Assembly: GCA_022843925.1 (NCBI GenBank) | Contig: JALHMS010000001.1 | Span: 144,294-208,293 of the forward strand | Direction: 5' to 3' | DNA from: Burkholderiales bacterium | GTDB lineage: Bacteria; Pseudomonadota; Gammaproteobacteria; Burkholderiales; Ga0077523 | Length of the DNA stretch: 64,000 nucleotides | Shown here: in pieces, positions 1-64,000 of the stretch | Numbering within the stretch: position 1 is the stretch's first letter | How the letters are laid out: the number at the start of each line of letters is the position of its first letter | Made by a program: the position numbers and the translations under genes | Notes under the pieces: model-generated | Told to the model about the DNA's origin: nothing | Databases searched by the model: none | What the model saw: only the letters and a program-made list of their open reading frames with translations

Positions 1-546
1 CTGCTCGAGCGGCCCACTGCCGGCAGCGTGGAGATCGCCGGGCAGGACGCCACGGCGCTGGACGAGGACGCCGTCACGCGGCTGCGCGGCCGGTCGATCG
101 GGTTCGTGTTCCAGTTCCATCACCTGATCCCGGCGTTCACGGCCGCAGAGAACGTCGCGATGCCGCTCATGCTGGAGCGCGGCCATTCCGACGCCGCGAT
201 CCGCGCCCGGGCCCTCGAGCTGCTCGACCGGGTCGGGCTCGCGGCGCACGCGCACAAGGTGCCGGGTCAGCTGTCCGGCGGCCAGCAGCAGCGCGTCGCC
301 ATCGCCCGCGCGCTCTCGTTCGATCCACCCCTCCTGCTCGCCGACGAGCCCACCGGCAACCTCGACACCGCGAGCGCCGACGAGGCCTTCGCACTCATGC
401 GCGAGTTCAACCGGCGCGCCGGCATCACCTTCCTGCTGGTCACGCACGACCCTCGGCTGGCACAGCGTTGCGACCGCATCATCGAACTGCTCGACGGCAG
501 CGTGCTGCGCGACGCGCCGTCGGGCACCGCCCTGGAAGCCCGATGA
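1..546 (+). CDS. ABC transporter ATP-binding protein, LolD/MacB type (N-terminus outside window)
   Basis: Frame 1 is open from the window edge ([14 protein letters not shown]...). It has the ABC signature [15 protein letters not shown] and Walker [13 protein letters not shown]. The 'M' at 28 in the track is an internal GTG. Confidence 0.85.
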
Positions 547-1562
547 AGAATCTCCTCCGCCACGGCTTCGTCCTGCTCAGCATCTTGCTCCTCGGCGGCA
601 CCGTTCGCGCAGACACGATCGTTCTCGACAACGGCGACCGGCTGAGCGGCCGCATCCTGCGTTACGAGAGCGGGCGCTACGAGTTGCAGACGTCGTACGC
701 CGGGACCGTGCGCATCGACGGCGGACGCGTCGTGTCGGTCGAGATGGAGGACGAGGTCACTCTGCTGCTGGAGGACCGCTCCCGCCGTGTCGGCCGGCTC
801 GTCGTGAGCGAGGGACAGATGACCGTGCGCCATTCCGACGATGCGGATCCGGTCGTGGTGGAACGCAAGTCCATCGTGACGATGACGCCCGGCCGGGACG
901 ACGACGAAGAATGGCGCGTCACGGGACGGATCGCGGTCGGCGCGTCCGATGCCACGGGCAACACCGAGGTGCGGCGTCTGAACGCGGACGGAGAGGTGAC
1001 CGCACGCCGGGACCTCGACCGCATCATCCTGAACGGCCGGGGCAACCAAGCCACGCAGGCGGGCGCACAGACAGAATCCAACGCCACCGTCGGCCTCAAG
1101 TACGACCGGTTCGTGAGCCGGCGTTGGTACGCCTACGGCGCCGCAACGATGGAGCACGACCAGTTGAAGGAACTGCGCTTGCGGCACACGATGGGCGGCG
1201 GGGCCGGGTTCCAGGCCATCGACACGGCGAGTACGACCCTCTCTGTGGAAGGCGGTCTCGACCGCGTCGTGACGGACTTCTTCAGGTCTCCCGACGAAAG
1301 GAACGTGGCTGCACGCATCGCCCTGCGCCTCGACCATTGGCTGCTCGAAGACCGGATCCAGTTCTTTCACTACGAGCAGAACTACCTGTCGCTCGAGGCG
1401 CTCTCCGGCAGTTTCCTGCGCACGCAAACCGGCCTGCGCCTGCCGATCAGCCGGCAACTGTCTGCAAACATCCAGCTGAACGCCGACTGGGACGGCGACC
1501 CCGCGGCCGGCCGCAAGCGCACGGACCGCTTGCTCGTGTTCTCGATCGGCTATCGATGGTGA
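543..1562 (+). CDS. DUF481 (YdiY-like) outer-membrane protein
   Basis: ATG at 543 overlaps the upstream stop (ATGA). Signal peptide [23 protein letters not shown] is followed by the [13 protein letters not shown] motif. The C-terminal beta-barrel-like part ends in an aromatic residue (GYRW). Confidence 0.8.
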
Positions 1563-2148
1563 CGCCTTTGCGCGCCGTCAGCCGCTCCTCCGGCGCGCCG
1601 GTGTCAGCCGCCGGAAGATGGCTGCGTCGATGCGTCATCGCCTGTCTCGCTCCCGCGCTCGCCCGGGCGACCGATCCGCCGGCGGCGATGCTCGTGGATG
1701 GCGGCGAAGGCGACGGGGTCCGCCGCATCGCTGCGGGCCTCTCGCGGCGGCTGGACAGACTTGCCGTGCGACCGCGGATGCCGGGCCGAGGTATGGTGGA
1801 CGGTGCGCGTCTCGCGCTGGTGGCAACCGCACTACCGCGGCCCCCACCGGGATCTCTGGGATGTGAGCGCGATGCCCGCGCTGCGCATCGGCAGTCATGC
1901 GGCCGGACCGCGCTTCTTTGTGGAGATGGGCGCCGGCTTCCACTATCTTTCGGATCAGGACATCGGGCGCGCGCGGCTTCGGCACGTCGTTCCAGTTCGG
2001 CGAAACGCTTGCGGCCGGAATCGAGTTCGGCACCCGGCACGAGCAGGCCCTCGCCGCCCGCATCGAGCACATCTCGAACGGCGGGCTCGAGGCCCCCCAA
2101 AACGGCATCACCTTCTTTCTTCTCGAATACCGTCACCACCTCCGCTGA
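1559..2148 (+). pseudogene. PagL-like lipid A 3-O-deacylase / acyloxyacyl hydrolase, split over three frames
   Basis: Frame 2 carries a signal peptide (GRWLRRCVIACLAPALARA) and GDGVRRIAAGLS. Frame 0 carries RWWQPHYRG..DLWDVSAMPALRIG..PRFFVEMGAGFHYLSDQDIG. Frame 1 carries FGTSFQFGETLAAGIEFG...RIEHISNGGLEAPQNGITFFLLEY, which matches the PagL catalytic H-x-S-N-x-G region. The second frame change falls in the GCGCGCGC run near 1967-1974. Confidence 0.5.
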
Positions 2149-2152
2149 TCGC

Positions 2153-3097
2153 ATGAATTCCTCCGCACCCACCCTGGTGTTCTTCAGCAACACCGACGAT
2201 CCCGCACCCTGGCAGGCGGCCATTGCTGCCGCGGTGCCCTCCATCACGTTCCGCGTGGCGCCCCACACCGGTCCCGTGGACGCGGTCCGATACGCGCTCG
2301 TATGGAAGCCGCCCCGCGGCTGGCTCGCGCAGTTCCCGAACCTCCGCGCGATCCTCTCGCTGGGCGCGGGGGTCGATGCGCTCCTGGAGGATCCCGCGCT
2401 GCCGCCGGGCATTCCCATCACGCGCATGGTCGATGCAGGCATGGGGCGGCAGATGGCGGAGTACGCGACGTACGCGGTGATGCACTTCCACCGGCACATG
2501 CAGCGCTATTCCGCCTTGCAGCGCGAGGGCCGCTGGGCACCGCTCGAGCCGGTCGCGGCCGCGCGCTTCACCGTGGGCATCATGGGCCTCGGCGTGCTCG
2601 GCGCCCAGGCGGCGCAGATGGTCGCGTCGCTCGGCTACCCGGTGCTGGGCTGGAGCCGGACGACGAAGCAACTCCCCGGCGTCGAAGTGCTGTCCGGGAA
2701 CGACGCACTCCCCGGCTTCCTCGGTCGCACGCGGCTGCTCCTCAACTTCCTGCCGCTGACCCCGGCGACCCGCGGCGTCATCGACGCGCAACTGCTCGCG
2801 ATGCTTCCGCGCGGTGCGTTCGTCGTGAACCTCGCGCGGGGCGGTCACCTCGTGGAACCGGATCTCCTCGCAGCGCTGGACCGGGGCCACATCGCGGGCG
2901 CGATGCTCGATGTTTTCGAACAGGAACCGCTGCCGGCCACGCATCCCTTCTGGCGGCATCCGGCCGTGGTGGTGACGCCCCACGTCGCCGCCGTGACGCA
3001 GGCGGAGGACGCCGCGGCTCAGGTGATCGCGAACCTGCAGCGGCTGGAGCGCGGCGAGATGCCCGTCGGACTGGTGGATCGAGGCGCCGGCTACTGA
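2153..3097 (+). CDS. ghrA: Glyoxylate/hydroxypyruvate reductase A (D-2-hydroxyacid dehydrogenase family)
   Basis: The 314-aa product is collinear with E. coli GhrA as I recall it: YALVWKPP, LGAGVD, TRMVDAGMGRQMAEYA, GIMGLGVLG (NAD fold), NLARG, PHVAA, and the C-terminal VDRGAGY. Confidence 0.85.
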   Translation: MNSSAPTLVFFSNTDDPAPWQAAIAAAVPSITFRVAPHTGPVDAVRYALVWKPPRGWLAQFPNLRAILSLGAGVDALLEDPALPPGIPITRMVDAGMGRQMAEYATYAVMHFHRHMQRYSALQREGRWAPLEPVAAARFTVGIMGLGVLGAQAAQMVASLGYPVLGWSRTTKQLPGVEVLSGNDALPGFLGRTRLLLNFLPLTPATRGVIDAQLLAMLPRGAFVVNLARGGHLVEPDLLAALDRGHIAGAMLDVFEQEPLPATHPFWRHPAVVVTPHVAAVTQAEDAAAQVIANLQRLERGEMPVGLVDRGAGY

Positions 3098-3112
3098 GCT
3101 GCCGAAGCCGGG

Positions 3113-3598
3113 TCAGCGGTCCGGCCGGGGTCGCAGGACCATCGTGCCGCCACTCATGGTCACCTCGAAGTGGCGAAGGAAGTTCTGTCCGAGGAGCGCA
3201 CTGCCGCCCATCGGCGGACTCACGGCGACCGACAGCCCGGACAGGTCGAAACAGCCCGCGCGGACGCTGCGTCCGCGCACCACGCGCCCCATGACGTTGC
3301 CGGCGGCCGTGCGGAACCCGGCAGGGTCGCCCTCCGGCAGCCCGATGCGGGTCGCATCGGGGCCACCCACCGTGACCGTGGTGGCCCCGGTGTCGACGAC
3401 GAATCGCACGGGCCTGCCGTCGATGGCGCCATCGACGTAATAGTGACCGTCGTGGGCGGCGGCGAGTCGCAGGACCTGCGACGCCTCGCCATCCTCGCAA
3501 CCCTTCACTGCCTCAGGGCGCATCCACACATCGAAGGCGACATAGCCGCCGGCGATGAGGGCGAGCCAGACGATGCCGGCGACGACATGGCCGTTCAT
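3113..3598 (-). CDS. Membrane-anchored retropepsin-like aspartic protease (TIGR02281-like)
   Basis: N-terminal TM helix VVAGIVWLALIAGGYVAF, then FVVDTGATTV (the D-T-G active site) and LLGQNFL. Confidence 0.75.
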   Translation of the reverse strand: MNGHVVAGIVWLALIAGGYVAFDVWMRPEAVKGCEDGEASQVLRLAAAHDGHYYVDGAIDGRPVRFVVDTGATTVTVGGPDATRIGLPEGDPAGFRTAAGNVMGRVVRGRSVRAGCFDLSGLSVAVSPPMGGSALLGQNFLRHFEVTMSGGTMVLRPRPDR

Positions 3599-3632
3599 GG
3601 TCGGGCCCCGGACGCAAGGCCGGTCGCCGCCC

Positions 3633-6191
3633 TCACAGCCAGAGCATCATCCCCAGCTCCTGCGGATGCGTCAGCAGTTCGTGATACGGATACAGCCGTA
3701 CGCGGTACTCGAGCCGGCCGCACATCTCGGGGGTCAGTTCGAGCACGAAGCGATGCTCGCCCTGCTCGGTGCGCGTGCCCTCGGCCTCGAAACGGAAATG
3801 GGCCGTCTGCTTCTGGGCGGGCTCGTGGGTGTGGCGCGCCATCACGAGTTCGAGCATGACGTCCTCGGGCTGCAGGCCGCCCAGTTGCACAGCGACCTCG
3901 ATCCGCACGCCCTGACCGAAGGGGATGCGCTTCGTCGGCGTGTCGAGGCGGCGCATCTTCACGTGCGGCCAGTTCGACCGCACGTGCGCCTTCCATTCCG
4001 CGACCCGTCGCGCACCTGCGAAGCCGGTTTCGCTGAACCGGCGCCACTGGCGCGTGGCCGGCAGGTAGAAGTTGCCCACGTACTCCTGGACCATCCGCAG
4101 CGAGTTGAAGCGCGGAAGCAGGGTCGCCATGGAGCGCTTCGCCATCCGCACCCACTCGGGCGAATAGCCCATCTCGTTCCGCGCGTAGTACGCGGGGATC
4201 ACGTGGTCCTGGAGGAGTTCGTAGAGCGTCTTCGCCTCCTCCGCATTGCGGCGATGGTCGTCCATGCCCTCGGACACGGGCTTGATCGCCCAGCCGTTGC
4301 GGCCGTCGTAGCCTTCGTCCCACCAGCCGTCGCACACAGAGAGATTCAGCACGCCGTTGATGCCGGCCTTCATGCCCGATGTCCCGCTCGCCTCCAGCGG
4401 ATAGACGGGATTGTTGAGCCACACGTCGACCCCGGACACGAGTCGCCGCGCGAGGCGGAGGTCGTAGTTCTCGGTGAAGAGGACCCGACCCTCGAACTCG
4501 GGCATGCGCGCGACCTGGCAGATGCGCCGGATGAGGTCCTGCCCGGGTACGTCGGCGGGGTGCGCCTTGCCGGCGAACACGAACACGACGGGGCGCTTCT
4601 CCTCGCCGATGATCTGCCGCAACCACGCCGGATCGTGGAACAGCAGCGACGCACGCTTGTACGTGGCGAAGCGCCGGGCGAACCCGATGGTGAGGACGTT
4701 CGGATTCGCGGGGTCGGTGTACTTCAGCAACCGGTCCAGATGCGCCTCGGACCCCTTGTTGCGGAAGTGCTGCGCCGAGACCCGATGGCGCACGAGGTGG
4801 AGCATCTGGGCCTTCAGCGACTGGCGCACGCTCCAGAAGAGATGGTCGGGGATCGCTTCGACCTGGTCCCAGAAGCGGATGTCGGTGACGTGGTGGCTCC
4901 AGTCGAAGCCCAGGTACCGCTCGAAGACATCGCCCCACTCCTGCGCGAGGAAGGTCGGAACGTGGACGCCGTTGGTGACGTATCCGATGGGGTTGTCGTC
5001 GGGATCGATCTCCGGCCACATCGACTGGAGGATCTGCGACGACACGCCGCCGTGGATGCGCGAGACGCCGTTGTGGAAGCGCGACCCCCGGATCGCGAGC
5101 GCCGTCATGTTGAACTCGTGACCGTCGCGCGTGCGGCCCATCGCGAGGAACTCCGCCTGCGGCAGCCCCAGTTCGGCCGCGAAGCGCTCGAAGTAGTGGG
5201 TCATCATGTCTTCGGCGAAGTGGTCGTGACCCGCGGGCACCGGCGTGTGGGTCGTGAACACGGTGTTCGCGGCGACGGCCTCCTGGGCCGTCGGGAAGTC
5301 GATGCCCTGCTGGACCATCGCCCGCATGCGCTCCAGTACGAGAAACGCCGCGTGACCCTCGTTGATGTGCCAGACGGTGGGCTTGTGGCCGATGGCCGCG
5401 AGGGCGCGCACGCCGCCGATGCCGAGGATGATCTCCTGCTCGATGCGATCCTTGCGGTCGCCGCCGTAGAGCCGGTGCGTGATGTCGCGGTCGTCGGCGG
5501 CGTTGGCTTCGAGATCGGTGTCCAGCAGCACCAGCGTCACGTGGCCGATGGTGACGCGCCAGACCTTGACGGTGACCGTGCGTCCGGGAAGATCCACGTG
5601 GACCAGCACCTCCGTGCCGTCCTCGCGGAGCACGGGCTCCACCGGCATCTCGTCGAAATCGGAATCGGAGTACGACGCGTGCTGGTTGCCATCGGCATCG
5701 ATGGTCTGCGAGAAATAGCCCTGCCGATACAGCAGCCCGACACCGACGAACGGCAGCCGCATGTCGCTCGCGGCCTTGCAGTGGTCTCCTGCAAGGATGC
5801 CGAGGCCGCCCGAGTAGATGGGGAGCGACTCGTGGAAGCCGAACTCCGCGCAGAAGTACGCGACGAGATCGTTGGCCCGCAGCCATTCCGAGCCGTCGCG
5901 GCGCAGGGGTTCGTCGTGGTATGTGTCGTAGACCGACAGGACCCGGTTGAAACTGTTGAGGAAGACCGGGTCGTCGGCGGCCTGCACGAGCCGCTTCTCG
6001 TCGATGCGCTTCAGGAATGCCTTCGGGTTGTGGCCGACGGCATCCCAGAGGCGAGTGTGGAGGCGCTGGAACAGCGAACGCGTGGGGCGATCCCAGCTGT
6101 ACCAGAGGTTGCCGGCGAGATCCTCGAGCCGCTCGAGCCGCTTCGGGATCTTCGGGTTGACCTCGAGGATGAAGGAAGTGCCTGCGGCCAT
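3633..6191 (-). CDS. glgP: Alpha-glucan (glycogen/maltodextrin) phosphorylase, GT35
   Basis: The 852-aa product has SGGLGILAGDH, the TNGVH region and EASGTSGMKAGINGV (PLP lysine region). This matches the long alpha-glucan phosphorylase type. Confidence 0.9.
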   Translation of the reverse strand: MAAGTSFILEVNPKIPKRLERLEDLAGNLWYSWDRPTRSLFQRLHTRLWDAVGHNPKAFLKRIDEKRLVQAADDPVFLNSFNRVLSVYDTYHDEPLRRDGSEWLRANDLVAYFCAEFGFHESLPIYSGGLGILAGDHCKAASDMRLPFVGVGLLYRQGYFSQTIDADGNQHASYSDSDFDEMPVEPVLREDGTEVLVHVDLPGRTVTVKVWRVTIGHVTLVLLDTDLEANAADDRDITHRLYGGDRKDRIEQEIILGIGGVRALAAIGHKPTVWHINEGHAAFLVLERMRAMVQQGIDFPTAQEAVAANTVFTTHTPVPAGHDHFAEDMMTHYFERFAAELGLPQAEFLAMGRTRDGHEFNMTALAIRGSRFHNGVSRIHGGVSSQILQSMWPEIDPDDNPIGYVTNGVHVPTFLAQEWGDVFERYLGFDWSHHVTDIRFWDQVEAIPDHLFWSVRQSLKAQMLHLVRHRVSAQHFRNKGSEAHLDRLLKYTDPANPNVLTIGFARRFATYKRASLLFHDPAWLRQIIGEEKRPVVFVFAGKAHPADVPGQDLIRRICQVARMPEFEGRVLFTENYDLRLARRLVSGVDVWLNNPVYPLEASGTSGMKAGINGVLNLSVCDGWWDEGYDGRNGWAIKPVSEGMDDHRRNAEEAKTLYELLQDHVIPAYYARNEMGYSPEWVRMAKRSMATLLPRFNSLRMVQEYVGNFYLPATRQWRRFSETGFAGARRVAEWKAHVRSNWPHVKMRRLDTPTKRIPFGQGVRIEVAVQLGGLQPEDVMLELVMARHTHEPAQKQTAHFRFEAEGTRTEQGEHRFVLELTPEMCGRLEYRVRLYPYHELLTHPQELGMMLWL

Positions 6192-6261
6192 GGGAGGGTT
6201 GCTCGTCGACGCGTGGGGATGCCTTGGATTCTATCCCTTGCACGTCCACGCGGACGGCCCG

Positions 6262-7596
<1,335 letters not shown>

Positions 7597-7668
7597 GGGG
7601 TCTCTCGCAAGGCGGGGTTCGGACGGCATTCGACGGCAGGAGCCGGGCGCTCGCGCCGGCACCGCGCG

Positions 7669-8208
7669 TCAGTCGAGCGTCTCGATGGTATGGGACTGGT
7701 TCGTGTAGATGCAGATGTCGCCGGCGATCGTGAGCGCCTTCTTCACGATGTCACCCGGACCCAGCTCGGTGTTCTCGAGCAGTGCGCGGGCCGCGGCCTG
7801 GGCGTAAGAACCGCCGCTGCCGATCGCCACGAGGCCCAGTTCGGGCTCGAGGACGTCCCCGGTGCCCGTGATGATGAGCGAACTCTGGCGATCGGCGACG
7901 GCGAGCATCGCTTCGAGGCGCCGCAGGATGCGGTCGGTGCGCCAGTCCTTCGCGAGTTCTACCGCGGAGCGCACGAGATGCCCCTGATGCTTCTCGAGCT
8001 TCGACTCGAAGCGCTCGAAGAGCGTGAAGGCATCGGCGGTCCCGCCGGCGAACCCGGCGAGGATGCGGTCGTGGTGCAGGCGTCGGACCTTCCGCGCCGT
8101 GGACTTCACGACGATGTGGCCGAGGGTGACCTGGCCGTCGCCACCGAGGGCGACACGCTCGCCGCGGCGGACCGACACGATGGTCGTGCCGTGGAACTGC
8201 TCGCTCAT
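7669..8208 (-). CDS. hslV: ATP-dependent protease subunit HslV
   Basis: [15 protein letters not shown] (mature N-terminal Thr), [18 protein letters not shown]. Confidence 0.95.
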
Positions 8209-8218
8209 GGGGGTTCCG

Positions 8219-9253
8219 TCACGACTGGGGGATACCGACGATGGTGGCACTGCGGCCGAGATTCAAGAGTTCGAAGAGCACGGCGACGAGTTGGTTGGGC
8301 CGGATGAGGCGGACGGTCCGCGACTGGGCCGCCGCCGCCTCGACGATGCCGGCCAGCGTCTGCGCGGCCAAGGGGTCCATGCGGTCCACGGACGACAGAT
8401 CGAGATTCACGTACTGGTTGACCGCCGCGTACTCGGCAATCGCGATGAGCTGCGGGTCCTCGGCGCCGGTGATGGTGCCCGTGAGCCGCAGGCTCTCGCG
8501 CTTCGTGTAGCGGGGTTCCTCCCGCCGTTCCGTGGTCACGGGCTGCACGGCCTGTGGCAGGGGCAGCACTTCCCACGCCGGGGCCGCCACGTTGGCCGCG
8601 AGGGCGTACTCCAGCGCCGTCCGCTCGAAGCGCTCGCGATCCTGGGCGAGGCGCAGCGTGAGGAGCTGCAACTCCCACACGGCCTTCAGCGCCGGACGCT
8701 GGCCGAGGAGCGGCCCCAGACGCCGGGTGAACGCCTCTGCGCCGGTCAGCACGAGCCCGGTGCCGCCGGTCACGAGGTCCTGCAGGACCGCGCGCAGCAG
8801 CCCGCAGCCGACGGCCTCGGCCGAGGTGAGCCGCGAGAGGTCGAGATGCACGACCGGATGCCGGTCTGCCGCGGTCCGCAGTGTTGCAAGTGCCGCCATC
8901 TGGGACGCGTCGAGCGCGCCGCCGAGGGACACGCACGCGGCGCCGCCGGGGCGCAGCACATCGGGAAGCCGGGACTCGCGCAGATGGCGATCGCGCTCGG
9001 TGGGCGGGTCCTCGCCGAAACGCATGCGATAGCGCGCGACGAGTGCCTCGTACTGGGTCCAGCGGCCGCCCATGCGCTCGATCTCGAGCAGCAGATGCCA
9101 GGGGCGGGCCACCTCCGAGGACGCCGCCACCGCCGCCTCCAGAACGCCGCGCGCCGAGAGCGTGTCGCCGCGCGCGTGCATGAGCGCCGCCTGCCGCACG
9201 GCATCGGGGAGCCCGGGTGCCAGCTCGGTCACTTCGAAGGGATCGGAACTCAT
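8219..9253 (-). CDS. Hypothetical protein with two STAS-like (anti-sigma-antagonist fold) segments
   Basis: 344-aa ORF from MSSDPFEV. It has two segments of the form 'L.G.L......L..L........V.LDLS.L' ([20 protein letters not shown] and [20 protein letters not shown]). It ends 11 nt upstream of hslV on the same strand. Confidence 0.55.
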
Positions 9254-9392
9254 GGAGCGCGATTCACGGTGGCGGCAGGCCGCCCGCCGTGACCTGTGGG
9301 TCGACGAAGAGGGCGAAGGGTAATCGCGGCCCCGGGCGGGGTGCAACCGCAGGGCCTGCCGAACCCGGGCCGGCGGCTCGGCGATCGTGTGC

Positions 9393-11429
9393 TCAGAACG
9401 ACCCGTTCACGCCGACCATGAAGTTCCGACCCGCCATCGGCGCGATGTCCTTCAGCGTCGACGTATGGATGCGTATCTCCTCGTTCAGCAGGTTGTTGGC
9501 GCGCAGGAAGAGTTCGAGCTTCACCGGCAGCATCCGGGGAACGACGTACGTGATGCGCGCGTTCACGAGCGTGTAGCCGTCGGTCGCCAGCTCGTTGTCC
9601 GTGACGCGGTTCTGGCTGCTGGCGCGGATGGCTTCGAAGCGGCCGGTCATGCCGGCCTCGCGCCAGGTCGCCGCGACCGACATCCGGAGCGGGGCGATGC
9701 GCGGCAACGGGGTGCCCGTCGTCGCGTTCTCCGCCCGCGTGTAGTCGCCGCGGACATCCACGTGGAACTCGCGATCCTCGATGTCGACGACGTGGAAGCG
9801 CGCCTCGGCTTCGACCCCCCTGAGGTTGGCGCGGACGCCTTCGAACGTGGAGATCGGCAGCCCGGTGCCGCCGTCGACAGCGCCGGAGGGCAGCAGCGCG
9901 ATGAAGTTCGAGAAACGCTGGGCGAAGACGCCGATGCTGCCGGTGGCGGACCCGGAGCGCTTGCGGATGGCGAGGTCGATGGCGGTGGAGCGCTCCAGCC
10001 GCTGCCCGCGGTTGCCCACCTCGAAGAGGCCGGTCGCGATGTGCGGGCCGTTGGCGAACACCTCGGCGTAGTTGGGTGCGCGCTCGGTGTAGGAGAGGTT
10101 CGCGGCGATGGCGTACTCGCCACCGAACGGGTACAGCGCACCGGCCGAACCGCTGCTCGCGGTGAAGTCGCGCGACTCGGTCGGCGTGAAGTTGGGCAGT
10201 TGCTCGTCGGCGGTCATCCGGACGCTGTCGACGCGGGCACCGGCCGAGAAGCGGATCGGCCCGACCGGGGCTTCCTCGTAAACGAAGGCCGACGCCGTCC
10301 GCGTGTCGACGGGCGGGACGAAGGCCTCGTCGCCGAGCGCCTGGAAGCGCGAGTTCTGGAGCTGGAACCCGAACGCGCCTTCCAGCAGGCCGACCTGGCG
10401 ATGGCGCAGGTCGAGGCGGGCGTCGTAGCCCTTGTGCTTGAAGGTCGTGCCTGGGTCGACACCCTCGAACTCGGTGTGGCGATAGTCGGTGTAGCCCACA
10501 TGGAGCTTGGCGGTCTCGACGAAGCCGAGGTCGCGCAACTCGCCTGCGAGGTCGTAACGATTCTGGCGCTGGTCGATCGTCACCTCGCGCTCGGCAACCG
10601 TGCCGTAGTTGCTGTTGTACTGCGCCGCCGAGATGCCGAGGTGACCGCGCTCGAAGAGCGCCGAGCCGCCCACGGCCATGCCGTCGGTGGTGCTCGCGCT
10701 GTTCGGCAGGCGGTTGCGCGCGGTGTTCTCGGGGTTGGTCGGGTCGGTGGCGATCCTGCGGGCCGACCACGCGAGGCCGGGGATGCGCAGGTCGCTCGTG
10801 TCGCGCCGGAAGGCGTCCACGTGCAGCGCGAACTTCTCGGTGCCGCCGTCCAGTTTCACGACGCCGGCGCGCTCGTCCGCCGCGCCACCCAGCCGGAGCT
10901 GCGCGGCCCCGCTGATGCCTTTCTCTGGGGCGAACGTGGGAATGCGGTTGTCGATGGCGTTCACCACACCGCCGATGGCCGAGCCGCCGTACAGGAGCGT
11001 CGCGGGGCCGCGCACGATCTCGATGCGATCGACCGTGAGGGGTTCGACGGCCACGCCATGATCGGGACTCGAACCGGACGCATCGAGCACGGCGGTGCCG
11101 TTCTGGAGGATCCGCACCCGTTCGCCGTCGAGACCACGGATGATGGGCCGGCTCGCGTTGGGGCCGAAGTAGCTCGAGCTGACCCCCGTCTCGTTCGCGA
11201 GGGTCTCGCCGAGCGTCGACTCGAGGCGTAGGCCGAGCTTGGCACCCTCGAGCACATCGGCCGGACGCACCATGTCGAGCAGCGCGCTGCCCAGCGGATT
11301 GCCGGTGATGATCACGGGCGGCGCTTCGACCGCGCCGCCCCCGCCGTTGGAACGCGGCGGCTGTTGCGCGTGGACCGCCGCGGGCAGCGCGACGAGAACG
11401 GAGAGACCCAGGCGGGAAAACATCTTCAT
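9393..11429 (-). CDS. TonB-dependent outer-membrane receptor (metal/ZnuD-like plug)
   Basis: Signal peptide MKMFSRLGLSVLVALPAAVHA. Plug motifs IIRGLDGERVRILQNG, SPDHGV, IEIVRGPATLLYG. The C-terminal barrel ends in NGSF. Confidence 0.9.
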   Translation of the reverse strand: MKMFSRLGLSVLVALPAAVHAQQPPRSNGGGGAVEAPPVIITGNPLGSALLDMVRPADVLEGAKLGLRLESTLGETLANETGVSSSYFGPNASRPIIRGLDGERVRILQNGTAVLDASGSSPDHGVAVEPLTVDRIEIVRGPATLLYGGSAIGGVVNAIDNRIPTFAPEKGISGAAQLRLGGAADERAGVVKLDGGTEKFALHVDAFRRDTSDLRIPGLAWSARRIATDPTNPENTARNRLPNSASTTDGMAVGGSALFERGHLGISAAQYNSNYGTVAEREVTIDQRQNRYDLAGELRDLGFVETAKLHVGYTDYRHTEFEGVDPGTTFKHKGYDARLDLRHRQVGLLEGAFGFQLQNSRFQALGDEAFVPPVDTRTASAFVYEEAPVGPIRFSAGARVDSVRMTADEQLPNFTPTESRDFTASSGSAGALYPFGGEYAIAANLSYTERAPNYAEVFANGPHIATGLFEVGNRGQRLERSTAIDLAIRKRSGSATGSIGVFAQRFSNFIALLPSGAVDGGTGLPISTFEGVRANLRGVEAEARFHVVDIEDREFHVDVRGDYTRAENATTGTPLPRIAPLRMSVAATWREAGMTGRFEAIRASSQNRVTDNELATDGYTLVNARITYVVPRMLPVKLELFLRANNLLNEEIRIHTSTLKDIAPMAGRNFMVGVNGSF

Positions 11430-11592
11430 GGCGGCAGTCCGGATCTTGGGAAGCATGCGCGCGGCGGCGACACGGGGTGGGAGGTGAAACATTGTTGCGA
11501 TCAGGGTCGGGAGTCTAGACCCGATCGCGGCCGCATGTCACCCGCCAGCCGGTCATCCGCCAGCCCCGCGCGCGCCCGTCCGGCGCGCCCGC

Positions 11593-12249
11593 TCAGAACT
11601 CCGCGATGAGGGCCGGGCCCTCGTGCGGCGTGTCGTCCCAGTGCGTCAGCCGCAGACGGGTGCCGTCCCACACGAGGCGGTTGATGCTGGCGTTGTCGAC
11701 CGTGAAGGTCCGTGGGGCATCGAGGGCCATCCCGGTGGCGAGCCGATAGATCTGGTCGAGCACGCCACCGTGGGTGACGACGAGAACGGCCTCGCCGGGA
11801 TGCCGGTCCGCGATCTCGATCAGCACCTCCGCAACCCGTTCGCGCAGCACGACCAGGCTCTCGCCGTGCTCGAAGTGCACGTGCAGATCGCGGGCCTTGT
11901 AGCGCGCGAACATCTCCGGGAACCGGCGTTCGGCCTCCGCGAACGTGAGGCCCTGGAAGACGCCGAGATGACGCTCGCGGAGCCGCGGATCGGTGACGAT
12001 GTCCATCATGCGGCTGCCGGCCGTCGGCGCGGCGGTCTCGAGCGTGCGGCCGAGGTCGCTCGCGTAGATCGCCGCGAGCGGCTCGCCGACGAGGCGTGCC
12101 GCGAGCGCTTCGGCCTGCGCGCGGCCGTCGGCGTCGAGGCGGCTGTTGAGATGGCCCTGGATGCGCCCGGCGGCATTCCATTCCGTCTGGCCGTGGCGCA
12201 CGACGATGAGCCGCGTCGGCGCGGCGCGGGGGGTCAAACCGCCTGACAC
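11593..12249 (-). CDS. Histidine phosphatase family protein (phosphoglycerate-mutase-like, GpmB type)
   Basis: RLIVVRHGQTEWN catalytic motif and VVTHGGV. There is no ATG, so the GTG at 12249 (or the TTG at 12237) is the likely start, overlapping the rlmI stop. Confidence 0.8.
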   Translation of the reverse strand: MSGGLTPRAAPTRLIVVRHGQTEWNAAGRIQGHLNSRLDADGRAQAEALAARLVGEPLAAIYASDLGRTLETAAPTAGSRMMDIVTDPRLRERHLGVFQGLTFAEAERRFPEMFARYKARDLHVHFEHGESLVVLRERVAEVLIEIADRHPGEAVLVVTHGGVLDQIYRLATGMALDAPRTFTVDNASINRLVWDGTRLRLTHWDDTPHEGPALIAEF

Positions 12250-13481
12250 AGCAGCCCCTTCAGGTATTCGCCCTCGGGGAAGCCGAGGCTCACGGGATGA
12301 TCCGCGGCGGCGCTCATGTGATGCAGCAGCCGCACGTTCGTCCCGGCATCGGCTGCAGCGCCCGCGACGATCTTCTGGAAGAGATCGCGCGACACGCCGC
12401 CCGAGCACGAGAACGTGAAGAGCAGGCCGCCCGGCCGCAGCAGGCGCAGCGCCCACAGATTGATGTCCTTGTAGCCGCGGGACGCCCGCTCGGCCATGGC
12501 GGCGGTCGGCGCGAACTTCGGCGGGTCGAGCACGATCACGTCGAACTGGCGGCCCTGGTCGCGGAACTTGCGCAGCTGGGCGAAGACATCGGCCTCGATG
12601 AAATCGGCACGGGCCTCCGGCAGGCCGTTCAGGTGGACGTGGCGGCGCGCGGCCGCGAGGGCATCCGCGGAGCTGTCGACCGCGGTGACATAGGAAGCAC
12701 CGCCCGCGAGCGCATTCGCGGTGAAGCCGCCGGAGTAGCAGAAGCAGTCGAGCACCTCGCGATCCTCCACCAGATCGCGCAGGAGGGCGCGGTTGTCGCG
12801 CTGATCGAGATAGAAGCCGGTCTTGTGACCATGCCGCACGTCGACTTCGTACACGAGGCCGGCCTCCTCCATCGCGACCCGCTCGTCCGGCGCGCCACCC
12901 CGCAGGGCCTCGACGCGGGGCTGGATGCCCTCCAGCGCCATCACCTCGGCGTCGGAGCGTTCGAAGACACGCTCGATGCCGGTGGCGGCGACCAGCGCGT
13001 CGACGATGGCCTCGCGCCAGCGCACGGCACCGGCGCTCGAGAGCTGCACCACGAGGCAATCGCCGAACCGGTCGACGACGACGCCGGGCAGTCCGTCGGC
13101 CTCGCCGTGCACGAGGCGGATGCCGGGGCGCTCACCGGGCTCCACGATGTCGTCGCGCTGTGCCACCGCCCAGCGCACGCGCTCGGCGAAGAACGCGGCA
13201 TCGATGCGCGCGGATTCGTGGAAGTCCCACACCCGCGCGCGGATGCGCGAGTCCGGGCTGAACGCACCCCAGCCGAGGAACCCCCCCTTGGCGGAGCGGA
13301 GTTCGACGGTGTCGCCCGCGGCGGGGTCACCATCGGTCCGGGCGACAGCGCCGCTGAACACCCAGGGGTGGCGGCGCTGCAGGGAGCGCTCCCGGTCGGG
13401 GAGGAGAGTGATGCGCGGCGGGCCTGACTTGCGCCCGCCCGGGGCGGCCGGCGGCGGGGGCAGGGTCTCGGATCGGTTCAT
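12234..13481 (-). CDS. rlmI: 23S rRNA (cytosine1962-C5)-methyltransferase RlmI-like, class I SAM MTase
   Basis: PUA-like N-terminus (RRHPWVFSGAV), LDCFCYSGGF, VILDPPKF, FSCSG. The start is set at MNRSETL (ATG 13481). Confidence 0.85.
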   Translation of the reverse strand: MNRSETLPPPPAAPGGRKSGPPRITLLPDRERSLQRRHPWVFSGAVARTDGDPAAGDTVELRSAKGGFLGWGAFSPDSRIRARVWDFHESARIDAAFFAERVRWAVAQRDDIVEPGERPGIRLVHGEADGLPGVVVDRFGDCLVVQLSSAGAVRWREAIVDALVAATGIERVFERSDAEVMALEGIQPRVEALRGGAPDERVAMEEAGLVYEVDVRHGHKTGFYLDQRDNRALLRDLVEDREVLDCFCYSGGFTANALAGGASYVTAVDSSADALAAARRHVHLNGLPEARADFIEADVFAQLRKFRDQGRQFDVIVLDPPKFAPTAAMAERASRGYKDINLWALRLLRPGGLLFTFSCSGGVSRDLFQKIVAGAAADAGTNVRLLHHMSAAADHPVSLGFPEGEYLKGLLCQAV

Positions 13482-13581
13482 GGCTCTTGCACTCCTTGCG
13501 CGCGGAAGCGTTCCGCGTTCGTGTGTTGGCGGCGGCCCGGGGTCCGGGCGGCTGGTCGGGAAGCGACGCGGCGAGACGGAC

Positions 13582-14529
13582 TCATTTCGCGGGCTTCCGC
13601 CGCGCCCTCGGATGCGCGGCATCGTAGGCCTTGGCGAGATGCTGCCAGTCGAGATGCGTGTAGACCTGCGTGGTGGAGATCGACGCGTGCCCGAGCAGCT
13701 CCTGCACCGCACGCAGGTCACCGCTCGATTGCAGGAGATGCGAGGCGAAGGAATGGCGCAGCGCGTGGGGATAGACGCGGCCCTCGATGCCCCGGGCCGC
13801 CGCCCGCGCCCGCAGGCTCTTGCGCACCGTGCCCGGCGCGAGGGACCCGCCACGGCGGGACACGAAGAGGCGCCGCTCGTCGGGCGCGGCCCACCGCGGT
13901 CGCCGCGCGAGCCACCGGGCCACGGCTTCCGCCGCCTGGGTGCCCACCGGCACGACACGCGTGCGGGAGCCCTTGCCGGTCACGCGCACCGTGCGAGCGT
14001 CGAGGTCGAGGTCGTGGATCTCGAGCGCGAGCGTCTCGCCGATGCGGAGCCCGGACGAGTACACCAGTTCGAGCAGCGCGAGATCGCGGATGGCGAGATC
14101 GTCGTGTTCCGTGCCGTCGAGCAGGCGGGCGGTCTGGTCGGGTGAGAGTGTCGTCGGCAGCCGCTTGGCCGACCGCGGCGACCGGAGCCCGCGGCCCGGA
14201 TTGGCCACCAGGCCGTGATCGCGGACGAGGTAGTCGAAGAATGTCCGCCACGCCGAGAGCTTTCGGGCGAGGCTCCTGCCGCCCAGCCCCGCCCCATGGA
14301 GGCGGGCGACGAAGCGGCGGAGGTCCTGGGTGCCGAGCTCCCGCAGCGGACGCCCGGCCGCGAGCCGCAGGAGATCGCGGATGTCGCGTGCGTAGTTCTC
14401 GACGGTCAGTGGCGCGAGCCGGCGCTCCTGGGCGATATGGGCCACGAACCCGGCGAGCAGCGCTTCGGCCTCGGCGGACAGCGCCGGACCGGCATCCGCC
14501 GCACGGGGGCCCCCGGTGCGCGCGCTCAA
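13582..14529 (-). CDS. xerC: Tyrosine recombinase XerC
   Basis: It has the R..H-x-x-R..Y catalytic set (HALRHSFASHLL, LLGHASISTTQVYTH). It lies in the conserved dapF-DUF484-xerC context. The start codon is TTG. Confidence 0.9.
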   Translation of the reverse strand: MSARTGGPRAADAGPALSAEAEALLAGFVAHIAQERRLAPLTVENYARDIRDLLRLAAGRPLRELGTQDLRRFVARLHGAGLGGRSLARKLSAWRTFFDYLVRDHGLVANPGRGLRSPRSAKRLPTTLSPDQTARLLDGTEHDDLAIRDLALLELVYSSGLRIGETLALEIHDLDLDARTVRVTGKGSRTRVVPVGTQAAEAVARWLARRPRWAAPDERRLFVSRRGGSLAPGTVRKSLRARAAARGIEGRVYPHALRHSFASHLLQSSGDLRAVQELLGHASISTTQVYTHLDWQHLAKAYDAAHPRARRKPAK

Positions 14530-14566
14530 CGGGAGAACCCCATGCGTGCCATCTCCCGCGGCAGCT

Positions 14567-15223
14567 TCAAGCGGGCGGCATCAGCCTGGCAGCAGCGACG
14601 CTCACGAGATCGCCCAGGCGCTGGACGTAGAGCGTCCCGACCTGGGGGGCGAAGCGCGCAGGGTCGTCGGAGCCCAGGGCCAGCAGACCGAACGACTGCT
14701 CGATACGCAGGGCGACGTACGCGAAGGACGCCAGGTTGCCCGCACCTTCGCCGAACCAGTCCGCGGTCTCGAACATCGGGTTCGCGCTGAGGTAGGGCTG
14801 GTTCAGGCTCTCGGCGAACACGCGCACCTCGGGGCTGATCTCGCCGAATTCGGGTAGCGTGGAGCGCGCGCCGCCCCAGAGTCGGAGCGCGACGCTGGGC
14901 ACGCCGAAATCCTGCCGGAGGTTGTGATACAGCGAGGCCAGCAGACCTTCGAGATCGGTCGCCATCATGATCGCGAGGGTGATGCGGTGGAGCCGCTCGA
15001 TGGTGAGGTCGTTCTCCTGACCGAACTGGACCAGCTCGCGCAGCTTCGTCTCCAGCGTGCGGGTCTTGTCGCGCAGCGTGACGATCTGGCGCTCGGAGAT
15101 CGGGATCGCTCGGCCACCGTGCGGATGCGGCACGTAGATCTGGGCGAGCGTCTCGGCGTACTCGTCGAAGAACTCGGGATGATCCCGCAGATACTGGGCA
15201 ACGTCGTCGGGATTGAGTCGCAT
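14567..15223 (-). CDS. DUF484 (YigA-like) protein
   Basis: MRLNPDDVAQYLRDHPEFF is the typical DUF484 N-terminus, followed by a GAF-like C-terminus. The gene sits between dapF and xerC. Confidence 0.8.
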   Translation of the reverse strand: MRLNPDDVAQYLRDHPEFFDEYAETLAQIYVPHPHGGRAIPISERQIVTLRDKTRTLETKLRELVQFGQENDLTIERLHRITLAIMMATDLEGLLASLYHNLRQDFGVPSVALRLWGGARSTLPEFGEISPEVRVFAESLNQPYLSANPMFETADWFGEGAGNLASFAYVALRIEQSFGLLALGSDDPARFAPQVGTLYVQRLGDLVSVAAARLMPPA

Positions 15224-15281
15224 GGGGGTCTGGGTTTCCAAGGGGTCCTGGGGATGGGGAAGGCCGGTCAGGGGTGACCGA

Positions 15282-16145
15282 TCATGGGACGACCGACGAT
15301 GCGGCAGGCGCGTCCGGCAGATCGATCTCGCCGTCGAAGACGGTCTCGGCGGGACCGGTCATCATGACCGGAGCACCGTCGCCCTCCCATCGGACGACGA
15401 GTTCGCCGCCACGGGTGGCCACGCGCACGGGGCTGTCGAGCAGACCGCGCCGGATGCCGGCCACCACCGCGGCGCAGGCGCCGGTACCGCAGGCGAGCGT
15501 CTCGCCGGCACCGCGCTCGTACACGCGGAGGCGCACGGCGTTCCGGTCGATGACCTGCAGGAAGCCGGCGTTCACACGCTGCGGAAAACGCGGGTGCGCC
15601 TCGATGAGCGGGCCCTCGGTCGCGACCGGCGCGCGGTCGACGTCGTCCACGATCTGCACCGCGTGCGGGTTGCCCATCGACAGCGCGCTGATCTCGCGCA
15701 TGGTGCCGGCCACGTCGAGGCTGTGCGTGATCGCGGCGGCCGGCGCGTCGAACGGGATGCGTGCCGGATCGAAGATGGGCGGGCCCATGTCGACCGTGAC
15801 GCGGCCGTCGGGCTCGAGTCGCGGGACGATGACGCCGGACAGCGTTTCGACGCGGATCTCGCGCTTGTCGGTGAGCCCGCGGTCGTGGACGAAACGCGCG
15901 AAACAGCGGGCGCCGTTGCCGCACTGCTGCACCTCGCCGCCGTCGGCGTTGAAGATGCGGTAGAGGAAATCGGTGCCGGCCGTGCGGGGCGCCTCGACCA
16001 CGAGCATCTGATCGCAGCCGACCCCGAATCGACGATCGCCGATGAATCGGATCTGAGCCGGAGTGAGCGGGATCGGCGCCTGCGTGGCATCGAGCACGAC
16101 GAAGTCGTTGCCGGCGCCCTGCATCTTGGTGAAGCGCAGTCTCAT
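15282..16145 (-). CDS. dapF: Diaminopimelate epimerase
   Basis: [27 protein letters not shown] and [10 protein letters not shown] (the two catalytic Cys). Confidence 0.95.
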
Positions 16146-16687
16146 CGACCGGCTGCTCCAGCTGGCAGGGGCGGCAGCGGCGCGAGCGACTTCGACATGA
16201 TGTGGTCGTCCATCACGAAGCCGTTGCCGATGTCGAACACCGCGGAATCGGTGATCTCGAAGCCGTGCTTGCGATAGGCGCCGATGGCCGAGGCATTGTT
16301 CTTGTTCACCTGGAGATAGAGTCTGTGGCATCCGAGGGATCGTGCCTCCTGTTCCACGTGCTGGAGGAGGATGCCGCCGTGACCCCGACCGCGCTCGCTG
16401 TAGCGGATGTAGAGCTTGTCGATCTTCAGCTCCCCCGGAGCGGTACCGAGCTCGTACTGCACGAACCCCGTCAGGATGCCGTCGCAATGAAGGGTGTCCC
16501 ACCACACACCCTCCTGCGATAGCTGGGCGAGGATCGTCGCCGGCGCGTAGCGCTGGGCGAGCATGTAGTCGATCTGCGGCTGACCGATGATACTCGCGTA
16601 GTGGTGCTGCCAGGTGTCGCGGGTCAGCGCGACGAGGGCATCGATCTCCCCGGCGCGCAGCGGCCCGATCTGCAGATCATCACGCAT
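16142..16687 (-). CDS. GNAT family N-acetyltransferase
   Basis: 181 aa with [10 protein letters not shown] (acetyl-CoA Q/RxxGxG/A motif) and [10 protein letters not shown]. The stop overlaps the dapF start by 4 nt. Confidence 0.8.
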
Positions 16688-16799
16688 GCATTGTCCTCCT
16701 CGTGTCCTCGATGGCTCCTGGTCCTGCCGTGTCGTCTCCGGCCCTGGAGAAGCGGCCGGAGACGGGTCTTCGCCCTGCGAACCCGCGGCCCCGGCGATA

Positions 16800-17672
16800 T
16801 CAATACACGCGGGAGGCGCCCTCGGGCCGGGTCTTGAAGCGCTTGTGCAGCCACAGATACTGCTCCGGCATCTCGAGGACGCGCGCCTCGATGAAGGCAT
16901 TCATGCGCCGGGTGTCGTCTTCCACGCTGTCGCCGGGATAATTGTCCCATGCCGGATAGGCGCGGATCACGTACCCATCGCCGCCGGGCAACTGGCGGAT
17001 CACGACCGGCACGATGGGCGCCCGGGTGAGACGGGCGATGCGCGAGAGCGCGGTGACCGTCGCGGCCTGCACGCCGAAGAACGGGACGAAGATGGAATCG
17101 CGGGCGCCGAGATCCATGTCGGGCGAGAGCTGCAGGGAATAGCCGTCACGGTAGCCCCGCAGGATCGACTTCACGCCCTCGTTGCGGGCGATGAGCTTCG
17201 CCCCGTTGAACCGCGAACGCACCCGCAGCAGGAACTCGTCGAAGAACCGGTTCTTCTGATGGGCGTAGACGGCGATGCCCCGGTATTCGAGGGTGAGCCG
17301 GATGCCTTCCAGGTCCAGGGCCGCGAAGTGCGGCACGAGGAGGATGAAGCGGCCGTCGGCGGGGACGTGATGCCAGTCCTCCAGACGCACCACGCTGCGA
17401 AGCCGCGCCTCCGACCCGAACCACGCGATGGACGATTCGAGCAGCGCGCGACCGAAGCACTGGAAGTGGCGCCGTGCCACCGACTCGCGTTCCGCGTCGC
17501 TCCAATGGGGGAAGCACAGCGCGAGGTTCGTACGCACGACGTGACGCCGCTCGCGAGACAGCAGGAAGAGGATCGCCCCGAGGCCGCGGCCCATCGGCGC
17601 CAGCACCGACAGCGGCAGGTGGTGCATCAGGCGGAAGATCCCGAGGAGGGCGCGCAGGGGGAGATCGGTCAT
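16800..17672 (-). CDS. Lipid A biosynthesis (Kdo2-lipid IVA) acyltransferase, LpxL/LpxM family
   Basis: LLVPHFAALD (H-x4-D acyltransferase motif) and C-terminal PEQYLWLHKRFK, typical of HtrB/MsbB. Confidence 0.85.
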   Translation of the reverse strand: MTDLPLRALLGIFRLMHHLPLSVLAPMGRGLGAILFLLSRERRHVVRTNLALCFPHWSDAERESVARRHFQCFGRALLESSIAWFGSEARLRSVVRLEDWHHVPADGRFILLVPHFAALDLEGIRLTLEYRGIAVYAHQKNRFFDEFLLRVRSRFNGAKLIARNEGVKSILRGYRDGYSLQLSPDMDLGARDSIFVPFFGVQAATVTALSRIARLTRAPIVPVVIRQLPGGDGYVIRAYPAWDNYPGDSVEDDTRRMNAFIEARVLEMPEQYLWLHKRFKTRPEGASRVY

Positions 17673-18535
17673 GCCGCTTCCTGGGGACGGGGAGGCGCCC
17701 GGCGCGGGGCCTTGTAGCGGTTGTAGCTCCAGAGATACTGCTCCGGGCAGAGCCGGACGACGCGTTCGACAGCCGCGTTGAGCATGGCCACCCCGTCGGG
17801 CGCCGCCAGATCGGCGTCGAGTGCCTCCAGGGACAGAACGAATCCGGCGCCCTTGGGAAGTCGTCGCGCGAATGCGAGCAGCACGACGCAATCCGTGGCC
17901 TTCTGCAGTCGACCGACCAGGGTCATCGTGAATGCGGGGCGCCCGAAGAATGGGGCCCAGGCCCCCTCACCGACGCCCGGTACCTGGTCGGGAAGCAGGC
18001 CCACGGCCTCGCCTGCGCGCAGGGCCTTCAAGAGCCGACGCACACCTGTGAGATTGGTCGGCGCGAGGGTCCCCAGACCGCCCGTGCGGCCCGCGCGGAG
18101 CAATGGTTCGAGCCAGGCGAGCTTCGGGGGGCGGTACAGGATGGTGATCGGCACTCTGCGCGCGGCGTGGAGCGCGGCGATCTCGAAGCAGCCGATGTGG
18201 GGTGTGAGGAACAGGACACCGCGACCGGCTGCGCGGGCGGCATCGACGAGTTCCCAGCCGTGGACGGCACGCATGAGCGCATCGGCCCGCTCGGGCGGAC
18301 GGAACCAGACGGCGGCGAGTTCGAACGCGCCCTTGCCGAGTTCGGCCACGACACGGCGGCGCATCCGGGCAAGATCTGCCGGGTCGCGCGCCACAGCGCT
18401 CGCTTCGAGGTTCTCGGACAGACGCCGCGCGTAGCGGGGCGAAATCAGGTACACGAGCCAGCCCGCCATCGCACCGAGCCCGTGGAGCCAGCGCAGGGGT
18501 AGCTGCGCCAGAGCGCGCAGCAGGAGTGCAAGCAT
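17669..18535 (-). CDS. Second LpxL/LpxM-family lipid A acyltransferase paralogue
   Basis: [10 protein letters not shown] (H-x4-E/D variant) and [12 protein letters not shown]. The stop overlaps the next gene's start by 4 nt. The start is trimmed to MLALLLRAL (ATG 18535). Confidence 0.8.
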
Positions 18536-18620
18536 CGGGGATTTCTTGTCGTCTTCGGGTCGGGCAGGGATTCTGCTAACCTCGCACGCTACCCATTCCA
18601 AACGCGCGAAGGCCAGTGAC

Positions 18621-19778
18621 ATGAGCGAGTTTCTCTTCACCTCGGAGTCCGTGTCCGAGGGCCATCCGGACAAGGTTGCAGATCAGATTTCCGATGCGGT
18701 GCTGGATGCGATCTTAGCCCAGGACCGCTTCTCCCGCGTCGCCGCCGAGACGCTCGTGAACACCGGGCTCGTGGTCATGGCCGGCGAGATCACGACGAAC
18801 GCGGTCGTCGACTATCAGCAGGTGGCGCGCGACACCATCAAGCGCATCGGCTACGACAACACCGATTACGGCATCGACTACCGCGGTTGTGCGGTGCTCG
18901 TGGCCTACGACAAGCAGTCTCCCGACATCGCCCAGGGCGTGAACGAAGGTCAGGGCCTCGACCTCGACCAGGGCGCCGGCGACCAGGGCCTCATGTTCGG
19001 CTACGCCTGCGACGAGACGCCGCAACTGATGCCTATGGCCATCCACCTCTCGCACAGGCTCGTGGAGCGTCAATCCGAACTTCGCCGGGACGGCCGACTG
19101 CCGTGGCTGCGGCCGGACGCGAAGTCGCAGGTCACCGTCCGGTACGTGGACGGCCGCCCCGACTCGATCGACACGGTGGTGCTCTCGACGCAGCACGCCC
19201 CCGAGATGACGCACAAGCAGATCGAGGAGGCCGTCATCGAGCAGATCGTGAAGCCGGTGCTGCCGAAGGAACTGATGAAGGGCGAGGTGCGCTATCTCAT
19301 CAACCCGACCGGCAAGTTCGTGATCGGCGGCCCGCAGGGCGACTGCGGCCTGACCGGTCGCAAGATCATCGTCGACACCTACGGCGGCTCGGCCCCGCAC
19401 GGCGGTGGTGCCTTCTCGGGCAAGGACCCCTCCAAGGTCGACCGCTCCGCCGCCTATGCCGCGCGCTACGTGGCGAAGAACATCGTCGGCGCGGGTCTCG
19501 CCTCGAAGTGCCTCGTGCAGGTGTCGTACGCGATCGGTATCGCGAAGCCGACCAGCATCATGGTGACGACCTACGGCACGGGCAAGGTGTCGGACGAGAA
19601 ACTTGCGGAACTGGTGAAGCAGCACTTCGACCTGCGTCCGAAGGGCATCGTGCAGATGCTCGATCTGCTGCGCCCGATCTACCAGAAGACCGCCGCCTAC
19701 GGCCATTTCGGCCGCGAAGAGCCGGAGTTCACCTGGGAAGCGCTCGACAAGGCCGCCGCGCTGAAAGCGTCGGCCTGA
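18621..19778 (+). CDS. metK: S-adenosylmethionine synthetase
   Basis: [57 protein letters not shown]. Confidence 0.97.
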
Positions 19779-19814
19779 CGTAGCCACGGAGTCCGCATCC
19801 CTCGGGGTGCGGAC

Positions 19815-19854
19815 GAAAAAAAATGCCGCCACGGAACCCGTGGCGGCTTTTTTC
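19815..19854. terminator. Bidirectional rho-independent terminator between convergent metK and the DEAD-box helicase gene
   Basis: AAAAAAAAT-GCCGCCACGG-AAC-CCGTGGCGGC-TTTTTTC. This is a 10-bp GC stem flanked by an A-run and a T-run. A second hairpin, GTCCGCA..TGCGGAC, lies just upstream. Confidence 0.75.
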
Positions 19855-19867
19855 TTCGTGCGTTCGG

Positions 19868-21163
19868 TCAGCGGGTACCGGTCTTCCGGGCCGGGCCCGA
19901 ACCACCTTCGCGGCGACCTTCGAAGCGCGAACCGCCGGGGCGGCCGTGACGCTGCGGGCCGGGGCGGGCGGGCGAGGCCGCGCGCTGGGTCGGCTCCAGA
20001 CCTTCGATCACCGCGACCGGGATGCGCTGGTCGGTGAAGCGTTCGATGGTGCGGATCTTCCGGATCTCGGCGTGCTCGGCCAGGGTGACGGCGATGCCCG
20101 TGCGACCGGCGCGGCCCGTGCGACCGATGCGGTGGACGTAGTCCTCGGCAGCGATCGGCAGACCGTAGTTGATGACGTGGCTGATAGTCGGAACATCGAT
20201 CCCGCGAGCAGCGACGTCGGTGGCGACCAGCACGCGCAGGCGACCCTGCCGCAGGCTCGTCAGCGTTCGGGTACGGATGCTCTGGGGCATGCCACCGTGG
20301 AGCGCTGCGACCGCATGACCGTCGGCTTCCAGCTGCTCGGCGACGCGCTCGGCATCCCGCTGGGTCGCCGTGAACACGATCGCCTGGTCGATCGTCGGAT
20401 CGGCCAGGAGCCGGTCGAGCAGACGATCCTTGTGGGAACGGCCGTCGGCCCAATGCAGGCGCTGCGTGATGTGGTCCTGGCGCTCGCGGGAGGACTCGAG
20501 TTCGACTCGCTGGGGTTCGTTCATCAGGTTCGCAGCGAGCTTCGCCACGGTGCCGTCGAGCGTGGCGGAGAAGAGCAGCGTCTGGCGGGTCTTCGGCGTC
20601 GCTGCTGCGATGGCTTCGATGTCTTCGATGAAGCCCATGTCGAGCATCCGATCGGCTTCATCCAGCACCAGCACTTCGACGCGGGAGAGCGAAAGCCGAC
20701 CGCCGTTCAGCAGGTCGAGTAGGCGGCCGGGCGTCGCGATCAACACATCGAGCGGGGCGCGCACGGCACGGAGCTGAGCGCCGTAGGGCACCCCGCCAAC
20801 CACGGAGGCAGTGCGCAGCCAGCGAAGCGAACGGCCGTAGGTTTCACAGGCACGGGTCACCTGGAGCGACAGCTCGCGGGTGGGCGTGAGCACGAGGATG
20901 CTGGGCCCGGCGCCGGCGACGGCGCGTACATCGCGGGTCACGAGGCGGTGCAGGGAGGGCAGGAGGAAGGCGGCCGTCTTGCCGCTGCCCGTGGCGGACG
21001 ACACCATGAGATCGGTGCCGGCGATGGCCTTGGGAATGGCGGCGCTCTGCACGGGCGTGGGTTCCGTGTAACCGGAGACCGCAACAGCCTGGACGAGGGA
21101 ATCATGAAGGCCGAGCGCTGCAAAGCCTTCGGCACCGGCGATGGCCGGGGCGGAATCAGTCAT
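19868..21163 (-). CDS. rhlE: DEAD-box ATP-dependent RNA helicase (RhlE-like)
   Basis: Q-motif TEPTPVQ, ATGSGKTAAF, VLDEADRMLDMGF (DEAD), SAT, HRIGRTGRAG, and an RG-rich C-terminal tail. The start is set at MTDSAPAI (ATG 21163). Confidence 0.9.
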   Translation of the reverse strand: MTDSAPAIAGAEGFAALGLHDSLVQAVAVSGYTEPTPVQSAAIPKAIAGTDLMVSSATGSGKTAAFLLPSLHRLVTRDVRAVAGAGPSILVLTPTRELSLQVTRACETYGRSLRWLRTASVVGGVPYGAQLRAVRAPLDVLIATPGRLLDLLNGGRLSLSRVEVLVLDEADRMLDMGFIEDIEAIAAATPKTRQTLLFSATLDGTVAKLAANLMNEPQRVELESSRERQDHITQRLHWADGRSHKDRLLDRLLADPTIDQAIVFTATQRDAERVAEQLEADGHAVAALHGGMPQSIRTRTLTSLRQGRLRVLVATDVAARGIDVPTISHVINYGLPIAAEDYVHRIGRTGRAGRTGIAVTLAEHAEIRKIRTIERFTDQRIPVAVIEGLEPTQRAASPARPGPQRHGRPGGSRFEGRREGGSGPARKTGTR

Positions 21164-21612
21164 GTACTTCTCCAATGCATCGGGTGCGTGCCGTCCTGAA
21201 GGGACGAGGCACCTCGGGTGAGTCGCGGTCTTCGCGACGGCATCGCCGCCAACCACGATCTCCCGATGCATATCCGGGAACGAGAAGTCAGAGCCGATGA
21301 GGAATGCGCGCTTCGCTGTCCCGTACTGCGGGACAGACCATCTGTCACTGCAGGACTGCAAACGCGAGCCGCGCAAGATACACCGGCTTGTGCGCCGCAG
21401 CAACCAGAATCTCCCGGCAGCGAGGTTCGGGGCCGTGGAGAACACCGCCGGACCCGGGCGCCCCGTGACGCCCGATCGGTTACGGGGAATTCCTGCACCG
21501 ACCACTCAGGATCACGGACCGGACAACCGTTACCGAGGATCCTTGCTCCCGGGCCGGCGAGGGGTCGGCGCCCGTGGGCTAGAATTCACCCCTTTTCGTC
21601 AAGGAGACAAGC

Positions 21613-22623
21613 ATGCCCATCCGCGTCGCCATCAACGGCTATGGCCGTATCGGTCGCAACATCCTCCGTGCCCTCTACGAGTCCGGCCGGAACGGCGAGA
21701 TCCAGATCGTGGCGATCAACGACCTCGGCAGCCCCGAGACCAACGCCCACCTCACCCGCTACGACACCGCCCACGGCAAGTTCCAGGGCAAGGTCGAGGT
21801 GACGTCCGATGGCATGCTCGTGAATGGCGAATCGATCAAGGTGTTCGCGGAGCGGGACCCGGCCAAGCTGCCGTGGAAGTCGCTCGATGTGGACGTCGTC
21901 ATGGAATGCACCGGCATCTTCACCAGCAAGGACCGCGCGGCCGCCCATCTGGCCGGCGGCGCCCGCAAGGTCATCATCTCCGCCCCGGGCAAGGACGTCG
22001 ACGCGACCATCGTGTACGGCGTGAACCACAACACGCTGAAAGCCAGCCACACCGTCATCTCCAACGCGTCCTGCACGACCAACTGCCTCGCCCCGCTGGT
22101 CAAGCCCCTGCACGAGAAGATCGGTGTCACGTGCGGACTGATGACCACGATCCATTCCTACACCAACGACCAGGTGCTCACCGACGTGTATCACGAGGAC
22201 CTCCGCCGCGCGCGGTCGGCCACGATGTCGATGATCCCCACGAAGACCGGCGCCGCCGCCGCCGTGGGCCTCGTCCTCCCGGAACTGAACGGCAAGCTCG
22301 ACGGCTACGCGATGCGCGTCCCGACGATCAACGTGTCGATCGTCGACCTCTCGTTCATCGCTGCGCGCCCGACGACCGCCGAGGAGATCAACGCGATCAT
22401 GAAGGCCGCCGCCGAAGGCGAACTGAAGGGCATCCTCGGCTACACGAAGGAACCGCTCGTGTCCGTGGACTACAACCACGATCCGCGTTCGTCCGTCTTC
22501 GACGCCACCCTGACGAAGGTCTCGGAAGGCACCCTGGTGAAAGTCTCCTCCTGGTATGACAATGAGTGGGGCTTCAGCAATCGCATGTTGGACACGGCAG
22601 TCGCCTTCGTGAACGCGAAGTAG
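21613..22623 (+). CDS. gap: Glyceraldehyde-3-phosphate dehydrogenase, type I
   Basis: [22 protein letters not shown] (catalytic Cys), [21 protein letters not shown] Shine-Dalgarno 6 nt upstream of the ATG. Confidence 0.97.
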
Positions 22624-23059
22624 AGAGACAATCGGTGCCCCACTCATTTCGGCGGAGGCTGACCTCGGCACGAGCCGAGGTTAAGCGAAGCGGCCGCAGC
22701 CACAATGAGTGGGGCTTCAGCAATCGCATGTTGGACACGGCAGTCGCCTTCGTGAACGCGAAGTAGAGAGACAATCGGTGCCCCACTCATTTCGGCGGAG
22801 GCTGACCTCGGCACGAGCCGAGGTTAAGCGAAGCGGCCGCAGCCACAATGAGTGGGGCTTCAGCAATCGCATGTTGGACACGGCAGTCGCCTTCGTGAAC
22901 GCGAAGTAGAGAGACAATCGGTGCCCCACTCATTTCGGCGGAGGCTGACCTCGGCACGAGCCGTGGTTAAGCGAAGCGGCCGCAGCCACAATGAGTGGGG
23001 CTTCAGCAATCGCATGTTGGACACGGCAGTCGCCTTCGTGAACGCGAAGTAGAAAGACA
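22559..23059 (+). repeat. 143-bp tandem repeat, about 3.5 units, each re-copying the last 21 codons of gap (including TAG) plus about 80 nt of non-coding sequence
   Basis: AATGAGTGGGGCTTCAGC starts at 22561, 22704, 22847 and 22990, a period of exactly 143. Units are identical apart from A->T at 22964 and G->A at 23054. Copy 1 is the true 3' end of gap. Confidence 0.95.
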
Positions 23060-23062
23060 CGG

Positions 23063-23092
23063 CAACCGCTCGCCGGACGGCGACGGTTGTTC
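23063..23092 (+). terminator. Possible weak terminator/attenuator hairpin after the repeat array
   Basis: CAACCG(C)TCGCC-GGAC-GGCGACGGTTG followed by TTCC. The stem is 11 bp with one bulge and the U-tract is poor. Confidence 0.35.
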
Positions 23093-23279
23093 CCGGAACG
23101 GCGTGGGTCGGGCTACGGCCCGACGCTCACGGTGACGACACCGTTGACGCATCGACCATCCACCGCACCTGCAATCGAATTTTCCCGGCATCCGTGCCGG
23201 CAAGACCCTGGCGGGGCCCGACGCAACCGACGACGGGCCCCGCTTCCTTTCCACCTCACCCTGCTCGAACACCACCACC

Positions 23280-24467
23280 ATGGCGATCCTGCGACTCACC
23301 GATCTCGACGTGCGCGGCAAGCGCGTGCTCATCCGGTCCGACCTGAACGTGCCCCAGGACGACACCGGCCGCATCACCGAGGACACCCGGATCCGTGCTT
23401 CGGTCGGCGCCGTCCGCGCCGCACTCGACCAGGGCGCCCGGGTGATGGTGACCTCCCACCTCGGTCGCCCCACGGAGGGAACGCTGGCCCCCGCCGATAC
23501 GCTCGAGCCCGTGGCAGCACGGCTGGCCGAGCTGCTGGGACAACCGGTGCCGCTGGTGCGGGACTGGGTGGACGGTCGCGAAGTGGCGCCGGGCGCCGGT
23601 CAGGTCGTGATGCTCGAGAACTGCCGGGTGAACGTCGGCGAGAAGAAGAACGACGAGGACCTCTCGAAGCGCATGGCTGCGCTCTGTGACGTCTACGTGA
23701 ACGACGCCTTCGCGACGGCCCATCGCGCCGAGGCGACGACCCATGGCATCGCGCGCTTCGCCCCGGTCGCGTGCGCGGGGCCCCTGATGGCCGCGGAGAT
23801 CGAGGCACTCGGCAAGGCGCTCGGCAATCCGGCCCGCCCGCTGGTCGCGATCGTCGGCGGCTCGAAGGTCTCCACCAAGCTCACGATCCTCTCGGCCCTC
23901 GCGGCGAAGGTCGATCAACTCGTGGTGGGTGGCGGCATCGCCAACACGTTCATGGTCGCCGCCGGCCTGTCCGTCGGGAAGTCGCTGGTCGAGGCCGACC
24001 TCGTGCCCGAGGCGAAGAAGATCATCGATGCCGCCGCCGCCCGCGGTGCGTCGGTGCCGATACCCGTGGATGTCGTGGTGGCGAAGGCGTTCGCGCCCGA
24101 CGCCGTCGCGACGATCAAGGCTGCCACCGACGTCGCCGACGACGACATGATCCTCGACGTCGGCCCGAAGACGGCCGCCGCCCTGGTCGAGGCCCTTGGG
24201 CTTGCCGGGACGATCGTATGGAATGGTCCGGTCGGCGTGTTCGAGTTCGATCAGTTCGGCGAGGGCACGAAGGCCATCGCCGGCGCCATCGGCGCATCGA
24301 AGGCCTTCACGCTGGCGGGCGGCGGTGACACCATCGCGGCCATATCCAAGTACGACATCACCGACAAGCTGTCCTACATCTCCACCGCGGGCGGCGCCTT
24401 CCTCGAGTTCCTCGAGGGGCGCAAGCTCCCGGCCATCGAGATCCTGGAATCCCGCGCCGCCGGCTGA
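23280..24467 (+). CDS. pgk: Phosphoglycerate kinase
   Basis: [38 protein letters not shown]-like C-terminus. Confidence 0.97.
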
Positions 24468-24504
24468 TCGGCAGCGCGTCTCCGTACCTCTTCGAGGACA
24501 CTCC

Positions 24505-25938
24505 ATGCAGCGTTCCACCAAGATCGTCGCCACGCTCGGCCCCGCCAGTTCGGACCCCGAAGTCCTCCGGAAGATGCTGGCAGCCGGCGTCGACGTGGTG
24601 CGGATGAACTTCTCGCACGGCACCGCGGCGGATCACCTCGCCCGCGCGCAGGCCGTACGCGAGGCGGCCCGCGTCCTGGGCATCACGGTCGGCATCATGT
24701 GCGACCTGCAGGGGCCGAAGATCCGCATCGGCAAGTTCGAGAACAGCCGCATCCAGCTCGAGAACGGCGATCGCTTCATCCTCGACGCCGCCTGCACGCT
24801 GGGCAACCAGGAGCGCGTCGGCCTCGACTACAGGGAACTCCCCGACGACGTCCGCGCCAACGACGTGCTCTTGCTGGACGACGGCCGCATCGTGATGGAT
24901 GTCGAGCGCGTGGTCGGCACCGAGATCCACACCATCGTCCGCCACGGCGGCGAGCTGTCCAACAACAAGGGCATCAACCGCCAGGGCGGCGGCCTCACGG
25001 CGCCCGCGCTGACCTCGAAGGACATGGAGGACATCCGCACCGCGGCCACCATGAAGGCGGACTTCCTCGCGGTGTCGTTCCCGAAGAGCGGTGCCGACAT
25101 GTACATGGCGCGCGAGCTGATGCGCGCGGCCGGCGGGAAGTCGCTGCTGATCGCGAAGGTGGAACGGGCCGAGGCCATCCACGCGCTCGAGGAGGTCATG
25201 GACGCCTCCGACGGCGTCATGGTCGCGCGCGGCGACCTGGCGGTGGAGGTGGGTGACGCCGCCGTGCCCGCGCTCCAGAAGCGGATGATCCGCATGGCGC
25301 GCGAGCGCAACAAGCTGACCATCACGGCCACGCAGATGATGGAGTCGATGATCACGAGCCCGGTGCCGACGCGCGCGGAGGTGTCCGACGTCGCCAATGC
25401 CGTGCTCGACGGCACCGACGCCGTCATGCTCTCGGCCGAGACGGCCGCCGGCAAGTACCCGGTGCAGACGGTCGAGGCCATGAGCCGCGTGTGCCTCGAG
25501 GCCGAGAAGTCCACCGAGTTCTCGCTGGATCGCGAGTTCCTGAACCGCGTGTTCACGCGCGTGGACCAGTCCATCGCAATGGCCGCGCTCTTCACCGCGT
25601 TCCACCTGAAGGTCAAGTGCATCGCCGCGCTCACGCAGTCCGGTTCGACGGCCCTGTGGATCTCGCGCCTCAACTGCGGCGTGCCGATCTACGCGCTCAC
25701 GCCGGAGATCTCGACCCGGTACCGCCTCTCGCTGTTCAAGGACACCTACCCCCTGATGATCCAGTACGTGGGGCACGACCGCGAGCAGCTGCTGCAGGAG
25801 GCGGAGGACAAGCTGAAGAGCAATGGCATCGTCGAGGACGGCGATCTGATCGTCCTCACGATCGGCGAACCCATCGGCAAGGCCGGTGGCACCAATACCA
25901 TGAAGATCGTGCGCGTCGGTGAATCCCGCGCGCGCTGA
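24505..25938 (+). CDS. pyk: Pyruvate kinase
   Basis: MQRSTKIVATLGPAS, RMNFSHG, MVARGDLAVE, and ATQMMESM. The start is trimmed to the ATG at 24505. Confidence 0.95.
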   Translation: MQRSTKIVATLGPASSDPEVLRKMLAAGVDVVRMNFSHGTAADHLARAQAVREAARVLGITVGIMCDLQGPKIRIGKFENSRIQLENGDRFILDAACTLGNQERVGLDYRELPDDVRANDVLLLDDGRIVMDVERVVGTEIHTIVRHGGELSNNKGINRQGGGLTAPALTSKDMEDIRTAATMKADFLAVSFPKSGADMYMARELMRAAGGKSLLIAKVERAEAIHALEEVMDASDGVMVARGDLAVEVGDAAVPALQKRMIRMARERNKLTITATQMMESMITSPVPTRAEVSDVANAVLDGTDAVMLSAETAAGKYPVQTVEAMSRVCLEAEKSTEFSLDREFLNRVFTRVDQSIAMAALFTAFHLKVKCIAALTQSGSTALWISRLNCGVPIYALTPEISTRYRLSLFKDTYPLMIQYVGHDREQLLQEAEDKLKSNGIVEDGDLIVLTIGEPIGKAGGTNTMKIVRVGESRAR

Positions 25939-25968
25939 ACCCACGTTTTCCACGGCGATATCCCGACC

Positions 25969-26472
25969 TTGAACCTGCCCCCCCGAGTCGGCGTGGTGAT
26001 GGGCTCCCAGAGCGACTGGGACACCATGCAGCACGCCGCGCGCATCCTCCAGGACCTCGATGTTCCCCACGAGGCCCGCATCGTGTCCGCCCATCGCACG
26101 CCGGACCTGCTCTTCGAGTACGCCAGCGCCGCTGCCGCGCGCGGTCTAGCGTGCATCATCGCGGGGGCCGGCGGCGCGGCGCATCTCCCGGGCATGCTGG
26201 CGGCTAAGACGCGGATCCCGGTGCTGGGCGTCCCCGTCCAGAGCCGCGCGCTGCAGGGGCTGGACTCGCTGTTGTCCATCGTGCAGATGCCGAAGGGTGT
26301 CCCGGTGGCGACCTTCGCGATCGGCGAAGCGGGTGCCGCCAACGCCGCGCTCTTCGCGGCAGCGATGCTCGCCGTGAACGACACCGGACTCGCGGCCCGG
26401 CTCGACGCCTTCCGCCAGCGGCAGACCGACACCGTGCTGGCCACGCAGCTGCCGCCCGTCGCAGGATCATGA
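25969..26472 (+). CDS. purE: 5-(carboxyamino)imidazole ribonucleotide mutase
   Basis: [30 protein letters not shown]. The start codon is TTG. Confidence 0.95.
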
Positions 26473-27635
26473 AGTCCGTCGCTCCCGGCGCCTGGCTGGG
26501 CCTGCTCGGTGGCGGCCAGCTCGGCCGCATGTTCACGATGGCAGCCCAGAGCATGGGGTATCGCGTGGTGGTGGTGGACCCCGGCCATGACAGCCCCGCG
26601 GGGTCGGTTGCCGACGACCATCTCTGCGCGGACTACCTCGACCCCGACGCGCTGGCGGAACTCGCGCGGCGCTGCGCGGGTGTCACGACCGAATTCGAGA
26701 ACGTCCCGGCCGAGGCCCTGCGCCGCCTCGCGGAGCACTGCGTCGTGAGCCCCGCCGCGGACAGCGTCGCCGTCGCGCAGGACCGCATTCTCGAGAAGCG
26801 ATTCCTGCAGGCCGCCGGTCTCGGTACCGCGCCGTTCGCGGTGATCGAGTCCGAGGCTGACCTCGACAAGGTCCCCGACGACCTGCTGCCCGGCATCCTG
26901 AAGGCGGCGCGCTTCGGTTACGACGGCAAGGGCCAGGCCCGCGTGCGGACCCGTGACGCTTTGCGCGAGGCCTTCGTCGCCATGGGTGGCCGGCCGGCCG
27001 TGCTGGAGCAGATGCTCGCCCTCGAACGCGAAGTGTCGGTGGTGGTGGCCCGCGGTTTCGACGGCGAGGTGCGCACCTTCCCGGTGGCCGAGAACCGGCA
27101 CGCGAACGGCATCCTCGACGTGAGCATCGTGCCGGCGCGCGTCCCCGAGGCGCTGGCGCAGACGGCCCGTGCACAGGCGCTGAAGGTCGTCGAGGCGCTC
27201 GACTATCGCGGCGTTCTGTGCGTGGAGTTCTTCGTGCTGGCCGACGGTCGGCTGCTCGCGAACGAGATCGCGCCGCGTCCGCACAACAGCGGGCACTACA
27301 CGATCGACGGGTGCGTGACCTCGCAGTTCGAGCAGCAGGCGCGCGTGCTCTGCGGCCTGCCGCTGGGCGAGACCGCCGCGCACTGCCCCTCCGTGATGAT
27401 CAACCTGCTGGGCGACCTCTGGGCCGCCGGCGAACCGGATTGGCGCATCGTCCTGCGCGAGCCCCGCGCGAAGCTGCACCTGTACGGCAAGTCCGAGGCG
27501 CGACCCGGCCGCAAGATGGGCCACTTCACCGTCCTGGGCGACGACGCTGACGCGACGCTCGCCACCGCCGCTTCACTGCAGTCCCGACTTCTCCCGACCG
27601 CGGATGCCGCGGCCCGATCCGGAACCTCGTCATGA
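26469..27635 (+). CDS. purK: 5-(carboxyamino)imidazole ribonucleotide synthase (ATP-grasp, bicarbonate-dependent)
   Basis: [11 protein letters not shown]-grasp core, [23 protein letters not shown] overlap with purE. Confidence 0.95.
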
Positions 27636-28516
27636 CCGACATCGCCATCCACGAGACGAACCTGCGCTCGCTGCGCTTCCTGCATCGCGGGAAGGTGCGC
27701 GACATCTACGCCATCGACGACGAGCGGCTGCTGATCGTGCAGACCGACCGCCTGTCGGCCTTCGATGTGATCCTGCCCTCGCCGATCCCGGGCAAGGGCA
27801 AGGTGCTCACTGAGGTCTCGAACTTCTGGTTCGCACGCCTGGGCCACGTGATCCCCAATCATCTGCTGCCGGTGGACCCGCTCACGGTGGTCGCCCCGGA
27901 CGAACGGGACCAGGTGGCAGGCCGGGCATTCGTGGTGCGGCGTCTGAAGCCGCTCCCGATCGAAGCGATCGTTCGCGGCTATGTGGCGGGTTCGGGCTGG
28001 AAGGACTACCAGCGCACCGGCGCCATCTGCGGCATCCCGCTGCCTGCTGGCATGGCCGAAGCGCAGAAGCTCCCGGCACCCATCTTCACGCCGTCGACCA
28101 AGGCGCCCGCGGGATCCCACGACGAGAACATCCCGTTCGCGGAAGCCGAACGTCTGCTCGGCGCTGCACGCGCCGCCGAGGTGCGCGACGCCGCGATCCG
28201 CCTCTACAGCGAAGCCGCCGACTTCGCCGCCACCCGGGGCATCCTCATCGCCGACACGAAGTTCGAGTTCGGCACGGACGCCGCCGGAAAGCTATACCTG
28301 ATCGACGAGGCGCTCACGCCGGATTCGTCGCGCTTCTGGCCGGTCGCGGGCTACCGCACGGGCATCTCGCCGCCCTCGTTCGACAAGCAGTTCGTGCGCG
28401 ACTGGCTCGAAGCGCACGACTGGAACAAGAAGCCGCCCGCGCCCGCCCTCCCGGCCGACTTGCTCGAGAAGACGGCGGAGAAGTATCGGGAGGCACTGCG
28501 CCTCCTGGTGGGCTGA
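27632..28516 (+). CDS. purC: Phosphoribosylaminoimidazole-succinocarboxamide synthase
   Basis: [34 protein letters not shown] overlap with purK. Confidence 0.95.
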
Positions 28517-29490
28517 TGTCCGCTGCCACGGCCGACCCCCGGGACATCGCGGCGGCAGTGGCGGCACTGCGCGCCGGCCGGCTCGTCGCGTTCCCCTCCG
28601 AGACGGTGTACGGCCTCGGGGCCGACGCCTCGAACCCCGACGCCGTCCGGCGCATCTTCGAGGCCAAGGGCCGCCCCGCCGATCATCCCGTGATCGTCCA
28701 CGTCGCCTCGGCGAAGCAGCTGGGGGACTGGGCCCGCGACATCCCGCCTTCCGCCTTCGCGCTGGCCGAGGCCTTCTGGCCGGGCCCGTTGACGCTCGTC
28801 CTGCGTCGCCGGCCCCACGTGAGCGATCTCGTGACGGGCGGTCAGGACACCGTCGGCATCCGCGTGCCATCGCATCCGGTCGCGCAGGCGCTCCTGCAGG
28901 CCTTCGGCGGCGGCATCGCGGGCCCGTCGGCCAACCGCTTCGGGCGCATCTCGCCCACGACCGCGGACCACGTGCGCGACGAGCTGGGCGACCGCGTGGA
29001 CATCGTCCTCGAAGGCGGTAAGAGCGACGTCGGCATCGAGTCCACGATCATCGATCTCTCGGGTCCGGAACCCGCCCTCCTGCGGCCTGGGATGCTCGAC
29101 ATCGCCCGCGCCGAGGCCCTTCTCGGGGTGCCGCTGCGCTCGCCCGGCATCGCGTCCCCAAGGGTGTCGGGCATGCTCGCCTCGCACTACGCGCCGCGCA
29201 CACCGACGCGCCTGGTGACGCCGGACGCGCTCGTCGCCGCAATCCGGGCCGCGAACGCCCGCGTGGCCGTCCTCGCACGACGGCCGCGACCCGCCGGACT
29301 CGCTGCGGTGGATTGGATCGACGCGCCCGCCTCGGCCGCCGCCTACGCCCACGATCTGTACGCATGCCTGCGCACTCTCGATCGCGCAGGAGCCGACCTG
29401 ATCCTCGTGGAGTCGGTGCCCGCGTCTTCGGACTGGACCGCCATCCGGGACCGCCTCGGCCGCGCCGCGACCCGCCCGGAGACTCCATGA
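28516..29490 (+). CDS. tsaC: L-threonylcarbamoyladenylate synthase (Sua5/YwlC/TsaC family, long form)
   Basis: PSETVYGLGADA, KGRPADHPVIVH, PGPLTLVL, VGIRVPSHP, SANRFG, plus a C-terminal Sua5 domain. The start overlaps the purC stop by 1 nt. Confidence 0.9.
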   Translation: MSAATADPRDIAAAVAALRAGRLVAFPSETVYGLGADASNPDAVRRIFEAKGRPADHPVIVHVASAKQLGDWARDIPPSAFALAEAFWPGPLTLVLRRRPHVSDLVTGGQDTVGIRVPSHPVAQALLQAFGGGIAGPSANRFGRISPTTADHVRDELGDRVDIVLEGGKSDVGIESTIIDLSGPEPALLRPGMLDIARAEALLGVPLRSPGIASPRVSGMLASHYAPRTPTRLVTPDALVAAIRAANARVAVLARRPRPAGLAAVDWIDAPASAAAYAHDLYACLRTLDRAGADLILVESVPASSDWTAIRDRLGRAATRPETP

Positions 29491-30434
29491 GCCTCGACCC
29501 CGTCGTCCTGTTCTTCCTGCTGGGTGTGTTCGCGCGCTTGCTGCGGAGCGACCTGCGGCTCCCCGAGGCCATGTACGAGGGCCTCTCGATCTACCTGCTG
29601 CTCGCGATCGGTCTGAAGGGCGGTGTCGAACTCTCGAAGCATCCGATCGGACCCCTGCTGCCCCAGGTGGGCGGCGTGCTGCTGCTCGGCCTGCTGCTGC
29701 CGCTGATCGCCTACCCGGTGCTCCGCGGACTCGGTCGACTGCCGAAACCCGACGCGGCATCGATCGCGGCGCACTACGGTTCGGTCAGCATGGTGACCTT
29801 CGCGGTCGCGACGACCTTCCTCGTGGACCGCGGCGTGGCTCACGAGGAGTACATGCCGCTCTTCGTCGTGCTGCTCGAGGTCCCCGGGATCATGGTGGGC
29901 ATCCTCATCGCCAAGCTCGGAGCGGGCGGCGGCATACGCTGGGGTGCACTCGCCCACGAAGTGCTCCTGGGCCGCAGCATCGTGCTGCTCACGGGGGGAC
30001 TCGCGATCGGCTGGATCTCGGGGCCCGAGGCGCTGGCGCCGCAGTCGAAGCTCTTCTTCGAGCTCTTCAAGGCGGTGCTCGCGCTCTTCATGCTCGAGAT
30101 GGGCCTCGTGGCGGCGGGCCGCATCCGCGAGCTGCGTCGTGCCGGCGCTTTCCTCCTCGCGTTCGGGACGATCGCGCCATGCGTCTTCGCGGTGATCGGC
30201 GTGCTCACGGGCCGCGTGATCGGTCTCTCGCCGGGCGGCGCGATGCTGCTGGGCGCCCTCGCCGCCAGCGCGTCGTACATCGCGGCTCCGGCAGCCATGC
30301 GGATAGCGGTGCCCGAAGCGAACCCCTCGCTGTCCCTCGCCGCCGCGCTCGGGGTCACGTTTCCGTTCAACATCGTGTTCGGCATTCCGATGTACCACCG
30401 CATCGCAGCCGCCGTCGTGCCCCCGGCACTCTGA
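29487..30434 (+). CDS. SbtA-like sodium-dependent bicarbonate transport family permease
   Basis: 315-aa polytopic membrane protein. MSLDPVVLFFLLGVFARLL.SDLRLPE..YE.LSIYLLLAIGLKGG is the characteristic SbtA-family N-terminus. ATGA overlap with tsaC. Confidence 0.8.
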   Translation: MSLDPVVLFFLLGVFARLLRSDLRLPEAMYEGLSIYLLLAIGLKGGVELSKHPIGPLLPQVGGVLLLGLLLPLIAYPVLRGLGRLPKPDAASIAAHYGSVSMVTFAVATTFLVDRGVAHEEYMPLFVVLLEVPGIMVGILIAKLGAGGGIRWGALAHEVLLGRSIVLLTGGLAIGWISGPEALAPQSKLFFELFKAVLALFMLEMGLVAAGRIRELRRAGAFLLAFGTIAPCVFAVIGVLTGRVIGLSPGGAMLLGALAASASYIAAPAAMRIAVPEANPSLSLAAALGVTFPFNIVFGIPMYHRIAAAVVPPAL

Positions 30435-30441
30435 GGATCCC

Positions 30442-30744
30442 ATGCAGACCCACGCCCTCAAGCTGGTCGTCGTCATCACCGAATCCGCGCTGGAGACGCT
30501 GCTGGTGAAGGACATCCTGGCGCTCGGCGCCCACGGCTACACGGTGGCGGACGTGCGCGGCGGCGGTCGGCGGGGCGTGCGCGATGGCGCTTGGGAAGGC
30601 GACCGCAACATCCGCATCGAGGTGATCTGCCACGACACCGTCGCCGACGCCATCGCCGAGCACGTGCTCCAGCGGTACGCGCTCAACTATTCGACCACGG
30701 TGTTCGTCAGCGACATCGGGGTGCTGCGGCCGGAGAAGTTCTGA
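30442..30744 (+). CDS. SbtB-like PII-family signalling protein
   Basis: 100 aa. KLVVVITESALETLLVKDILALGAHGYTVADVRGGGRRG aligns with cyanobacterial SbtB as I recall it (KLVIVTEK..GAKGYTV..TGGKGSR). It starts 7 nt after the permease gene. Confidence 0.75.
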   Translation: MQTHALKLVVVITESALETLLVKDILALGAHGYTVADVRGGGRRGVRDGAWEGDRNIRIEVICHDTVADAIAEHVLQRYALNYSTTVFVSDIGVLRPEKF

Positions 30745-30766
30745 CGATGGCAGTACCCGCACACTG

Positions 30767-31117
30767 ATGGCGCCGCAGCCGCCGACTCCGGGCACGGCGC
30801 TATGCCGGATCGAAGAGATCCCGGAAGGCGAGGGCCGCGAGTTCGTGTTCGGCACGGGCATGGCCGCCTGGCGCGGTCTCGTCGTGCGGCGCGGCGATCG
30901 CGTCTTCGGGTACGTGAACGAATGCCCGCATCACTTCATCCCCCTGAACGACCGCGGGGACCGGTTCGTGACCTGGGATCACGAATGGATCATCTGCTCG
31001 GCCCACGCCGCCGTGTTCCGCTACGAGGACGGCCACTGCGAGGACGGCCCGTGCAAGGGCCGCGGTCTCCAGCCCTGGCCGGTGGTGATCCGCGACGGCG
31101 CGATCGTCACTGCCTGA
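30767..31117 (+). CDS. Small Rieske [2Fe-2S] domain protein
   Basis: CPHHFIPL ... CSAHAAVF (C-x-H ... C-x-x-H ligand pattern), 116 aa. Confidence 0.8.
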   Translation: MAPQPPTPGTALCRIEEIPEGEGREFVFGTGMAAWRGLVVRRGDRVFGYVNECPHHFIPLNDRGDRFVTWDHEWIICSAHAAVFRYEDGHCEDGPCKGRGLQPWPVVIRDGAIVTA

Positions 31118-31170
31118 TCCCGACGGGCACGCCCTGGTCGCGCGATGGAGATTCCCCGCCCAATCATCGC

Positions 31171-31199
31171 CTTGCTTACCATAAGCTAGGCAACTAAAA
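31171..31199 (+). promoter_or_regulatory. Putative sigma70 promoter of the marR-emrAB operon, with an overlapping imperfect inverted repeat
   Basis: TTGCTT (31171-31176), a 17-nt spacer, then TAAAAT (31194-31199). The marR ATG lies 7 nt after the -10 element. The spacer contains TTGCTTA-N8-TAGGCAA. Confidence 0.4.
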
Positions 31200-31206
31200 T
31201 CGCCCC

Positions 31207-31686
31207 ATGGCCCAGGAAGACCTTTCGCGCAACTTCGGTTTCATCCTGAACGACGTCGCGCGGCTCCTGCGCACGGCGTTCGACCGCCGCGTGCGCTCGC
31301 TGGGCTTCACCCGCTCCCAGTGGTGGGTGCTCAATCACCTGTACCGCAACGATGGCCTCAATCAGTCGGAACTCGCCGAGTTGCTCGAAGTGGAAAAGGC
31401 GACGCTCGGCCGTCTGCTCGACCGCATGGAACAGAAGGGCTGGATCCGCCGCGAGGCCGACGCCAATGATCGGCGGGTACGGCGCGTGTTCCTGACGGAC
31501 GAGGTCGGCCCCACCATGAAGGCCATGCGTGCCGCCGCCGCCGATCTCCGCCGCGAGGCCCTCGCCGGGCTGACACCGGAGGCCCAGGATCACTTCGTCG
31601 ACACGCTCATCGCCGTGAAGACCAACCTGACCCGCACCGCCCACGGTGCCACCGCCAGGACGCAACGGGGGCGGGAGCGCCGATGA
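31207..31686 (+). CDS. MarR family transcriptional regulator
   Basis: Winged-HTH region LTRSQWWVLNHLYRNDGLNQSELAELLEVEKATLGRLLDRMEQKGWIRR..DANDRR. Confidence 0.9.
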   Translation: MAQEDLSRNFGFILNDVARLLRTAFDRRVRSLGFTRSQWWVLNHLYRNDGLNQSELAELLEVEKATLGRLLDRMEQKGWIRREADANDRRVRRVFLTDEVGPTMKAMRAAAADLRREALAGLTPEAQDHFVDTLIAVKTNLTRTAHGATARTQRGRERR

Positions 31687-32804
31687 TCCGCCTGCCACGC
31701 CTGCGTCGGCCGTCCGCACGCGGCTTCTTCCGCCTGTTGCTGCTCGTGATCGTGCCGCTCGCCGCGATCGTGATCGCCACGCGCATGTACGCCGAGTCGG
31801 GCCGGATCGCCGAGACCGAGAACGCGTACGTGAAGGCCGAGATCATCGTGGTGAGCAGCGAGGTCGTCGGGCGCGTCGTGGAGGTGGGCGTGCGGGACAA
31901 CGAAGCCGTTGCGGCCGGTGCGCTGCTGTTTCGCGTGGACCCCGCCCCGTTCGAGATCGCCGTGGCGCGCGCCCGCGCACAGATGGACGTCATCCGGACC
32001 GACCATCAATCGCTGCGCGCGGAGTACCGCGCCGCACAGCGCGAGGGCGAGGAGGTCCAGGAACAGATCGCCTTCCTCTCGCGCCAGCTCGAGCGTCAGG
32101 AGAAGTTGCGCGAGACCGGCATGGCCCGGGGCGATGCGCTCGACGAGGCGCGCCACAACCTCGAGCTTGCGCGCCGCCGGCTCGTGAGCGTGCGCGAGCG
32201 TGCCACGCGCGTCGTCGCAGGCCTCGCCGGCAATCCCGACCTGCCCGTGGAACGCTTTCCGCGTTACGCGGAGGCGAAGGCCTCCCTCGACGCCGCGCTG
32301 GACGATCTCGCCCGCACCACGATCCGCGCCCCCGCGGGGGGCACGGTGAGCAACATGCGCCTGCAGCCGGGCGAGCACGTCGAGAAGGGGGCCCCGGTGT
32401 TCAGCCTGATCAGCGGCCAGCCCGCCTGGATCGAGGCGAACTACAAGGAGACGCAACTCACCCACATGCGGGTCGGCCAGCGGGCCACCGTGGCCGTCGA
32501 CGCATACCCGGACATCGAATGGCCCGCGGTGGTGGCCTCGATCGCCCCGACGACGGGCGCCGAGTTCGCCGTGCTCCCGCCGCAGAACGCGAGCGGCAAC
32601 TGGGTCAAGGTGGTGCAGCGCGTGCCGGTGCGGCTCGAGGTCGAACAGCCCGAGGGTCAGCCGAAGCTGCGGGCCGGCATGACCGTCACCGTGTCGGTGG
32701 ACACCGGCCGCAGCAACGGCCTGCCCCGCGTGGTGCGTCGACTGGTGGATCGCGGCTTGCTGCCGCGCTTCCTCGAACCCGCCACCGCCGTCGCGGAGCG
32801 CTGA
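31683..32804 (+). CDS. HlyD/EmrA-family membrane fusion protein
   Basis: N-terminal TM helix, coiled-coil region, the TIRAPAGGTVSNMRLQPGEHV lipoyl-like hairpin, and VLPPQNASGNWVKVVQRVPVRL (EmrA signature). ATGA overlap with marR. Confidence 0.9.
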   Translation: MIRLPRLRRPSARGFFRLLLLVIVPLAAIVIATRMYAESGRIAETENAYVKAEIIVVSSEVVGRVVEVGVRDNEAVAAGALLFRVDPAPFEIAVARARAQMDVIRTDHQSLRAEYRAAQREGEEVQEQIAFLSRQLERQEKLRETGMARGDALDEARHNLELARRRLVSVRERATRVVAGLAGNPDLPVERFPRYAEAKASLDAALDDLARTTIRAPAGGTVSNMRLQPGEHVEKGAPVFSLISGQPAWIEANYKETQLTHMRVGQRATVAVDAYPDIEWPAVVASIAPTTGAEFAVLPPQNASGNWVKVVQRVPVRLEVEQPEGQPKLRAGMTVTVSVDTGRSNGLPRVVRRLVDRGLLPRFLEPATAVAER

Positions 32805-32831
32805 CGGGCCGGGCCGGCCCGTCCGCCGCCG

Positions 32832-34367
32832 ATGTCGTCCGCCGCGCACCTGCTGCCCCGCCATCCGCGGCTCGTCACCATCTCGGTGATGCTCGCGTCG
32901 CTGCTGTATTCCATCGACTGGACCATCGCGGCCGTGGCGCTGCCCCACATGCAGGGCGCCTTCTCGGCAACCCACGACCAGATCGGCTGGGTGATCACTT
33001 CGTACATCGTGGCCTCCGCCATCGCGATCCCGACGGCCGGCTGGCTCTCGGTGCGCTACGGACGCAAGCGTCTCTTCGTGTGGGCGATGCTGGGCTTCAC
33101 GGTCGCCTCGATCTTCTGCGGCGCCTCGGAGACTCTGGCGATGGAAGTCGCGTCGCGCATCGTGCAGGGGATGTGCGGAGCGTTCCTGATCCCGCTCTCG
33201 CACGCGGTGATCCTCGACACGTATCCGCCCGCGGAGCACGGCAAGGCGATGGCGCTGTGGGGCGCAGGCTCCGTGTTCGGCTCCTTCCTCGGTCCGACGC
33301 TGGGCGGCTACCTCACCGAGTACATGAGCTGGCACTACATCTTCTACATCAACGTGCCGTTCGGCCTGCTGGCGGCGGCGGGCATCGCGTCGTTCGTGCC
33401 GGAGACGCCCCGCGATCCGCACCGCCCCTTCGACGTGCTCGGCTTCGTGTCGCTCGGGATCGCCATCGGCTCGTTCCAGCTCATGCTCGACCGGGGTGGC
33501 AGCCTCGACTGGTTCGAGTCGCAGGAAATCGTGATCGAGGCCTGCCTCGTGGTTTCGGGCCTCTACGTCTTCATCACGCACAGCCTGACGACGGACCACC
33601 CGTTCCTGCACCTCGCCCTCTTCACCCAGCGCAACTTCGTGCTCGGCCTGGGGTTCGTGTTCATGTACGGCCTGCTCACCGTGCCGCCGCTCGTGCTGAT
33701 GCCGACGTTCCTGCAGGAGATCCGCGGCTATCCGATCGACACGATCGGCCTGCTGCAGGCACCGCGCGGGGCGGGCATGCTGGCCGCGATGATCGTGGGA
33801 GGCAGGATCACGGGTCGGATCGATCCGCGCCCCCTGATCGCGCTGGGTCTCCTGTGCATCGCCGGGTCGGCGGCGGAGATGTCGACGTGGAACGCCGACG
33901 TGGGCGTCTGGCCGCTCGTGTGGACCAACTTCGTGCAGGGCGTGGGGGGCGGGATCATCCTCGTGCCGATCCAGGTGATCGCGTTCCCGGGCATCGCCCC
34001 GACGCTGCGCACGGAGGCGGCCGCGACCTACAACCTGATCCGCAGCATCGGCGCGAGCATCGGCGTATCCGCCGCGCTCACGCTGTTCGTCCGTGGCGGC
34101 ACGACGGAGCGCTCACGGCTCGCGGAGCACCTCACGCCCTACAGCGAGGCGCTGAACCACGCCGGCGATTCCATGACGCGCCATCTCGATTCGCTCCATG
34201 GGCTCGCGGTGCTCGACCACGAACTGGATCTCCAGGCCGCGATGATGGCGTACGTGGCCGACTTCCGGCTGCTGGCATTCGCGGCGCTCGCCGGACTTCC
34301 GCTGCTGCTGCTGGTGCGGAAGCCGGCACCGCCCAGCCTCGAGGACACCGTCGCCGCGGCGGAGTAG
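32832..34367 (+). CDS. DHA2 (EmrB/QacA) family MFS efflux permease, 14-TM type
   Basis: The 511-aa product has the MFS motif GWLSVRYGRKRLF and the EmrB-like QGMCGAFLIPLS. Confidence 0.9.
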   Translation: MSSAAHLLPRHPRLVTISVMLASLLYSIDWTIAAVALPHMQGAFSATHDQIGWVITSYIVASAIAIPTAGWLSVRYGRKRLFVWAMLGFTVASIFCGASETLAMEVASRIVQGMCGAFLIPLSHAVILDTYPPAEHGKAMALWGAGSVFGSFLGPTLGGYLTEYMSWHYIFYINVPFGLLAAAGIASFVPETPRDPHRPFDVLGFVSLGIAIGSFQLMLDRGGSLDWFESQEIVIEACLVVSGLYVFITHSLTTDHPFLHLALFTQRNFVLGLGFVFMYGLLTVPPLVLMPTFLQEIRGYPIDTIGLLQAPRGAGMLAAMIVGGRITGRIDPRPLIALGLLCIAGSAAEMSTWNADVGVWPLVWTNFVQGVGGGIILVPIQVIAFPGIAPTLRTEAAATYNLIRSIGASIGVSAALTLFVRGGTTERSRLAEHLTPYSEALNHAGDSMTRHLDSLHGLAVLDHELDLQAAMMAYVADFRLLAFAALAGLPLLLLVRKPAPPSLEDTVAAAE

Positions 34368-34378
34368 CCGCAGGCACG

Positions 34379-35575
34379 CTATCTGGGCAGCGACGTCGGC
34401 CGCTTCGATTCGACGAGGAAGTCGAGCGCGGCGCGGACGCCCTCGCGCACGATGGGCACGCCCGCGAGCGCGAGCCCCATCTCGACACCCGACAACGTGC
34501 CGGCCAGCGTGAGGTCGTTGAAGTCGCCGAGGTGGCCGATGCGGAACACCCGGCCCGAGAGCCGGCCGAGGCCGGTGCCGAGCGACAGGTCGAAGTGGTC
34601 GAGGATGAGCGCGCGCACGCGATCCGCGTCGTGGCCCTCGGGCAGCACCACCGCCGTGAGCGAGTCGCTGAACTCCCGCGGATCGGCGCACAGCACCTCG
34701 AGACCCCAGCCCCGCACCGCGCGCCGGGTGGCCTCGCCGTGGCGCGCGTGACGCGCGAACACGTTGTCGAGGCCCTCGTCCATGAGCATCACGATCGCCT
34801 CGTGGAGGCCGTAGAGCAGATTGGTGGCGGGCGTGTACGGGAACCAGCCGGCTCGGTTCGGTTCGAGCATCGCGTCCCACGCCCAGTACGCGCGCGGCAG
34901 CGTGGCGGTCTTCGACGCCACGAGCGCCTTCTGACTCATCGCGTTGAACGAGAGGCCCGGCGGCAGCATGAGGCCCTTCTGCGAACCGGCGACGGTGACG
35001 TCGACACCCCAGTCGTCGTGGCGGTACGGGATCGAGCCGAGCGACGAGATGGTGTCGACCATGAGCAGCGCCGGATGGCCCGTGCGATCGATGGCCGCCC
35101 GCACGTCGGGTATGCGGCTCACGACACCGGTCGACGTCTCGTTGTGCACGACGCACACCGCGCGGATCTCGCGCTTCGTGTCCTCGGCGAGGCGCGCCTC
35201 GATGGCGGCCGGATCGGCGCCGTGGCGCCAGTCGCCGGGCAGGAACTCGGTGCGCAATCCGAGCTTCTCCGCGAGGCCGCGCCACAACGACGCGAAATGC
35301 CCGGTCTCGCACATGAGCACGAGATCGCCGGACGACAGCGTGTTCACCAGCGCGGCCTCCCATGCACCCGTGCCGGAGGCGGGATAGATGACGACCGGAT
35401 GGTGCGTGCCGAAGATCGGCTTCAGGCCGTCGAGCACCGCACGCGCCAGGCGGTTGAAGTCGGGGCCGCGATGGTCGATCGTCGGGCGGTCCATCGCGCG
35501 GAGCACGCGGTCCGGCACGTTCGTGGGACCGGGGATCTGGAGGAAATGGCGGCCGGCGCGGTGACTCATGGACAT
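34379..35575 (-). CDS. Class V aminotransferase (serine-glyoxylate / alanine-glyoxylate aminotransferase type)
   Basis: FLQIPGPTNVPDRVLRAM, and AGSQKGLMLPPGLSF (PLP lysine). The start could be either of two ATGs (35575 or 35569). Confidence 0.9.
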   Translation of the reverse strand: MSMSHRAGRHFLQIPGPTNVPDRVLRAMDRPTIDHRGPDFNRLARAVLDGLKPIFGTHHPVVIYPASGTGAWEAALVNTLSSGDLVLMCETGHFASLWRGLAEKLGLRTEFLPGDWRHGADPAAIEARLAEDTKREIRAVCVVHNETSTGVVSRIPDVRAAIDRTGHPALLMVDTISSLGSIPYRHDDWGVDVTVAGSQKGLMLPPGLSFNAMSQKALVASKTATLPRAYWAWDAMLEPNRAGWFPYTPATNLLYGLHEAIVMLMDEGLDNVFARHARHGEATRRAVRGWGLEVLCADPREFSDSLTAVVLPEGHDADRVRALILDHFDLSLGTGLGRLSGRVFRIGHLGDFNDLTLAGTLSGVEMGLALAGVPIVREGVRAALDFLVESKRPTSLPR

Positions 35576-35699
35576 GAACCTGGAGGACGACGAAGCACGG
35601 ATCGTAGTCTCCGGCCGAGCGGCACCGCAAGGCAACCTCCGCATGGCACGCCGAGTCGCGACGGCGCAGAATCCGGGGTCCGTCCCCGTTGCCCCGCCC

Positions 35700-38630
35700 A
35701 TGTCCGCCACCGCCATTCCGCATGCCGTCGCCCGTCGTCTCGCCCGCGAGATCCGGGGCGACGTGCTCCTCGACCCCGCGAGCCGCGGCCGCTACGCGAC
35801 GGACGCTTCGATCTACCAGATCCTGCCGCTCGGCGTCGTGGTGCCGCATTCCGAGGACGATGTCGCGACGGCCATCGCCATTGCCGCCGAAGCCGGGATG
35901 CCGGTGCTGCCGCGCGGTGGCGGCACGTCGCAATGCGGACAGACCGTCGGTGCCGCCCTCGTCATCGACACGTCGCGCCATCTCAATCGAATCGTCGAGG
36001 TCGATGCGGAGGCGCGGACCGCGTGGGTGGAACCCGGCGTCGTGCTCGATCACCTGAATGCGCATCTGCGGCCGGCCGGACTCTGGTACCCGGTGGACGT
36101 CTCCACCAGCGCGCAGGCGACGCTGGGCGGCATGGCCGGCAACAACTCGTGCGGCGCCCGTTCGATCCGCCACGGCAACATGGTGCACAACGTCCTCGGG
36201 ATCGAGGCGTGGCTCGCGGACGGCGAGCGGTGCACGTTCGGGCCGTCGTCCGAGGTCGCAGCCGGTCCTGCGCGGTATCGCGCACTGGTGGCTCGCATCC
36301 ATGCCATCGCGACGCGCGAGCGGGACGAGATCGAGGCGCGGTGGCCGAAGGTGCTGCGACGCGTCCAGGGCTACAACCTCGACATGGTGCAGCCGCTGGC
36401 GCCGCACAACCTCGCGCATCTGCTGGTGGGCTCGGAGGGCACGCTCGCGTGGTTCCGACGCCTCAAGCTCGCGCTGAAGCCCCTGCCAGCGCACAAGGTG
36501 CTGGGTGTCGCGCACTTCCCGTCGTTCTACGATGCGATGGCGACCACGCAGGAGATCGTGAAGCTCGATCCGGAGGCGGTGGAACTCGTCGACCGCACGA
36601 TGATCGGGCTCGCGCGTGGCCACGAGGAGTTCCGGCCCGTGGTGGAGAAATTCTTCCTCGGCCGGCCGGACGCCATACTTCTGGTGGAGTTCGCCGGCGA
36701 GGAGAAGGCAGCGCAGGTCGCGAAGCTCGACCGGCTGGTGGAGCTGCTGGCCGATCGGGGTCTGCCCGACGCCGTGGTGAAAGTGACCGACGCCCGGCAA
36801 CAGCGCGACATCTGGGAGGTCCGCAAGGCCGGGCTGAACATCATGATGTCAATGAAGGGCGACGGGAAGCCGGTGTCGTTCATCGAGGACTGCGCTGTGC
36901 CGCTCGAGCACCTCGCGGAGTACACGCGCCGGATCGACGAGGTGTTCGCGAGGCACGGCACGCGCGGCACGTGGTACGCCCACGCCTCGGTGGGCACGCT
37001 GCACGTGCGGCCCGTCCTCGACATGAAGACCGACGGCGCCGTGAAGATGCGCGCCATCGCCGAGGAGGCCTGCGCGCTCGTGCGCGAGTACAAGGGCGCG
37101 TTCTCCGGCGAGCACGGCGACGGCCTGGTGCGATCGGAGTGGATCGAGCCGATCCTCGGCGCACGCCTCACCGCGGCGCTCGCCGAGGTGAAGGCGGTGC
37201 TCGATCCGCAGGGACTCTTCAACCCGGGGAAGATCGTGCGCCCCTCGCGCATGGACGACCGCACGCTCTTCCGGTTCGCGCCCGGATACCGGCGACTGCC
37301 CGTCGAGACGGCGTACGACTGGTCGGCGTGGGGTGGGCTGGGCGGTGCGGTCGAGATGTGCAACAACAACGGCCACTGCCGCAAGTTCGACACGGGGACG
37401 ATGTGCCCGTCGTATCGCGCGACCCGCGATGAGCAACACCTGACCCGCGGCCGCGCGAACACGCTGCGGCTCGCGCTCTCCGGGCAACTCGGCCCGGACG
37501 GCATCCGGTCCGACGCCGTGAAGGACGCGATGGACCTCTGCGTGAGTTGCAAGGGCTGCCGGCGCGAGTGCCCGACCGGCGTCGACATGGCGCGGATGAA
37601 GCTCGAATGGCTGCACCAGGCGGCGAAGGGGCGCTCGCCCACGCTGCGCGAACGACTCGTCGGCCGCCTGCCCGACTACGCGCCGACCCTCGCGAAAATG
37701 CCGTGGCTCGCGAACCTCCGCGACGACGTGCCCGGCCTCGCCGGTCTGACGGAACGCCTGACCGGACTCTCGGCGAAGCGCGCTCTGCCGCGATGGCGGT
37801 CGGATGCCTTCCTCGATGGCGAAGTCCCCGCGCTCACGGCCACGCCCGCGGCGAACACCGTCGTGCTCTTCGCCGACACCTTCGACCGCTACTTCGAACC
37901 GGAGAACCTGCGCGCCGCAGTGAAGGTGCTCTGTGCGCTGGGCCACGATGTGCGCACGGCCCGGCCTCGCGGCGATGACCGGCCGCTATGCTGCGGTCGC
38001 ACCCACCTCGCGACCGGGGACGTCGCACGGGCACGGACCGAGGCGCACCGGCTGCTCGACGCCCTCGCACCGGCGCTCGCGGCCGGCTGCCCCGTCGTCG
38101 GGCTGGAGCCTTCCTGCCTCTTCACCTTGAAGGACGAATACCTGGCGCTCGGGCTCGGTCCGGCGGCGGAGAGACTGGCCGCGCAGGCCATGCTGCTGGA
38201 GGACGTCGTCGCCCGGTCGCCGGAGGCTGCGGCGCGGGCCTTCGGACCCCTTGCCAAGCGCGTGCTGCTGCATGGACACTGCCATCAGAAGGCCTTCGGG
38301 GCGATGCCCTCGGTGACACGGGCGCTGTCGCTGGTCCCGGCGCTCGAAGTCACCGAAGTCGTCTCGAGCTGTTGCGGGATGGCGGGGAGCTTCGGCTACG
38401 AGGCCGAGCACCGCGAGATCTCGCTGCGGATGGCGGAGGCGTCGCTGCTGCCGGCCGTGCGGGAGGCCGCAGAGGACACCCTGATCGTGGCCGACGGCAC
38501 GAGCTGCCGCCACCAGATCGCCGACGGCACCGGGCGCGGTGCGATGCATGTGGCCCGGGTGCTCGAGATGGCGCTCGCCGGGAACGGTGGTCAGGCGCCC
38601 GGCCGGACGACGTTGAGAGGATCGACATGA
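35700..38630 (+). CDS. FAD-binding plus Fe-S cluster oxidoreductase, YdiJ-like (GlcD-type FAD domain fused to GlcF-type CCG/4Fe-4S domain)
   Basis: About 976 aa. The N-terminal FAD-PCMH domain has PRGGGTSQCGQ and the middle section has FSGEHGDG. The C-terminal part has Cys clusters (CNNNGHCRKFDTGTMCPSY, CVSCKGCRRECP) and CCG-like motifs (CCGMAGSFG). Confidence 0.85.
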   Translation: MSATAIPHAVARRLAREIRGDVLLDPASRGRYATDASIYQILPLGVVVPHSEDDVATAIAIAAEAGMPVLPRGGGTSQCGQTVGAALVIDTSRHLNRIVEVDAEARTAWVEPGVVLDHLNAHLRPAGLWYPVDVSTSAQATLGGMAGNNSCGARSIRHGNMVHNVLGIEAWLADGERCTFGPSSEVAAGPARYRALVARIHAIATRERDEIEARWPKVLRRVQGYNLDMVQPLAPHNLAHLLVGSEGTLAWFRRLKLALKPLPAHKVLGVAHFPSFYDAMATTQEIVKLDPEAVELVDRTMIGLARGHEEFRPVVEKFFLGRPDAILLVEFAGEEKAAQVAKLDRLVELLADRGLPDAVVKVTDARQQRDIWEVRKAGLNIMMSMKGDGKPVSFIEDCAVPLEHLAEYTRRIDEVFARHGTRGTWYAHASVGTLHVRPVLDMKTDGAVKMRAIAEEACALVREYKGAFSGEHGDGLVRSEWIEPILGARLTAALAEVKAVLDPQGLFNPGKIVRPSRMDDRTLFRFAPGYRRLPVETAYDWSAWGGLGGAVEMCNNNGHCRKFDTGTMCPSYRATRDEQHLTRGRANTLRLALSGQLGPDGIRSDAVKDAMDLCVSCKGCRRECPTGVDMARMKLEWLHQAAKGRSPTLRERLVGRLPDYAPTLAKMPWLANLRDDVPGLAGLTERLTGLSAKRALPRWRSDAFLDGEVPALTATPAANTVVLFADTFDRYFEPENLRAAVKVLCALGHDVRTARPRGDDRPLCCGRTHLATGDVARARTEAHRLLDALAPALAAGCPVVGLEPSCLFTLKDEYLALGLGPAAERLAAQAMLLEDVVARSPEAAARAFGPLAKRVLLHGHCHQKAFGAMPSVTRALSLVPALEVTEVVSSCCGMAGSFGYEAEHREISLRMAEASLLPAVREAAEDTLIVADGTSCRHQIADGTGRGAMHVARVLEMALAGNGGQAPGRTTLRGST

Positions 38631-39097
38631 GCGGAACGACGGAATCGCAATGGAAGTTTCACGGCGTGCGTGTCGTGAAGAGCAGTGAACTGGACACCAA
38701 CACCGCGCAGACCCCGGGGATGAACCGTGCGGCGGCGATCACGCATGCGAGGTGCGGCGCCGAGAAGCTGTGGGCCGGCACCGTGGTCATCCATCCGAAG
38801 GCCAAGACGGGCGCGCATCACCATGGCCCGGTGGAGAGCGTGATCTACGTCGTGAGCGGCCGGGCCCGCATGCGCTGGGGCGACAACCTCGAGTTCACCG
38901 CCGAGGCCGGCCCGGGCGATTTCATCCACGTGCCGCCGTTCGTACCGCACCAGGAGATCAACGCGTCGGACACCGAGCCGCTGTCGTGCGTACTCTGCCG
39001 CAGCGGTCAGGACCCCGTCGTCGTGAACCTCGACATCCCGCCCGCCGAGACCCCCGAGACCGTGCATTGGGTGGACGACATCCATCCGGCTCCCTGA
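38627..39097 (+). CDS. Cupin domain protein
   Basis: GAHHHGPVESVIYVVSG...GDFIHVPPFVPHQEIN (cupin motifs 1 and 2). ATGA overlap with the upstream oxidoreductase gene. Confidence 0.75.
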   Translation: MSGTTESQWKFHGVRVVKSSELDTNTAQTPGMNRAAAITHARCGAEKLWAGTVVIHPKAKTGAHHHGPVESVIYVVSGRARMRWGDNLEFTAEAGPGDFIHVPPFVPHQEINASDTEPLSCVLCRSGQDPVVVNLDIPPAETPETVHWVDDIHPAP

Positions 39098-39225
39098 GCG
39101 GAGCGGTGCCGCGCCCCTTGGTGCATCCTCCGCCACCGCCGCCGGAAGTCCTGCACGACGCGCGCCTGGACCACGAGTTGTTCGGCTCGGTGGCCCTGGC
39201 AGAGGTCCGCTATCGCCGCGCTGCC

Positions 39226-40362
39226 ATGTACCTGCGCGTCCTGGCTGCCGTGGTGATCCTGAACGGGATCCTCTGGCTGCCGGTCTCGATGGTGCTCGGA
39301 GCGACGGTTCTGGCGGTCGCCGACGTCGCACTGGTGGTCACCGGCCTCACCGTGCTGTGGCTTGTCCACGAGAAGCGCGTCACCCTCGCGCGCGTGTTGC
39401 TCGGCGCGGCGGCTTTGTCCGAGGTGACGCTCTTCGTGGCCGTCGCCTACGGGCACCCGGAAGCCGAGGTGCGCCTGGCGAACCTCTGGTTCGTCGCGAT
39501 CGCAGTGGCTTCGTACTTCCTCTTCTACGACGTGCGGGCGCTGTACCGGGATCTCTACGCGATCCTCGCCTTCGCGATGTTCGTGCTGTACGCGGCGGGG
39601 CTCGGACCCGCCATTCCGCTGGTGACCCTGACGGCGGACGTGAGCGACACCATCGATACCCTGGTCGCCGTGTCCTTCGCCGTCTCGCTCTTCGCGATGA
39701 TGCGGCTCTTCGTCTTCGAGCTGTCGGATGCGGAGCGGCGCCTGGGTCTCGCGCACGGGCGGCTGGAACAGATCCTCGAGAACATGCTGCCGAAGCCCGT
39801 GGCCGACCGGCTGCGGGACGAAGGTCGTGCCTTCGCCGACCCGGTGGCGGACTGTTCCGTGCTGTTCGCGGATCTCGTCGGCTTCACGGAACTCTCGCGG
39901 CGCCTCCCTGCGGACGACGTCGTGAGGCTGCTGAACCAGATCTTCTCGCGCTTCGACGACCTCACCGAGGCCTCGGGACTCACGAAGATCAAGACGATCG
40001 GGGACGGCTACATGGTCGCGGGTGGGGTGCTCTCGCCCCGCGCGGATCACGCCACGGCCCTCGCCTCGCTGGCCCTTGCCATGCAGGACGAGATGGCGGC
40101 GTTCGAGGGCCTCGCGCTGCGCGTGGGCATCAACTCCGGCCCGGTGATCGCCGGCGTCATCGGCAAGCGCGGGCTCGTCTACGACCTGTGGGGCGACACC
40201 GTGAACGTCGCCGCACGCATGGCCTCGGGCGGCATCGCCGGGGGTGTGCAGGTCACCGCCGCGACCCGCGAAAGGCTGGGGGAGCGCTTCAAGGCGGAGT
40301 ATCGCGGCGAGGTCGAGGTGAAGGGCCGCGGTACGATGCCCACGTATCTGCTCACGGTTTAG
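39226..40362 (+). CDS. Membrane-bound class III adenylate/guanylate cyclase
   Basis: About 5-6 N-terminal TM helices, then the CYCc domain: VLFADLVGFT, KTIGDGYMVAGG, RVGINSGPVIAGVIG, YDLWGDTVNVAARM. An in-frame GTG at 39121 is an alternative start. Confidence 0.85.
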   Translation: MYLRVLAAVVILNGILWLPVSMVLGATVLAVADVALVVTGLTVLWLVHEKRVTLARVLLGAAALSEVTLFVAVAYGHPEAEVRLANLWFVAIAVASYFLFYDVRALYRDLYAILAFAMFVLYAAGLGPAIPLVTLTADVSDTIDTLVAVSFAVSLFAMMRLFVFELSDAERRLGLAHGRLEQILENMLPKPVADRLRDEGRAFADPVADCSVLFADLVGFTELSRRLPADDVVRLLNQIFSRFDDLTEASGLTKIKTIGDGYMVAGGVLSPRADHATALASLALAMQDEMAAFEGLALRVGINSGPVIAGVIGKRGLVYDLWGDTVNVAARMASGGIAGGVQVTAATRERLGERFKAEYRGEVEVKGRGTMPTYLLTV

Positions 40363-40441
40363 CCGGATCTCGATGCCCGGCGTCCCACCGCCACTGCGAA
40401 TCCCCACCCCGCATCCACCCCTGCACCAAGAGAGTTCGACG

Positions 40442-41131
40442 ATGCCCACCGATATGCACCCGCCTGTCGCCGCCTACGTGTTCGACGCCTACGGAACACT
40501 GCTCGACGTCCACTCCGCGACGGCCCGCCACACCGCTCGGCTGGGTGGCGAGGCCGCGGCGTTCTCGCAGACCTGGCGGACGAAGCAGCTCGAATACTCC
40601 TGGGTGTCGTCGCTCATGCAGCGGTATCGGGACTTCTGGTCGCTCACGGAGGACGCCCTCGACTTCGCGATGGCACGGCACGGGATCGCCGACCGGGCGC
40701 TGCGCGCCGACCTGCTCTCGGCGTACGAGAGGCTGGACGCGTATCCGGAGGTCCACGCCACGCTGGTCGCTCTTCGCGCCGGAGGGATGCGTACCGCCAT
40801 CCTCTCGAACGGCAGTCCTGCGATGCTCGATAGCGCCGTGCGCGCGGCGGGCCTCGCGGACCTTCTCGACGCCACGATCTCCGTCGATCCGCTGCGGGTG
40901 TTCAAACCCGACCCCCGCGTCTATGCGTTGGTCGGCCGGCAGCTCGGCGTCGCAGACGACGCGGTGAGCTTCCAGTCGTCGAACGCCTGGGATATCGCGG
41001 GAGCGGACGCCTTCGGGTTTCGCACGGTCTGGGTGAACCGCACCCAGCAACCGCCCGAGTACCCGGCCGCCGCGCGGGCGCGGGTGGTCGCCGATCTCCG
41101 AGCCCTCGTCGACGGGGCCGGCATTCGATGA
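40442..41131 (+). CDS. Haloacid dehalogenase, type II (L-2-haloacid dehalogenase)
   Basis: YVFDAYGTLLDV (nucleophilic Asp), W..KQLEYSW, ILSNGS, FKPDPRVY, SSNAWD. These are the type II HAD motifs. Confidence 0.85.
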   Translation: MPTDMHPPVAAYVFDAYGTLLDVHSATARHTARLGGEAAAFSQTWRTKQLEYSWVSSLMQRYRDFWSLTEDALDFAMARHGIADRALRADLLSAYERLDAYPEVHATLVALRAGGMRTAILSNGSPAMLDSAVRAAGLADLLDATISVDPLRVFKPDPRVYALVGRQLGVADDAVSFQSSNAWDIAGADAFGFRTVWVNRTQQPPEYPAAARARVVADLRALVDGAGIR

Positions 41132-42564
41132 GCACTGCCGCGGGTGGCGGCGGAAAGCCCCCCGGGCGCATGCGCCGTCTCGCGCGGCGGTTGCGCTTCG
41201 AGCCGATCGGCTGGGTCCGCACGGTGCCTTGGAAGGAAGTCGTGTACGTGGGTGTGCCGCTGCTGCTGGCGGCGATCGCGGTCCTGTGGATAGCCCGCAC
41301 CTACATGAAGCCGTCGCTGCCCGCGAACGTGGTGTTCGGCGGCGGGCCGCCCGGCAGTGCGTATGCGGCATTCGGCGAGGCCTACGGCAAGGTGCTGGCC
41401 AGGGAACGCGTACGCCTCGACGTCCGGTCGTCCGCCGGCGGACGGGAGAACTATCGGCGGCTGCGGGAGGACGAGAACCGCATCGACGTCGGATTCGTGC
41501 GCGGCGGCATCGGTGACACGGAGGAGGCCCCGCACCTGGTGTCGCTGGGGGTGGTGGGCTACGAACCGCTCTGGGTGTTCTGTCGTGGCCAACATATCCT
41601 CGACGATCTGCCGGGCCTGAAAGGCAAGGCGATCGCCATCGGCGGCAAGGGCGCAGGGATGCGACGGATGGTGCGCACGCTGCTGGCCGCGAACGGCATC
41701 GACGAGGGCGAATTCGAGGCGCTCGAGATCGGCGGCGTGGAAGCGGCCGAGGCGTTGCTCACCGACAAGGCGGACTGCGTATTCCTGATGGAACCCCCGG
41801 AGTCCGGACTGCTGAAGGCGCTCATCTACAGCGATGACGCGCAGCTCGTGGATTTCAGCCGGCGCGTGGATGCCTACACGAAACTCATGCCTGCGCTGCA
41901 CAAGGTCGTCCTGCCCGAGGGCGCGAACGACATGCCCGGCAATCGCCCACCCCGCCCGGTGACGCTGCTCGCCGCGCAGACGCAGCTCGTGGCGCGCGAC
42001 GATCTGCATCCCGCAGTCCAGATGCTCCTGATGCAAGCGGCCACCGAGGTCCACGGCGGCATCGGCCTCTTCCAGGACGAGCGCGAGTTCCCGTCACCGC
42101 GGGTGCTCGAGTTCCCCCTGTCGGACGACGCGACGCGCTACTACACGTCGGGACGTCCGTTCCTCCAGCGCTATCTGCCCTTCTGGGCCGCGAACCTCGT
42201 CGATCGGATGCTGGTGTTCCTCATCCCGGCGCTCGCGCTGCTGTTCCCGCTGGTGCGCATCCTGCCGCCGCTGTACGCGTGGACGGTGCGCCGACGGATC
42301 TATCGCTGGTACGGCGAACTGATGTTCATCGAGAACGAGATGCGGCGTCCGCTCACCGAAGGCGAGACCCGCAACTTCGGCGAGCGGCTCGACTGGATCG
42401 AGCAGGAGGTGAACGATCTCCACACGCCGCTCTCGTTCGCGAATCAGGTGTACCTGCTGCGCCAGCACATCGACTTCGTGCAGCACAAGCTGGAGGTATC
42501 GACGGAGAACGGCGAGATAGCGGCGCCGACAGGACCTGGGGCGGCAGAGATCGAGGATCGGTAG
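41128..42564 (+). CDS. TAXI-family TRAP solute-binding-like protein with extra C-terminal TM and coiled-coil region
   Basis: N-terminal TM helix, then GGGPPGSAYAAFGEAYGKVL, SAGGRENYRRL, VDVGFVRGG (COG2358/TAXI-like). The C-terminus has hydrophobic helices (LVFLIPALALLFPLVRILPPLY) followed by a helical tail. Confidence 0.6.
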   Translation: MSTAAGGGGKPPGRMRRLARRLRFEPIGWVRTVPWKEVVYVGVPLLLAAIAVLWIARTYMKPSLPANVVFGGGPPGSAYAAFGEAYGKVLARERVRLDVRSSAGGRENYRRLREDENRIDVGFVRGGIGDTEEAPHLVSLGVVGYEPLWVFCRGQHILDDLPGLKGKAIAIGGKGAGMRRMVRTLLAANGIDEGEFEALEIGGVEAAEALLTDKADCVFLMEPPESGLLKALIYSDDAQLVDFSRRVDAYTKLMPALHKVVLPEGANDMPGNRPPRPVTLLAAQTQLVARDDLHPAVQMLLMQAATEVHGGIGLFQDEREFPSPRVLEFPLSDDATRYYTSGRPFLQRYLPFWAANLVDRMLVFLIPALALLFPLVRILPPLYAWTVRRRIYRWYGELMFIENEMRRPLTEGETRNFGERLDWIEQEVNDLHTPLSFANQVYLLRQHIDFVQHKLEVSTENGEIAAPTGPGAAEIEDR

Positions 42565-42606
42565 GGGCGAATCGCGTCGAGGAGTCTCCGTTTCGCCTGA
42601 GTCGCC

Positions 42607-44337
42607 TCAATGGATTTCCGGGTCCTCCGTGGGCTGCATACCCTCCAGGAAATCGAAGTCGCACCCTTTGTCGGCCTGGGACACGTGCTGGCTGAACAGC
42701 GCGCCATAGCCGCGCTCGAAGCGGCGCGCCTTCGGCTTCCACGCGGCGCGACGTGCCGCGAGTTCCTCGTCGCTCACCTTCACGTTCAGCTGTCGGCCCG
42801 GCACGTCGAGCTCGATGAGATCCCCGGTCTTCACGAGCGCGAGCGGTCCGCCGATCCACGACTCGGGCGCCACGTGGAGCACGCACGTGCCGTAGCTGGT
42901 GCCGCTCATGCGCGCGTCGGATATCCGCACCATGTCGCGCACGCCGGCCTTCAGCAGTTTCTTCGGGATCGGCAGCATGCCCCACTCCGGCATGCCGGGG
43001 CCGCCGAGCGGACCGGCGTTGCGGAGCACGAGCACGGAGTCGGCATCGACATCCAGTTCGGGCGTGTCGATGCGCGCGGCCATGTCGTTGTAGTCGTCGA
43101 AGACCACCGCGCGGCCGGTGTGCGTGAGCAGCCTCGGGTCCGCCGCGTTCGCCTTCAGCACGGCGCCGTCGGGGGCAAGGTTGCCTCGCAGCACGACGAG
43201 ACCACCGTCTGGGCGGATCGGGTTCGCGGGCGTGCGGATCACCTCGGTGTTGTGGATGCGCGCGCCGGCGATGTTCTCGCCGAGGGTCCTGCCGGTGCAG
43301 GTGAGTTCGCCGGTGTCGAGCAGGTCGCGCATCCCTTCGAGCAGCGCCGTGAGGCCACCGGCGTAGTAGAAGTCCTCCATGAGGTACTGGCCGGCCGGGC
43401 GCATGTTCACAAGGTAGGGGGTGCGCTTGCCGATCGCCTCGAAGTGGTCGAGATTCAGATCGATGCCGGCGCGCCGCGCGATCGCCACCACGTGGATCAG
43501 CGCATTCGTCGAACCGCCGAGCGCCATCAGCACCTTGATCGCGTTGTCGACCGAACGCGGGGTGATGATGTCACGGGGCTTCAGGTCCTCCCACACCATC
43601 TCGACGATGCGACGACCGGAGTACGAGCCCATGCGCGAATGGTTGGAGTCCGGCGCGGGAATCGCGGAGGCGTTCGGCAGGCTGAACCCGAGCGTCTCGA
43701 TGATGCCGGTCATGGTGGAGGCCGTGCCCATCGTCATGCACGTGCCGGGAGACCGCGCGATGCCCGCCTCGATGTCGTCCCAGTCGCGCTGCGTGATGTT
43801 GCCGGCGCGCAGTTCGTCCCAGTACTTCCACACGTCCGAGCCCGAGCCCAGCGCCTTGCCGGCCCAGCGTCCGGTGAGCATGGGGCCGGCGGGGACGAAG
43901 ATCGACGGCAGGTTCATGCTGAGCGCGCCCATCAGCAGCGCGGGGCCCGTCTTGTCGCAGCCCCCCATCAGCACGCAGCCGTCGACGGGATACGACCGCA
44001 GCAGTTCCTCGGTCTCCATCGCCAGGAAGTTGCGGTACATCATCGTCGTGGGCTTCTGCATCACCTCGGCCAGGGTGATCGCCGGCATCTCGAGCGGGAA
44101 CCCGCCGGCCTGCCACACGCCCCGCTTCACGTCCTCCGCACGCTCGCGGAAGTGGGAATGGCAGTGGCTGATGTCGCTCCAGGTGTTGATGATCGCGATG
44201 ACCGGCTTGCCCTTGTAGTCCTCGTGCGAGAAGCCCATCTGCAGCGTGCGCGACCGATGGCCGAAGCTCCGCATGTCGGTCTTGCCGTACCAGCGATGGG
44301 AACGCAGGGTCTCGGGGGTCTTCTTTCTCTCGCTCAC
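42607..44337 (-). CDS. IlvD/Edd family dehydratase (sugar-acid dehydratase type, e.g. arabinonate/xylonate)
   Basis: 576 aa with [32 protein letters not shown] and [15 protein letters not shown] start with GGAGGAG 6 nt upstream. Confidence 0.9.
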
Positions 44338-44474
44338 GGCCGGCTCCTCCGGTGATGGTTCAAGCGCCGATTATCACCGCGCAATCCGCGCCATTGCAGC
44401 CTCCTCGACCAGCAGAAATGGAAAAGGCGACCGCCAAGGAGCCTCTGCACAGCCTGCGCGGATCGCGTTGCTGT

Positions 44475-44557
44475 CGGAATCGATCGGTGGCAAGGCGCGA
44501 GGCTTGTCGATACTGGAGTATCGACAAGCCGAGCAACACCGCCAGCGATCGATTCCG
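44475..44557. repeat. 83-bp compound palindrome (17-bp outer arms, 14-bp perfect inner arms)
   Basis: Left to right: outer arm CGGAATCGATCGGTGGC, a 9-nt internal loop, inner arm GGCTTGTCGATACT, central GG, inner arm AGTATCGACAAGCC, a 10-nt internal loop, outer arm GCCAGCGATCGATTCCG. The outer arms have 1 mismatch. Confidence 0.85.
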
Positions 44558-44792
44558 GCGCAACCCTTCGGGACGGGGCCTTCCGGGCGGCTGACATTGT
44601 CGGCACAGTCCTTGTGTGCTCCAGCACACGGCGGCCTGGTCCTTCGCGTCATCCGCCCGGAAGACCTCCGTCGCGACCGCGCAGGCTATGCAGTGGCTCC
44701 TTCAGGTCGCCTTTCGTGGTGATGCCTACGTGGCTCGGGGCCGGCACGGGCAGGACGATCCGTGCGGGCCATGCGGAGGTCCCCTCGCGGGA

Positions 44793-45182
44793 TCAGTCTT
44801 CCTGGACGAACTCTTCGGGTTCGACCTCGGGCTCCACCGCGGCGAGCCGCGCGCGGCCGTTGTGGTGCTTGGAGGTGCGCGCCTTGCGGTGGTGGTCCTC
44901 GAGTTGCCGCTTCGCGGCATCGAACGCGTCGCGCAGGGCGACGTAGGCATCCTCGTTCCGATGATGATTGACGACGAACTCGGCGCCCGGGACGCGGAGG
45001 TCCACGTGAACGACGAAGTTCCTTCCCTGGTGCTTGTGCTTGTGGGGCAGTTCCACCGTCACGTGGCAGCCCATGATGGGGGAAAAGAACGACTCCAGCT
45101 TGGTGGCCTTCTCGCGGATGTGCGCCTCGAGGGCATCGGAGTGCGGAACGTCGCGGAAGGTGATCTGCAGCGGAGTTTGCAT
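44793..45182 (-). CDS. HPF/RaiA-family ribosome-associated (hibernation) protein
   Basis: MQTPLQITFRDVPHSDALEAHIREKATKLE..F...I..C.V.V is the sigma54-modulation/RaiA fold signature. It has a basic-then-acidic C-terminal tail and an AGGAGG Shine-Dalgarno upstream. Confidence 0.8.
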   Translation of the reverse strand: MQTPLQITFRDVPHSDALEAHIREKATKLESFFSPIMGCHVTVELPHKHKHQGRNFVVHVDLRVPGAEFVVNHHRNEDAYVALRDAFDAAKRQLEDHHRKARTSKHHNGRARLAAVEPEVEPEEFVQED

Positions 45183-45488
45183 ACGGTTTTCCTCCTGGTG
45201 ACAGGAACAGAATTCAGCGGACCGGACGGGCGCAAGAACCCGGTTGTCCGCTCCGGGGAACCGGCGATCACTTCACCGACGCCCGGGGCCGCTCGCTTCG
45301 CTGTCGTGGAGCGGTACTGCCGCCTCCTCTGTTGCGTTGCCTCTGCACCATCCGCCACCCCCTGCGCTCCGGACTCCGGAATCGCAGCGCCGGCGGAACA
45401 TCCTCCAGCTGGAACCTCTCCGATCAGCGGGGGTTCCCTCGCCTCTTCGATGGCCCGTCGATGGCAACCACGCAGGTGGCGTGCCGGA

Positions 45489-47510
45489 TCACGGGCCGGT
45501 CCGCTCGAACCGCAGTCGCATGCACAGCACGTGCCGCCCCGCGGGAAGCGGCCATTGCAGCGCGATCGAGACGGCCTGCATGATCTTCTCGAAGCCCGCC
45601 TCGGACTGGGACACGGTGAGCAGCGGCTGCGCCACGAGTTCGCAGGTGCGGTCGGCTTCGAGCCGGACCACGCCGCCCAGAACGCCGTCCTCGAGGCTCA
45701 TCCCTGTGGTGGCGGCAAGCGCGTGGCTGTCGCCCAGCCCACCGAGGACCGTACCGTCGTGCACGACCCGCCCCAGGAATCCGTCGCAGCTCGGCATCGC
45801 GAGTTCCATGCGCACACGCAGGTCCCCGGGCGCGCGCACGTCGACCGCGTAGCGCACCTCGACACCGTCGGGGATCAGGGCGTATTGCTTCTCGAGGGTG
45901 GCGCCGTCGAAGCCCGTGGCGAACGATGGTGCAGTGCCGCGGGCGGTGTACGTCGGCGATTGCCATTCCCCGCCTTCCACCCGCCACGCATCCACGAAGC
46001 TGTGACGCGGGCCGGTGTCCGGTTCCGCGTCGCCGGGACCGATGGCGTGGCGGAAGGCGACGCGATCGTGCGCCGATGCGATGCCCTCCCCCTGATCGTG
46101 CGTCGCTTCGTGGGCCTGCACGTTCGCGTCGAGATGGCGGTAGTAGTGTTCGCGTCGACGCGTGAGCGTGTCGCCGAAGTTGTGACGCAGCGGATACGAC
46201 GACAGCTCGACGGCGGCCGCGCTGCCGTCATCGCGGATCACGACCTGGCAGGCGAGCCCGTGCAGGAACACCTCCTCGGCGCCGTCGAGGTCGGCATCGA
46301 TGCGCAACACCGCAGGGCGCGGCGCAAGGGCATCGAGTCTCGCCTCGAGCTCGATCAGTGCGTTCCAGACTGCCCGACGCAGATGGGGCAGGTAGATGCC
46401 GCCGAAGAGCCCGTGCCAGTAGGCGTCGTTCGCCTGCGCGCGATGCAGGAGATCGACGAGGTCCGCGGTGCGCGATGCCGCCGGAAGCGCATCGACCCGC
46501 GCGGACAGGCCGAGCATGCGCTTGTGCATCCAGTTCGCTTCGGGATACCGAGACAGGAAGTTGCGCCAGATGCCGCCGCGCAGGAAGGGCTTGAAGCGCT
46601 CGTAGCTGCCGTCCGCCTTGTGCGCGGCGATGAGGTCCGCGAACACGTCGGCGCGCGGTGCCGGCAGCGACCACTCGCCCATCTCCATGTACGACGTGGT
46701 CGGCAGGTACACGATGCCGCGCGTGCGATGGCGGGCGTGGTGCTCGGCGAAGTGCATCGGCTGGATGACCGGCGAGGCCAGGACGCCCTCGATGAACTGC
46801 TCCAGCCACTTGCGGCCGTAGACCCAGTCGTAGGTCTCGGGCCAGATGCCGAACTTCTCGATGTCGTCGTAGTAGATCGCGGCGTGGGCGTCGCCGTCGG
46901 TCGCAAGCGACTCCATGTAGCTGACGACCTCGCCGGCGGGCGCGAACGGGATGCGATAGCGCAGCTGCTCGGAGATCGGGTAGAGATCGAGGCGCCGGCC
47001 GTCGTCCTCGGTCGAGAAGTACCCACCGAGTTCGTGCAGTTCGCGGCCGGCGCAGACGAAGTGATAGTCGTCGACGGTGACGAACTCGATGCCGGCCTGC
47101 GCGAGCGAGGGAACAACGGTGGCCTCCCACACACGCTCGGTGAGCCACGCCCCCCGGGGCCGGCATCCGAAGGCGCGTTCCAGGCGCACCGCGAGGGCTT
47201 CGAGCTGGGCGAGCCGATCGCGCGCGGGGATCGACGCCAGCACGGGCTCCATGTCGCCGCCGCCGAAGAGCTCGGCCTGGCCGCGCTTCACCATGTCGGC
47301 GAGCAGGGCCATGTCGGCGGGGTGACGATCGAGTAGATCGGCGAGGAGCCAGCCGCTGAAATGGGCCGAGAAACGGAAATCGGGATAGCGATGCACCGTC
47401 CGGAGGAAGGGGCCGTAGGACTTCTCGTGGGCCTCGTCCACGACGGACGCGAAGTTGCCGGCGGGCTGGTGCGCGTGGACCCCGAAAAGCAGCGAGACGG
47501 TTCGATTCAT
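45489..47510 (-). CDS. GH57-family alpha-glucan enzyme (4-alpha-glucanotransferase/amylase-like, with DUF1925/1926-type C-terminus)
   Basis: LLFGVHAHQPAGNF, AELFGGGDMEPVL, WLTERVW, YYDDIEKFGIWP (GH57 catalytic region), AQANDAYWHGLFGGIYLPHLR. Confidence 0.85.
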   Translation of the reverse strand: MNRTVSLLFGVHAHQPAGNFASVVDEAHEKSYGPFLRTVHRYPDFRFSAHFSGWLLADLLDRHPADMALLADMVKRGQAELFGGGDMEPVLASIPARDRLAQLEALAVRLERAFGCRPRGAWLTERVWEATVVPSLAQAGIEFVTVDDYHFVCAGRELHELGGYFSTEDDGRRLDLYPISEQLRYRIPFAPAGEVVSYMESLATDGDAHAAIYYDDIEKFGIWPETYDWVYGRKWLEQFIEGVLASPVIQPMHFAEHHARHRTRGIVYLPTTSYMEMGEWSLPAPRADVFADLIAAHKADGSYERFKPFLRGGIWRNFLSRYPEANWMHKRMLGLSARVDALPAASRTADLVDLLHRAQANDAYWHGLFGGIYLPHLRRAVWNALIELEARLDALAPRPAVLRIDADLDGAEEVFLHGLACQVVIRDDGSAAAVELSSYPLRHNFGDTLTRRREHYYRHLDANVQAHEATHDQGEGIASAHDRVAFRHAIGPGDAEPDTGPRHSFVDAWRVEGGEWQSPTYTARGTAPSFATGFDGATLEKQYALIPDGVEVRYAVDVRAPGDLRVRMELAMPSCDGFLGRVVHDGTVLGGLGDSHALAATTGMSLEDGVLGGVVRLEADRTCELVAQPLLTVSQSEAGFEKIMQAVSIALQWPLPAGRHVLCMRLRFERTGP

Positions 47511-48559
47511 TGTTGTTCGTCGTGTGCGCCGGCGCGCGTCGTCGGCAATCCGTTCGATGACATTGATCGACCCGGGTCCGGAAAACTCGAGCCCGCTTCG
47601 CCGGTTTCGCCACCGAGGTGGCCGGTCGCCATGGCGGCCACGGCGGCCGCCGCGATGGCCTCGCCCCACTCGGGGACGAAATGACCGGCCTCGGCATCGG
47701 TGTAGGGCGGCGCGGCCCCGCGGATATGGCGGTGCAGCGCGTGCATCACCGGGGGCCCCAGCACGGGATCCTTGCCGCCGATCGCCATGAAACACTGGCC
47801 GCTCCAGGCGGTCTCGAACCAGGCCCGGGCCATCCGCGAGAGCGCGGCGCCTTCGGCGTCGAGGTGATCGGGGACCATCGCCGGGAAGCGGCGCACGCCG
47901 GCCTTGTGCTGCGCGTCCGGGAAGGGTGCGTCATAGGCAGCCCGCTCGGCTTCGGTGAGGTGCGGGCACGCACGACCAAGGAGCTTGCCCACCTCCATAT
48001 CGGGATGGCCGGCCGCCCACTGGCGCCACGCGAGGAAGCCCGGCGACAGCGGCTCATCCCCGGTGCCGAGCGTCGTGTTCATGACGAGAAGCCCCGTGAA
48101 CCGGTCGGGCCGCGCCATGGGCAGCGTGAGGCCCAGCAACCCGCCCCAGTCCTGGCAGACCAGACAGATGCCGCGCAGGTCGAGCGCATCGATGAAGGCG
48201 AGGAGGGCGTTCCGATGCCGCTCGAACGTGTACCAGCCGTCGTCCACCGGCTTGTCGGAGCGGCCGAAGCCGAACAGATCGGGGACGACGACCCGATGCC
48301 CCGCCGCCGCGAAGACCGGGATCATGCGCCGGTAGAGGTAGCCCCAGGTGGGCTCGCCGTGCAGGCAGAGGAAGACGCCCGGGGCGCCATCGGGATCGAC
48401 ATGCGGATCGACATGCGGACCAACACCCGGACCGACATCCACATAGTGCATCCGGAGGCTGTCGAAGCCGGGCAATGCGTCGAGATAGTGCGGGGGGAAA
48501 TCGAAACCGGGGAGGTTCGCGAAGCGATGGTCGGGCGTGCGCAGGAACGCGACCGTCAT
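47507..48559 (-). CDS. Haloalkane dehalogenase, HLD-I (DhlA-like) alpha/beta hydrolase
   Basis: Collinear with Xanthobacter DhlA as I recall it: FLCLHGEPTWGYLYRRMIPVFAAAGHRVVVPDLFGFGRSDKP, CQDWGG (nucleophile Asp), FMAIGGKD, EAGHFVPEWG (catalytic His). The stop overlaps the GH57 start by 4 nt. Confidence 0.9.
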   Translation of the reverse strand: MTVAFLRTPDHRFANLPGFDFPPHYLDALPGFDSLRMHYVDVGPGVGPHVDPHVDPDGAPGVFLCLHGEPTWGYLYRRMIPVFAAAGHRVVVPDLFGFGRSDKPVDDGWYTFERHRNALLAFIDALDLRGICLVCQDWGGLLGLTLPMARPDRFTGLLVMNTTLGTGDEPLSPGFLAWRQWAAGHPDMEVGKLLGRACPHLTEAERAAYDAPFPDAQHKAGVRRFPAMVPDHLDAEGAALSRMARAWFETAWSGQCFMAIGGKDPVLGPPVMHALHRHIRGAAPPYTDAEAGHFVPEWGEAIAAAAVAAMATGHLGGETGEAGSSFPDPGRSMSSNGLPTTRAGAHDEQQ

Positions 48560-49782
48560 AGCAACCTGGAGAGATCGCCGCGGGTGAAGCCGAGCAGCGG
48601 GGCATCGACCCCGCGGGACAGCGCCACCACCTTGAACAGTTCCCCCATTTCCGACGGACTCATCAGTTTCTGCGCTTGCGACGCCAGGGGCAGGTAGATG
48701 GAAGCATGCGCCGCCGGCACCTCGGAAAGCAACTGTGCGATGCCGCAGTTCACGAGGAAGTTCGCCTGCGTCGTGTAGCCGGCAAAGCGCAGGCCGGCCG
48801 CCACACCCGCTTCCGCCACGGCGGTGAAGTCGACGTGGGCCGTGATGTCCTGCAGCCCCGGCAGGACGAAGGGGTCGTCGTGCATCCGATGCCGGTAGTG
48901 ACACACGAGCGTGCCGCGGTCTCTCTGGGAGTGGTAGTACTCGCGCCGCCCGAATCCGTAGTCGACGAAGAGCAGCGCGCCCGCGGTCAGCGATCCGGCC
49001 AGTGCGCGAACGAGCGCCTCGGCGCGCGGGCAGAACTCGGTGTCGTAGGGCGGCAGGAAGGCGAGGGCCTCGGCGCGGTCCCGCACGGGTCCGGCGGCGA
49101 GCGGTCGCCCGGCCCAGACGAACGATCCGTCGGCCAGCGACACGCCGCGCTCCCACAGACCGTCGTCGCGCCGGCTCACGAGCGACACCGGCAGCGCATC
49201 GAGCACCTCGTTCGCGAGGATCAGGCCCTCGAAGCTGGCAGGCAGCGCGTCGATCCACACGGCGCGGTGGGCCTCGCCGGGAACGCTGGCGGCGATGTGT
49301 TGCCTCTGTCGGTCGCGGAGATCGGCGCTCACGTCGAGCAGGAGGTAGCGGTGCGGGGGCTGGCCCAGCCGGGCCAGTTCCTCGAGCAGCGTCGCCGCGA
49401 GACGGCCGGTGCCGGGGCCCAGTTCCAGGACGTCGCCACCGGTCGTCGCAAGAACCTCGGCCACCTGGCGGGCCAGAGTGCGACCGAAGAGTTCGGAGAT
49501 CTCCGGCGCCGTGACGAAATCCCCATCGACGCCGAACTTGCGGCTCCCACCGGCGTAGTAGCCGAGGCCGGGGGCGTAGAGGGCGAGGTCCATGTAGGCA
49601 TCGAACGGAATCCAGCCGCCGGCGTCCGTGATCCGGTCGGCGATGAGGTCGCGGAGGCGATCGGAATGCACGATCGCCGCCACGGAGGGCGGCACCAGAT
49701 CCGGAAACAGTGCGGACAGTGCCGACAAGCCGGAGAGTGGGGACAAGCGGGACGTCGGAGCAGGATGTGGGCGCGGGGCCAC
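48556..49782 (-). CDS. DUF185 / MidA-NDUFAF7-like class I SAM-dependent methyltransferase
   Basis: IPFDAYMDLALYAPGLGYY, GDFVTAPEISELFG, VLELGPGTGRLA. The start codon is GTG. The stop overlaps the dehalogenase start by 4 nt. Confidence 0.8.
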   Translation of the reverse strand: MAPRPHPAPTSRLSPLSGLSALSALFPDLVPPSVAAIVHSDRLRDLIADRITDAGGWIPFDAYMDLALYAPGLGYYAGGSRKFGVDGDFVTAPEISELFGRTLARQVAEVLATTGGDVLELGPGTGRLAATLLEELARLGQPPHRYLLLDVSADLRDRQRQHIAASVPGEAHRAVWIDALPASFEGLILANEVLDALPVSLVSRRDDGLWERGVSLADGSFVWAGRPLAAGPVRDRAEALAFLPPYDTEFCPRAEALVRALAGSLTAGALLFVDYGFGRREYYHSQRDRGTLVCHYRHRMHDDPFVLPGLQDITAHVDFTAVAEAGVAAGLRFAGYTTQANFLVNCGIAQLLSEVPAAHASIYLPLASQAQKLMSPSEMGELFKVVALSRGVDAPLLGFTRGDLSRLL

Positions 49783-49840
49783 GGGCGGGGACGCAGGGGG
49801 CGTGGCGTAGAATCGGGATTAAACAACGAGGTGGTGAACG

Positions 49841-50581
49841 ATGCAAAACCGGGTGGTCCTGATCACCGGCGGCGCCCGACGCGTGGGTGCCGCCATCTGC
49901 CGGCATCTCCACGCGGGGGGCGCCAACCTCCTGGTGCACTACAGGTCGTCGGCAGTGGAGGCTCGGGCGCTGCAGGCCGAGCTGAACGCCATCCGGCCGG
50001 ATTCGGTGGCCCTCGTGCAGGCGAATCTGCTCAATATCGCGCACCTGCCGACGCTCGTGAACGAGACGGTCCAGCGGTTCGGCCGACTGGATGTGCTGGT
50101 CAACAACGCTTCGAGCTTCTTCCCCTCCCCGGTGGGCGACATCACCGAGGAAACCTGGGACGACCTCATCGGGACCAACCTCAAGACGCCGCTCTTCCTC
50201 TCCCAGGCCGCGGCGCCGCATCTGCGCCGCACCGAAGGGTGCATCGTGAACATCGTGGACATCCACGCCGACCGGCCCATGAAGAACTACCTCGTCTACA
50301 ACGCCGCCAAGGGCGGCCTCGTGTCGCTCACGCGGTCCCTCGCCCGGGAACTGGGGCCCGAGGTGCGGGTGAACGGCGTGGCACCCGGGGCGATCCTCTG
50401 GCCGGAGGACGAGGCGTGGTCCGACGAACTGGCGCGCCACCGCATCATCGGGACCACGCTGCTGAAGCGGGCGGGCGAACCGTCGGACATCGCGAAGGCG
50501 GTACGCTTCCTCGTCGAGGACGCGCCCTACGTCACGGGCCAGATCCTGGCGGTGGACGGCGGTCGCAGCGTGCACCTCTAG
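49841..50581 (+). CDS. Pteridine reductase-like short-chain dehydrogenase (SDR)
   Basis: [26 protein letters not shown] (Y-x3-K), [12 protein letters not shown]. This matches the PTR1/FolM-type pattern. Confidence 0.8.
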
Positions 50582-50591
50582 GCCGCCCACG

Positions 50592-51482
50592 ATGACGACC
50601 GGCGACATCCAGAAGCAGACCGTGGAGGCGAACAAGCTCGCCAAGCGCCTGCGCCGCCAGGTGGGCGAGGCGATCGCCGACTATCGGATGATCGAGGGCG
50701 GCGACCGCGTGATGGTCTGCCTCTCCGGCGGCAAGGACAGCTACGGCCTGCTCGACGTCCTGCTGTCCCTCCAAGCAAGTGCGCCGGTGCCCTTCGAGAT
50801 CATCGCGATGCACCTCGACCAGGCCCACCCCGGCTATCCGGCGGACGTGCTGCCCAACTACCTCACGGCGCTCGGCGTGCCGTTCCACATCGAGCGGCAG
50901 GACACCTACTCGACCGTGAAGCGGGTGATCCCCGAGGGGAAGACGATGTGTTCGCTGTGCTCGCGGCTGCGGCGCGGCGTGATCTACCGGGTTGCGACCG
51001 AGCTGGGTGCCACGCGCATCGCCCTGGGCCACCACCGCGAGGACATGCTGGAGACGCTGTTCCTCAACATGTTCCACGGCGGCAAGCTGAAGGGGATGCC
51101 GCCGAAGCTCGTCTCCGACGATGGGCGACACGTCGTGATCCGACCGCTCGCGTACGTCGCGGAAAAGGATCTCGCCGCCTACGCCGAGGTGAAGGCGTTC
51201 CCGATCATTCCGTGCGACCTCTGCGGCTCGCAGGAGAACCTGCAGCGCCACCAGATCAAGTTGATGCTGGCCGACTGGAACCGCCGCTTCCCGGGGCGGA
51301 TCGAGACCATGTTCCGCAGCCTGCGGAATGTCGTGCCCTCGCACCTTGCCGACCCGACGCTCTACGACTTCGCGAATCTCGAACCCACGGGCACCCCCGA
51401 CCAGGACGGCGACACCGTGTTCGACACGCCCGACATCTCCCGCCCGGGCAGCATTCCCCTGACCTTCGTGACCGAGCCCTGA
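50592..51482 (+). CDS. ttcA: tRNA 2-thiocytidine(32) synthetase
   Basis: [12 protein letters not shown] (PP-loop), [10 protein letters not shown] and CDLCGSQ cysteine motifs, ALGHHRED. Confidence 0.92.
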
Positions 51483-51586
51483 CATCGTCGGAAGCTCCGG
51501 CGAGGTTTGCCATGCCTTTCTTGTCAAAATGAATTTGATAAGGCAGAGTCCAGGCCCGTGGTCAACTTTCCAACGATCCTGATCCC

Positions 51587-53098
51587 ATGAACTGCGCCGA
51601 GCGCCTCGTCAGCCTGTTCGGTACCCAGGCGGAAGTCTCACGCCGCCTCAAGCTCGACCGGGCTGTGGTCAGCCACTGGGTGAAGTCCGGCTACATCCCC
51701 GCACGGTGGGCCATGGAAGTGGAAGCCGTGTCGGAAGGTCGGATCGAAGCCGTAGAAATACTGAACGAGGCCAATCGCCTCCGACCCGTGCGGGTGAAAT
51801 CGCGCGGGGAGGACGAAGGCGTGTTCGGTTCCGCCATAACAGGGAGCGACATCATGAATTCATTCGCGCCGGCCAAGCGCATCCATTCCTTCCACCCGCC
51901 GCAGCGCACGCTGATGGGCCCGGGTCCGACGGAGATCCACCCGCGCGTACTGACCACGATGAGCCAGCCGGCCATCGGGTACCTCGACCCGGTGTTCGTC
52001 GAGATGATGGAAGAGCTGAAGAGCCTCCTCCGCTACGTCTACCAGACGAAGAACGCGCTGACGTTCCCGGTCTCCGGCCCCGGTTCGGTGGGCATGGAGT
52101 ACTGCTTCGTGAACATGGTCTCGCCCGGCGACAAGGTCGTGGTCTGCATCAACGGCGTGTTCGGCGGCCGGATGCTCGAGAACGTGATCCGCTGCGGCGG
52201 CGTGCCGGTCGTCATCGAACACGAATGGGGCACGCCCGTCGACCCGCAGCGCCTGGAGGACACCCTCAAGGCGAATCCGGACACGAAGGTTGTCGCGTTC
52301 GTGCACGCCGAGACGTCCACCGGTTGTCTGTCGGACGCCAGGACGCTCGTGGACGTGGCCCATCGCTACAACGCCCTCACGATCGTGGACGCGGTGACGT
52401 CGCTCGGCGGCGTCCCGGTGCTGGTCGATGAATGGGGCGTGGATGCCATCTACTCCGGCAGCCAGAAATGCCTCTCCTGCACGCCCGGTCTGTCGCCGGT
52501 GTCGTTCAACGAGCGCGTCGTCGAGCACGTGAAGGCCCGCAAGGACAAGATCCACAGCTGGTTCATGGACATGAACCTGCTGCTCGGCTACTGGGGCGCC
52601 ACGAACCGCACGTATCACCACACCGCACCGACGAACTCGCTGTTCGCACTCCACGAAGCGCTGCTGCTGATCCGCGAGGAGACGCTCGAGGACTGCTTCG
52701 CGCGCCACCGCCGCCATCACCTGGCGCTGAAGACCGGCCTCGAGGCGATGGGTCTGCACTTCCTCGTTAAGGAGGAGTACCAGATCCCGCAGATGAACGC
52801 GGTGCGCATCCCCGAGGCGATCCAGCCGAAGGAGGCCGAGGTCCGCAAGCGTCTGTTGAACGAGTTCAACCTCGAGATCGGCGCCGGCTTGGGCCCGCTC
52901 GCCGGCAAGATCTGGCGCTTCGGAACGATGGGCTACTCGTGCCGGCCGGAGAACGTGATGCTGTGTCTTTCGGCCCTGGGTTCCGTCATGTCGGACCTCG
53001 GCATGCCGGTCCACGTCGGCGACGCCGAAGCGGCAGCGCACGACGCCTACGCCCAGATGCACAAGCACGCAGCCCAACAGAAGAAGCGCGTCGCCTGA
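51587..53098 (+). CDS. P22-Cro/YdaS-like HTH domain fused in frame to a class V (AGXT-type) aminotransferase; possible internal start at 51854
   Basis: Residues 1-60, LFGTQAEVSRRLKLDRAVVSHWVKSGYIPARWAMEVE, resemble P22 Cro (FGTQ.AVAKALGIS.AAVSQW). No stop codon occurs before the aminotransferase core (LMGPGPTEIHPRVL, SGSQKCLSCTPGLSP with the PLP Lys). An AGGGAG lies 7 nt before the ATG at 51854. Confidence 0.8.
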   Translation: MNCAERLVSLFGTQAEVSRRLKLDRAVVSHWVKSGYIPARWAMEVEAVSEGRIEAVEILNEANRLRPVRVKSRGEDEGVFGSAITGSDIMNSFAPAKRIHSFHPPQRTLMGPGPTEIHPRVLTTMSQPAIGYLDPVFVEMMEELKSLLRYVYQTKNALTFPVSGPGSVGMEYCFVNMVSPGDKVVVCINGVFGGRMLENVIRCGGVPVVIEHEWGTPVDPQRLEDTLKANPDTKVVAFVHAETSTGCLSDARTLVDVAHRYNALTIVDAVTSLGGVPVLVDEWGVDAIYSGSQKCLSCTPGLSPVSFNERVVEHVKARKDKIHSWFMDMNLLLGYWGATNRTYHHTAPTNSLFALHEALLLIREETLEDCFARHRRHHLALKTGLEAMGLHFLVKEEYQIPQMNAVRIPEAIQPKEAEVRKRLLNEFNLEIGAGLGPLAGKIWRFGTMGYSCRPENVMLCLSALGSVMSDLGMPVHVGDAEAAAHDAYAQMHKHAAQQKKRVA

Positions 53099-53142
53099 GC
53101 GAACTGCGCACCCGGTAATTCATCCCGGAAGTCATGGAGAGC

Positions 53143-53172
53143 GGCGGACCCTGGTCCGCCGTTTTTCGTTTC
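53143..53172 (+). terminator. Rho-independent terminator after the aminotransferase gene
   Basis: GGCGGAC-CCTGG-GTCCGCC followed by GTTTTTCGTTT. Confidence 0.65.
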
Positions 53173-53280
53173 GTGGTCGATGCGCCGGACGGATGACGCG
53201 GCACCGTTTTTGCGAAGTGTGAGACAGCGCGTACGCCATGGTACTTTCCGGCCGCGCGCCCTTCAGGAGCAGATGCCCCC

Positions 53281-54093
53281 ATGAATTCCCTCGGTCGATG
53301 GACGCTCGTCGCGCTCGCTTTTGGTCTTGCGACCACGACGACGCGCGCCGAAGTGGTGCTGTATGCGAACGACTTCGAGACCGCGATCGGCCCGGAGTGG
53401 TCGAGCACCTCGACCTACGCCTGGGGGCTGCAGCAGACGCCGGCCGACGACACCGGCGGCGGATTCCTCGGCTACTTCGGCGGCGACAACGCGACGACGC
53501 TCACGCTGACGGACCTCCCGTCGGGCCTCGCCAGCCTCACGCTGGAGTTCGATGCCTATCTGATGTGGTCGTGGGACGGCGAGGACACCCGGCCCGTCGA
53601 CGGCGTTCCCCGCGGCCCTGATCGCTTCGGATTCCGGAGCGGCACGGGCAACGGTCTCGTCGCCGGAAATTCCTGGACCTTCAGCCACGGCAGCGCGGCC
53701 ACCGGCCTGCAGTCGTTCTGCGGCGACACGCTGGCGCCGTGCGCGCCGACCACCGGGGCCCTGTCCCGATACGCGCTCGGCTACCGTTTCGAGATCGTGC
53801 CGACCGAGGAGGACCTCGACACCACGGGCGCCGCCCCCATGGACTCCGTCTACCGGTTCGCATGGACGGCCACCCACGACGGTGGCACCACGGCGTCTTT
53901 CACGTTCTTCAGTGCGGGACTGCAGGTGCGACCGGATCTCGAGTTCCCCTATCTCGACGAGGCCTGGGGCCTCGACAACGTCCGGGTCATCCACACGCCC
54001 GTCCCGGAGCCCGCGGAGTCGGGGCTGCTGGCACTCGGTCTTGCGATGCTCGCCGTCGTCCACCGCCGCGGCAGACGTCGCGACGCCTGCTGA
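53281..54093 (+). CDS. PEP-CTERM sorting-domain secreted protein
   Basis: Signal peptide MNSLGRWTLVALAFGLATTTTRA. C-terminal VPEPAESGLLALGLAMLAVVHRRGRRR gives the PEP motif, a TM helix and an Arg cluster. Confidence 0.85.
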   Translation: MNSLGRWTLVALAFGLATTTTRAEVVLYANDFETAIGPEWSSTSTYAWGLQQTPADDTGGGFLGYFGGDNATTLTLTDLPSGLASLTLEFDAYLMWSWDGEDTRPVDGVPRGPDRFGFRSGTGNGLVAGNSWTFSHGSAATGLQSFCGDTLAPCAPTTGALSRYALGYRFEIVPTEEDLDTTGAAPMDSVYRFAWTATHDGGTTASFTFFSAGLQVRPDLEFPYLDEAWGLDNVRVIHTPVPEPAESGLLALGLAMLAVVHRRGRRRDAC

Positions 54094-54161
54094 GCTTCGC
54101 CCACGGCGATGTCCGGGATGCGCGGAAGGGCCGTCCGGGACGATGAAGAATCGATGACGGC

Positions 54162-56396
54162 ATGCCGCACGCCCTGAAGATCGACCCGCTGACGGACCTC
54201 CCCCCGCCGCCCGCTGCCCCCACGCCCGAAACGCTCTCCCGACCACGCCAGGCACTCGTCGCCGTCTACGTGATCGTCGCGCTCTGGTATCTGCTCTGGC
54301 GTCCCGAGACTTTCAACGCCGCAGCGCCGTGGTTCTCGCGTCTCGTCTACGCGGGCGAGGTGTTCGGCTTCGTCACGGCCGTGCTGCACATCCACATGGT
54401 GTGGCGGCTGTCGGTACGCGAAGCGCCCGCGGCGCCGGCGGGCCTAGTGGTCGATGTGTACGTCACCACCCGGGACGAGCCGGTCGAGATGCTGCGCCGG
54501 ACGCTGGTCGCCGCCACCCGCATGTCCTATCCGCACGTGACCTGGCTGCTCGACGACGGCAACCGGCCCGCCATGCGCGAGCTCGCCGGCGAGCTGGGCG
54601 TGCAGTACCTCGCCCGCGCGCGGCATCGGCACGCAAAGGCAGGCAACCTGAATCACGCGCTGTCCCGCACCCTCGGCGACTACATCGCCGTCTTCGATGC
54701 GGACCACGCCCCGGCGCGGGACTTCCTGACGCGGACGCTCGGCTACTTCCAGGACGCGCGGGTCGCGTTCGTATCGACGCCGCAGGACTTCTACAACCTC
54801 GACTCGTACCAGCATCGCAACGATGCCCAGACCCGCCTCGTGTGGAACGAGCAGTCGCTGTTCTTCCGCGTGATCCAGCGCGGCAAGGACGTCACGAACA
54901 GCGCGTTCTTCTGCGGCACCTGCGGCATCCTCCGCCGCAAGGCCCTGGACGACATCGGCGGCTTCGCCGTCGACACGGTCACGGAGGACCTCGACACCTC
55001 GGTCCGCATCCACCGCAAGGGATGGCGGTCGGTGTACCACGCCGAGCCGCTCGCGTTCGGCGTCGCGGCTCCCGACTTCGTGCCGTTCGTGCGGCAGCGG
55101 GTGCGCTGGGGCCAGGGTGCCATGCAGGTGCTGAGACGGCACGGCCTGCTGTTGTTCGCCAGCGGGCTGACCCTCCCCCAGCGCCTCAACTACTTCGCCA
55201 GCACCATCATGTATTTCGACGGCTGGCAGAAGGCCCTCTTCTACCTCGCGCCGGCGATCGTCCTGATGACCGGTGCGATGCCGATCAGCCAGCTCTCGTG
55301 GGAGTTCGTGCTGCGGTTCGTCCCGTACTACCTGCTCACGTTCTGGGTGTTCGAGGAGGTGGGCCGCGGCTACGGGCGCGCGCTCGATGTCGAGCGATAC
55401 AACATGGCGCGCTACGGCGCCTTCGTGTGGTCGACCCTCGGCCTGCTGCGCCGACGCCTCGCCTTCCGCGTCACGCGGAAGCATCGGAGTCCGGACGGGG
55501 GCCGCGCAGGCCGTCGCTTCCTGTGGCCGCAGTGGGCCGTCCTCGGCATGAATGCCGCGGCGATTCCCGTGGGCCTTCTTCTCCAGGCACTCGGCGTCAT
55601 CGCCCTGCCCACGGCGGCACTGATCGCGAACATCTTCTGGGCGCTCGTGAACGTGGTCCTCGCGCGTGCCGTCGTCGGCTTCACCCGTCGCGTTTCCGGA
55701 TTCCACCGACGCGAGTATCGGTTCCGCATTCCGCTCCCCGCGCTGCTGTCGGGAGACTCCCGTCGTCCCCACGCGGGGATCCTCGACGACGTGTCGGCGG
55801 AAGGCTTCAAGTACTACGGGCGGTTCCCCGCGGACACGGCGCCCGGCGACACGGTCGCGGGGGAGATCCTGCTGCCGAGCGGACGGATGCCCTTCCGTGC
55901 CACGGTCTGCGCATGCTTCCCGGGACCGAGGGACGGCGACGTGCGCGCGCTCGGGTGCCGGTTCGACTGGAACACGCCTTCCGAGGCGGACGCCCTGATC
56001 GCCTTCCTCTACGGGTCCGACCTGCAATGGAAGTTGAACCGGCTGAGCGACCGCTCGCGCACCCCGCTCGAGCGGTTCCTGCGATGGGTGCGCCGACCGG
56101 CTCGGCCGGCGCCGGAAGCCCCGGACGCACCGTGGGCCGCCGCGGTGGTCCGCAGCGCGGACACGCCGGATCGGGGGATGCACCCGGGCATCGTCTCGGT
56201 CCCATCGGCGTCGGGTGACGAACGCACGCTCGTCGTGTTCCGGCGGATGGGGGCGCGGGAGCGCCTGGAGATCCTCGTCACGACACGGGCGGGGACATCG
56301 ATGCTGCGGTCCGGCGCCATGCTGTTCGACGCCATGCTCGCGAGCGGCACGCCGCTCTACCTCTACCGGTTGCCTCCTGCAGGGGAATTCCGATGA
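54162..56396 (+). CDS. Cellulose-synthase-like processive family-2 glycosyltransferase with a C-terminal PilZ domain
   Basis: DVYVTTRDEP, LLDDGNR, HAKAGNLN, FDADH, FFCGTCG, TEDLDTS (TED), QRVRWGQG (Q-x-x-R-W), multiple TM helices. The PilZ motifs are RREYRFR (RxxxR) and LDDVSAEG (D-x-S-x-x-G). Confidence 0.85.
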   Translation: MPHALKIDPLTDLPPPPAAPTPETLSRPRQALVAVYVIVALWYLLWRPETFNAAAPWFSRLVYAGEVFGFVTAVLHIHMVWRLSVREAPAAPAGLVVDVYVTTRDEPVEMLRRTLVAATRMSYPHVTWLLDDGNRPAMRELAGELGVQYLARARHRHAKAGNLNHALSRTLGDYIAVFDADHAPARDFLTRTLGYFQDARVAFVSTPQDFYNLDSYQHRNDAQTRLVWNEQSLFFRVIQRGKDVTNSAFFCGTCGILRRKALDDIGGFAVDTVTEDLDTSVRIHRKGWRSVYHAEPLAFGVAAPDFVPFVRQRVRWGQGAMQVLRRHGLLLFASGLTLPQRLNYFASTIMYFDGWQKALFYLAPAIVLMTGAMPISQLSWEFVLRFVPYYLLTFWVFEEVGRGYGRALDVERYNMARYGAFVWSTLGLLRRRLAFRVTRKHRSPDGGRAGRRFLWPQWAVLGMNAAAIPVGLLLQALGVIALPTAALIANIFWALVNVVLARAVVGFTRRVSGFHRREYRFRIPLPALLSGDSRRPHAGILDDVSAEGFKYYGRFPADTAPGDTVAGEILLPSGRMPFRATVCACFPGPRDGDVRALGCRFDWNTPSEADALIAFLYGSDLQWKLNRLSDRSRTPLERFLRWVRRPARPAPEAPDAPWAAAVVRSADTPDRGMHPGIVSVPSASGDERTLVVFRRMGARERLEILVTTRAGTSMLRSGAMLFDAMLASGTPLYLYRLPPAGEFR

Positions 56397-57112
56397 AGCT
56401 GCCGTACACCGGTCTCCTCGCCCTGGCCGGCCTCATGCTGGCGGGTACGACCCTGGCGCGGGACATCACCTTGCTGACCGGTGCGGAGGTCCGGCGGAAC
56501 GATGAGTACTACGCTTACCTCGGGGCGCTCGTCCCGCTGCGCAGTTCGGACCGGCTGGGTGCCGGGTGGGTGCAGCGGTACTGGGTCGACGGCCTCCACT
56601 ACGGGTTCGACGTGTCGGACCCCGCGCGCTTCGCCACAGACCCCCAGAACATCCGGGCCCGGGCCCTTGGTCTGGAAGCGGCCCTCGGCTACCACCTCAG
56701 GGACGACCGCGGCGGGGTGGCGGCGTACCTCGGGTTCCGGCATCAGCAGTCGACGCTGTCGCCCGACGTCCCCGACAGCCGGGTGCGCGGGTCGCAGTGG
56801 TGGCCGCGGGCGCAGGTGGAGATGGATGCACGGCTCGCGCCGTCGGTCCACGCCTACGGCATCGTCGCCTACACCTTCGGGCTGGACGGCTACTGGTCGA
56901 GGCTGCGCGTGATGCACGGCCTCGGCGGCGTCGAGGTGGGCCCCGAGGCGATCCTGCAGGGTGACCGTGACTACCGCGCCCGGAAGATCGGGCTGGTGAC
57001 GACCGGCCTGCCGCTGGGCGGGAGCCTCACGATGGGCCTGCGCGCCGGATATCACTTCCAGGCCAACGCGAACTCGCCGTATGTGGGCGTCGAACTCGCG
57101 CTTGGCCTCTGA
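56393..57112 (+). CDS. Putative outer-membrane beta-barrel protein, BcsS-like
   Basis: Signal peptide MKLPYTGLLALAGLMLAGTTLA. It has alternating beta-strand-like segments, with YYAYLGALVPL..LGAGWVQRYWVD and ALGYHL. ATGA overlap with the synthase gene. The BcsS assignment comes from remembered family features only. Confidence 0.5.
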   Translation: MKLPYTGLLALAGLMLAGTTLARDITLLTGAEVRRNDEYYAYLGALVPLRSSDRLGAGWVQRYWVDGLHYGFDVSDPARFATDPQNIRARALGLEAALGYHLRDDRGGVAAYLGFRHQQSTLSPDVPDSRVRGSQWWPRAQVEMDARLAPSVHAYGIVAYTFGLDGYWSRLRVMHGLGGVEVGPEAILQGDRDYRARKIGLVTTGLPLGGSLTMGLRAGYHFQANANSPYVGVELALGL

Positions 57113-57180
57113 CGCAGCGCGGTTCCGGCACCGCCACCCCGGTATCGGGCTCGGGATGGCGGAGGCAGGGGTCGCTTCCC

Positions 57181-58074
57181 TCAGTCCGGCTTCGCCGTCC
57201 TGAGTGCCTTCACCGCGGCAGCGAACCGGGCCTCGTTACGGGGCTGGGCCTCGAAGCGGGTGAGGTTCTCACCCATCGCCTCTCCCAGCCGGTCGAGGCG
57301 CTGACCGGGGTTGGGGTGGGTCTTCGTGAGGAGCGCGAGGTACGGATCGTCCGCCTTGATCTTGCCGAGGGTCTGCAGCGCGCCTGCCAGACCGTAGGGG
57401 TCGTAGCCGGCGCGGGTCGCGAGCACCACGCCCACGCGATCGGCCTCGTACTCGTCGTCCTTGTCGAGGCCCCGGGAATAGAGCTCCTTGGTGGGTCCGA
57501 CGAGGGCGTCGACCAGCGCACCACCGCCCTTGCCGGCCGTCGCCGCGCTGGCCCCGGCGCCGAGCAGATTCGTCCAGGCGCCCTTCTTCATCGCGTTGAG
57601 GTGGTGCTTGCGCACGACGTGCCCCACCTCATGGCCGAGCACGCCGGCGAGTTCCGCCTCGTTCTCGAGAAGCCGCAGCATGCCGCGCGTCACGATGATG
57701 ATCCCGCCGGGCGCCGCGAAGGCATTCACGTGGTCGCTGTCATTGACGCCGAACCGCCAGGGCAGGTCAGCCCGCTCGGACTGACTCGCAACCCACGCAC
57801 CGACCTCGTTCACGTAGCGTTGCAGCGCCGGGTCGTCGTGCAACGGACGCGCGCCTAGGAGCGTCTCGGCCACGCCGCGACCCATCTCGATCTCCTTCGG
57901 CTGATCCACCGAGCCGAAGGCGCCCTTCAGGTTGGCAGTGAGGCCGTCGACGCCGCCGGAGCTTTTCACGAAGGCATCGATCTGCTTCGGATTGCAGGCC
58001 GCCAGGAGACCGATGGAAGCGGTGGCGGCCAGCACCCAGGCGACGATGCGTCGGCGATTCGGATGGCGGATCAT
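57181..58074 (-). CDS. M48-family zinc metalloprotease lipoprotein
   Basis: Lipobox LLAAC, and HEVGHVV (HExxH) with a downstream EYEADR. Confidence 0.85.
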   Translation of the reverse strand: MIRHPNRRRIVAWVLAATASIGLLAACNPKQIDAFVKSSGGVDGLTANLKGAFGSVDQPKEIEMGRGVAETLLGARPLHDDPALQRYVNEVGAWVASQSERADLPWRFGVNDSDHVNAFAAPGGIIIVTRGMLRLLENEAELAGVLGHEVGHVVRKHHLNAMKKGAWTNLLGAGASAATAGKGGGALVDALVGPTKELYSRGLDKDDEYEADRVGVVLATRAGYDPYGLAGALQTLGKIKADDPYLALLTKTHPNPGQRLDRLGEAMGENLTRFEAQPRNEARFAAAVKALRTAKPD

Positions 58075-58592
58075 CACTTGCCCCCCTTCTCGATGCGGCC
58101 GTCGCTGGTGACGTACGGGATCGACTGCGCCGACAGCTTGCCGGCCGCCGCGAAGCCGGCCGCGGTGGCGCGGGCGACCGCGAACCCGTCCATGCGCGCC
58201 AGCTGCCCGGGATCGGGCTTGGCGGCCGTCAGGTCCTCTTCCGAGAATCCTCGCACGCCGGTGGTCGCGGTCGCACCGGAGGCACTGCGCTGCTTGCCGA
58301 CGCCGAGGGTGGCCAGGAGCGCCGTGTCGTTCTTGGCAGGATCGGGATTGCCGAGGCGGACGGTGAGCAACCGGACCCAGCCGTCGGTGGCACCGACCCT
58401 GATCCTCGCCCAGCCGCCCTGACGCTCGGTGACCGTGACGGCGGCCTTCCCTGGTACCTTTCCCACGGTGGCAGCATCGAGGAAGGGCCTGGCCTTGACC
58501 TCCACCTCGCGCAGCGTGAAGCCCTTCTCGTCCGCGAACGCCATCGAGGCGCACAGCATCGTCGCGAGACCCCAGCATCGCCATCGAATCAT
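58074..58592 (-). CDS. Secreted SH3b-like domain protein
   Basis: Signal peptide MIRWRCWGLATMLCASMAFA. ARPFLDAATVGKVPGKAAVTVTERQGGWARIRVGATDGWVR resembles bacterial SH3. The stop overlaps the M48 start by 1 nt. Confidence 0.55.
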   Translation of the reverse strand: MIRWRCWGLATMLCASMAFADEKGFTLREVEVKARPFLDAATVGKVPGKAAVTVTERQGGWARIRVGATDGWVRLLTVRLGNPDPAKNDTALLATLGVGKQRSASGATATTGVRGFSEEDLTAAKPDPGQLARMDGFAVARATAAGFAAAGKLSAQSIPYVTSDGRIEKGGK

Positions 58593-58689
58593 CTCTGTCT
58601 CCCAGATTGGTCGGTGACCGGGATCGACGCGGCGACCCCGGACGAATCGTATGCCTGGTCGGAACCGATGCGACAACAGGGGCGCGGTC

Positions 58690-59535
58690 TCAGGCCTCCG
58701 CCGGCCTGGGGAGTCCGAGCCGGTGCCAGAGCGCCGTGACCGGTCCGGACTGGTTCAACGTGTAGAAATGCAGGCCTGGCGCACCATCGGCGAGGAGCTT
58801 CTCGCAGAGCTTCGCCACGACATCGAGTCCGAAGGCGCGCACCGATGCGGTGTCGTCGCCGAAGCCCTCCAGGCGCCTGCGGATCCATCGCGGGATCTCC
58901 GCGCCGCAGGCGTCCGAGAACCGTGCGAGCTGGGTGTAGCGGGTGATCGGCATGATGCCCGGCACGATGGGGACGTCGACACCCTGGGCCCGTACCTCGC
59001 CGACGAAGCGCCAGTAGGCATCGGGATTGAAGAAATACTGGGTGATCGCGGCGCTGGCACCGGCCTTCACCTTGCGCACGAAGTTGCGCAGGTCGTCCTC
59101 GGCCGAGCGCGCCTGCGGATGCACCTCGGGATAGGCGGCCACCTCGATGTGGAACCAGTCGCCCGTCTCGGCGCGGACGAAGCCGACGAGGTCGTTCGCG
59201 TACCGGAACTCGCCCACCTCCACCATGCCGGACGGGAGATCGCCGCGCAGCGCCACGAGGCGGCGGATGCCCTGCCCCCGATAGCGCTCGAGCAGTTCAC
59301 GCACGGACGCCCGCGTCGCCCCGACGCACGACATGTGCGGTGCGACGTCGTAGCGGAGTCCGGCGAGATCATCGACCACGCCCAGCGTCCGTTCGCGGGT
59401 GGAGCCGCCGGCGCCGTACGTGACCGAGAAGAATTCGGGCCCCAGACGCGCGAGGTCCGCCACGGTGGCGCGGAGCTTCTCGACACCTTCCGGCGTCTGC
59501 GGGGGAAACAGTTCGAAACTGAGGGATGGTGTCAT
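58690..59535 (-). CDS. metF: Methylenetetrahydrofolate reductase
   Basis: SFELFPP, FFSVTYGAGGSTR, and ALRGD. It lies downstream of ahcY. Confidence 0.92.
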   Translation of the reverse strand: MTPSLSFELFPPQTPEGVEKLRATVADLARLGPEFFSVTYGAGGSTRERTLGVVDDLAGLRYDVAPHMSCVGATRASVRELLERYRGQGIRRLVALRGDLPSGMVEVGEFRYANDLVGFVRAETGDWFHIEVAAYPEVHPQARSAEDDLRNFVRKVKAGASAAITQYFFNPDAYWRFVGEVRAQGVDVPIVPGIMPITRYTQLARFSDACGAEIPRWIRRRLEGFGDDTASVRAFGLDVVAKLCEKLLADGAPGLHFYTLNQSGPVTALWHRLGLPRPAEA

Positions 59536-59673
59536 GGTGGATTCCACGGGGGGACATGGCACGCAGTGCCCGGATCATCGGGTCGACCGCGGAAGCGCCG
59601 CACGGGCGCCCCGCGTTCTCGATGGAACGTCCGCCTCGCACCGGGTGTGACCGGCGCGGGGCGGACCACCGCC

Positions 59674-61092
<1,419 letters not shown>

Positions 61093-61169
61093 GTGCTCAC
61101 TCCTAGTTGAGGGACGGCCCCGGGGGGGACGGGAGTGAGATTTCACGCTCGTCACCCGGGAGCCAGTCA

Positions 61170-61245
61170 CGGGTCAACGAGCGCAGTTCGAAAAACCTGA
61201 GCCTGGCGGGAGGATCCCCGTCGCAGCGCTCCTCAGGACGGAGGG
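61170..61245 (-). promoter_or_regulatory. SAH (S-adenosylhomocysteine) riboswitch in the ahcY leader
   Basis: The minus strand reads CCGUCCUGAGGAGCGCUGCGACGGGGAUCCUCCCGCCAGGCUCAGGUUUUUCGAACUGCGCUCGUUGAC. It contains the conserved blocks GAGGAGCGCUGCGAC, GCCAGGCUCAGG and AACUGCGCUC. A TAGAAT -10-like hexamer lies at 61252..61247, immediately 5' of it. Confidence 0.85.
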
Positions 61246-61290
61246 GATTCTACGGGAGGATGTGGCGGCCGCACACCCCCCTCGGGCAGG

Positions 61291-62451
61291 CTACGCGGAC
61301 TTGGCCTCGTGTTCGGGGGCGTCGGCAAAGCGCTCGGCGATTTCGAGGAACCTGCCCCGGATCTCGAAGAAGGCATCGGCCAATCCCGGGTCGAAATGCG
61401 TGCCCCGCTCGCGCATGATCATGTGCACCGCATCGTCGTGGGAGTACGCCGGCTTGTAGACCCGCCGGGAGATCAGGGCGTCGTAGACATCGGCGATGGC
61501 CATGATCCGCGCGGACAGCGGGATCGCGTCCCCCACGAGGCCGTCCGGGTAGCCGGTACCGTCCCAGCGCTCGTGATGGCTCGTCGCGATCTCCCGGGCG
61601 TGGCGTAGGAACGAATCGCCGGCGACCACGAGATCCGCCTCCGCCTGCAGGATGGCATCGCGCCCGAGCACGGTGTGCTGCTTCATCACTTCCCATTCCT
61701 CCCGGTCGAGCTTGCCGGGCTTCAGCAGTACGGCGTCCGGAATGGCCACCTTGCCGACATCGTGCAACGGCGCGGATTTGAAGAGGAGATCGATCGTCTC
61801 GGCGGTGAGTTCGCTACGGTAGGGTTCGCGATCGCGAACCTGCTCGGCGAGCGCACGCACGTAGTGCTGGGTCCGCCGGATGTGGTTGCCGGTCTCGTAG
61901 TCGCGCGCTTCGGCGAGCGAGCAGAACGCGCTGATCGTGGCGTCCTGCGCCGCGATCAACTGCTGCTTCCGACGGACCAGCTCCGCCGCCTGTTCGAGGA
62001 TGTGGCGCGTGCGCTCGGATACCAGTCGCTCGAGGTCCTCGTTGCGGGTACGAAGCAGCCGCGCGCTCTGACTGAGCCGCAGATGATTCCGGACCCGCGC
62101 GAAGACGACGGCCGGCGAGAACGGCTTGTGGATGAAGTCCTCGGCCCCGAGCGACAGGCCGCGCTCTTCGTCGACCGCACTGGAGAGCGTCGTGAGGAAG
62201 ATGACCGGGATGTCACGAGTGCCCGGGTCCTGCTTGAGCGCACGACACACTTCGAACCCGTCCAGGCCGGGCATCATCACGTCGAGAAGAATCAGGTCGG
62301 CGGCGCCGCCGTCGCCCAGATAAGCGAGCGCGGCGTGTCCCCCGTCGAGGGAGTGCACGACGTGGCTCTCGCCGAGGAGGTCTTCGAGGATGAGCAGGTT
62401 GTCCGGCTGATCGTCGACGATGAGGATGTGGGCGCGATCGGGTTCCGTCAC
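61291..62451 (-). CDS. Two-component response regulator with an HD-GYP domain (RpfG-like c-di-GMP phosphodiesterase)
   Basis: REC domain (ILIVDDQPDN, DLILLDVMMPGLDG, HKP). HD-GYP domain (LHDVGKVAIPD, HHERWDGTGYPDGL). Confidence 0.9.
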   Translation of the reverse strand: MTEPDRAHILIVDDQPDNLLILEDLLGESHVVHSLDGGHAALAYLGDGGAADLILLDVMMPGLDGFEVCRALKQDPGTRDIPVIFLTTLSSAVDEERGLSLGAEDFIHKPFSPAVVFARVRNHLRLSQSARLLRTRNEDLERLVSERTRHILEQAAELVRRKQQLIAAQDATISAFCSLAEARDYETGNHIRRTQHYVRALAEQVRDREPYRSELTAETIDLLFKSAPLHDVGKVAIPDAVLLKPGKLDREEWEVMKQHTVLGRDAILQAEADLVVAGDSFLRHAREIATSHHERWDGTGYPDGLVGDAIPLSARIMAIADVYDALISRRVYKPAYSHDDAVHMIMRERGTHFDPGLADAFFEIRGRFLEIAERFADAPEHEAKSA

Positions 62452-64000
62452 GGGACGCCCTCCGAGAGCACGGTCAGGGTTTCGTCGAGCACCTGGGCCA
62501 GCCGCTCGGCCAGATTGGCACTCTCCGGTCCGCCGTCGCGCGCCGTCGCCTCGGTGCGATCCGCGAGGGTCTGGAGCGGCCGCGCCATGAGATTGCCGCC
62601 CATGCCCTTCAGGCTGTGGGCCACGAACGCGATGTCGTCGAGGTCGGCGCCACGGGCGGCAACCCTGAGCCTGTCGGCGGTGTTCCGGTGGGTGCGGAGG
62701 ACTGTCACGACCAGCTTATCGACGAATTCGCGCCGCCCCTTGAACCGATTCAACAGCGCGGGCCAGTCGACCAGAATCGATGGGACCCCGGGGGGATTCA
62801 CCGGGGCCTGAGGCGCCGCCGCCACCTGCGTCGACGACCCCGGTGGCGCGGCGTCGTTGATTCCCTGACGGTCGAAGACGCCGGGGAGATGGCGACGCAC
62901 GGCACGCACGAGCCGGTCTAGGTCCAGCGGCTTCGGCAGATGCTCCACCATGCCCGCCGCGATGCAGCGGTCGCGTTCCTCCGCCATCGCGTGGGCCGTG
63001 AGACCGATCACCGGCAGATCCGGCGACAGCGCCCTGACCCGTCGCGCCACTTCATAGCCGTCCATCTCGGGCATCTGGATGTCGGTGAGCACCAGATCGT
63101 AGGCGCCGGGTCCGTCGGCCTCGAGCCGTTCCACCGCCAGTCTTCCGTTCTCGGCCTGGACGAGAAGGGCACCCTCCTGCGCCAGCAGGGTGTCGAGCAC
63201 GAGCCTGTTGACCTCGTTGTCCTCCGCGCTGAGCACCCGGAGACCCTTCAAGCGCGGCGCCCCCTGCGCATCGGACGCCTGCCGATCCCGCGGCGGGGGT
63301 ACCAGGACATGCCGCAGGCGCAGCGGACGCTCGATGAACGTTGCGCGGGCATCGTGCGGAGCGCGGGGCACCGAGGCCCCGGGGTAGCAGGCCACCAGGA
63401 GTCTACCCGTGGCGGGAATGTCGCCGCGCGCTTCGTACCGCTCGAAATCGAGGATGGTGAGATCCGCCGGCCCGGGTGAGGCATCGGTCACCTCCACCTC
63501 GATGTCGAGCCCCTCGAGCGCCTGGGCAAGCGACGCCGCCTCGGCGGCGCCCAGACCCACGAGCGCTGCGCGCGCGGGCAATCGCATGGGCGCCACCGGG
63601 GGCACCCGACCGGTGATCGGCAGGGTGACCTCGAAGGTGGTGCCGCTCCCGAGGGCGCTCGTGACGTCGATCCGGCCGCCCATCATGTCGACCAGCCCGT
63701 GGCAGATCGCCAGGCCGAGGCCGGTGCCACCGAAGCGACGGGTGGTGGATCCGTCGGCCTGCTCGAACGGCTGGAAGAGGCGCGCGAGGTGGTCCGGGGC
63801 CATGCCGATCCCGGTGTCCTCGACGGTGATCCGCAACGATCCGTCATCCGCTGCGAAGCCAAGGATCACGCCGCCGCGTTCCGTGAATTTCACGGCGTTC
63901 GCGAGCAGATTCACGAGCACCTGGACCATGCGCTGGGGATCGCCGTCGAGGACCTCCGGCAGCCCGGGTGGCTCCGACACGCGCATCGCCAGACCCTTGG
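62448..64000 (-). CDS. Hybrid sensor histidine kinase / response regulator with a C-terminal Hpt domain (N-terminus outside window)
   Basis: HATPase_c (NLLANAVKFT, DTGIGM, GGTGLGLAI), REC (DLVLTDIQMPEMDG, LPKP), Hpt (HSLKGMGGNL). The stop overlaps the response regulator start by 4 nt. Confidence 0.9.
   Translation of the reverse strand, partial: KGLAMRVSEPPGLPEVLDGDPQRMVQVLVNLLANAVKFTERGGVILGFAADDGSLRITVEDTGIGMAPDHLARLFQPFEQADGSTTRRFGGTGLGLAICHGLVDMMGGRIDVTSALGSGTTFEVTLPITGRVPPVAPMRLPARAALVGLGAAEAASLAQALEGLDIEVEVTDASPGPADLTILDFERYEARGDIPATGRLLVACYPGASVPRAPHDARATFIERPLRLRHVLVPPPRDRQASDAQGAPRLKGLRVLSAEDNEVNRLVLDTLLAQEGALLVQAENGRLAVERLEADGPGAYDLVLTDIQMPEMDGYEVARRVRALSPDLPVIGLTAHAMAEERDRCIAAGMVEHLPKPLDLDRLVRAVRRHLPGVFDRQGINDAAPPGSSTQVAAAPQAPVNPPGVPSILVDWPALLNRFKGRREFVDKLVVTVLRTHRNTADRLRVAARGADLDDIAFVAHSLKGMGGNLMARPLQTLADRTEATARDGGPESANLAERLAQVLDETLTVLSEGVP

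Follow-up and report, generated by a model that had tools for sequence, protein, structure and literature searches.

Why is the end of gap copied repeatedly ahead of pgk in this genome? Between these two genes, the 64-kb stretch of DNA that we analysed (the window) carries a single tandem array at 22559-23059, to which Tandem Repeats Finder assigned a period of 143, 3.5 copies, 99% matches, 0 indels and a score of 988; the runner-up array in the window scored 70. A repeat search of the window recovered three in-register 215-nt copies (identity 100/100/99%), and reading of the sequence placed AATGAGTGGGGC at start positions 22561, 22704, 22847 and 22990. The three approaches agree on the array, and its only two substitutions are A>T at 22964 and G>A at 23054, both as given in a sequence-only reading of this DNA. 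Each 143-nt unit re-copies the last 20 gap codons plus TAG, and the array ends in a partial unit (22992-23059) followed by unique sequence. As that reading had stated, gap itself uses only copy 1. We refer to the repeated gene end as S and to the 75-nt insert between S repeats (22631-22705), which is without an ORF of its own, as Y. The array is present as assembled, its copies marked apart by the two unit-specific substitutions. A copy number inflated by assembly, with a single S-Y-S in the true genome, is very improbable: short reads do not readily resolve the number of near-identical 143-bp units, and exact-protein look-ups of the window's Gap and Pgk found no sister assembly on record, but assemblers usually collapse such repeats rather than expand them, the substitutions at 22964 and 23054 distinguish individual copies, and two or three units occupy the same site in independent assemblies of other taxa.

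The gap–pgk spacer measures 656 nt, since gap ends at 22623 and pgk begins at 23280, in line with the previous figure of about 650 nt. Subtracting 3 x 143 nt leaves 227 nt, which aligns with the 210-nt gap–pgk spacer of L001, the closest array-free relative (Gap identity 90%); L001 also has a hairpin 3′ of the gap stop codon, at the place equivalent to the native hairpin that follows the array. Y does not occur elsewhere in the window or in the homologous L001 spacer. A terminator and promoter scan found no terminator-like or promoter-like sites within the unit, and GC skew was too weak to place the locus on the leading or the lagging strand. A feature missed earlier is that the non-gap part of the unit forms an imperfect palindrome, the left arm of which, GCCCCACTCATT (22637-22648), matches the reverse complement of the NEWG codons of gap exactly. 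With a probability of roughly 0.6, we read the array as a composite insertion in which a small structured, non-coding element is present at its target in gap as three units joined head to tail. Each unit would comprise a copy of the gap end S beginning directly after GACAA, a 13-nt arm that is antisense to the start of S, and a core of ~56 nt (Table 1).

Table 1. Features of the gap–pgk region, in window coordinates
Feature	Position	Strand	Details
gap (GAPDH) CDS	21613..22623	+	ORF; Pfam Gp_dh_N and Gp_dh_C; last 21 codons inside repeat copy 1
Target pentanucleotide GACAA, codons Asp-Asn of WYDNEWG	22558..22562	+	Unit boundary after 22562
S copy 1, functional	22563..22630	+	TGAGTGGGGC...AAG TAG plus 7 nt; first 10 nt are T, the arm's partner
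Filler, 6 nt	22631-22636	+	Between S copy 1 and the arm of element 1
Element 1, 5′ arm GCCCCACTCATTT	22637..22649	+	Antisense to gap codons N-E-W-G; 12/12 complementary to 22561-22572
Element 1, conserved core	22650..22705	+	Pattern match; covariance-model match 22638-22714, 60.3 bits
Unit 2	22706..22848	+	S copy 2 22706-22773, arm 22780-22792, core 22793-22848; covariance-model match 22781-22857, 60.3 bits
Unit 3	22849..22991	+	S copy 3, arm 22923-22935, core 22936-22991; covariance-model match 22924-23000, 54.8 bits
Terminal S copy (D copy)	22992..23059	+	Untranslated as gap; G>A at 23054; joins native downstream sequence
Native hairpin CAACCGCTCGCC GGAC GGCGACGGTTG	23063..23089	+	Just 3′ of the terminal gene-end copy; sequence reading and alignment
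pgk CDS, next same-strand gene	23280..24467	+	ORF; Pfam PGK

In element 1, the core runs CGGCG-G-AGGCTGAC, hairpin 1, GTTAAG, hairpin 2, GGCCG-C-AGCCACAA. The paired positions gave a covariation score of 0.234, compared with 0.080 in shuffles (0 of 500 reached 0.234) and at most 0.074 with slid partners. One hairpin-1 pair occurs as CG 34, UA 31, AU 19 and GC 16, and copies outside the search pattern carry GGT/ACC, GAC/GTC and AGT/ACT swaps in both GGC/GCC helices. In hairpin 1, G.T pairs outnumber A.C pairs by 21 to 2, which identifies the sense strand as the one that folds. These comparisons show covarying helices through which the ~56-nt core, ending in CCACAA, would fold into a three-way junction on the sense strand. 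The ~73-nt non-gap part of the repeat, previously described as non-coding, is thus not filler but belongs to this element, and the A>T change at 22964 breaks one hairpin 1 pair in unit 3. We do not favour a self-cleaving ribozyme as an explanation, as the joining point falls inside a helix, which would be unusual, and few unpaired bases are conserved.

We recognised the core motif by reading in two further loci, L010 and L017. An exact 27-mer of the window's element had no metagenome match; the element is too diverged for exact search, and a degenerate pattern was therefore needed. That pattern matched at least 120 metagenome contigs and 2 viral contigs (3 viral contigs when relaxed), bearing out the earlier suggestion that the non-gap part might be a dispersed element. 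The metagenome sampling pattern fixed many core positions, including CCACAA, so the invariance of core positions is partly ascertainment. In the fetched loci, covariance model R1 made 168 matches at E ≤ 0.001, nearly all of 28-77 bits; on the window it scored the three copies at 60.3, 60.3 and 54.8 bits and the next best match in 64 kb (61926-61964) at 18.5 bits, which we rejected as ordinary coding sequence. The core also lies at 5′ ends, beside tRNA and rnpB copies, inside ORFs and on a phage contig, and multiple matches within a locus are all on one strand. Among 78 reference gap loci, 2 have the element and 76 do not, including L001, the window's closest relative. A search of Rfam 15 at E ≤ 1 returned nothing on the element for positions 21000-24000 of the window and nine loci holding ~20 copies. 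Two family members had no match among PLSDB plasmids and INPHARED phages by BLAST, which is insensitive to a 60-nt motif with variable stems, and literature searches found no description of such an element. The MRSC-65-2 repeat is a single long stem and not the present motif (Narunsky et al. 2024; PMC11109978). The element family is widespread and, apparently, undescribed.

A layout that recurs in the family is the gene up to GACAA, the gene end S, a locus-specific 5′ arm antisense to the start of S, the core ending in CCACAA, and a second S. Both gene-end copies begin directly after ACAA: among the unique junctions, 29 have this start in both copies, the gene reads GACAA at 26 of the 29, and the codon phase at the junction is the same in 26 of 27. 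As judged from the compared loci, family members lie directly 3′ of G(A/T)CAA in conserved genes and are oriented as the gene. Recurrent same-strand upstream genes are gap, proB, smpB, glmS, nrdA, an aminotransferase gene, TauD, dnaJ and metK; further recurrent hosts are the 5′ end of hslU, tRNA-Ser and rnpB. A flank duplication was detectable at 84 loci, diverged and variable in length (15-90 nt), and the junction-to-stop-codon distance is 13-79 nt. When the site falls in the last 13-79 nt of an essential gene, the gene segment is found on both sides of the element, and likewise when it falls in the first part of hslU, tRNA-Ser or rnpB; one intact gene is therefore left. The array had been described as a coding-sequence-derived VNTR. 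It is not simply that, being driven by the non-gap part, a conserved structured element that recurs at numerous genes and in numerous genomes; on these sequence comparisons, re-copying of the gene end follows, across the family, from the element's position at its target.

Differences between the upstream (U) and downstream (D) gene-end copies number 41, 30 and 222 at codon positions 1, 2 and 3, respectively (pN/pS 0.09). Being mostly at third positions, they indicate that the copies diverged while each was a working gene end. Gene-body GC3 correlates with that of the D copy (r = 0.56) but not with that of the U copy (r = -0.10). Between gap loci, upstream gene-end copies showed no excess likeness to one another over gene bodies (residual 0.003); correlating U-U and D-D identities with body identity was uninformative as to a foreign copy, and the copy nearer to element-free relatives was in some cases U and in others D. 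The coding parts of U and D are identical in the window, which thus gives no sign of import, and the codon usage of segment X there is marginally atypical (lowest 5% of windows). Synonymous-only U/D divergence could also come from homologous recombination with element-free strains refreshing either copy.

A filled and an empty site were found at one pair of loci, where L085 carries a 75-nt in-frame insertion and L083, ~92% identical to it, has GACAA|C at that exact position. This pair lacks a duplicated gene segment, with A(C/A)AAC alone recurring at both junctions. The alignment indicates that the element can also occur as a bare insertion of ~75 nt. In addition, one 5′ module, CACGCCGC-N4-GCGGCTTGTTK, accompanies the core at three places, namely hslU, a gene starting MNLALFDLDN and the gene common to L083 and L085. 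No mobilising gene recurs near the element in ~120 contigs, where the recurrent neighbours are only syntenic housekeeping genes and large paralogous families and include no transposase, integrase, reverse transcriptase or RAYT (Y1 transposase). Around the array itself, ten ORFs scanned with Pfam were housekeeping genes or a TonB-dependent receptor, consistent with the earlier statement that neither a transposase nor a reverse transcriptase is present. The genes identified by scanning there include metK, a DEAD-box helicase gene, gap, pgk, pyk, purE, purK, purC and a Sua5/TsaC-like gene. An integrase-type island once seated in the 3′ end of gap, leaving att-like gene ends and a scar that was later amplified, would follow the same logic as islands that target tRNA genes, tmRNA genes and gene ends, with duplicated gene ends flanking foreign DNA and a functional end that may be imported. 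This origin is extremely unlikely: the supposed scar is a conserved covarying module at many genes without an adjoining island or integrase, its arm is antisense to the gene, unlike att sites, the bare 75-nt insertion exists, and a full island bounded by core and gap repeats was seen in 0 of 19 gap-associated loci.

Arrays of two or three units of like design occur 3′ of gap in independent assemblies of other organisms (L010, L088, L017 and L172). L010 has two cores and L088 three, at a gap identity of 94.7% between them, so copy number does vary between related genomes. L017 and L172 have in common a 3-unit array of the same unusual form at a gap identity of 85%, which fits long vertical persistence of the array and possibly a host function. 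In the window, the near-identity of the three units points to recent amplification, one of the options proposed before. A further remark, that the array has no unique spacers, holds here and fails elsewhere, with units of differing arms at L094, L119 and L137. Ordinary recent tandem duplication (a VNTR) by slippage or unequal crossing-over, with the palindrome incidental, would fit units that are 99-100% identical with 0 indels, and 72-nt direct repeats are a good substrate for unequal exchange, making an increase from one to three units fully explicable. Moreover, internal units of the L010 and L017 arrays were evidently copied as blocks, because a disrupted pairing partner is common to them. 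However, simple duplication yields integer units, and the 3.5-copy (S-Y)3-S needs a prior S-Y-S; Y is found neither in the relative's spacer nor elsewhere in the window, although over 120 unrelated contigs carry elements homologous to it. As Y is non-local and S-Y-S must pre-exist, duplication accounts for the copy number only and not for the origin, and as a full explanation of the locus it is decidedly unlikely.

The insertion reading also draws on pairing between the arm and its target. Scored against its own 3′ flank, the arm reached 5.95 of 11 positions, compared with 4.22 of 11 (sd 0.14) against the flanks of other loci, with weak arm–flank pairing in many family members. At 10 of 11 gap loci, the arm matches the host's synonymous choices at AAY and GAR, with all four codon combinations represented; each target has its own outer arm, which matches the gene there. 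At L087, L144 and L198, only the 10-nt pairing partner is left after the core, the rest of the duplicate having been lost. The core could alternatively be a host cis-acting RNA module in 3′ UTRs or intercistronic regions, co-transcribed and not mobile, whose arm pairs with the end of the coding region and sets mRNA decay, processing or the gap:pgk ratio, with slow spread by recombination and duplication by slippage. Such a module would account for a structure selected on the sense strand and always in the orientation of the upstream gene, for arm–gene pairing kept through synonymous changes, for the three loci that keep just the 10-nt partner (which suggests selection on the closing helix), for the persistence of arrays across the 85%-identical gap genes of L017 and L172, and for the high stability of the array RNA (predicted -264 kcal/mol for 571 nt, z = -6.1). 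We consider it unlikely, although less so than the alternatives above, given that the same core lies 3′ of unrelated genes, at 5′ ends, by tRNA and rnpB, in ORFs and on a phage contig, that 76 of 78 reference gap loci, including that of the window's closest relative, have no element, that a filled and empty site exists (L085/L083), and that one arm lineage occurs at three unrelated genes. A regulatory role would also leave the gene-end duplication unexplained.

As already claimed from the sequence, no standard category fits: VNTR, REP, MITE, integron, diversity-generating retroelement, CRISPR, island and Rfam families each have defining features that this locus lacks. A simple VNTR agrees with the head-to-tail units, but the unit has relatives elsewhere (at least 120 metagenome contigs, 3 viral contigs, L010 and L017). 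We rejected a MITE for want of constant terminal inverted repeats, the outer arms being different at every target, and of a short target-site duplication of fixed length, the flank duplication being variable and diverged over 15-90 nt. A REP was rejected for the lack of a conserved GTAG head, the lack of inverted pairs and the three-way-junction fold, and an integron cassette or attC site because the GGCTAAC and GTTAAGC boxes are confined to the inner hairpin, at the base of hairpin 1, and junctions follow ACAA. A diversity-generating retroelement does not agree with identical copies in the window, family differences at third codon positions and no reverse transcriptase in the ten scanned ORFs; nor does a CRISPR array with units identical throughout and no cas gene among those ORFs.

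Several known systems nevertheless share parts of the design. Like IS200/IS605 elements, PATEs and REP/REPIN sequences with their RAYTs, the element is small, strand-specific and defined by structure rather than sequence. As in these systems, insertion is 3′ of a fixed short motif with no classical target duplication, here GACAA at 26 of 29 junctions and the filled and empty site at GACAA|C. Again as in these systems, a short guide segment beside a hairpin would help define the cleavage or joining site, and the element is proposed to be, like them, non-autonomous, with an enzyme in trans and clusters possible. Unlike IS200/IS605, which has subterminal hairpins at both ends, it has one three-way-junction module per unit and, at its other end, gene sequence or a lineage-specific short hairpin. 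A further difference lies in its arm, which spans up to 12 nt, varies with the locus and can form Watson-Crick pairs with the flank, and its gene-end duplication has no counterpart in these systems. The GTAG (or CGTC) head of REP, BIME and REPIN sequences is lacking, its position being the variable N of CGGCG-N-AGG and GGCCG-N-AGCC, as are their inverted doublets, with within-locus copies all on the same strand.

Islands at the ends of tRNA, tmRNA and other genes, and Tn7 at glmS, likewise choose an extremely conserved gene-end sequence. In these systems, the gene is kept intact by a supplied or duplicated end and repeats flank the insert, much as in S-Y-S, and glmS, smpB-region and tRNA targets recur between the two; the element differs in its insert of ~70-90 nt with no protein gene (no integrase), its antisense arm and its tandem arrays. 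Integron attC sites are, like the element, folded single-strand sites of conserved shape and variable sequence, and integron cassettes, like its units, are promoterless, of one orientation and able to be arrayed. The GGCTAAC...GTTAAGC pair at the base of hairpin 1 resembles the attC R''/R' boxes (R'' RYYYAAC, R' GTTRRRY), but these boxes are terminal in attC and internal in the element, and the crossover is at G|TT in attC whereas the element's junction comes after ACAA. Cassettes carry an independent ORF, whereas the element's units carry a fragment of the neighbouring gene, and no intI or attI was found among the genes scanned around the array.

Group II introns and R2 elements, too, are co-oriented and probably co-transcribed with a conserved host gene, with element–target base-pairing beside the junction, conserved-site homing and possible tandem copies. 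In R2 elements, a 5′ ribozyme processes the co-transcript with host rRNA. The present element is Rfam-negative for a ribozyme or intron, its core is too small for group I or II and its junction lies within a helix; unlike in retroelements, no reverse transcriptase was found in the ten ORFs by the array or in the ~120-contig neighbourhoods. Finally, MIRU-type VNTRs resemble the array in being 50-150 bp tandem repeats that separate co-transcribed genes, reach into the end of the preceding ORF and vary in copy number between relatives, but MIRU units have no dispersed covarying three-way junction and no target-antisense arm, and do not sit at one codon motif of many genes.

Our best reading is that of a small non-autonomous, guide-bearing insertion element, reiterated three times at gap. 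Such an element would move as a single-stranded intermediate, either ssDNA or RNA, and its arm plus TTG may pair with the target CAA plus T, fixing the joining point after ACAA. The moving unit would bring the gene end along, so that insertion would not be lethal, and every insertion would regenerate ACAA|T at both junctions. Array growth could have come about through re-insertion, through more than one turn on a circular template or through unequal crossing-over of the S copies (72 nt), with the enzyme presumably supplied in trans. In the mRNA, the three units would lengthen the gap–pgk interval by 429 nt of highly stable structure. More tentatively, and at slightly worse than even odds, the family may represent an undescribed class of guide-bearing, protein-less mobile elements with a ~60-nt three-way-junction core and a programmable arm. 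Members of this class would be directed to G-ACAA sites where stable-RNA genes and highly conserved genes end, and would bring along a substitute for the gene segment that they cut off. Since every insertion would restore the target, tandem arrays would build up. The reaction might rely on a trans-acting single-strand nuclease or recombinase, or on the RNA itself together with reverse transcription.

If this explanation is true, a compact element of ~70 nt, with a target seemingly set by a short arm that can be read from sequence, inserts into essential genes without killing them, which would be a new solution to mobile DNA's safe-site problem and a candidate programmable insertion system. It would make testable whether a small RNA or ssDNA structure directs site-specific joining, and by which enzyme, and whether such arrays alter operon stoichiometry, for example of gap and pgk. 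For annotation, duplicated gene ends give rise to spurious small ORFs and possibly to misassemblies. More broadly, the element would account for unexplained tandem repeats and ghost gene ends beside housekeeping genes in Burkholderiales-like genomes and metagenomes.

Tandem Repeats Finder reported one strong array in the window, with a period of 143, 3.5 copies, 99% matches, no indels and a score of 988. The sequence-only reading had described this array, and its register (unit starts at 22561, 22704, 22847 and 22990), its two substitutions (T at 22964 and A at 23054) and its partial last unit, after which unique sequence follows, were all recovered by repeat search and reading of the sequence. 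ORF and Pfam analysis bore out that gap contains just the first repeat copy. The closest available relative, a Burkholderiales MAG (L001; 90% Gap identity), lacks the repeat, and its 210-nt gap-pgk spacer can be aligned with the terminal gene-end copy of the window and the 227-nt stretch downstream, so that the array, as assembled, is a net insertion of 3 x 143 = 429 nt. With S denoting the re-copied gene end and Y the non-gap part of the unit, the array has the form (S-Y)3-S; plain duplication of S and downstream sequence cannot yield this form, which requires a preceding S-Y-S state, so simple duplication would account for copy number but not for origin. Amplification in the window is recent; T, the first 10 nt of S, is intact in all copies, and the units are nearly identical.

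Coordinates of the array, its surroundings and selected comparison loci
Feature	Sequence	Positions	Basis or remark
ORF of 367 aa	window	16614-17714	
metK	window	18546-19778	
Leader match 5' of gap	window	21506-21601	Rfam, sub-threshold
gap	window	21613-22623	ORF and Pfam
143-nt array	window	22559-23059	Tandem Repeats Finder
GCCCCACTCATT, left end of Y	window	22637-22648	
Three 66-aa ORFs	window	22566-22766, 22709-22909, 22852-23052	
Hairpin 3' of terminal gene-end copy	window	23063-23089	sequence reading; taken to be native
13-nt inverted repeat	window	23211-23243	
pgk	window	23280-24467	ORF and Pfam
Filled/empty pair	L083 vs L085	6465-6741 vs core 881-933	L085 on reverse strand
ORF with in-frame copy	L202	8874-9536	
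Copies after several genes	L126	10572-10721, 12567-12774	
Oxalobacteraceae-type variant	L017	5027-5400	

The non-gap part, which the sequence-only reading had described as non-coding sequence, has features of its own: it is palindromic, carries an arm antisense to gap and belongs to a family. Read on the opposite strand, GCCCCACTCATT matches without a mismatch the gap codons N-E-W-G that stand at the start of each repeat, and from GCCCCACTCATT up to the next gap copy the sequence forms an imperfect palindrome of 79 nt that includes an inner hairpin (-30.3 kcal/mol as single-stranded DNA, z = -6.0). The entire array folds as RNA at -264 kcal/mol (z = -6.1), and its three units lengthen the gap-pgk interval by 429 nt of stable structure. 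A scan of the repeat unit showed no terminator-like or promoter-like site, and a 67-mer of the non-gap part had no other occurrence in the window.

A weak local BLAST match led to a Gammaproteobacteria MAG (L010; 77% Gap identity) whose gap-pgk spacer holds re-copied gap ends with a related element between them, its motifs conserved and its inner hairpin different in sequence but compensating. Among 80 reference gap loci screened for a repeated 3' end, one further case came up, an Oxalobacteraceae genome (L017) with a period of 151. A degenerate pattern derived from these three sequences, for which we roughly estimate about one chance match, matched at least 120 metagenome contigs and 2 viral contigs, and a relaxed pattern matched a third viral contig; the non-gap part is therefore a dispersed element, the possibility that the sequence-only reading had proposed to check. 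The covariance model of the element, R1, scored the window copies at 60.3, 60.3 and 54.8 bits; the best other score in the 64 kb was 18.5 bits, a match to ordinary coding sequence that we rejected. At E<=0.001, R1 gave 168 matches in the fetched loci (for the metagenome, loci among the matches listed), and of 78 reference gap loci it found only L010 and L017. The pattern required CCACAA and further core bases, so the metagenome sample under-represents other junction motifs; other core 3' ends do occur, GCCAAAG at tRNA and rnpB loci and CCACAT in L203. The reference matches, together with neighbourhoods rich in Bug/TctC genes, point to Burkholderiales and relatives as hosts.

Several forms of the family were seen. 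In the metagenome contigs L126, L161 and L093, copies follow two or three genes 1-3 kb apart, so the element is abundant in some genomes, like REP; L126 also has an array of 78-nt period that is nearly all cores. An Oxalobacteraceae-type variant (L017, L172, L184), common to genomes with 85% gap identity, has a minimal core of 38-39 nt without hairpin 2 and an extra 32-nt segment, TCGAGAGCCGCGTTAGCGGCAATTGATTATCAG, between core and re-copied gap end, giving a period of 151-152.

On the element strand, the consensus reads variable 5' arm, TTG, CGGCG-N-AGGCTAAC, hairpin 1, GTTAAG, hairpin 2, GGCCG-N-AGCCACAA and variable 3' flank. RNAalifold and pair counting on 105 sequences supported three parts of the fold: hairpin 1, a closing helix, and a pair of GGC/GCC helices flanking a symmetric G-N-A/G-N-A internal loop. 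The covariation score was 0.234, compared with 0.080 for shuffles (0/500 reached 0.234) and at most 0.074 for slid partners. As many core positions were fixed by the search pattern, we examined copies found by the covariance model alone; these retain G-N-A/G-N-A and TTG...CAA and show compensatory swaps (GGT/ACC, GAC/GTC, AGT/ACT) in the seemingly invariant helices. Hairpin 1 has 21 G.T pairs versus 2 A.C pairs, so selection acts on the sense-strand fold, whether of the RNA or of that strand of the DNA.

Among the matches listed, the gene directly upstream lies on the same strand and comes from a recurrent set: gap (16 clustered loci), proB (11), smpB (8), glmS (8), nrdA (7), an aminotransferase gene (5), a TauD-family gene (4), dnaJ and metK, all nine families confirmed by Pfam. 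Further upstream hosts are, by our reading of the sequence, presumably panC, rpoD, ftsW, rpoA and typA. In at least 84 loci, the sequence 3' of the core, the conserved part ending in CCACAA, is a second copy of that preceding the element, giving the layout gene...GACAA / S (through the stop codon and a few bases) / arm / core...CCACAA / S. Among the matches listed, both copies start exactly at ACAA at 29 unique junctions, the gene reads GACAA at 26 of these 29, the codon phase is GAC AAN (Asp, then Asn or Lys) in 26/27, and the site lies 13-79 nt (median 34) from the stop codon. At hslU, tRNA-Ser(GGA) and rnpB the 5' gene part is duplicated instead and the downstream copy is intact; one complete gene is left at every locus.

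The arm matches its own locus. It pairs with its own 3' flank at 5.95/11 positions versus 4.22/11 with the flanks of other loci (sd 0.14), and in 10 of 11 gap loci its complement equals the host CAAYGARTGGGG, including both synonymous sites; all four codon combinations occur among these arms. It agrees with the upstream, functional gene-end copy, not with the downstream copy, whose first bases are often disrupted (L010, L017, L088, L104).

At the stable-RNA loci, the element stands after the anticodon GGA of tRNA-Ser GGA (L108, L188) or after GAGGA of the RNase P RNA P4 region at rnpB (L109, L199), with a truncated 5' gene copy upstream and the intact gene downstream; a second core there ends in GCCAAAG, which agrees with the target GGAAAG, rather than in GCCACAA. 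Other copies lie within ORFs (L083, L085, L148, L202), where the core is an open frame (...RRRLT...VKRSGRSHN...) that is read through, adding ~23-25 residues; one of these is in a phage-contig ORF, and the host gene of one we take, from its sequence, to be hsdM-like.

The distribution of the element is patchy: L001 and 76 of the 78 reference gap loci lack it, and the gap genes that bear it are mutually just 68-85% identical. Core number varies, with 2 in L010 and 3 in L088 at 94.7% gap identity, and 3 each in L017 and L172 at 85%. One gene, presumably HlyD-like from its sequence, is present in L083 and L085 at ~92% identity and provides a filled/empty site pair: L085 has a 75-nt in-frame insertion, consisting of a 21-nt 5' module and the core, at the point between GCCACGG and ACAACACT in L083, that is, GACAA/C. 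A different element copy lies ~190 nt upstream of the empty site in L083. The module CACGCCGC-N4-GCGGCTTGTTK plus core represents one arm lineage at unrelated sites: it follows GACAA both at hslU (L163, L197) and in a gene that begins MNLALFDLDN (L176), and in the L083 gene it follows GTCAA. In the element neighbourhoods among the matches listed, no transposase, integrase or reverse transcriptase recurred; the genes that do recur there are either syntenic housekeeping genes or members of large paralogous families (TctC/Bug receptors, histidine kinases).

Across 45 loci, the two gene-end copies differ at 41/30/222 sites in codon positions 1/2/3 (pN/pS 0.09), which indicates that they diverged in separate lineages, each serving as a working gene end, before being joined. 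Gene-body GC3 follows the downstream copy (r = 0.56) and shows no such relation to the upstream copy (r = -0.10), being nearer to the former in 15 loci and to the latter in 8; this suggests, and only suggests, that upstream copy and arm are the incoming part. Three more tests of origin in gap loci gave mixed results or no information, and either copy could have been refreshed by homologous recombination with element-free strains. In the window, the repeat-borne gap end uses codons rare in gap, pgk and pyk (TTG is 0/62 Leu codons in gap and pgk; AAT, AGC and GCA are likewise rare) and scores in the lowest 5% of 21-codon windows, a marginal hint that it was imported; as its coding part is the same in all four copies, the original gap end may have been overwritten.

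The window array lies among metK, a DEAD-box helicase gene, gap, pgk, pyk, purE, purK, purC and a Sua5/TsaC-like gene. metK, 3 kb 5' of gap, has no element copy here and is a recurrent host in other contigs (L145, L160, L178). The inverted repeat GCGGGGCCCGACG / CGACGGGCCCCGC, ~40 nt 5' of the pgk start, has a related hairpin, GGCGGGGCC...GGCCCCG, at the matching place in L001 and may be a conserved intercistronic structure. The gap leader matches the BjrC68 sRNA at 18.4 bits (gathering score 39), probably by chance. The 367-aa ORF, for which Pfam gave nothing at E<=1e-5, is possibly not a true gene, and the 66-aa ORFs, each of which reads from a core through to the gap-end copy after it, there in the frame of gap, are probably not genes.

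The family thus presents a sense-strand fold, a fixed G-ACAA junction, an antisense arm, gene-preserving duplication, bare insertions and tandem arrays. We infer that the element moves as a single strand: TTG and the arm would pair with CAA and T of the target, and joining would follow ACAA. The moving unit would run from one ACAA junction to the next and at a gene end would include S. The same pairing could set the unit boundary within the gene as well as that at the core end, which would explain S in the moving unit without a second structured end. Selection would retain only insertions that leave an essential gene intact, which would explain why sites are confined to the last 13-79 nt or else to the first gene part plus promoter. 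Alternatively, the element could be co-transcribed with its host gene, processed at ACAA and reverse transcribed; we rank this RNA route below single-strand transposition because of the position of the junction inside a helix and the lack of an associated reverse transcriptase. After single-strand insertion the target ACAA/T would stand at both junctions, so that arrays could grow by re-insertion, by multi-turn copying of a circular unit or by unequal exchange between S copies, any of which could have built the window array.

Small structured repeats are well known in bacteria. The closest working analogy would combine the single-strand, guide-assisted 'peel and paste' transposition of IS200/IS605 and REP/RAYT with the safe-site logic of gene-end-restoring islands; tests of membership placed the element in none of these groups. 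Rfam 15 gave no match, plasmid and phage BLAST, which is insensitive here, gave none, and a search of open-access literature text found no description of the motif or layout. We know of no repeat in which the gene end is duplicated and selectively intact, the junction is fixed at GACAA and a locus-specific arm is antisense to the neighbouring gene.

Follow-up and report, generated by a model that had tools for sequence, protein, structure and literature searches.

An SbtA/SbtB-like gene pair at the end of a purine and t6A gene cluster in a heterotrophic Burkholderiales genome, with a possible role in anabolic bicarbonate supply

Gene organization of the locus and inorganic-carbon genes of the host

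The window analyzed here (the whole 64,000-nucleotide stretch of DNA under study) originated from an uncultured Burkholderiales metagenome-assembled genome (MAG) that is 99% complete and has a GC content of 69%. Three genes of purine synthesis (purE, purK, and purC) are followed by tsaC, by a gene pair that resembles the cyanobacterial sbtA and sbtB, and by a gene for a small Rieske protein; pgk and pyk are located upstream as members of the same conserved string (Table 1). The initial annotation had named the products from purE to the Rieske gene, and the family-profile matches agree with all seven of these identities. For the class I PurE/PurK route, both enzymes score above equivalog-level cut-offs. 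TsaC contains the domains PF01300 (Sua5_yciO_yrdC; 207 bits) and PF03481 (Sua5_C; 82 bits).

Table 1. Genes of the conserved string and the adjacent Rieske gene (positions within the window).
Gene or product	Position	Strand	Profile match and remarks
pgk	23280-24467	+	Pfam PGK, 466 bits; upstream member of the conserved string
pyk	24505-25938	+	Pfam PK, 364 bits, and PK_C; upstream member of the conserved string
purE, class I N5-CAIR mutase	25969-26472	+	TIGR01162, 216 bits (cut-off 150); TTG start
purK, N5-CAIR synthetase (ATP-grasp, consuming ATP and bicarbonate)	26469-27635	+	NF004677, 597 bits (cut-off 441)
purC, SAICAR synthetase	27632-28516	+	NF010568, 451 bits
tsaC (Sua5 type), threonylcarbamoyl-AMP synthase	28516-29490	+	TIGR00057, 201 bits (cut-off 123)
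sbtA-like permease (Sbt_1), 315 aa	29487-30434	+	PF05982, 380 bits
sbtB-like, PII fold, 100 aa	30442-30744	+	P-II PF00543, 77 bits
Small Rieske [2Fe-2S] protein	30767-31117	+	PF00355, 38 bits

These genes are tightly packed. The purE start lies 30 nt after the pyk stop, and ATGA overlaps connect purE with purK (26469-26472), purK with purC (27632-27635), and tsaC with sbtA (29487-29490). At the purC/tsaC junction, the two genes share 1 nt (28516) within a TGATG. Gaps of 7 nt (30435-30441) and 22 nt (30745-30766) separate sbtA from the sbtB-like gene and the latter from the Rieske gene, respectively, and a GGAGA motif is found 5 nt before the sbtA ATG. Every coordinate that had been reported for the overlap chain from purE to sbtA, and for the spacing of the two genes that follow, was confirmed. 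Four-base overlaps are common in operons of high-GC genomes; those observed here indicate operon organization and are not improbable per se, and the informative signals are the conservation of the linkage and its recurrence. No internal promoter- or terminator-like site was found in the chain by a consensus scan, which is weak evidence at this GC content, and no Rfam match to a riboswitch or other RNA element occurs within positions 22000-32000. With the start of sbtA overlapping the end of tsaC, there is no intergenic room for a separate sbtA promoter. Based on these overlaps, sbtAB is probably co-transcribed with the pur-tsaC operon.

The Rieske gene was evaluated as a further member of the sbtAB module and rejected, because in the genus-mate G020 (100% complete), which has no sbtAB, tsaC is followed directly by the Rieske pair (a 67-aa open reading frame and then the Rieske gene). 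The Rieske gene is a neighbor that lies outside the sbtAB module.

For inorganic-carbon metabolism, a profile search of the 99%-complete source genome yielded a single match to the RuBisCO family (PF00016). The best match of this protein is OiaX (436 bits, compared with a cut-off of 700), and its scores are below the cut-offs of every RuBisCO model; no true form I or form II RuBisCO was found in the genome. Judged by these scores, the protein is an OiaX-like RuBisCO-like protein. The host is a non-photosynthetic, heterotrophic betaproteobacterium that has no CBB cycle and is not a RuBisCO-type autotroph. An interpretation of sbtAB as part of a CO2-concentrating mechanism (CCM) or of autotrophy was ruled out because the only RuBisCO-family protein is RuBisCO-like, and the earlier suggestion that the pair serves something other than a CCM is supported by the same result. 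Besides sbtAB, the genome has DabAB genes and a SulP/beta-carbonic-anhydrase pair. Given these other bicarbonate-making routes, SbtA cannot be the sole support of purine synthesis. The proposal that SbtAB supplies inorganic carbon for anabolism rather than for a CCM is favored by the lack of a true RuBisCO, but the pair is not the only inorganic-carbon tool of the genome.

Features of the permease and its PII-like partner

The cyanobacterial SbtA/SbtB system (Synechocystis Slr1512/Slr1513; PDB 7cye, 7egk, and 5o3p) involves the same two protein families, with the permease gene preceding the PII-like gene at tight spacing. The Gly/Ser residues of the crossover helices and the T-loop Arg (SbtB Arg46) of the Synechocystis proteins are also conserved here. 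Unlike the cyanobacterial system, the pair in the window belongs to a heterotroph without RuBisCO and is joined to a purine/t6A operon rather than to a low-CO2-induced CCM regulon.

The permease matches positions 1-307 of the 308 in PF05982 (379.9 bits; cut-off 27). Compared with Synechocystis SbtA (7cye; E-value 6.7e-26), residues 5-145 of the permease align to 18-158 and residues 155-307 to 214-368, and the homology covers both inverted repeats of the solved SbtA. In the Synechocystis protein, Gly111, Ser114, Ser322, Ser324, Tyr140, and Ser327 are assigned to the Na+ site or the docked bicarbonate site at the crossover helices (PMC8352866). The equivalents of the first four (Gly98, Ser101, Ser261, and Ser263) are invariant in 173 non-cyanobacterial homologs, a set that includes copies adjoining carboxysome genes. 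The permease falls about 60 residues short of Synechocystis SbtA in length, has no counterpart of its cytoplasmic loop (residues 166-212), and carries Val127 and Ala266 in place of Tyr140 and Ser327, respectively; of the four residues that contact the docked bicarbonate, two are changed. These two replacements are also found in nearly all non-cyanobacterial homologs. The permease is presumed to be a Na+/bicarbonate symporter.

The sbtB-like gene (PF00543; 76.8 bits) is located directly 3' of sbtA, and a PII-like partner gene follows sbtA in 51 surveyed loci. The PDB matches of its product include TTHA0516 (2cz4; 1.4e-18) and SbtB (6mm2; 2.6e-8). The protein is closer to the Thermus TTHA0516 than to cyanobacterial SbtB. 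In Synechocystis SbtB, the T-loop residues Arg43 and Arg46 bind nucleotide phosphates and contact SbtA. These residues align with Arg44 and Arg47 of the protein in the window, and Arg47 is conserved in at least 80% of 52 SbtB-like homologs. The T-loop is four residues shorter than that of Synechocystis SbtB. Moreover, the C-terminal CGPxGC redox loop, which is a feature of some cyanobacterial SbtB proteins, is absent from this protein; its sequence ends with GVLRPEKF and has no Cys pair. The sbtB-like protein is presumed to act as a regulator or plug of the permease. For both proteins, the fold is settled by their sequence matches to the solved SbtA and SbtB structures.

Conservation of the cluster and recurrence of the linkage

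Within the genus, purC-tsaC-sbtA-sbtB is present in all 17 genus-mates that have a primary sbtA copy. The pur-tsaC-sbtA string was found in 20 named MAGs, most of which have it from pgk or pyk onward, and the full string pgk-pyk-purEKC-tsaC-sbtA-sbtB is retained across the genus and several neighboring families (synteny at loci L031-L050, L081, L082, and L095). The SbtA proteins of this string form one clade (SH-aLRT 99). Across the order, purC is widely found next to tsaC with no sbtAB, which indicates that sbtAB joined an older pur-tsaC cluster and that the link between tsaC and sbtA is mostly inherited. The pair is dispensable within the genus: G020 does not have it, and neither blastn nor tblastn detected a remnant in the corresponding gap, and L070 has an in-frame deletion remnant.

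SbtA-family genes have a broader distribution: 84 genomes in a sample of 301 from Burkholderiales have them, as do Caulobacter and Thermus. Most of the 80 sbtA sites in the order sample are not beside pur genes, and the majority of all SbtA homologs surveyed are located away from such genes. Among 40 loci from the rest of Pseudomonadota, none has pur genes beside sbtA, and about 12 have a beta-carbonic anhydrase gene within 1.5 kb of it. Carboxysome genes are found near sbtA in three to four loci.

However, direct adjacency of sbtA to purE/purK recurs. Within the order, at least four different arrangements were found. At L099, the same insertion site is occupied by an SbtA from another subclade; L098 and L109 have purEKC-GNAT-sbtAB; and L088 has purE-purK-PII-sbtA, with an SbtA clade that is only 43% identical to the SbtA in the window. 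In a second, PVC-type phylum, nine of the 11 sbtA sites have purE/purK (in some cases with purC) as neighbors, and the gene order varies among them. One such site reads sbtA-PII-purK-purE-ppc, in which the PEP carboxylase scores 902 bits, and no RuBisCO was found in five genomes of this phylum. On the SbtA tree, the pur linkage requires at least nine state changes. A neighborhood of ±7 kb spans only approximately 0.3-0.7% of these genomes. Other bicarbonate users are involved as well, as four Balneolales-type genomes have carA-carB-sbtA-sbtB, in some cases followed by a beta-carbonic anhydrase gene. No description of an sbtA-purEK operon was found in the open-access literature. These patterns indicate that the linkage is kept in relatives and recurs independently with PurK/PurE. 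For the proposal that SbtAB serves anabolic carboxylations, the recurring links to PurK/PurE, CarAB, and PEP carboxylase lend support, but the part of the argument based on TsaC is weakened by the widespread purC-tsaC adjacency without sbtAB and by the direct succession of tsaC and the Rieske pair in G020. The PurK link is stronger than the TsaC link.

Proposed role of the SbtAB pair

Gene context suggests that SbtAB probably imports bicarbonate for anabolic carboxylations, chiefly that of PurK, and that an existing pur-tsaC operon gained the pair later. The substrate, the direction of transport, co-transcription, and regulation by the PII-like protein are all inferred. The SbtA-like protein would act as a secondary bicarbonate importer, probably coupled to Na+, and the SbtB-like protein as its PII-type partner, with the T-loop binding the cytoplasmic face of the permease. 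Appended at the 3' end of the older (pgk-pyk-)purE-purK-purC-tsaC operon, sbtAB would be expressed along with it, and the imported bicarbonate would enter a cytoplasmic pool used by bicarbonate-dependent biosynthetic enzymes, the first being PurK, whose step in purine synthesis has a known sensitivity to CO2 supply. The pair may represent an accessory high-affinity route alongside DabAB and carbonic anhydrase rather than a part of a RuBisCO-based CCM. The independent pairings in other bacterial groups suggest that SbtA-type transporters may supply ordinary biosynthesis with bicarbonate.

This role has precedents in other systems. PurK uses bicarbonate, and cyanobacterial purK mutants require high CO2 (PMC10880623); purK is listed among the high-CO2-requiring loci of cyanobacteria (Schwarz et al. 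1992, as cited in PMC10880623). This locus connects the PurK step genetically with inorganic-carbon supply, through a mutant phenotype in cyanobacteria, whereas here purK shares an operon with a transporter gene. In heterotrophs, a carbonic anhydrase or a transporter of dissolved inorganic carbon is needed for PurK, carbamoyl-phosphate synthase, and acetyl-CoA carboxylase (bioRxiv 10.64898/2026.09.08.750065; MpsAB, PMC6689103). The role proposed for MpsAB/DabAB and carbonic anhydrase in Staphylococcus aureus (PMC6689103) and Bacillus subtilis (bioRxiv 10.64898/2026.09.08.750065) is the same, namely, the provision, at air CO2, of enough cytoplasmic bicarbonate for carboxylations such as those of PurK and carbamoyl-phosphate synthase. 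DabAB differs from SbtA in family and mechanism, as it is a proposed energy-coupled (vectorial) CO2 hydratase and SbtA is a bicarbonate symporter. To our knowledge, MpsAB/DabAB and carbonic anhydrase are not encoded inside a purine operon.

An alternative that is possible, although rather unlikely, is that sbtAB is a general module for inorganic-carbon, Na+, or pH homeostasis, for which the position after tsaC is a neutral one at a permissive operon end and reflects no particular tie to purine or t6A synthesis. The wider state of the order is purC-tsaC without sbtAB, the pair is present or absent at one site within a genus (with the deletion remnant at L070), and most homologs occupy other sites, with LysR regulators or beta-carbonic anhydrase as frequent neighbors; DabAB and the SulP/beta-carbonic-anhydrase pair in the same genome are also compatible with this explanation. 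Part of the linkage in the order could indeed reflect a permissive insertion site. However, a general module does not readily account for direct adjacency to purE/purK in different gene orders, with distant SbtA clades, and at most sites in the second phylum; by chance, such adjacency would occur at far fewer than 1% of sites. CarAB and PEP carboxylase, which are found as further neighbors, likewise use bicarbonate.

It is considerably less probable that the permease transports a substrate other than bicarbonate, such as a small anion or a purine-pathway metabolite, and that this clade is poorly described by its family name. The SbtA proteins assayed to date are cyanobacterial, with only a few homologs from autotrophic proteobacteria according to a review (PMC10880623; PMC8352866), and both the replaced Tyr140 and Ser327 equivalents and the missing long cytoplasmic loop would fit a changed specificity. 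Nevertheless, the same substitutions are found in homologs from carboxysome loci or beside carbonic anhydrase, and the recurring neighbors (PurK, CarB, PEP carboxylase, beta-carbonic anhydrase, and carboxysome genes) share only bicarbonate/CO2. Finally, a placement of sbtAB specifically for TsaC/Sua5, providing bicarbonate for threonylcarbamoyl-AMP and t6A, is very improbable and TsaC was rejected as the main client: although the end of tsaC and the start of sbtA overlap and tsaC adjoins sbtA or sbtB without purC twice in the second phylum (L156, divergent; L157, convergent), tsaC had joined purC before sbtAB arrived, the direct neighbor in most independent cases is purE or purK, and t6A presumably takes up a tiny amount of carbon next to what purine synthesis requires.

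Many bacteria without CO2 fixation have SbtA-family genes, and no experimental demonstration of their role in such bacteria was found in the literature. The recurrent operon link to PurK, CarAB, and PEP carboxylase offers a concrete, testable role for SbtA in heterotrophs and points to purine synthesis as a main client. If the import of bicarbonate for anabolic carboxylations is correct, SbtA would keep bicarbonate-dependent biosynthesis going where CO2 is scarce (e.g., at low cell density, under strong aeration, or at alkaline pH). A more speculative extension, which we regard as unlikely, is that SbtAB in heterotrophs is an anabolic bicarbonate supply module that has repeatedly been wired to the carboxyphosphate-forming enzymes PurK and CarB and to PEP carboxylase. 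The pur-linked PII-like partner would then read the operon's end product, the adenylate/purine-nucleotide pool, and open or plug the importer, so that bicarbonate uptake and purine synthesis would be joined in a feedback loop. The short, loop-less SbtA variants and their simple partner are also candidates for engineering bicarbonate uptake.

Gene chain and encoded proteins

The start/stop junctions and gaps that the initial annotation had reported for the chain were all borne out exactly on re-reading the sequence. Such start/stop overlaps are normal for operons. At the 3' end of the chain, gaps of 7 and 22 nt precede the PII-like and Rieske genes, respectively. The ribosome-binding sites of sbtA (GGAGA) and the PII-like gene (GAGGA) were rated good. 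No promoter-like or terminator-like sites emerged within the chain from a consensus scan, and no Rfam element was matched at the locus. Because sbtA lacks intergenic space of its own, its expression would be tied to that of tsaC, barring a promoter within the tsaC gene.

Coordinates of the chain and of related loci (G, genome, with G000 the window's own; C, contig; L, fetched locus)
Feature	Position	Strand	Evidence or remark
pgk, pyk, purE, purK, purC, tsaC (Sua5 type), SbtA-family permease, PII-like, small Rieske	23280-31117	+	profile matches
ATGA overlaps in the chain	26469-26472, 27632-27635, 29487-29490		
TGATG junction in the chain	28514-28518		
beta-Carbonic anhydrase gene overlapping the end of a SulP transporter gene	G000:C4:14299-16525		outside the window
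DabB/DabA pair adjoining a putative catalase-peroxidase-like gene	G000:C16:16946-20988		outside the window
RuBisCO-like protein	G000:C14: about 99900-101171		best match 3-oxo-isoapionate-4-phosphate decarboxylase OiaX, 436 bits (below cut-off of 700)
Three tandem Sbt_1 paralogues beside a divergent LysR regulator	L131:2146-5387 (G135:C51)		
74-codon ORF after tsaC	L070:8001-8225		Burkholderiales MAG SJ887
Sbt_1 fragment directly after tsaC, similar to that of L070	G068:C48:14692-14892		69 positions
67-aa ORF (MSAFESLPDWQRKLRFEYPGV...) before the Rieske gene, overlapping its start	L234:2530-2735 (G020)		conserved in relatives L002-L014
purE-purK-PII-sbtA behind cbbQ and carboxysome-associated genes	L088:1-10411 (G134)		same order, autotroph
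sbtA-PII-purK-purE-ppc, head to tail	L067:7907-13594	one strand	small-genome MAG, NCBI label Planctomycetales

The permease matches the Sbt_1 profile across its full length and aligns to Synechocystis SbtA (7cye) in two stretches, whereas the cytoplasmic loop of cyanobacterial SbtA (residues 166-212) is absent. Liu et al. (PMC8352866) named the residues of the Synechocystis protein at its Na+ site and around the docked bicarbonate. Equivalents of Gly111, Ser114, Ser322, and Ser324 are retained in the window permease and invariant in 173/173 aligned non-cyanobacterial homologues. In contrast, the window permease has Val127 in place of Tyr140 and Ala266 in place of Ser327, substitutions common to nearly all 173 homologues, including those of carboxysome loci. 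The partner is a PII-family protein closest to Thermus TTHA0516 (2cz4; E 1.4e-18), followed by cyanobacterial SbtB (E about 3e-8). It keeps the equivalent of the ATP-binding, SbtA-contacting Arg46 of Synechocystis SbtB, but has a shorter T-loop than cyanobacterial SbtB and lacks the CGPxGC tail.

The host assembly (5.57 Mb, 99% complete), whose nearest named relatives are uncultured MAGs labelled Burkholderiales or Rhodocyclaceae, has a single Sbt_1 gene, a single beta-carbonic anhydrase gene (beside a SulP transporter), and a DabA/DabB pair. The genome thus holds at least three inorganic-carbon systems, and the SbtAB pair is one among several such tools. Its only RuBisCO-family protein is nearest to the RuBisCO-like decarboxylase OiaX and scores too low to pass any true RuBisCO model at its cut-off, so no CBB-type autotrophy is seen in this genome.

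Conservation and origin within the order

The initial annotation had made its proposal depend on conservation of the linkage in relatives, and the linkage was found to be conserved. With kin, hence non-independent loci, included in the counts, purC-tsaC-sbtA-sbtB is present in 17/17 genus-mates with the primary copy (in most with the Rieske gene too), and the pur-tsaC-sbtA string occurs in 20 named MAGs, the majority starting at pgk or pyk. Among 301 sampled genomes of the order, 84 have Sbt_1; 80 sites outside the window's own genus were retrieved with 7-kb flanks. Genes throughout the survey are homology-guided ORFs rather than gene-finder calls. SbtA proteins of the full string (pgk-pyk-purE-purK-purC-tsaC-sbtA-sbtB) form a single clade across several families (SH-aLRT 99).

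At least nine families within the order show adjacency of purC and tsaC without sbtAB. Loci of many Burkholderiales families with tsaC after purC and no sbtAB there are L244, L247, L249, L251, L253, L254, L257-L261, L263, L264, and L266-L268; at L267, tsaC follows purE, not purC. In the genus-mate G020 (100% complete), purK-purC-tsaC is followed by a 67-aa ORF and then by the Rieske gene; neither sbtAB nor a remnant of it is present at this site. The L070 ORF, in which the initial ~52 sbtA codons run in frame into the final codons of sbtB, is a deletion remnant of sbtAB. Taken together, these patterns indicate that the pur-tsaC cluster came first, with sbtAB added to it later and since lost in some lines. 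The tsaC-sbtA overlap mostly reflects where the pair landed, and the Rieske gene is a neighbour that can be separated from the pair. The 67-aa ORF is absent in the window and L031; in both, only about 22-25 nt separate sbtB from the Rieske gene.

Recurrence of the sbtA-pur linkage

Within the same order, L099 has an SbtA from another subclade at the same site, and L098 and L109 have purEKC-GNAT-sbtA-sbtB. The SbtA of the autotroph locus L088 shares only 43% identity with that of the window. At L088, purEK lies within a CCM-type locus, and a SulP/STAS transporter is encoded on the opposite strand.

In a second phylum (NCBI label Planctomycetales on one MAG; genomes of 0.9-3.1 Mb), Sbt_1 is rare (9/251 genomes), and purE, purK, or purC lies beside sbtA at 9/11 sites in several gene orders, namely sbtA-sbtB-purK-purE, purK-purE-sbtA-sbtB, purC-purE-[one ORF]-sbtA, and sbtA-PII-purE. 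The PEP carboxylase of L067 matches at 902 bits. RuBisCO is absent in five genomes of this phylum. The tsaC gene adjoins the sbtAB pair twice (L156 and L157); at L156, the second sbtA of the L067 genome is divergent from tsaC, and this sbtA is followed by a gene with a putative CysD-like N-terminus.

Balneolales-type genomes (Balneolaceae, Rhodohalobacter, and Bacteroidetes UBA2664; L059, L060, L061, and L065) have carA-carB followed by sbtA-sbtB and, in 3/4 loci, beta-carbonic anhydrase. The putative bicarbonate importer is thus directly behind carbamoyl-phosphate synthase.

On a quick tree of 173 SbtA sequences, in which deep branches are weak, pur-linkage changes state at least nine times. 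Chance does not explain this recurrence, because ±7 kb is well under 1% of a genome. None of the 40 sites covered elsewhere in Pseudomonadota had a pur, tsaC, car, or ppc neighbour, so the sbtA-pur link is lineage-specific rather than universal. Common partners there are LysR regulators and beta-carbonic anhydrase (about 12/40), the latter within about 1.5 kb of sbtA at L204, L206, L209, L212, L215, L217, L218, L220, L223, L225, and L229. In these carbonic anhydrase loci, a PII-like gene may be present or absent.

Proposed bicarbonate supply for anabolic carboxylation

The recurring neighbours of sbtA (PurK, CarB, PEP carboxylase, carbonic anhydrase, and carboxysome genes) have bicarbonate/CO2 in common, which supports bicarbonate as the probable substrate of the family outside cyanobacteria. 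Carbonic anhydrase and MpsAB/DabAB are known to serve a general requirement of heterotrophs for bicarbonate (bioRxiv 10.64898/2026.09.08.750065; PMC6689103). PurK would be the natural client of SbtAB, given that it uses bicarbonate, that purK mutants of cyanobacteria require high CO2, and that PurE alone can carboxylate AIR with CO2 at very high DIC (PMC10880623). No description of SbtAB-purEK wiring was found in the literature searched.

These neighbourhoods support the putative role in anabolic carboxylation that the initial annotation gave to the SbtAB pair. The initial proposal that the pair is coupled to both PurK and TsaC/Sua5 has partial support; the case is strong for PurK, given the recurrent purE/purK adjacency, and weak for TsaC, because purC-tsaC is older than sbtAB. 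The Burkholderiales arrangement, in which sbtAB was added to a cluster already in place, may be regarded as a variant of a known system, with purC and tsaC between purEK and sbtAB.

What the first reader, a model, noticed from the sequence alone, without database searches (positions are those of the whole stretch)
51587..53098. In-frame fusion of a phage P22 Cro/YdaS-like HTH domain to a class V (AGXT-type) PLP aminotransferase
Seen: one uninterrupted 503-codon ORF. Its first 60 or so residues (MNCAERLVSLFGTQAEVSRRLKLDRAVVSHWVKSGYIPARWAMEVEAV) match the P22 Cro/YdaS pattern FGTQ-x-AV-x5-x-S-x-AVSQW-x5-IP. A linker of about 30 aa follows. Then comes a complete aminotransferase with the PLP lysine (SGSQK). 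The aminotransferase also has its own plausible start, an ATG at 51854 with AGGGAG 7 nt upstream, so both a fused and a stand-alone isoform are conceivable. The 104-nt upstream region (51483-51586) is the most AT-rich stretch I noticed in the window (TTCTTGTCAAAATGAATTTGATAAGG). The gene appears lower in GC than its neighbours. Established: MocR/GabR regulators fuse a GntR HTH to a fold-type I aminotransferase and use PLP chemistry to sense effectors. Inference: this may be an analogous but architecturally different (Cro-type HTH plus class V fold) PLP-dependent regulator or moonlighting enzyme. I do not recognise it as a described family.
Basis: partly seen in the sequence, partly recalled or inferred. 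Interest (0 to 1): 0.65.

Follow-up and report, generated by a model that had tools for sequence, protein, structure and literature searches.

The report
Cro-type repressor domain fused to aminotransferase
A whole lineage of uncultured betaproteobacteria carries an apparently active glyoxylate-type aminotransferase with a phage-Cro-like DNA-binding domain on its front end; sequence evidence suggests the gene represses its own promoter and also makes a shorter, enzyme-only form from an internal start.

Summary
ORF 51587-53098 (503 aa) is a genuine, conserved fusion of a Cro/YdaS five-helix HTH (res 1-66), a disordered linker of about 25-40 aa, and a complete AGXT-type class V aminotransferase with invariant catalytic residues. 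All 120 best database proteins and all 80 best genome loci (down to 75% identity) keep one uninterrupted frame. The apparently split versions are frameshifted assemblies. The HTH is under purifying selection (dN/dS 0.12, enzyme 0.10).

Two further findings:
- The internal ATG (Met90) is conserved in 80/81 sequences. Its GGGAG is kept by codon choice (Gly86 GGR 97% against 20% gene-wide; Ser87 AGY 55/55 against 25%), so an enzyme-only isoform is probably made.
- Met1 has no Shine-Dalgarno. It sits behind a conserved sigma70 promoter whose spacer holds a 19-bp dyad (TGTCAAAnTnAnTTTGACA). This dyad is unique in the window, and in 956 kb of related loci it occurs only upstream of this gene (76/81 loci). 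In 28 relatives the ATG lies 6-8 nt after the -10, which predicts a leaderless mRNA.

Best reading: an autorepressing enzyme-regulator ("trigger enzyme") with two isoforms. It resembles PutA and MocR in logic but is a member of neither. No publication was found. DNA binding, both isoforms and the substrate remain untested.

The parts
51587..53098 (+). Full ORF, long isoform (503 aa): Cro-like HTH, linker, AGXT-type aminotransferase
   Evidence: The single frame is conserved in 80/80 loci and in the 120/120 best proteins.
51521..51526 (+). -35 hexamer TTGTCA of the gene's own sigma70-type promoter
   Evidence: TTGTCA in 76/76 located sites, with a 17-nt (68) or 16-nt (8) spacer to the -10.
51522..51540 (.). 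19-bp dyad TGTCAAAATGAATTTGATA (family consensus TGTCAAAnTnAnTTTGACA), the putative operator filling the promoter spacer
   Evidence: Unique in the 64-kb window, with 0.04 matches expected by chance. In 956 kb of 81 loci all 77 occurrences lie within 160 nt upstream of this gene, in 76/81 loci. Dyad pairs are 87-100% complementary at six of nine positions.
51544..51549 (+). Putative -10 hexamer CAGAGT. It is weak in the window's clade; most other clades have TGnTAnnnT.
   Evidence: Placed by alignment with the relatives. The simple consensus scan does not call it.
51550..51586 (+). Leader of about 30 nt without a Shine-Dalgarno in front of Met1
   Evidence: An SD-like 4-mer lies upstream of Met1 in only 5/81 loci. 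There is no Rfam match. In 28 relatives this gap is only 6-8 nt.
51587..51784 (+). Cro/YdaS-type five-helix HTH domain (res 1-66; helices 3-11, 14-21, 25-34 as the recognition helix, 39-48, 55-65)
   Evidence: dN/dS is 0.12 in the window's clade.
51785..51853 (+). Linker (res 67-89; the predicted disorder continues to about res 110). It begins with the invariant basic motif P67-x3-K71-S72-R73.
   Evidence: pLDDT of about 30. dN/dS is 0.21. Invariant columns are listed.
51841..51846 (+). Internal Shine-Dalgarno AGGGAG, embedded in codons Thr85-Gly86-Ser87
   Evidence: Gly86 is GGR in 97% of sequences against 20% gene-wide, the extreme outlier among 33 conserved Gly columns. Ser87 is AGY in 55/55 Ser codons against 25% gene-wide. 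An SD-like 4-mer is present in 79/81 sequences.
51854..53098 (+). Short isoform ORF (Met90 to stop, 414 aa): stand-alone AGXT-type aminotransferase
   Evidence: ATG in 80/81 sequences. Met90 coincides with the N-termini of unfused solved homologues, which project to query residues of about 85-107. Aminotran_5 is matched.
52466..52468 (+). Codon of the PLP-binding Lys294 (motif S-Q-K)
   Evidence: Invariant in 34/34 sequences, together with D268, R444, Y343-H-H-T346 and S163-G-P-G-S167. It aligns to the SQK motif of 1vjo.
53134..53171 (+). Intrinsic-terminator-like GC hairpin followed by a U-run, closing a monocistronic unit
   Evidence: Fold energy -28.1 kcal/mol, z = -3.5. The downstream genes are not conserved among relatives.

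Best explanation
The gene encodes a catalytically competent AGXT-type (class V) PLP aminotransferase that has acquired an N-terminal Cro/YdaS-type HTH and uses it to repress its own promoter. It is an enzyme-regulator, or 'trigger enzyme'.

Proposed mechanism:
1. Transcription starts from a sigma70 promoter (-35 TTGTCA, 17-nt spacer, -10).
2. Two in-frame translation starts are used. Met1 has no Shine-Dalgarno, and in about a third of relatives it sits at the predicted 5' end of a leaderless mRNA. It gives a minor long isoform (HTH-linker-enzyme, 503 aa). Met90, served by a selectively maintained internal GGGAG, gives the major enzyme-only isoform (414 aa).
3. The aminotransferase domain is an obligate homodimer in all solved relatives. 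It therefore brings two HTHs together on flexible linkers, so a long/long dimer can bind the 19-bp dyad TGTCAAAnTnAnTTTGACA.
4. That dyad occupies the promoter spacer and overlaps the -35, so binding would occlude RNA polymerase and give negative autoregulation.
5. Long/short heterodimers carry only one HTH and should bind poorly.

Shown here: the conserved fusion; the HTH fold; the intact catalytic residues; purifying selection on every part; nucleotide-level selection on the internal SD; and the conserved, gene-specific, dyad-symmetric element inside the promoter.

Inferred: that this HTH binds that dyad; that both isoforms are made; the direction of regulation; any modulation by substrate or PLP; and the substrate itself (glyoxylate- or pyruvate-linked, AGT/UGXT-like).
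For: - Fusion: the 120/120 best proteins are 498-517 aa and carry PF15943 plus PF00266. All 80/80 best genome loci give a single HSP starting at residue 1.
- Selection: pN/pS is 0.27 (HTH), 0.44 (linker) and 0.20 (enzyme) family-wide. dN/dS is 0.12, 0.21 and 0.10 within the window's clade.
- HTH identity. The AF2 N-terminal model has pLDDT 89, and its best PDB matches are Cro proteins, including N15 Cro bound to its operator.
- Enzyme: 1vjo E 3e-101, PucG 1e-89, UGXT 5e-79. K294, D268, R444 and the YHHT motif are invariant.
- Internal start: ATG in 80/81; Gly86 GGR 97% against 20%; Ser87 AGY 55/55 against 25%; an SD-like motif upstream of Met90 in 79/81 but upstream of Met1 in only 5/81. Met90 matches the N-termini of unfused homologues.
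- Promoter and operator: -35 TTGTCA in 76/76, with spacer positions 93-99% conserved and dyad-symmetric. The element is unique in the window. All 77 occurrences in 956 kb are upstream of this gene. In a metagenome-wide scan, 15 of the 22 hits in contigs with GC >= 0.57 lie 35-60 nt upstream of a fusion gene.
- Leaderless geometry: 6-8 nt between the -10 and the ATG in 28 loci.
- Stand-alone unit: a terminator follows the gene, downstream synteny is variable, and no adjacent regulator gene is conserved.
Against: - There is no experimental evidence for DNA binding, for either isoform, or for the transcription start site.
- The window's own -10 (CAGAGT) is weak, the consensus scan calls no promoter here, and the window's leader is about 30 nt, not leaderless.
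- The window's HTH scores just under the Pfam and NCBIfam cut-offs.
- The same palindrome occurs in LysR/MFS divergent promoters of unrelated bacteria. The sequence can therefore be read by another kind of regulator, and a trans-acting factor cannot be excluded.
- Only about 12 kb per genome was examined, so the absence of other sites genome-wide is untested.
- No covariation between recognition helix and operator could be demonstrated.
- The published Cro recognition code does not cover this helix.
- The full-length AF2 model is of low confidence in parts of the enzyme, and no dimer or DNA model was made.
Confidence: 0.55

Rival explanations
1. Only one protein is made, the 503-aa fusion. The conserved GGGAG-N7-ATG is a relic of the ancestral start, or serves another purpose such as a translational pause between domains, and is not a functional internal initiation site. 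The HTH may still autoregulate.
For: No direct evidence of initiation at Met90 exists. Met90 could be conserved for protein reasons. The fusion plausibly arose from a cro-like gene upstream of the aminotransferase, which would leave its RBS behind.
Against: Synonymous sites are near saturation across the family (pS 0.5-0.64). Even so, the synonymous choices that create GGGAG are kept in 97-100% of sequences against a 20-25% background, which indicates ongoing selection at the RNA level. The spacing of 7 nt is optimal for initiation. Met90 matches the N-terminus of unfused homologues.
Confidence: 0.15
2. The dyad in the promoter is the site of a different, trans-encoded regulator (for example a LysR-type protein). 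The fused HTH would then bind elsewhere, or have a non-transcriptional role such as nucleoid tethering or a protein-protein contact.
For: An essentially identical palindrome sits in LysR-regulator/MFS divergent promoters in unrelated bacteria. No covariation between the HTH and the operator was found. Whole genomes were not scanned.
Against: The dyad co-occurs with the HTH-bearing gene in 76/81 loci and nowhere else in 956 kb. No regulator gene is conserved next to it. A dimeric enzyme carrying two Cro-type HTHs is exactly what a 19-bp dyad needs. The Cro/YdaS family consists of dedicated operator-binding proteins.
Confidence: 0.15
3. It is a MocR-like pure transcription factor. On this view the aminotransferase domain is a catalytically inactive PLP/effector sensor and the protein is not a metabolic enzyme.
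For: MocR/GabR proteins provide a precedent for an HTH fused to an aminotransferase fold used as a sensor (papers listed, for example PMC5320631).
Against: All catalytic and substrate-binding residues are invariant. The enzyme core has the strongest constraint (dN/dS 0.10) and is about 50% identical to bona fide AGTs. A selected internal start produces an HTH-less form, which makes no sense for a pure regulator.
Confidence: 0.06
4. The fusion is an artefact: a lost stop codon, a frameshift, or an over-extended ORF in high-GC DNA. On this view the real gene starts at Met90 and the upstream part is either non-coding or a separate small gene.
For: Short 'stand-alone YdaS' proteins exist in databases. 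High-GC genomes carry many long spurious ORFs.
Against: 80/80 independent genomes and 120/120 protein clusters keep the same frame. The upstream part is under purifying selection, matches the HTH HMMs and folds confidently. The stand-alone cases are frameshifted assemblies, with HSPs in three or four frames and broken neighbouring genes.
Confidence: 0.02

Closest known systems
PutA of enterobacteria (trifunctional proline utilisation A, a 'trigger enzyme'; from my own knowledge)
   Same: A catalytically active metabolic enzyme carries a small N-terminal DNA-binding domain and represses its own (put) promoter. The enzyme's oligomerisation brings the DNA-binding domains together. The DNA-binding domain is present only in some lineages of the enzyme family.
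   Different: PutA uses a ribbon-helix-helix domain and flavoenzyme/aldehyde dehydrogenase domains. Its switch is redox- and membrane-driven. No internal start giving a DBD-less isoform is known for it. Here the domain is a Cro-type HTH on a PLP aminotransferase, and regulation is only inferred.
MocR/GabR/PdxR regulators (GntR wHTH plus fold-type I aminotransferase-like domain; PMC5320631, PMC10450172)
   Same: An N-terminal DNA-binding domain is joined by a long flexible linker to a dimeric PLP fold-type I domain, and the dimer positions two DNA-binding domains on repeated DNA sites.
   Different: The DNA-binding domain is of a different superfamily (Cro/YdaS all-alpha HTH, not a GntR winged helix). 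The PLP subclass is different (class V AGXT, not class I AAT-like). Here the catalytic residues are intact and an enzyme-only isoform is probably made. MocR proteins are sensors that regulate other genes.
Lambdoid Cro proteins with the all-alpha fold (Xfaso-1 Cro 3bd1, P22 Cro 1rzs, N15 Cro 6on0) and E. coli YdaS (8c7k, 8co2)
   Same: The same five-helix fold (TM 0.78/0.87 to 3bd1) and the same sequence family. These proteins bind palindromic operators as dimers and repress promoters by occlusion (PMC6649833).
   Different: Those are free-standing prophage proteins of 60-100 aa that dimerise through their own surfaces or on DNA. Here the domain is chromosomal, sits in a housekeeping neighbourhood, is fused to an enzyme that would supply the dimerisation, and has recognition-helix residues (R/V/H or N at H1/H3/H6) outside the described Cro code.
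Tn5 transposase/inhibitor and similar dual-start genes; leaderless lambda cI from P_RM (from my own knowledge)
   Same: In Tn5, two in-frame starts give a full-length protein with an N-terminal DNA-binding region and a shorter form lacking it, and the two can form mixed oligomers. Lambda cI from P_RM is a repressor translated from an AUG at the 5' end of its mRNA.
   Different: These have unrelated proteins and functions. The resemblance concerns expression logic only, and that logic is not demonstrated here.
Bacterial AGXT-family enzymes: Nostoc AGT (1vjo), B. subtilis PucG (3isl), Klebsiella ureidoglycine-glyoxylate aminotransferase (3nnk)
   Same: The enzyme body is clearly of this family (E 3e-101 to 5e-79) and has the same catalytic motifs.
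   Different: All of these are unfused proteins of 390-416 aa. None of the NCBIfam equivalog models (BhcA, PhnW, pyridoxamine-pyruvate transaminase) is reached. There is no purine- or glyoxylate-pathway neighbourhood here.

Membership tests
Pfam YdaS_toxin (PF15943) / P22_Cro (PF14549) HTH family | HMM score at or above the gathering threshold | tested here: inconclusive
   Window protein: YdaS 29.5 bits against 30, P22_Cro 22.5 against 30.2. This is marginally below threshold. However, 34/34 family members match YdaS at E <= 1e-3 (best 2e-10) and 31/34 match P22_Cro, and the precomputed Pfam hits for relatives list both families.
Pfam YdaS_toxin (PF15943) / P22_Cro (PF14549) HTH family | All-alpha five-helix Cro fold with helix 2-turn-helix 3 | tested here: met
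   AF2 model with pLDDT 89 and helices 3-11, 14-21, 25-34, 39-48 and 55-65. The top Foldseek PDB hits are 3bd1 (TM 0.78/0.87, rmsd 1.3 A), 5w8y, 6on0, 2hin and 1rzs, followed by YdaS 8c7k and 8co2.
Pfam YdaS_toxin (PF15943) / P22_Cro (PF14549) HTH family | Sequence-specific binding to a palindromic operator | not testable with these tools
   A conserved 19-bp dyad lies in the gene's own promoter, but binding by this domain is an inference.
Class V aminotransferases, AGXT/SGAT subgroup (PF00266) | HMM match above threshold and homology to solved AGTs over the whole domain | tested here: met
   Aminotran_5 scores 68.2 bits against a cut-off of 21.5. 1vjo matches at E 3e-101 over residues 100-467, and human AGT at about 1e-70.
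Class V aminotransferases, AGXT/SGAT subgroup (PF00266) | PLP Schiff-base lysine (SxSQK), the PLP-N1 aspartate, the substrate-carboxylate arginine and the YHHT phosphate/neighbour-subunit motif | tested here: met
   K294, D268, R444 and Y343-H344-H345-T346 are invariant in 34/34 sequences and align with 1vjo. The assignment of roles is from my knowledge of human AGT.
Class V aminotransferases, AGXT/SGAT subgroup (PF00266) | Transaminase activity and a defined substrate pair | not testable with these tools
   No NCBIfam equivalog threshold is reached: BhcA 205 against 650, PhnW-AepZ 188 against 361, pyridoxamine-pyruvate transaminase 182 against 600.
MocR/GabR subfamily of GntR regulators | N-terminal GntR-type winged HTH | tested here: not met
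   There is no GntR hit. The N-terminal domain is Cro/YdaS-type by HMM and by fold.
MocR/GabR subfamily of GntR regulators | C-terminal class I (AAT-like) aminotransferase-fold sensor domain, usually not a working enzyme | tested here: not met
   The best family is class V Aminotran_5, and Aminotran_1_2 is only sub-threshold (18.8 against 19.7). The catalytic residues are intact.
NCBIfam NF046037 'carph-isopro' domain | HMM score at or above the cut-off (38 bits) | tested here: not met
   34.6 bits for residues 4-52. No literature on this model was found.
Trigger enzymes (active enzyme that also acts as a DNA-binding transcriptional regulator, e.g. PutA) | A single polypeptide with an intact catalytic domain and a DNA-binding domain | tested here: met
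   The combination is conserved in all relatives examined.
Trigger enzymes (active enzyme that also acts as a DNA-binding transcriptional regulator, e.g. PutA) | Regulates transcription (typically of its own gene) in response to metabolic state | not testable with these tools
   This is only supported indirectly, by the gene-specific dyad overlapping the -35 and the spacer.
Leaderless mRNAs | A -10 element 6-8 nt upstream of an ATG start, with no 5' UTR or Shine-Dalgarno | tested here: inconclusive
   The geometry is met in 28 of 76 relatives but not in the window, where the gap is 37 nt. Met1 lacks an SD in 76/81 loci. No TSS data are available.

The most novel reading that the evidence does not exclude
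The gene is a self-contained metabolic feedback device of a kind not yet described. A single transcript makes an enzyme and, from a weak or leaderless upstream start, a small amount of the same enzyme carrying a Cro domain. Because the enzyme dimerises, the short isoform titrates the long one into one-armed heterodimers, acting as a built-in anti-repressor in the way Tn5 Inh acts on the transposase. The PLP/substrate state of the active site could change linker docking or dimer geometry. Promoter occupancy would then report both enzyme level and glyoxylate/amino-acid status. This would be a PLP-enzyme-based transcription switch that evolved independently of MocR.
Probability: 0.3. Interest if true: 0.75.

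Novelty: new variant of a known kind. Interest (0 to 1): 0.62.

Why it matters
- **A second, independent HTH-PLP-fold fusion.** Bacterial HTH fusions to PLP-fold domains are so far known as MocR-type sensors. Here a different HTH superfamily has been joined to a different, still-catalytic aminotransferase class. It is fixed across a large uncultured Burkholderiales lineage: at least 80 species-level genomes were verified as fused, and 586 loci with relatives were detected.
- **A compact experimental system.** One promoter, one dyad and two starts make it tractable for studying how enzymes become regulators, how dimeric enzymes can lend bivalency to monomeric phage-type HTHs, and how leaderless and SD-led initiation can set an isoform ratio.
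- **Annotation.** Current annotation ('aminotransferase class V-fold PLP-dependent enzyme', 'alanine-glyoxylate transaminase') ignores the DNA-binding domain, the internal start and the operator. Frameshifted assemblies have also seeded databases with spurious 'stand-alone YdaS' proteins from this gene.

Tried and rejected
1. **Split orthologues.** The short HTH-only proteins on long contigs (P0160, P0141, P0162) turned out to be frameshift artefacts in the same synteny. No genuine split version was found.
2. **Other fusions of this HTH.** An exhaustive search of 1.84 billion representatives with residues 1-89 gave 166 hits. All those of 130 aa or more with high identity are fragments of the same fusion, and none is joined to another enzyme.
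3. **Literature.** Searches for 'carph-isopro', for YdaS plus aminotransferase, for trigger enzyme plus aminotransferase, and for Cro/HTH/class V found nothing relevant.
4. **Cro recognition code (PMC6649833).** It is not applicable, because the H1/H3/H6 residues are outside the code.
5. **Covariation of recognition helix and operator.** In the five loci with degenerate operators the result was inconclusive.
6. **Riboswitch or known RNA in the leader.** There was no Rfam match.
7. **Simple sigma70 and terminator scan.** It misses both the promoter (weak -10) and the terminator. The promoter rests on comparative evidence and the terminator on folding.
8. **Pathway inference from neighbours.** Only the housekeeping block of Methyltransf_28, SDR and a PP-loop (TtcA-like) gene is conserved upstream, and the downstream side is variable. 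No substrate clue emerged.
9. **Recent horizontal transfer.** I rejected this as the explanation for the lower GC. The difference is small and the gene is syntenic.
10. **Metagenome-wide motif scan.** Most of the 120 hits are chance matches in AT-rich DNA, so only the high-GC subset is informative.
11. **Full-length AF2 model.** The alignment was too shallow for a reliable enzyme core (mean pLDDT 66.7). It was used only for the domain boundaries.
Full report
**Observation.** The window contains an uninterrupted 503-codon ORF at 51587-53098 on the + strand.
- Pfam places Aminotran_5 on residues 138-404 (E 9e-19). On residues 6-59 it places YdaS_toxin (29.5 bits, cut-off 30) and P22_Cro (22.5 bits, cut-off 30.2).
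- NCBIfam gives a sub-threshold 'carph-isopro' HTH domain (34.6 against 38). No enzyme equivalog is reached: BhcA 205 against 650, PhnW-AepZ 188, pyridoxamine-pyruvate transaminase 182.
- The intergenic stretch holds the lowest-GC 50-mer (51503-51552, GC 0.40) and the lowest 104-mer of the whole window.
- The gene's GC (0.651) is only slightly below that of its neighbours (0.669-0.696).

**The fusion is real and conserved.**
- All 120 best hits among 5.8 billion proteins (78-100% identity) are 498-517 aa and carry PF15943 plus PF00266. Sources name them only 'aminotransferase class V-fold PLP-dependent enzyme' or 'alanine-glyoxylate transaminase'.
- In one-genome-per-species GTDB contigs, 586 stretches encode a relative. 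The 80 best (75-99% identity) are all uncultured Betaproteobacteria/Burkholderiales MAGs, and each gives a single tblastn HSP from residue 1 with no stop or frameshift. L001 (LNEE01000062) is 99% identical to the window.
- Short 'stand-alone YdaS' proteins found with the N-terminal part were examined on their contigs. They lie in the same SDR/PP-loop/HTH/aminotransferase synteny on assemblies whose neighbouring genes are also fragmented. The fusion gene there is broken over three or four frames, or carries compensating indels.

**Every part is translated and constrained.**
- Across 81 sequences, pN/pS is 0.27 for the HTH, 0.44 for the linker and 0.20 for the enzyme.
- Within the window's own clade, dN/dS is 0.12, 0.21 and 0.10.
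- Synonymous sites are close to saturation (pS 0.5-0.64), so conservation at synonymous positions is informative.

**The N-terminal domain is a Cro-type HTH.**
- 34/34 aligned family members match YdaS_toxin (best E 2e-10) and 31/34 match P22_Cro.
- phmmer against all PDB sequences finds only Cro proteins: XPH1 5w8y, Xfaso-1 Cro 3bd1 and P22 Cro 1rzs, aligned end to end over 58 residues.
- AF2 predicts five helices (3-11, 14-21, 25-34, 39-48, 55-65). The pLDDT is 89 for the isolated domain and 70-89 within the full-length model, followed by a linker with pLDDT of about 30 up to about residue 110.
- Foldseek against the PDB ranks Xfaso-1 Cro first (TM 0.78/0.87, rmsd 1.3 A). Next come XPH1, N15 Cro (including its operator complex 6on0) and P22 Cro, then YdaS.
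- An exhaustive HMMER search of 1.84 billion representatives with residues 1-89 finds only 166 proteins. The close ones are this fusion or fragments of it, and the rest are free-standing Cro-like proteins of 60-100 aa at 35-45% identity. No fusion to another enzyme appears. The fusion is therefore one lineage-specific event.

**The enzyme looks active.**
- The body aligns with Nostoc AGT 1vjo (E 3e-101), PucG (1e-89), ureidoglycine-glyoxylate aminotransferase (5e-79) and animal AGTs (about 1e-70).
- K294 (S-Q-K), D268, R444, Y343-H-H-T346 and S163-G-P-G-S167 are invariant in 34/34 sequences. The roles of these residues are assigned from my knowledge of human AGT.
- This distinguishes the protein from MocR-type sensors. 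The substrate cannot be assigned.

**An internal ribosome-binding site is under selection.**
- Met90 is ATG in 80/81 sequences (one TTG).
- The Gly86 codon is GGR in 97% (GGG in 81%) against 20% (13.6%) gene-wide. It is the extreme outlier among 33 conserved Gly columns, the next highest reaching 35% GGG.
- Ser87 is AGY in 55/55 Ser codons against 25% gene-wide.
- An SD-like 4-mer lies 5-15 nt upstream of Met90 in 79/81 sequences, but upstream of Met1 in only 5/81.
- Met90 also coincides with where unfused homologues start, which projects to query residues of about 85-107 from the alignments.
- The simplest reading is that the ancestral start of the aminotransferase is still used and gives a 414-aa enzyme-only isoform.

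**The promoter contains a gene-specific dyad.**
- Aligning the upstream regions reveals cTTGTCAAAaTaAtTTTGaCAtGgTAaacT. This is a -35 TTGTCA (76/76), a 17-nt (68) or 16-nt (8) spacer, and a -10 of the TAnnnT type, often with a TG extension (36/76).
- The spacer is as conserved as the hexamers (93-99% at TTTG.CA) and forms a 19-bp dyad with the -35: TGTCAAAnT-n-AnTTTGACA. Six of the nine symmetric pairs are 87-100% complementary.
- In the window the dyad is 51522-51540, the -35 is 51521-51526 and the -10 is a weak CAGAGT at 51544-51549.
- The element is unique in the 64-kb window, with 0.04 matches expected by chance.
- In 956 kb of the 81 loci it occurs 77 times at two or fewer mismatches, every time within 160 nt upstream of Met1 of this gene (76/81 loci).
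- A scan of the metagenome collection for TTGTCAAANTNANTTTGWYA returned 120 loci. Most are chance hits in AT-rich DNA. Of the 22 hits in contigs with GC >= 0.57, 15 lie 35-60 nt upstream of a fusion gene.
- Six of the remaining seven high-GC hits adjoin LysR-type regulator genes in other bacteria, typically in LysR-regulator/MFS-transporter divergent promoters. This is a genuine caveat, because the palindrome as such can serve another regulator type.

**Leader classes.** The distance from the -10 to the ATG falls into three classes.

| Gap from -10 to ATG | Loci | Note |
|---|---|---|
| 6-8 nt | 28 | Predicts a leaderless mRNA beginning at the AUG |
| 10-21 nt | 19 | One sub-clade carries a TTCTC-N5-GAGAA inverted repeat |
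| 25-67 nt | 29 | Includes the window, at 37 nt |

No Rfam family matches the leader. Downstream, a GC hairpin plus U-run (53134-53171, -28.1 kcal/mol, z = -3.5) closes the unit.

**Synteny.** Upstream synteny (Methyltransf_28, SDR, and a PP-loop/TtcA-like gene) is kept in about half of the loci. Downstream genes vary, and no regulator or pathway gene is consistently adjacent.

**Model.**
- The gene is a monocistronic, probably autorepressed unit.
- A weakly initiated (leaderless or SD-less) long isoform carries the Cro domain.
- A strongly initiated short isoform is the bulk enzyme.
- Dimerisation through the aminotransferase domain, which is universal in solved relatives (established knowledge), would give bivalent long/long dimers able to bind the dyad. 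Because the dyad sits between the -35 and the -10, binding would exclude RNA polymerase.
- Heterodimers with the short form would be monovalent.
- Whether substrate or PLP state modulates binding is open.
- The invariant basic motif P67-x3-K71-S72-R73, directly after helix 5, may add DNA contacts. This is an inference.

**Comparison with known systems.**
- The logic is that of trigger enzymes such as PutA (my own knowledge) and, architecturally, of MocR/GabR (papers).
- Membership of MocR fails on both defining domains: there is no GntR wHTH, and the aminotransferase is class V rather than class I.
- The HTH belongs to the all-alpha Cro/YdaS family by fold and, for the family as a whole, by HMM.
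- The published Cro recognition code cannot be applied, because H1/H3/H6 are Arg/Val/His or Asn (PMC6649833).
- A covariation test between helix and operator was inconclusive.
- No publication describing this architecture was found.

**Verdict.**
- Novelty: a new variant of a known kind, namely an enzyme-regulator fusion. It adds an undescribed domain combination, a selected dual start and a predicted leaderless long isoform.
- Main uncertainties: no experimental evidence for DNA binding, for the isoforms or for the TSS; a weak -10 and a non-leaderless arrangement in the window's own clade; and possible use of the dyad by another regulator.

Noticed in passing
L084:2848-2867, L111:4754-4774, L123:7983-8003, L167:5789-5809, L170:2808-2827: An almost identical palindrome (TTGTCAAAATnATTTTGACAA) lies next to LysR-type regulator genes, in L084, L111 and L167 between the regulator and a divergent MFS transporter gene. 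These contigs come from unrelated bacteria (GC 0.58-0.65) and have no aminotransferase nearby. It is probably the LysR autoregulatory site of a separate system.
   Followed up: partly
L014, L040, L047, L050, L051, L058, L061: the 17-19 nt between the -10 and the ATG of the fusion gene: One sub-clade carries a conserved inverted repeat, TTCTC-N5-GAGAA, in its very short leader. It could be a small hairpin or a weak purine-rich RBS. It is unexplained.
   Followed up: no
window 51785-51805 (residues 67-73): Within the otherwise variable, disordered linker, the residues P67, K71, S72 and R73 (motif PVRVKSR) are invariant in 34/34 sequences. This is a basic tail directly after helix 5 of the HTH, possibly an extra DNA contact or a docking or cleavage site.
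   Followed up: no
L081, L082, L083 (ENA assemblies ERZ25039492 and ERZ25039565): These long-contig assemblies are riddled with indels, and many genes are split (Methyltransf_28, the TtcA-like gene, AdoHcyase and the fusion gene). This has generated spurious 'stand-alone YdaS' and truncated aminotransferase entries in protein databases.
   Followed up: yes
P0216 (661 aa): This protein has at least three tandem copies of a Cro-like HTH, each about 31% identical to the HTH of this gene; HMMER reported 7 matched stretches. P0239 (612 aa, 6 stretches) may be similar. A multi-HTH architecture like this is unusual.
   Followed up: no
window 53281-54093 and 54162-56396: The gene immediately downstream has no Pfam hit, and its C-terminus looks PEP-CTERM-like by eye. 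It is followed by a GT2/cellulose-synthase-like glycosyltransferase with a C-terminal PilZ domain, which suggests a c-di-GMP-controlled exopolysaccharide locus. This neighbourhood is not conserved among relatives.
   Followed up: partly
window 48556-51482: The block of Methyltransf_28 (- strand), SDR and PP-loop ATPase (TtcA-like) (+ strand) upstream of the fusion gene is conserved in about half of the related genomes. TtcA-type enzymes need a sulfur donor from class V-fold cysteine desulfurases, but this aminotransferase is AGXT-type, not NifS-type. The adjacency is therefore probably only lineage synteny.
   Followed up: partly
L029, L031 (upstream of the fusion gene): In these two loci the operator has diverged to TGTCAGGAAGATACTGGCA and still keeps partial dyad symmetry, with A-to-G and T-to-C changes at mirrored positions. 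L078, which has the same divergent recognition helix (DRAVVNNWMKAG), keeps TGTCAA half-sites.
   Followed up: partly

Follow-up and report, generated by a model that had tools for sequence, protein, structure and literature searches.

A BcsA-like synthase, a predicted small outer-membrane barrel and a PEP-CTERM protein form a candidate BcsB-independent exopolysaccharide cassette

Three co-directional genes fill positions 53281-57112 of the 64,000-nucleotide stretch of DNA that was analysed (the window) and encode, in order, a secreted PEP-CTERM protein, a BcsA-like processive synthase with a PilZ domain, and the small protein BcsS. The open reading frames lie where an earlier reading of this DNA from its letters alone (the sequence-only reading) had placed them (Table 1), and the ATGA overlap that it described is present at 56393-56396, where the start of bcsS overlaps the synthase stop codon. 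The cassette, of about 4.1 kb, is an insertion relative to congeners: nucleotide homology to them breaks at the aminotransferase stop (53098) and picks up at 57185, and just 75-300 nt separate the aminotransferase and M48 peptidase genes at the empty site of the congeners. Distribution within the genus is patchy, with the cassette found in 10 of 25 species genomes and at differing insertion sites. Because a terminator-like hairpin lies upstream (-26.2 kcal/mol by folding calculation; z = -4.5 against shuffled sequences), the PEP-CTERM, synthase and bcsS genes probably make up a transcription unit of their own.

Table 1. Features of the cassette, in window coordinates
Feature	Position	Strand	Basis or context
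Three-gene cassette	53099..57184	+	Between the stop codons of convergent class-V aminotransferase and M48 peptidase genes (housekeeping)
Terminator-like hairpin (intrinsic type), then U-run	53134..53172	+	3' of the aminotransferase stop, ahead of the PEP-CTERM gene
PEP-CTERM protein, 270 aa	53281..54093	+	TIGR02595; AlphaFold2 (AF2); Foldseek
BcsA-like processive GT2 synthase with PilZ, 744 aa	54162..56396	+	Pfam and NCBIfam matches
Family-specific synthase C-terminal domain, residues 645-740	56094..56381	+	Cytoplasmic; alignment of homologues
BcsS, 239 aa	56393..57112	+	PF17036; AF2; Foldseek

The synthase matches GT2 families (E 2e-20) and, over residues 516-617, the PilZ family (PF07238, E 2.3e-07). 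Two transmembrane helices (approximately residues 30-77 in the hydropathy profile) precede a glycosyltransferase domain of about residues 95-330. Every one of the processive-synthase and PilZ motifs claimed earlier is intact, namely D131-D132-G133, D179-A-D181-H, F249-FCGT, T274-E-D and Q312-RVRW in the catalytic domain and R516-REY-R520 and D543-VS-AEG548 in PilZ, as is the gating loop F435-RVTRK (residues 435-440), and the motifs line up with the solved BcsA structures 9b8v, 5ej1 and 4p00. With RxxxR, DxSxxG and the gating loop all retained, the enzyme is predicted to be c-di-GMP-gated in the manner of BcsA, as had been proposed. The solved BcsA proteins of E. coli and Cereibacter/Rhodobacter are matched at E 6e-70 and 1e-62, respectively, from BcsA residue 54 onwards. 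The score falls below both curated BcsA cut-offs, at about half that of TIGR03030 (374.8 vs 699.1 bits) and at 282 vs 992 for NF008558. The TIGR03030 shortfall means that cellulose is not established as the product, which is presumably a beta-glucan, with a sugar and linkage that we infer, and which need not be cellulose.

At its other end the synthase carries an extension that had been put at about 150 residues; the extension is real, and its length comes down to 127 residues beyond PilZ, the first 10 or so of which can still be aligned to BcsA. The portion of about 95 residues from 645 to 740 is nearly free of gaps in 114 homologues, with a column identity of about 40%. For this domain, Pfam gave no match at E<=10 and a PDB profile search no credible one; a PilZ-like nature was considered and rejected (hhalign probability 3%).

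The sequence-only reading saw no bcsB, bcsC, bcsZ or exosortase gene in the window. For the first three this extends to the organism's entire 5.57-Mb genome (99.15% complete), where profile searches found no BcsB (PF03170), BcsC barrel (PF05420) or GH8/BcsZ (PF01270), and hence no canonical bcsB/bcsC set of the kind named beforehand as evidence against a stripped-down synthase. It does not extend to exosortases, two of which (PF09721, 253 and 218 bits) are encoded on other contigs, C21 and C20. The genome-wide lack of BcsB, BcsC and BcsZ alongside an intact set of synthase motifs supports the stripped-down reading, and the same situation recurs elsewhere: BcsB is missing in 31 of 32 other genomes with a related synthase and in all five genomes chosen independently, from a class-wide sample, by a BcsS match (one of these matches being weak). 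Overall, BcsB was found in one of 38 genomes tested, and there on another contig.

In canonical cellulose secretion systems of types I-III (BcsA-BcsB, BcsC or BcsK, BcsZ) the architecture of the catalytic subunit is identical, with GT2 D,D,D,QxxRW, FFCG(S/T), TED and FxVTxK motifs and PilZ, and the operon likewise includes a gene for an outer-membrane beta-barrel. What differs here is that BcsB, BcsC (TPR plus a 16-stranded barrel) and BcsZ are missing from the genome; that the enzyme lacks the first 53 or so residues of BcsA and has gained the conserved C-terminal domain; and that the barrel, unlike BcsC, is predicted to have 12 strands in 239 aa with no TPR. More generally, the cassette shares with synthase-dependent exopolysaccharide systems (cellulose, alginate, PNAG and Pel) a predicted inner-membrane GT2 with a c-di-GMP receptor and a predicted outer-membrane barrel, whereas its operon has no periplasmic TPR scaffold and no polymer-modifying or polymer-cleaving enzyme. 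In BcsA the N-terminal helix coils with BcsB, and a precedent for its loss is RiGT2 of Romboutsia ilealis, a PilZ-bearing GT2 that lacks the BcsB-coiling helix, has no bcsB nearby and is probably BcsB-independent; its product has been shown to be a mixed-linkage (1,3;1,4)-beta-glucan (PMC10374906). Compared by description, the synthase resembles RiGT2 as a BcsA-like GT2 with PilZ and no N-terminal BcsB-contact helix, but RiGT2 comes from a Gram-positive host and so requires no outer-membrane step.

The 239-aa protein had been suspected of being a small BcsS-like beta-barrel, and this is borne out by its match to PF17036 (CBP_BcsS; E 3.4e-25, 89.4 bits against a cut-off of 24) and by its AlphaFold2 model. 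A hydrophobic N-terminal segment forms a signal peptide (residues 1-22, site TLA/RD), and residues 26-238 are modelled as 12 antiparallel strands (pLDDT 88, pTM 0.80) with alternating hydrophobic and polar residues and an inner face of Arg, Glu, Gln, His, Gly, Tyr and Trp. The best Foldseek matches are all outer-membrane barrels (OmpG, OMPLA, KdgM, FapF and autotransporters), at TM-scores that are modest, reaching at most about 0.6 (KdgM TMt 0.58; FapF TMq up to 0.60). KdgM and FapF are similar to BcsS in size and strand number, with no detectable similarity in sequence. At the C-terminus, where a barrel carries its beta-signal, the sequence reads ...YVGVELALGL here, and most homologues finish in F. 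BcsS is thus predicted from its model to be a 12-stranded outer-membrane barrel. The literature mentions BcsS solely where accessory Bcs genes are listed, with no experiment on any member; one paper counts it among the optional parts of type I bcs operons (PMC8892547). Across the genomes surveyed in this analysis it accompanies BcsB-less synthases.

The pairing of synthase and barrel is not peculiar to this cassette; it is widespread and family-wide. All 41 related loci have a small secreted beta-rich protein directly 3' of the synthase, and no other neighbouring gene is conserved across them. BcsS occupies this slot in 29 loci, and in the other 12 it is filled by a second family of small signal-peptide proteins, probably akin to BcsS, with which it has a C-terminal motif in common (hhalign probability 43%). 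Natural in-frame synthase-BcsS fusions retain a signal peptide and AxA cleavage site at the junction, and three of the four strong BcsS matches in the class-wide sample directly follow a synthase homologue.

As had been claimed, a PEP-CTERM gene lies ahead of the synthase. Its product consists of a signal peptide (residues 1-23, ...TRA/EV), a jelly-roll of about residues 24-239 and a sorting tail, residues 240-270, made up of VPEP, a hydrophobic helix and RRGRRR (VPEPAESGLLALGLAMLAVVHRRGRRRDAC). The tail scores 16.8 bits against the TIGR02595 cut-off of 16 and 15.7 bits against PF07589, under its cut-off of 20.7, so that the predicted exosortase-substrate class is borderline by score and clear by motif. 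Pfam has no match at E<=10 to the N-terminal domain; the AF2 model (pLDDT 83) is a beta-sandwich with a C-terminal helix, and its Foldseek matches include Eph ligand-binding domains, CBM22/27, a porphyran CBM and the gingipain K3 adhesin. Homologues adjoin the synthase in 11 of the 41 loci, from two phyla, and further at L026, L043 and L061. Because adjacency is confined to these 11 of 41, the PEP-CTERM protein is a conserved accessory and not a core component. The models suggest that it is probably a surface-sorted, lectin-like protein that keeps the polymer on the cell, and a polymer-binding lectin would suit the fold better than a protein that is itself decorated or anchored by the polymer, as the sequence-only reading had entertained.

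That the barrel exports the sugar polymer is probable, going by the model, and it is unlikely that BcsS serves instead as an outer-membrane anchor or receptor, or that the glucan is periplasmic, with any export left to a partner encoded elsewhere. The polysaccharide exporters BcsC, PgaA and AlgE have 16-18 strands and are larger than a 12-stranded barrel, and we know of no polysaccharide exporter with only 12; several of the 12-stranded Foldseek relatives are enzymes or plugged barrels (OMPLA, autotransporter beta-domains), and no periplasmic bridge was found. A non-pore role fits poorly, however, with a family in which, at all 41 loci, the slot 3' of the synthase is filled by a small secreted beta-rich protein, at times fused to the enzyme, in which no other neighbour is conserved, and whose member here comes from a genome with no BcsC-type barrel. 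The 12-stranded matches also include true channels, KdgM, which imports oligogalacturonates, and FapF, which exports amyloid subunits; the inner face of BcsS is polar, and its invariant positions include no OMPLA-like catalytic residues.

The PEP-CTERM protein, for its part, might stand in for BcsB, its C-terminal helix keeping it in the inner membrane, where it would escape exosortase processing, contact the synthase and use its carbohydrate-binding jelly-roll to guide the nascent chain. Its topology is indeed that of BcsB, which is periplasmic and anchored by a single transmembrane helix (PMC9012009), in that a periplasmic beta-sandwich lies between its signal peptide and one C-terminal transmembrane helix; its gene belongs to the synthase operon, and its divergence parallels that of the synthase (PEP-CTERM identity of 52-61% where the synthases share about 62-64%, and of about 30-35% where they share about 49-51%). 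Such a substitution is nonetheless quite improbable. The protein is missing at 30 of the 41 loci (about 73%), and the synthase family therefore does not need it; the 50 Foldseek matches listed for the model include no BcsB chain; the jelly-roll is also repeated within proteins of 1000-4800 aa, as is typical of surface adhesins. The VPEP/helix/Arg-cluster signal is retained in synthase-adjacent homologues, and an exosortase match occurs in 9 of 10 genomes with a PEP-CTERM partner (one of them a fragment) vs 12 of 22 without, among MAGs that are incomplete. The opposite proposal, that the PEP-CTERM gene is functionally unrelated to the synthase and its adjacency is inherited synteny, draws on the approximately 99 PEP-CTERM ORFs of this genome, on the many synthase loci with no partner, and on more distant homologues of the domain that lie in unrelated contexts in other genomes. 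It too has little likelihood, since the adjacency recurs in Rhodocyclaceae-like betaproteobacteria, where the gene precedes the synthase, and in Burkholderiaceae and Geoanaerobacter, where it follows, with varying order and strand and wholly different flanks; at one locus two tandem copies lie upstream of the synthase; and here the gene arrived with the synthase in the single 4.1-kb insertion.

A fitting comparison for the PEP-CTERM protein is the PepA system of Zoogloea resiniphila, likewise an organism of activated-sludge betaproteobacterial type, which has in common with the present genome a signal peptide and PEP-CTERM tail, exosortases and many PEP-CTERM genes; there, PEP-CTERM proteins are required for the exopolysaccharide to stay cell-bound, and when they are no longer expressed it escapes into the broth (PMC9012009). 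The two differ in that the PEP-CTERM gene here is inside a BcsA-like operon, whereas that of Zoogloea lies beside a large exopolysaccharide cluster with asparagine-synthetase genes (PMC9012009).

The reading preferred here, to which we give a probability of about 60%, is that the cassette was acquired horizontally as an autonomous exopolysaccharide operon and represents a form of synthase-dependent secretion that works without BcsB and BcsC, with BcsS as the pore and the PEP-CTERM protein as the polymer-binding component. The synthase in the inner membrane would polymerise UDP-glucose into a beta-glucan and pass the nascent chain through its own membrane channel, with binding of c-di-GMP to PilZ freeing the gating loop as in BcsA; since it lacks the N-terminal part of BcsA that includes the BcsB-contacting helix, BcsB would not be required. 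Passage of the chain across the periplasm is left unexplained by this scheme because no scaffold of TPR, BcsB-like or BcsK-like type was found in the cassette, and a non-homologous periplasmic partner may be encoded elsewhere in the genome. BcsS, translationally coupled to the synthase, would cross the inner membrane by Sec and fold in the outer membrane as a 12-stranded barrel whose polar lumen provides the exit pore for a single chain. The PEP-CTERM protein, with a jelly-roll of CBM or adhesin type, would also be exported by Sec and then be sorted to the cell surface by one of the two genomic exosortases, where it would probably bind the polymer, retain it on the cell and promote aggregation or floc formation.

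The cassette consists of three plus-strand genes, and their open reading frames sit exactly where the sequence-only reading had put a three-gene module, at 53281-57112, the stop of the synthase gene and the start of bcsS sharing an ATGA at 56393-56396. In Pfam the synthase matches GT2 families (E ~1e-20), a Cellulose_synt segment and PilZ (residues 516-617, E 2.3e-07). All of the synthase motifs that had been named from sequence are present, and each aligns with the equivalent motif of the BcsA structures that have been solved; the extra C-terminus is likewise real, at about 95-125 residues rather than the roughly 150 first estimated. The third gene product belongs to PF17036 (CBP_BcsS; E 3.4e-25, 89 bits against a cut-off of 24). 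The first ends in the order VPEP, hydrophobic helix, RRGRRR, a tail that scores 16.8 bits on TIGR02595 (cut-off 16) and 15.7 bits on the Pfam model, under its cut-off of 20.7.

Features of the cassette, its surroundings and related loci (nucleotide positions in the window unless a contig or locus is named; motifs by synthase residue)
Feature	Position	Strand	Basis or remark
Class-V aminotransferase	51587-53098	+	
Hairpin + U-run	53134-53172		-26.2 kcal/mol, z -4.5
PEP-CTERM protein, 270 aa	53281-54093	+	ORF call
Jelly-roll domain (alignment A1)	53350-53997		
BcsA-like GT2+PilZ synthase, 744 aa	54162-56396	+	ORF call, Pfam
BcsS, 239 aa	56393-57112	+	ORF call, PF17036
REC-HD-GYP regulator and hybrid histidine kinase	61291-63998	-	
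Synthase DDG	131-133		aligned to solved BcsA
Synthase DADH	179-182		aligned to solved BcsA
Synthase FFCGT	249-253		aligned to solved BcsA
Synthase TED	274-276		aligned to solved BcsA
Synthase QRVRW	312-316		aligned to solved BcsA
Synthase gating loop FRVTRK	435-440		aligned to solved BcsA
Synthase PilZ motif RREYR	516-520		aligned to solved BcsA
Synthase PilZ motif DVSAEG	543-548		aligned to solved BcsA
Exosortase	C21:13933-14703		
Exosortase	C20:69319-70065		
PEP-CTERM ORF, example	C1:103280-105097		about 95 more beyond
PEP-CTERM ORF, example	C1:128956-130419		these two
Second-family protein, example	L025:10207-10908		slot after synthase
Short repeat, several copies	L071:3040-3230		empty site of one congener

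The general view is that cellulose-type synthases of Gram-negative bacteria depend on BcsB for activity and on the large TPR-barrel protein BcsC for export. The lack of bcsB, bcsC and bcsZ first seen in the window extends to the whole genome (5.57 Mb in 64 contigs, the window being part of contig C1; rated 99.15% complete), in which profile searches that matched control genomes as expected found no BcsB (PF03170), BcsC barrel (PF05420) or GH8/BcsZ (PF01270); the sole TIGR03030 CelA-like match and the sole BcsS match are those of the cassette. The claim that no exosortase is present stands for the window and fails for the genome, where contigs C20 and C21 each carry one. Besides these two genes, a motif scan of all ORFs in the genome gave about 99 with a PEP-CTERM tail, or about one per 56 kb, and the exosortase substrate repertoire is very large.

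Two defining tests set the synthase apart from canonical BcsA: its equivalog score, 375 bits on TIGR03030 where the cut-off is 699, and the BcsB partner, which it lacks. Its alignment begins at residue 54 of the Cereibacter/Rhodobacter BcsA and at residue 202 of E. coli BcsA, and the hydropathy profile gives only two hydrophobic helices before the GT domain. According to PMC10374906, BcsA coils with BcsB through its N-terminal helix, and RiGT2, a PilZ-bearing GT2 with neither that helix nor a bcsB gene next to it, is probably independent of BcsB and produces a mixed-linkage glucan. By analogy, the reasoning on BcsB independence of RiGT2 would apply to the cassette synthase as well, and the RiGT2 product counsels caution against naming the polymer cellulose. 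Residues 645-740, after PilZ, form a domain nearly without gaps over 114 homologues that has no Pfam relative at E<=10 and whose position would make it cytoplasmic. That it might be a second PilZ was rejected by hhalign comparison with the family's own PilZ (probability 3%), and the sole PDB match of its family profile was a spurious repeat protein.

The synthase has thousands of database relatives. More than 100 clusters (90% identity) exceed 48% identity to it, and the best 120 are nearly all of about 720-790 aa, at 48-93% identity, none of them carrying a source name beyond "cellulose synthase (UDP-forming)" or "glycosyltransferase". Among species-representative genomes, a scan yielded 47 loci, with public labels that include Rhodocyclaceae, Burkholderiales, Chromatiaceae and Steroidobacteraceae (the last two Gammaproteobacteria by label), Geoanaerobacter, Geomonas, Nitrospina and an Aquificaceae MAG; family members are labelled Pseudomonadota, Geobacter-type deltaproteobacteria, Nitrospina and Aquificaceae. 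The genomes compared are mostly MAGs. BcsB was found in one of 32 tested genomes with the synthase family, the 10 Mb genome of Paraburkholderia madseniana, on a different contig. An independent sample of 400 genomes of the class, drawn evenly, contained a BcsS match in six, including the genome under study, five of the six over the family cut-off; BcsB occurred in none of the other five BcsS-positive genomes, and strong BcsS matches lay directly 3' of a synthase homologue in three of four.

Pairing of the synthase with a small barrel-type protein is the most constant feature of these loci. With an HMM built from BcsS homologues, BcsS was recognized directly 3' of the synthase at 29 of the 41 loci with usable flanks, and in the remaining 12 (Rhizobacter, Azohydromonas, Caldimonas and relatives) the slot is filled by a second family of proteins, about 205-235 aa long, that bear a signal peptide and end in ...YNGF. 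Besides the example at L025, this family is present at L015, L016, L019, L020, L023, L024, L028, L030, L031, L032, L046 and L047, as small secreted beta-rich proteins standing in for BcsS. No Pfam family matches it, yet its C-terminal motif is that of BcsS; the hhalign profile link is weak, with a probability of 43% (E 2.5e-4), and homology to BcsS is likely, if unproven. At every locus examined, a barrel-type protein of about 210-240 aa accompanies the synthase. All-against-all clustering of ORFs in 5 kb around the 41 loci, noisy from high-GC antisense ORFs, gave no third conserved gene near the pair, and the neighbour clusters were lineage-specific housekeeping only (a branched-chain aminotransferase-like gene, ABC transporter ATPases, a dehydrogenase).

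Three database proteins of about 970 aa (P0047, P0070 and P0090) are true in-frame synthase-BcsS fusions that retain the BcsS signal peptide and its AxA cleavage site at the junction, which would probably serve as an internal signal sequence and be cleaved. Such fusions are consistent with a synthase whose C-terminus is cytoplasmic and leads into an exported barrel, and they argue for a functional synthase-BcsS pair. The apparent fusion at L035, the only such case checked, is an open alternative frame; similar long ORFs occur in the ORF lists of L027 and L040.

An AlphaFold2 model of BcsS, built with 17 homologues (pLDDT 88, pTM 0.80), shows 12 long antiparallel strands after the signal helix. 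Its best PDB matches are outer-membrane barrels throughout (OmpG, OMPLA, KdgM, FapF, autotransporter beta-domains and FadL), with TM-scores up to about 0.6. Strand residues are by turns hydrophobic and one of Arg, Glu, Gln, His, Gly, Tyr or Trp, the pattern that would be expected of a lipid-facing girdle around a polar lumen.

The PEP-CTERM protein could be thought to take the place of BcsB. Its model, from 33 homologues (pLDDT 83, pTM 0.78), is a beta-sandwich followed by a C-terminal helix, and Foldseek pairs it with galactose-binding-domain-type jelly rolls: Eph receptor ligand-binding domains, CBM22, CBM27, a porphyran-binding CBM, the gingipain K3 adhesin domain and a MAM-domain protease zymogen, with no BcsB chain among the 50 matches listed. 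The N-terminal domain has no Pfam match at E<=10, and NCBIfam recognizes the tail only. Residues D99, D114, E227, D232 and N233 are invariant and several aromatics are conserved; such an acidic cluster with aromatics would be compatible with calcium binding and with a platform for a sugar. By family profile, a homologue adjoins the synthase at 11 of the 41 loci, and three further loci have one (L026, L043 and L061, the last with two tandem copies upstream of the synthase). The protein is therefore an accessory and not a BcsB substitute across the whole family.

Where the PEP-CTERM gene accompanies the synthase, it does so in more than one arrangement. In a Rhodocyclaceae-like group (52-61% identity) it precedes the synthase gene, and in Burkholderiaceae and Geoanaerobacter (about 30-35%) it follows bcsS, on one strand or the other; the flanking genes of the two groups are unrelated, and the divergence runs in step with that of the synthases, at about 62-64% and 49-51% identity, respectively. 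The tail is retained in the synthase-adjacent homologues examined, at times as VPAP or IPLP, except at L040, where the C-terminus is disrupted. Of 10 genomes with the PEP-CTERM partner, 9 had an exosortase match (one a fragment), as did 12 of 22 without it, an association that is only suggestive because the genomes compared are incomplete MAGs.

The jelly-roll domain itself has a far wider distribution. A full-library profile search returned 6051 representative clusters, 1344 of them at E<=1e-30, with tandem repeats of the domain in proteins of 1000-4800 aa; despite this abundance it has no Pfam-A match at E<=10. Two distant homologues of the PEP-CTERM protein domain sit in unrelated contexts. 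The domain is thus a large, un-annotated surface-protein module of which one subfamily has been recruited to the synthase operon.

The cassette is set among housekeeping genes. A strong hairpin with a U-run separates the aminotransferase stop from the PEP-CTERM gene, a promoter scan found no sigma-70 promoter in the cassette region, and the stretch 3' of bcsS, on which the downstream M48 peptidase gene converges, has no significant structure (z = -0.75). Several congeners, and one genome of another family of the order with the same arrangement, have convergent aminotransferase and M48 genes that are only 75-300 nt apart. At the nucleotide level, homology to the window ends at 53098 and returns at 57185, so that the 4086 nt between are an insertion, common only to one near-identical relative (G446, its locus matching the public-MAG locus L005, with a synthase 94% identical). 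A synthase homologue is present in 10 of the 25 species genomes of the genus, the other congener synthases being 62-69% identical and at different sites, and this patchiness of site and presence indicates that the cassette has been gained, lost or moved as one unit. Genomes G463, G447 and G435 (loci L093, L094) also hold a second synthase paralogue of 43-47% identity beside a 64-66% copy. In one congener, the intergenic region between aminotransferase and M48 at the empty site contains a short repeat (AAACACCTTGCGAAGGGGATTC-like) in several copies.

Two neighbours merit mention. A response regulator of the REC-HD-GYP type, which is probably a c-di-GMP phosphodiesterase, and a hybrid histidine kinase (HATPase-REC-Hpt) lie 4-7 kb downstream of the cassette, separated from it by M48 peptidase, SH3-domain, metF and ahcY genes; in related loci this pair was not seen beside the synthase module. 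At its N-terminus the class-V aminotransferase is extended by about 90 aa, in which there is a weak YdaS/HTH-like match (E 7e-06, under cut-off). With homologues from other families of the order the alignment starts only at residue 86-98, and the extension may be confined to the genus and its nearest relatives.

A mechanism can be proposed from sequence, predicted structures and gene neighbourhood, on which all of the functional statements rest. What the analysis establishes is the set of parts with its motifs, the missing partners, the conservation, the folds as predicted and the insertion, whereas substrate and linkage, the role of BcsS as a pore, the binding of polymer and the processing by exosortase are inferred. 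Binding of c-di-GMP to PilZ would open the gating loop, and the GT2 domain would polymerize a UDP-sugar, most likely UDP-glucose, into a chain that passes through the synthase's own membrane channel, traverses the periplasm and leaves through the BcsS barrel. The PEP-CTERM lectin, where present, would be exported and sorted by an exosortase, and at the surface might bind the polymer and keep it cell-associated. This retention step is modelled on work with Zoogloea, in which exopolysaccharide is still produced when PEP-CTERM proteins are not expressed and is lost into the medium (PMC9012009). The cassette would operate like the synthase-dependent exopolysaccharide secretion systems but without their TPR scaffold. 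Tentatively, at a probability of roughly one in three, the synthase and the 12-stranded BcsS would constitute a complete two-protein trans-envelope secretion machine, the smallest known, without BcsB, TPR scaffold or glucanase, which in some lineages a dedicated PEP-CTERM lectin ties to the exosortase pathway, capturing the polymer at the surface.

In the literature searched, of incomplete coverage, BcsS appears solely as an accessory or optional gene of type I bcs operons, and the same literature yielded no paper on a BcsB-less synthase-BcsS pair or on its tie to a PEP-CTERM protein. The PEP-CTERM lectin as a partner, the second family of barrels, the fusions and the evidence for an empty site are new here. 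The picture of BcsS is corrected, in the genomes examined, from an add-on of canonical bcs to the partner of BcsB-less synthases, a large family that dispenses with both BcsB and BcsC. If the pair is sufficient, it would be an attractive minimal system, both for structural studies of glycan export across the envelope and for engineered polymer secretion. With the operon-encoded PEP-CTERM lectin, the role of exosortase substrates in exopolysaccharide matrices and sludge flocs can be put to a concrete test, for which three genes and an exosortase are enough, and the proposed machine would, if true, supply the first defined pairing of a polymer with a protein behind the long-unexplained association of PEP-CTERM proteins with exopolysaccharide.
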